A DNA stretch of 5,535 nt from a virus. The DNA lies in IMG/VR virus record IMGVR_UViG_3300007505_000002, one strand, 5' to 3'. Of this stretch, positions 1 through 5,535 are shown one piece after another (within the stretch, counting starts at the first letter, position 1; the number at the start of each line of letters is the position of its first letter). Both the position numbers and the translations under genes were made by a program. Below the pieces are notes generated by a model. The model was not told the DNA's origin. It saw only the letters and a program-made list of their open reading frames with translations, and searched no databases.

Positions 1-246
1 TACTCTAAACAAGCATATGCAGAACTCCCAGAAAAAGTCCGTAATCAATTCCGATCTCACTTAGACTTTATTAAATACGCGGATAATCCGCGAAATGCTC
101 AACTCCTCGTCGATAACGGTATCGTTACGAGCGAGCAACTTCAAAACATCCTTATTTCTGACCAACCACTGGTCATGACAGCTAAAATCCACCCTCCGGG
201 TGAAACACCAAAAACTGATAATCAACAATCAGACACTAAATCCTAA
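1..246 (+). CDS. VP3: C-terminal 81 codons plus stop of the VP3 internal scaffolding protein. This is a 5'-truncated duplicate of 4964..5209 created by the window wrap.
   Basis: Position 1 is in frame (YSKQAYAELPEKVRNQF...) and identical to the tail of the 4622..5209 ORF. The stop TAA is at 244..246. Confidence 0.85.
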   Translation, partial: YSKQAYAELPEKVRNQFRSHLDFIKYADNPRNAQLLVDNGIVTSEQLQNILISDQPLVMTAKIHPPGETPKTDNQQSDTKS

Positions 247-252
247 TCACTC

Positions 253-283
253 CGCGCGTGCGCGTGTCCCACGTGCGCGTGCG
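253..283 (+). other. Strong hairpin made of two alternating pyrimidine-purine arms, 7 nt after the VP3 stop codon. It may be a transcript-end or ssDNA structural element.
   Basis: 253..266 (cgcgcgtgcgcgtg) pairs with 270..283 (cacgtgcgcgtgcg), giving 14 pairs (11 Watson-Crick, 3 G-T/U wobble) and the loop tcc. Each arm is a perfect (Py-Pu)x7 tract. CGTGCGCGTG occurs twice as a direct repeat. Confidence 0.6.
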
Positions 284-335
284 TCTCTTAGGCGCTTGTC
301 GCCTCTTCTATTATCTATCTCTATTCCTTCAACCA

Positions 336-360
336 TGGTGAGAGTACACAATGCTCACCA
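336..360 (+). other. Hairpin with a 7-bp stem and an 11-nt loop in the VP3-VP5 spacer.
   Basis: TGGTGAG (336..342) pairs with CTCACCA (354..360). Confidence 0.45.
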
Positions 361-390
361 AAATCCTCTATCCCCTGAGCTAATCAGGTC

Positions 391-416
391 GCCGGGCCTA
401 TCGCTCATAGGCCGGC
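391..416 (+). other. GC-rich hairpin with a 10-bp stem, one bulged G and a 5-nt loop.
   Basis: GCCG(G)GCCTAT (391..401) pairs with ATAGGCCGGC (407..416). The loop is cgctc. Confidence 0.55.
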
Positions 417-436
417 ACGAATCCGAGCATGAGGGT

Positions 437-464
437 GTTAGGGAGCGCGCAGCTGCTCCCTAAC
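437..464 (+). other. Hairpin with a 10-bp perfect stem. Its arms contain GTTAGGG and CCCTAAC.
   Basis: GTTAGGGAGC (437..446) pairs with GCTCCCTAAC (455..464). The 8-nt loop is gcgcagct. Confidence 0.6.
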
Positions 465-480
465 TACACAAATCTTCTAA

Positions 481-517
481 CAATAAAAATCAAACAATCC
501 GCGCCCGAAGGGCGGAG
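481..517 (-). terminator. Candidate intrinsic terminator oriented for minus-strand transcription, starting a few nt after the stop of the 521..664 antisense ORF.
   Basis: The minus strand reads ...CCGCCC TTC GGGCG(C)GG ATTGTTTGATTTTTATTG. The GC stem is CGCCC/GGGCG (+ coordinates 502..506 / 510..514), with possible extension across a bulge. A T-rich tail follows (reverse complement of 481..498). On the + strand the flank is A-rich upstream and not T-rich downstream, so the element is directional. Confidence 0.4.
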
Positions 518-520
518 CGG

Positions 521-664
521 CTACGGCACCGTGCCCATTTGTTCAATTAGTATTCTTAAATATTTAAGATACGCTGCTTTATATTCGACACTATGTTCGC
601 TCTCCAGACATTCAGCGATCTTTTCCAACTCTTGTATGTAGTAATCTAATTGCTCTTTTGTCAT
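521..664 (-). CDS. Hypothetical 47-aa acidic, helix-prone protein encoded antisense to all other genes: MTKEQLDYYIQELEKIAECLESEHSVEYKAAYLKYLRILIEQMGTVP.
   Basis: The ATG is the reverse complement of 662..664. AAGGA (reverse complement of 670..674) lies 5 nt upstream. The TAG stop is the reverse complement of 521..523 and is followed by the terminator-like hairpin. I recognise no family and found no convincing sigma70 promoter upstream on the minus strand. Confidence 0.4.
   Translation of the reverse strand: MTKEQLDYYIQELEKIAECLESEHSVEYKAAYLKYLRILIEQMGTVP
554..569. repeat. Perfect 16-bp AT-rich palindrome, TCTTAAATATTTAAGA.
   Basis: The sequence equals its own reverse complement. Imperfect extension gives GTAT(T)CTTAAAT / ATTTAAGATAC over 550..572. 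It lies inside the antisense ORF. Confidence 0.8.
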
Positions 665-672
665 ATTTTTCC

Positions 673-711
673 TTTTGTTAGGGTTTTGCAAGCAAGGGTC
701 CCCTAACAAAA
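673..711. repeat. Inverted repeat of 11 bp with a 17-nt spacer, either a hairpin or an operator-like site, between the antisense ORF start and the + strand promoter.
   Basis: TTTTGTTAGGG (673..683) is the exact reverse complement of CCCTAACAAAA (701..711). The left arm abuts/overlaps the SD region of the antisense ORF. The right arm runs into the A9 tract just upstream of the -35 element. Confidence 0.7.
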
Positions 712-716
712 AAAAA

Positions 717-746
717 TTGACAAACGTCATATCACTGTCATATTAC
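717..746 (+). promoter_or_regulatory. Sigma70-type promoter directed toward VP5, VP8 and VP4.
   Basis: The -35 is TTGACA (717..722), a perfect match. After a 16-nt spacer comes TGt-CATATT (736..744), an extended -10; alternatives are ATATTA or TATTAC at 17 or 18 nt spacing. An A9 tract (708..716) upstream could act as an UP element. The predicted start is around 751..753. Confidence 0.6.
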
Positions 747-870
747 ACACGAATGAAAAATGTAATGACAACGCCAGAATGGCTCGCTATGCATGAAAAA
801 GAAATCATTCGCAAATTTAAACAACGCGAAGCAACTAAACGCTATCGCCAAAAACAACAGGAGAAAAAAA

Positions 871-1182
871 ATGGAAAATCAAAACAGCCCAAGTGACCTC
901 GAGTTCTTCTCAGTTCACGATTCTAAGGTGAACGCTTATAAAGAACCGTTCCCTTGTCCTAATGCAGCGGTCTGTATCCGCGACTTTGAAACAGCTTTCA
1001 AGAAACCTAACGCTGACGAAGTCAACCAATTTTACATTAATTCCGAAGACTACAAAGTTTTCCGCGTCGGTCGTTACGACATGAAAAGCGGAACTTTGGT
1101 CGGCTGCTTGCCAGAACATATCGTGAATCTTCACGATATACGCACTGCGGTAGACCTCAAGAAAGGTCCAAGGGCATTGTAA
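871..1182 (+). CDS. VP5: Gokushovirus VP5-like non-structural protein, 103 aa.
   Basis: AGGAG (859..863) lies 7 nt before the ATG at 871. The translation FSVHDSKVNAYKEPF...A.RDF......YKVFRVGRYDMKSGTL follows the pattern I associate with gokushovirus and Chlamydia-phage ORF5/VP5 proteins (F.V.D.K...Y..PF...A.R.F...EDY.L..IG.YD..TG). An in-frame upstream ATG at 793 has no SD and is treated as the less likely start. Confidence 0.7.
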   Translation: MENQNSPSDLEFFSVHDSKVNAYKEPFPCPNAAVCIRDFETAFKKPNADEVNQFYINSEDYKVFRVGRYDMKSGTLVGCLPEHIVNLHDIRTAVDLKKGPRAL

Positions 1183-1206
1183 TTCTACTTGATAGCTACA
1201 ATGCCC
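1172..1206 (+). promoter_or_regulatory. Stem-loop with a 10-bp perfect stem and a 15-nt loop. It is a candidate viral-strand origin and VP4 nick site.
   Basis: GGGCATTGTA (1172..1181) pairs with TACAATGCCC (1197..1206). The loop ATTCTACTTGATAGC contains ACTTGATA (1187..1194), identical to the core of the phiX174 origin CAACTTG/ATATT. The left arm overlaps the VP5 stop codon. Confidence 0.45.
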
Positions 1207-1238
1207 ACTGACACACTTTAGGCAAAAAGGAGCTTATA

Positions 1239-1352
1239 ATGCGTCGCAGATCACTTCCGAAATCGAAGGACAAACGGGTATTCAGAAAAACAACTGCCCC
1301 TCATCCGGCTAACACAATTAAGTCGGTAATGCGTGGCGGAATCAGAAAATAA
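1239..1352 (+). CDS. VP8: Small, highly basic DNA-binding/packaging protein of 37 aa, equivalent to gokushovirus VP8/ORF8 and functionally analogous to phiX174 J.
   Basis: This ORF is absent from the supplied track because it is too short. AGGAG (1228..1232) lies 6 nt before the ATG at 1239. The translation is MRRRSLPKSKDKRVFRKTTAPHPANTIKSVMRGGIRK. The Arg/Lys-rich N-terminus and the C-terminal MRGGIR motif are typical of gokushovirus ORF8 proteins. Confidence 0.8.
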   Translation: MRRRSLPKSKDKRVFRKTTAPHPANTIKSVMRGGIRK

Positions 1353-1358
1353 AAAAAT

Positions 1359-1378
1359 GGGCCCCCGGGAAGGGGCCC
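1359..1378 (+). other. GC hairpin with a 7-bp stem and a 6-nt loop in the 43-nt VP8-VP4 gap.
   Basis: GGGCCCC (1359..1365) pairs with GGGGCCC (1372..1378). The loop is CGGGAA. No T tract follows, so it is not a canonical terminator. Confidence 0.6.
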
Positions 1379-1395
1379 TATAACGGAGCAACGAA

Positions 1396-2397
1396 ATGAA
1401 ATGTGCAGATCCAGTCTTATGTTACATCGACGGGACTGGCAACCGGAAATTTAGAAATTTCTCAGTAGCCGTGAAATCGATCCATGGCATACCCACGTCG
1501 CACATCGTATTCGATTGCGGTCGCTGCTTAACGTGCAGAAAAAAACGCTCTTACGAACTTGCAGCCAGGTGTGTCCTCCATGCAAGTCTCTATAATGAGA
1601 ATTGCTTCCTCACGCTAACCTACGACGAAAAAAAACCCGGATACCAAAACGAACTCGATTATTCACATATCCAGAAGTTTAAAAAGAAACTTCGACAGTA
1701 TGTGGAGCGCAAATATAATCGGAAAATTTCTGTCTTCAACGTCCATGAGTTTGGGAAAAATGGAAAAAAGCATTGGCACCTCATTGTCTTTAATTTTAAC
1801 TTTTCTGATAAAGAAATCTACACAATCAAAAATGGAAACTCGCTATATACGTCTAAAACGCTAGAGAGACTTTGGCCGTTCGGTTTTAATACGATCGGCG
1901 ATGTCTCAGAAGCGAGCGCCATGTATCAAGCGCAGTATTCTCAAAAAGACTTTAAAAATGGAAACATAACAAATGGAAAACGCTCTCACTCTAAGCATTC
2001 GGGAATCGGCAAACCGTATTTTGAAAAGCACTACGACCAAATCTTACGGCTGGGCTACATCCCATTCAACGGGTCCAAGCTGCCTGTTCCACGTTACTTT
2101 CAAAAACTTGCCCACAAAAACTGGGCCTGGTTCAATGACCGAAGTTATTTCTACGATTCGAAGATCCGAGATCGAGTGTACACGCCTTTCTCTACAGATA
2201 CTGAAGCGAACCCTGATATGGGAGACTTGTGGCCAATGTTCAAAATGCACAAGGACCTTCGCGTTACTGATCTGGAAACAAAATGGTCCGCCACACTAGA
2301 CCAATACTTGACAACACTTGAAGATCCCGATTTCATCAAATCAAACAGCAACAATCTATACGATTTACAACGTAAAACTACGAAGGAAATGTTTTAA
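1396..2397 (+). CDS. VP4: VP4 replication initiation protein, an HUH rolling-circle endonuclease of 333 aa.
   Basis: GGAG (1385..1388) lies 7 nt upstream. The motifs read from the translation are CFLTLTY (motif I), KKHWHLIVF (HUH, motif II) and MYQAQYSQK, which has two Tyr in Y-x-x-x-Y spacing as in phiX174 gpA (motif III). There is also an N-terminal Cys cluster, CGRCLTC. Confidence 0.95.
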   Translation: MKCADPVLCYIDGTGNRKFRNFSVAVKSIHGIPTSHIVFDCGRCLTCRKKRSYELAARCVLHASLYNENCFLTLTYDEKKPGYQNELDYSHIQKFKKKLRQYVERKYNRKISVFNVHEFGKNGKKHWHLIVFNFNFSDKEIYTIKNGNSLYTSKTLERLWPFGFNTIGDVSEASAMYQAQYSQKDFKNGNITNGKRSHSKHSGIGKPYFEKHYDQILRLGYIPFNGSKLPVPRYFQKLAHKNWAWFNDRSYFYDSKIRDRVYTPFSTDTEANPDMGDLWPMFKMHKDLRVTDLETKWSATLDQYLTTLEDPDFIKSNSNNLYDLQRKTTKEMF

Positions 2398-4047
2398 ATG
2401 CATCTTAAGACCGACACGGGTGCGAACGCCCATTACGCAAGCGTTCCTACCATCTCACGCTCGCGTAACGCATTCTCTATCGCCCAAAAACACGTAACAA
2501 CTATCCAGTTCGACAAACTTTATCCTCTGTACTGGAAGTATATGTATCCTGGTGATACCGTCTCTATGGCCTTAAAAGTTATGGCCCGGCTCCAAACACA
2601 GATCGCTCCTCTTTATGACGATCTTTATTTTGATATCCACGCTTGGTTTACACCAATGCGCCTTTTACAAACTGACTGGGCACGCTTTCAATTCAATGCC
2701 CAACCAGCTGGCCCATCTCAAGACAACTCAGCCCTAACCACACCGAAGATCGATCTTTCGGTTCTCGGGGCAGGCGGCTTTACATCTAAAAGCCTTTACG
2801 ACTACTTTGGCTTCCCAACGAAAGTAAATCTTTCAGCCAATACTGAACACATAAACAACTACCTTGGCAGATCTTACAACCTTATATGGAATGAGAATTA
2901 CAGAGATGAAAACTTGCAAAACCCAGTCACAGTTGACCTCGGAAACGGGCCTGACAATCCAACAAATTATCAACTTCTTAAGCGAGGCCGCCGCCACGAC
3001 CGATTTTCCTCGATGCTTACTGCCGCTCAAAAAGGCACGCCAGTTAGTCTTCCGCTTGGGACTTCAGCTCCAGTTTACGGTAATGGAAAAGCGCTTGGTC
3101 TTACTATTACTGGATCGGACACTTTTGGACTTGGAACTCAGTCATCAGGGGGAACGCTTAACGCATACACCGGAAGCTACAATCAGAACGTTAATACGGC
3201 TACTTCAGGCGCACCTCTCAATCAAAACTCGAAAACCGTCGGCGTCGTTACATCCGGAGTTTCAGGGCTAATTGCAGATCTTTCAACTGCAGTAGCAGCA
3301 ACTCTTAACCAAGTTCGTCAATCATACGCGGTCCAACATCTTCTTGAAGCGGATGCCCGCGGCGGTACTCGCGACGTCGAAAGCATTCAACACCGATGGG
3401 GTGTTACTGTTCCAGACTTCCGTCTTCAGCGCCCAGAGTATCTCGGCGGCCAAACTTTTACATTCGACGGCCATCTTGTGCCGCAAACTTCTGCAACGAC
3501 TGGTTCTAACTATCAAGCGGGCCTTACTCAATTCTCTGACGCTATGAGCGCTATGCCTGTTACCCATTCGTTCGTGGAACACGGCGTGTTCATGATATTA
3601 ATTTCTTTACGCAGTAACGTCACATACCAGGACGGATTACTTAAAGAGCTTTCTTATAGAACACGCTTTGACTGGTACCAGCCTGAGTTCGCGAATCTCG
3701 GTGAGGTCGCAGTCCTCAACAAAGAATGGTACATTCAAGGCACATCAGCCGATAACCAGACCGCCGGTTTCCAAGAATATGGTTACGAGCTTCGCTACGG
3801 CATGAACTACGTTTCTGCCGAAATGCGCTCAAACTATGCAACTTCTCTAGATTCCCGTCACATGGCCGACGATTATACGTCGCTCCCGACCCTTGGAAGC
3901 GCTTGGATCCAATCCGACACGCCTATCAGCCGCAACATTGCCGTAAGCGCTGCTACGGCCGATCCTGTGCAATTAAACACCTACGCAACAGGAACCCTCG
4001 CACGAACATTGCCTATGTTCTCTGTGCCGGGCCTTAAGAGGTTATAA
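2398..4047 (+). CDS. VP1: VP1 major capsid protein (F-like jelly-roll), 549 aa.
   Basis: The ATG directly abuts the VP4 stop (TAAATG). Gokushovirus capsid signatures are present: ISRSRNAF, YPGDTV, ARGGTRD, RLQRPEYLGG and WYQPEFANLG. A long G/S/T-rich insertion loop is also present. Confidence 0.97.
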   Translation: MHLKTDTGANAHYASVPTISRSRNAFSIAQKHVTTIQFDKLYPLYWKYMYPGDTVSMALKVMARLQTQIAPLYDDLYFDIHAWFTPMRLLQTDWARFQFNAQPAGPSQDNSALTTPKIDLSVLGAGGFTSKSLYDYFGFPTKVNLSANTEHINNYLGRSYNLIWNENYRDENLQNPVTVDLGNGPDNPTNYQLLKRGRRHDRFSSMLTAAQKGTPVSLPLGTSAPVYGNGKALGLTITGSDTFGLGTQSSGGTLNAYTGSYNQNVNTATSGAPLNQNSKTVGVVTSGVSGLIADLSTAVAATLNQVRQSYAVQHLLEADARGGTRDVESIQHRWGVTVPDFRLQRPEYLGGQTFTFDGHLVPQTSATTGSNYQAGLTQFSDAMSAMPVTHSFVEHGVFMILISLRSNVTYQDGLLKELSYRTRFDWYQPEFANLGEVAVLNKEWYIQGTSADNQTAGFQEYGYELRYGMNYVSAEMRSNYATSLDSRHMADDYTSLPTLGSAWIQSDTPISRNIAVSAATADPVQLNTYATGTLARTLPMFSVPGLKRL

Positions 4048-4622
4048 TGGGATTCGGTTGGGCCGAAGTCGCTGGAGGCGTCGGTTCCTTAATTGGAACC
4101 GTCGCTCAAGATCATTACAATCGTCGCGCTGCCAACCAGCAGCGTGACTGGGAATACAACATGTCCGGCTCCGCCCACCAGCGGGAAGTAAAGGATCTAA
4201 AGGCCGCTGGCCTCAATCCTATTCTCTCCGCTGGCGGCCAAGGAGCCTCGACACCACAAGGCGCAACAATGACTCCGCCTACCATCTCCATGCCTGGAGT
4301 AATGGAAGTCGCGAATCTCAAACTTGCACAACAAAAAAACCAACTCGATGGACAGAGAGTTCTTAATGAAACGCAAAATACTGCCAATAATACTGCCCTC
4401 ACTAATTCAACTATTGCGAAGAATCTTACGTCTTCCGAACTTGACAAAGTAAATACGCTCGCGACCAAAGGCGGTATCGGTACGAAATTTCTCGGCACAG
4501 ATGTTTTTAAAAAATTAGACCAGCCGGTCTTTAAAGAACAAAACATGCCGCGAAAAAAGTACAACCCGCTCAATCCGCCTGGAATGAATCAACCAAACAT
4601 CAGAATGGGAAGCCCTTATTAA
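4047..4622 (+). CDS. VP2: VP2 minor capsid / DNA pilot protein, 191 aa.
   Basis: The start overlaps the VP1 stop by 1 nt (TAATG). GAGG (4038..4041) lies 5 nt upstream. The protein has a Gly-rich hydrophobic N-terminus, and the motif SAHQREVKDLKAAGLNPILS matches the conserved ..YQR...D.K.AGLNP.L block of gokushovirus VP2. Confidence 0.85.
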   Translation: MGFGWAEVAGGVGSLIGTVAQDHYNRRAANQQRDWEYNMSGSAHQREVKDLKAAGLNPILSAGGQGASTPQGATMTPPTISMPGVMEVANLKLAQQKNQLDGQRVLNETQNTANNTALTNSTIAKNLTSSELDKVNTLATKGGIGTKFLGTDVFKKLDQPVFKEQNMPRKKYNPLNPPGMNQPNIRMGSPY

Positions 4623-5209
4623 TGAAAAAGCTAAATAAAACCCCGAACGTTCCACAAAATGAAAAATTGAACTTCGAAACTGGCGAGATGGAACAAATCC
4701 CTCTCGGCCAACTTAACGAGGTGATCGTGACCGAGGAGATACGTCCCAATGGCACCGTTCGCCGTAGGACCGATTACAAAAACTGCCCGACACTAGCGGA
4801 GCAGCACACAGCTCATCTAACAAACCTCAACTATCTAATCGAAAAATACCAACCCGATGAACTCGCTGCCTACCTTGCAGCCCGTGACCAATATAGACAA
4901 GAAATCATGGGACATGATTTCGCGTCAGAACCATCTTTGCAAGATGCAAAAAACCATGTTTACTACTCTAAACAAGCATATGCAGAACTCCCAGAAAAAG
5001 TCCGTAATCAATTCCGATCTCACTTAGACTTTATTAAATACGCGGATAATCCGCGAAATGCTCAACTCCTCGTCGATAACGGTATCGTTACGAGCGAGCA
5101 ACTTCAAAACATCCTTATTTCTGACCAACCACTGGTCATGACAGCTAAAATCCACCCTCCGGGTGAAACACCAAAAACTGATAATCAACAATCAGACACT
5201 AAATCCTAA
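4622..5209 (+). CDS. VP3: VP3 internal scaffolding protein, 195 aa.
   Basis: The start overlaps the VP2 stop by 1 nt (TAATG). The C-terminal block DF....SLQDA.N.V..S.QAYAELPEKVRNQF......FIKYADNP.N resembles Chlamydia-phage-type scaffold proteins. Its position after VP2 is canonical. Confidence 0.85.
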   Translation: MKKLNKTPNVPQNEKLNFETGEMEQIPLGQLNEVIVTEEIRPNGTVRRRTDYKNCPTLAEQHTAHLTNLNYLIEKYQPDELAAYLAARDQYRQEIMGHDFASEPSLQDAKNHVYYSKQAYAELPEKVRNQFRSHLDFIKYADNPRNAQLLVDNGIVTSEQLQNILISDQPLVMTAKIHPPGETPKTDNQQSDTKS

Positions 5210-5535
5210 TCACTCCGCGCGTGCGCGTGTCCCACGTGCGCGTGCGTCTCTTAGGCGCTTGTCGCCTCTTCTATTATCTATCTCTATTCCTTCAACCATG
5301 GTGAGAGTACACAATGCTCACCAAAATCCTCTATCCCCTGAGCTAATCAGGTCGCCGGGCCTATCGCTCATAGGCCGGCACGAATCCGAGCATGAGGGTG
5401 TTAGGGAGCGCGCAGCTGCTCCCTAACTACACAAATCTTCTAACAATAAAAATCAAACAATCCGCGCCCGAAGGGCGGAGCGGCTACGGCACCGTGCCCA
5501 TTTGTTCAATTAGTATTCTTAAATATTTAAGATAC
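4964..5535. repeat. Terminal redundancy, copy 2 of 1..572. Every element listed between 1 and 572 recurs here at +4963.
   Basis: Same comparison as for copy 1. The offset of 4963 is constant at the start, middle and end of the repeat. Confidence 0.95.

Follow-up and report, generated by a model that had tools for sequence, protein, structure and literature searches.

An antisense open reading frame in a variable spacer slot of a gokushovirus, a candidate protein-coding gene

The DNA analyzed here (the window) is a 5,535-nt stretch in which bases 1 to 572 are an exact copy of bases 4964 to 5535, indicating a circular genome of 4963 nt. All canonical gokushovirus genes lie on the plus strand: VP5 (Phage_ORF5), an arginine-rich VP8/J-type protein of 37 aa, the replication protein VP4, the capsid protein VP1 (Phage_F, E = 7e-119), VP2, and the scaffold protein VP3, which stops at 246. 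The 0.55-kb spacer that runs from the VP3 stop to VP5 holds, on the minus strand, a 47-codon open reading frame (ORF) at 521-664; given the 572-nt terminal redundancy, the 521-572 part of this ORF is present twice in the window. Megablast of the genome against GenBank phages found no close relative, and the nearest capsid proteins are 56 to 73% identical to its VP1. An exact-product look-up of the JGI gene call P0001 found no contig, and a scan of bacterial genomes revealed no close prophage.

The plus-strand genes that flank the spacer call for a few comments. VP5 is listed at 793-1182 (plus strand), and its start is probably ATG 871 rather than 793, since the Pfam match to Phage_ORF5 covers the long ORF only from residue 39 on and AGGAG precedes 871. 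A small basic ORF, MKNVMTTPEWLAMHEKEIIRKFKQREATKRYRQKQQEKKNGKSKQPK, lies at 753-896 (plus strand), just downstream of the plus-strand promoter described below and overlapping the VP5 start. In those examined relatives that have an ORF at this place, the homologue carries the pattern CxxC...KQREAxxRYRxK; these homologues are not annotated in the GenBank relatives and gave no significant PHROG match. At the VP3 end of the spacer, a direct repeat, CGTGCGCGTG, occurs twice at 257-281 in a GC-rich stretch (247-285), and a terminator-like hairpin with a T-rich tail follows VP3 at 290-314 on the plus strand, where it is convergent with the minus-strand terminator-like site.

The antisense ORF extends from an ATG at 664-662 to a TAG at 523-521. 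A Shine-Dalgarno (SD) sequence, AAGGA (670-674, minus strand), is positioned 5 nt upstream of the ATG, and a GC hairpin (499-520, minus strand) begins 1 nt past the stop codon and leads into a T-rich tail, ATTGTTTGATTTTTATTGTTA (478-498, minus strand), that is conserved in a related genome, L008. Together, hairpin and tail resemble a terminator in the minus orientation only. The first-pass annotation, made from the letters alone, had described this compact antisense unit, with AAGGA 5 nt before ATG 664, a 47-codon ORF for an acidic, helical peptide closed by the TAG at 521, and a terminator-like hairpin and tail on the minus strand only; every one of these elements is present, and the AAGGA reads as the reverse complement of 670-674. 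With -11.8 kcal/mol (z = -0.6), the hairpin is modest and no more stable than shuffled sequences, as compared with the strong terminator hairpins found after the corresponding ORFs of two relatives, L013 and L006. A perfect 16-bp palindrome, TCTTAAATATTTAAGA, lies within the ORF at 554-569; it could be due to chance in AT-rich DNA, or it could be bound by a protein or used in recombination.

The mechanical ORF list and JGI P0001 place the start at ATG 730, for a product of 69 aa. We favor ATG 664, since the 69-aa extension has no SD of its own, crosses a hairpin and a T-run, and corresponds to an upstream frame that is closed in L008. The 47-codon product, MTKEQLDYYIQELEKIAECLESEHSVEYKAAYLKYLRILIEQMGTVP, contains 9 D/E against 5 K/R and has a pI of 4.7 and a net charge of -4. 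AlphaFold2, run on the single sequence, models it as a two-helix hairpin (residues 3-23 and 26-43) with a mean pLDDT of 87, which agrees with the helical character predicted for it. A Foldseek search of this model against PDB returned nothing significant (best E = 4). That no homology had been recognized from the sequence also held up against databases: a word-index search of 5.8 billion proteins recovered nothing beyond the query, whether the 47-aa peptide was used by itself or as part of a profile that included possible relatives, and the only further matches from an exhaustive HMMER search, run on 1.84 billion cluster representatives, were two repetitive proteins. Neither the 47-aa nor the 69-aa product matched Pfam or PHROG, and no helix-turn-helix (HTH) or other DNA-binding family was recovered. 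Searching 50,697 phage records with tblastn gave no match to the 47-aa peptide, and Rfam covariance models applied to positions 200-900 gave only subthreshold chance hits.

The ORF was judged indirectly, by its own composition and signals. By chance, the minus strand of this genome's plus-noncoding DNA should contain approximately 0.04 ORFs of at least 40 codons with an SD and an ATG. When the ORF body was shuffled, the frame remained open for 46 codons past the ATG in 2.2% of trials (P = 0.022). The codon usage score of the ORF frame, +0.11, is the best of the six frames and falls within the range that the phage's own genes show in frame; this support is modest, as 6% of wrong-frame windows also reach +0.11.

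We then considered how such an ORF could be expressed. A consensus scan for sigma-70 promoters found none on the minus strand upstream of the antisense ORF, in line with the earlier reading, which could not find a convincing -35/-10 pair there. A weak candidate that falls under the scan threshold, with 8 of 12 matches, consists of ATGACA (741-736), a 17-nt spacer, and AATTTT (718-713) on the minus strand. The ATGACA-17-AATTTT arrangement is also present at the corresponding place in L008, L001, L013, and L006, where the sequences are homologous, so that the recurrence is not independent. This candidate (713-741) overlaps a strong promoter-like site on the plus strand (717-744; TTGACA, 16 nt, TGnCATATT; 10 of 12 matches with TG) that is directed to VP5, away from the ORF. 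Tandem repeats, GTCATATCAC / GTCATATTAC, lie 11 nt apart at 726-746 (plus strand) and overlap the -10 element of the plus promoter; 0.06 such occurrences are expected by chance. In the spacers of L029, L010, L005, L011, and L002, the promoter repeat takes the form of a palindrome, GTAATATTAC, containing TAATATTAC, which we take to be the origin nonanucleotide known from geminiviruses and other CRESS-DNA viruses. The repeats are found in relatives both with and without an antisense ORF in the spacer, and they could serve as a Rep origin or an operator.

Two prominent hairpins frame the unit. H2 (GTTAGGG-N17-CCCCTAAC, 677-708) lies between the SD and the plus promoter and is conserved in L008. 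In minus-sense RNA its stem lengthens to 16 bp (668-716) and sequesters the SD, with a folding energy of -17.8 kcal/mol (z = -3.2). H1 (GTTAGGGAGC/GCTCCCTAAC, 436-464) is found clade-wide, also in relatives that have no antisense ORF, and forms the border of the variable region on the VP3 side. Its sequence context (GGGTGTTAGGGAGC...GCTCCCTAAC, 430-464) is conserved in much of the clade (L001, L006, L019, L029, L010, L015, and L032), and its stem sequence is shared with H2. H1 is a candidate single-stranded DNA (ssDNA) signal, e.g., for complementary-strand synthesis. The idea that the region is always bordered by two copies of one hairpin, as a target duplication would be, was dropped, since L008 and L013 have no H1. 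A further GC-rich hairpin of about 10 bp, CCGGGCCTAT...ATAGGCCGG (388-415), was read by eye and was not listed by the repeat finder.

With the orphan peptide offering no alignment of its own, the spacers of related genomes provide the main evidence. Minus-strand ORFs of 44 to 61 codons with an SD, an ATG, and a GC hairpin occupy the VP3-VP5 spacer of L008, L001, L002, L005, L006, L011, L013 (GenBank PV067906, where the ORF is unannotated), and L019, and in each of these eight genomes AAGGA(G) stands 4 to 7 nt from the ATG. The hairpin after the ORF is followed by a minus-strand T-run in most of them; the L002 hairpin folds around the stop codon and has its T-run on the plus strand. Below, we refer to this position as the slot and to the ORF that it holds as the cargo. 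Automated gene callers at JGI and NCBI already predict the minus-strand ORFs of the slot.

To ask how far this exceeds chance, the minus strand of the plus-noncoding DNA of 85 genomes was scanned blind for ORFs that have an SD and an ATG and span at least 40 codons, with the expectation taken from dinucleotide shuffles. In the clade of 21 genomes, 10 such ORFs were found against 0.92 expected, for a Poisson probability of 5e-8 that overstates independence, since the genomes are related. The same type of scan, with the same limit of at least 40 codons, gave 5 ORFs against 5.4 expected in 64 more distant gokushoviruses. One of the clade matches, in L032, was rejected as a false positive lying antisense to VP1; the remaining 9, from 9 of the 21 genomes, are all within the VP3-VP5 spacer. 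Shuffling the bodies of these nine ORFs kept the frame open in 0.3 to 5% of trials for each. Purine content and AT skew of the plus strand are below the genome mean in 11 of 11 ORF segments, as would be expected if the minus strand were the sense strand. At least five sequence families can be distinguished among the cargos, and no similarity was detectable between them. Membership of the 47-aa peptide in one of these, family A (L001, L019, and L002), is not claimed, as the resemblance is weak and confined to the N terminus. An AlphaFold2 model of family B (pLDDT 60) was too poor for a fold search, and two sister peptides had no tblastn match among GenBank phages. When viral contigs were scanned for the conserved flank patterns, L008 was recovered and, beyond it, only chance matches in nonmicrovirus contigs. 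Units of the same makeup, with a minus-strand SD, ORF, and hairpin, were also seen upstream of VP5 or VP8 in the distant gokushoviruses L068, L076, and L036 (VP1 36 to 43% identical); the one in L068 (222-371, minus strand) has a textbook terminator.

The comparison with L008 delimits the variable part of the slot. The two genomes align closely from the plus promoter through H2 and the SD to the ATG, diverge completely in the ORF core (533-645, minus strand), where the cargos are unrelated, and align again at a 3' boundary (511-532; ACGGTGCCGTrrCCGCTCC on the minus strand) and in the T-rich tail. The boundary sequence is common to both genomes and is read in a different frame in L008. L001 and L006 likewise carry unrelated ORFs and share the last codons (KTGTKE) and the surrounding sequence. 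In L029 and L010, the cargo is absent and H1 adjoins the promoter repeats, as in an empty site. Flanks that are conserved around cargos that are unrelated, absent, or deleted among relatives show that the unit is dispensable and exchangeable. A remnant of the L001 type was observed at ~2090-2130 of L032, where a deletion has removed all of the ORF but its last codons (..TTTTGTTCCAGTTTTCTC), which, together with the terminator hairpin, lie directly against the promoter. On the scale of whole genomes, L006 and L102 show mosaic divergence (VP2, 14.8%; VP1, 6.3%; VP3, 0.7%; spacer, 0.5 to 1.7%), a sequence pattern that suggests recent recombination among cocirculating gokushoviruses.

Two cargo families, in genomes other than the 4963-nt one, are under purifying selection in the minus frame. 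The antisense ORFs of L006 and L111 are 75% identical in amino acid sequence; their differences are distributed 7/4/18 over the three codon positions, with a dN of 0.128 and a dS of 0.895 (dN/dS of 0.14), and the 12 replacements are conservative (mean BLOSUM62 score of +1.5). The co-phased plus frame mimics this dN/dS value, since the third positions of the two frames coincide; the replacements in the plus frame are radical (-1.27), however, and that frame lacks an ATG. Between L006 and L011, identity at codon positions 1, 2, and 3 is 0.61, 0.66, and 0.30, respectively, and 12 of 17 identical residues are encoded by different codons. Phages of the L006 type have been assembled from at least 10 samples, and each of the five sites that vary in their ORF is a third codon position. 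These assemblies were looked up by the exact protein, and the synonymous-only pattern therefore counts solely together with the finding that the 90% cluster of the product consists of one protein sequence. The second family comes from a more distant lineage, in which a 61-codon antisense ORF is 82% identical between L076 (2457-2642, minus strand) and L036 (3732-3914, minus strand). The differences are distributed 7/7/18 by codon position, dN is 0.117 and dS is 0.62 (dN/dS of 0.19), and every plus frame is closed. The first-pass annotation had proposed looking for ORF conservation and a synonymous bias in homologous spacers; both are evident in these sister families, and the 47-aa peptide of the window is an orphan.

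These results support a model in which the minus-strand unit of this genome occupies a recurrent slot. The earlier suggestion of a functional opposite-strand gene thus stands at the level of the slot, on the strength of the excess of such ORFs in relatives, the selection on two sister families, and the flanks shared with L008; translation of the orphan 47-codon ORF itself is plausible but unproven. Weighing these lines of evidence, we think it likely that the 47-codon ORF is a real protein-coding gene in a moron-like exchangeable accessory slot, antisense to all other genes of the gokushovirus.

It is conceivable that the ORF is untranslated, a chance or decaying frame in a spacer that acts as DNA by providing hairpins that serve complementary-strand synthesis, packaging, or the insulation of transcription. 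In favor of this reading, the peptide is an orphan, the scan found no minus promoter, and the spacer is rich in hairpins (H1, H2, and 388-415) that an ssDNA phage needs anyway; longer chance antisense ORFs exist elsewhere in the genome, e.g., at 4115-4573, and the cargo can be lost, as in L032. However, a frame of this kind would have to combine an SD-ATG pair placed as in eight relatives with an open reading frame, a conjunction expected 0.04 times per genome with P = 0.022 for the frame, and would have to do so with a codon usage that matches the phage's own genes and in a slot whose sister cargos are selected at the protein level. We consider this explanation unlikely. An RNA function accounts for some of the same features, if the minus-sense transcript interferes with the overlapping plus promoter, or serves as an antisense or primer RNA for the viral strand, and the ORF is incidental. 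Such a role would suit a candidate minus promoter that overlaps the plus promoter and a transcript with a structured 5' hairpin and a terminator, and an antisense RNA with no protein product has been reported in phiX174 (bioRxiv 10.1101/2020.03.05.979765). Yet it leaves unexplained the conserved strong SD at the correct spacing, the open frames of unrelated cargos, and the dN/dS of 0.14 to 0.19 and conservative replacements in the sister families, and the region matches no Rfam family; we regard it as improbable. Very improbable, in our judgment, is a divergently transcribed protein for immunity or regulation, comparable to rstR of CTXphi, with variable alleles controlling the adjacent main promoter: the ORF is indeed divergent to and next to the strongest plus promoter, its alleles vary between conserved flanks, and tandem GTCATATYAC repeats overlap the -10, but the peptide is acidic (pI 4.7) with no match to HTH or other DNA-binding families, the promoter and repeat region is conserved in L008 though the ORFs are unrelated, so that the putative operators do not covary with the cargo, the repeats are also present in cargo-free relatives, and no prophage relatives were found.

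If the 47-codon ORF is a gene of an exchangeable slot, its expression could be pictured as follows. The slot would extend from the clade-wide H1 to the promoter upstream of VP5 and would comprise, in the order of the minus strand, H2, a strong SD, the ATG, a cargo of 44 to 61 codons, and a hairpin with a T-rich tail. Antisense transcription would proceed from the double-stranded replicative form. A transcript starting near the T-run before H2 would have a 5' leader composed of H2 and the SD, and one starting farther upstream would have its SD hidden in the 16-bp stem. The minus transcript may end at the hairpin and T-tail, ahead of the region antisense to VP3, and the convergent terminators (499-520 on the minus strand and 290-314 on the plus strand) could keep each transcript out of the other unit. 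The cargo is probably exchanged by recombination inside the conserved flanks. Translation of the orphan ORF, the position of its promoter, and the mode of cargo exchange are what we infer from the arrangement of the locus.

As to function, variable small proteins between fixed flanks are, by analogy, typical of host interaction or antidefense loci. A tentative extension, which we regard as possible, is that some gokushoviruses maintain a hypervariable accessory slot, expressed antisense and bounded by hairpins, in which unrelated small proteins are swapped by recombination; such a slot would be an ambisense "arms-race" locus, perhaps for antidefense or superinfection functions. More doubtful is the proposal that the product in this particular genome would be a small, acidic protein of helical-hairpin form with a host or rival-phage protein as its binding partner, and the host takeover or antidefense role raised in the first-pass annotation stays speculative. 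If the slot is what it appears to be, the replicative form would be transcribed both ways, and even 5-kb phages would hold an exchangeable locus for small host interaction proteins. It would also follow that microvirus gene catalogues systematically miss a class of accessory genes, which surveys filtered by orientation would have erased.

The Microviridae serve as the textbook example of genomes that are read from a single strand. The first-pass annotation went as far as to state that all known genes of the family are transcribed from one strand, and this is close to right: one complementary-strand ORF, of 153 codons, was described in Human_gut_33_003 as "highly unusual," with no other case known (Roux et al. 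2012, PMC3394797). It is the sole earlier report of such an ORF in the family. Like the ORF described here, it is on the complementary strand and has no database similarity; unlike the slot, it is a single ORF in one genome, beside a peptidase gene, with no test of conservation or selection (PMC3394797). The first antisense RNA in the family was reported for phiX174 by Logel and Jaschke in 2020 (bioRxiv 10.1101/2020.03.05.979765), where it makes up <0.4% of reads and has no associated ORF or protein. It comes from a different subfamily and is evidence that a microvirus replicative form can be transcribed on the other strand. Large microvirus surveys drop reverse-strand genes by assumption (PMC9239249; for prophage regions, Zucker et al. 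2022, PMC9753089). A literature search for ambisense microviruses found no paper describing them, and orfN of phiMH2K, considered as a complementary-strand gene, proved to be placed on the plus strand in its record. Antisense coding as a principle is not new; a recurrent antisense slot in Microviridae is.

CRESS-DNA viruses commonly have antisense genes, and some regulators of filamentous phages are encoded in reverse orientation. The genome described here resembles those of geminiviruses and circoviruses in being circular ssDNA in which both strands have coding capacity, diverging from a hairpin-bearing intergenic region. In CRESS-DNA viruses, however, it is the core genes, Rep and Cap, that occupy opposite strands, and transcription has been shown to run in both directions, whereas in the gokushovirus a small accessory ORF alone is antisense and is known from sequence. 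In the filamentous phage CTXphi, rstR encodes a divergent, allelically variable DNA-binding repressor, and the operators covary with rstR. The likeness lies in an ssDNA phage with a small opposite-strand gene by the main promoter and with highly divergent alleles between conserved flanks; the difference lies in the product, an acidic 47-aa peptide with no DNA-binding signature, and in an adjacent promoter region that does not covary with the cargo.

The closest parallel in organization is offered by the morons of tailed double-stranded DNA phages, autonomous ORF units inserted between conserved genes. In the slot, as in morons, a small ORF that brings its own translation signals and terminator sits between conserved elements; close relatives have the cargo, another one, or none, and the strand composition of the unit departs from that of the flanks. 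Unlike morons, the slot belongs to a 5-kb ssDNA microvirus, its unit is antisense to every other gene, and its minus promoter is only a weak candidate. Finally, morons are inserted at scattered sites, whereas the cargo of the slot is swapped inside fixed flanks.
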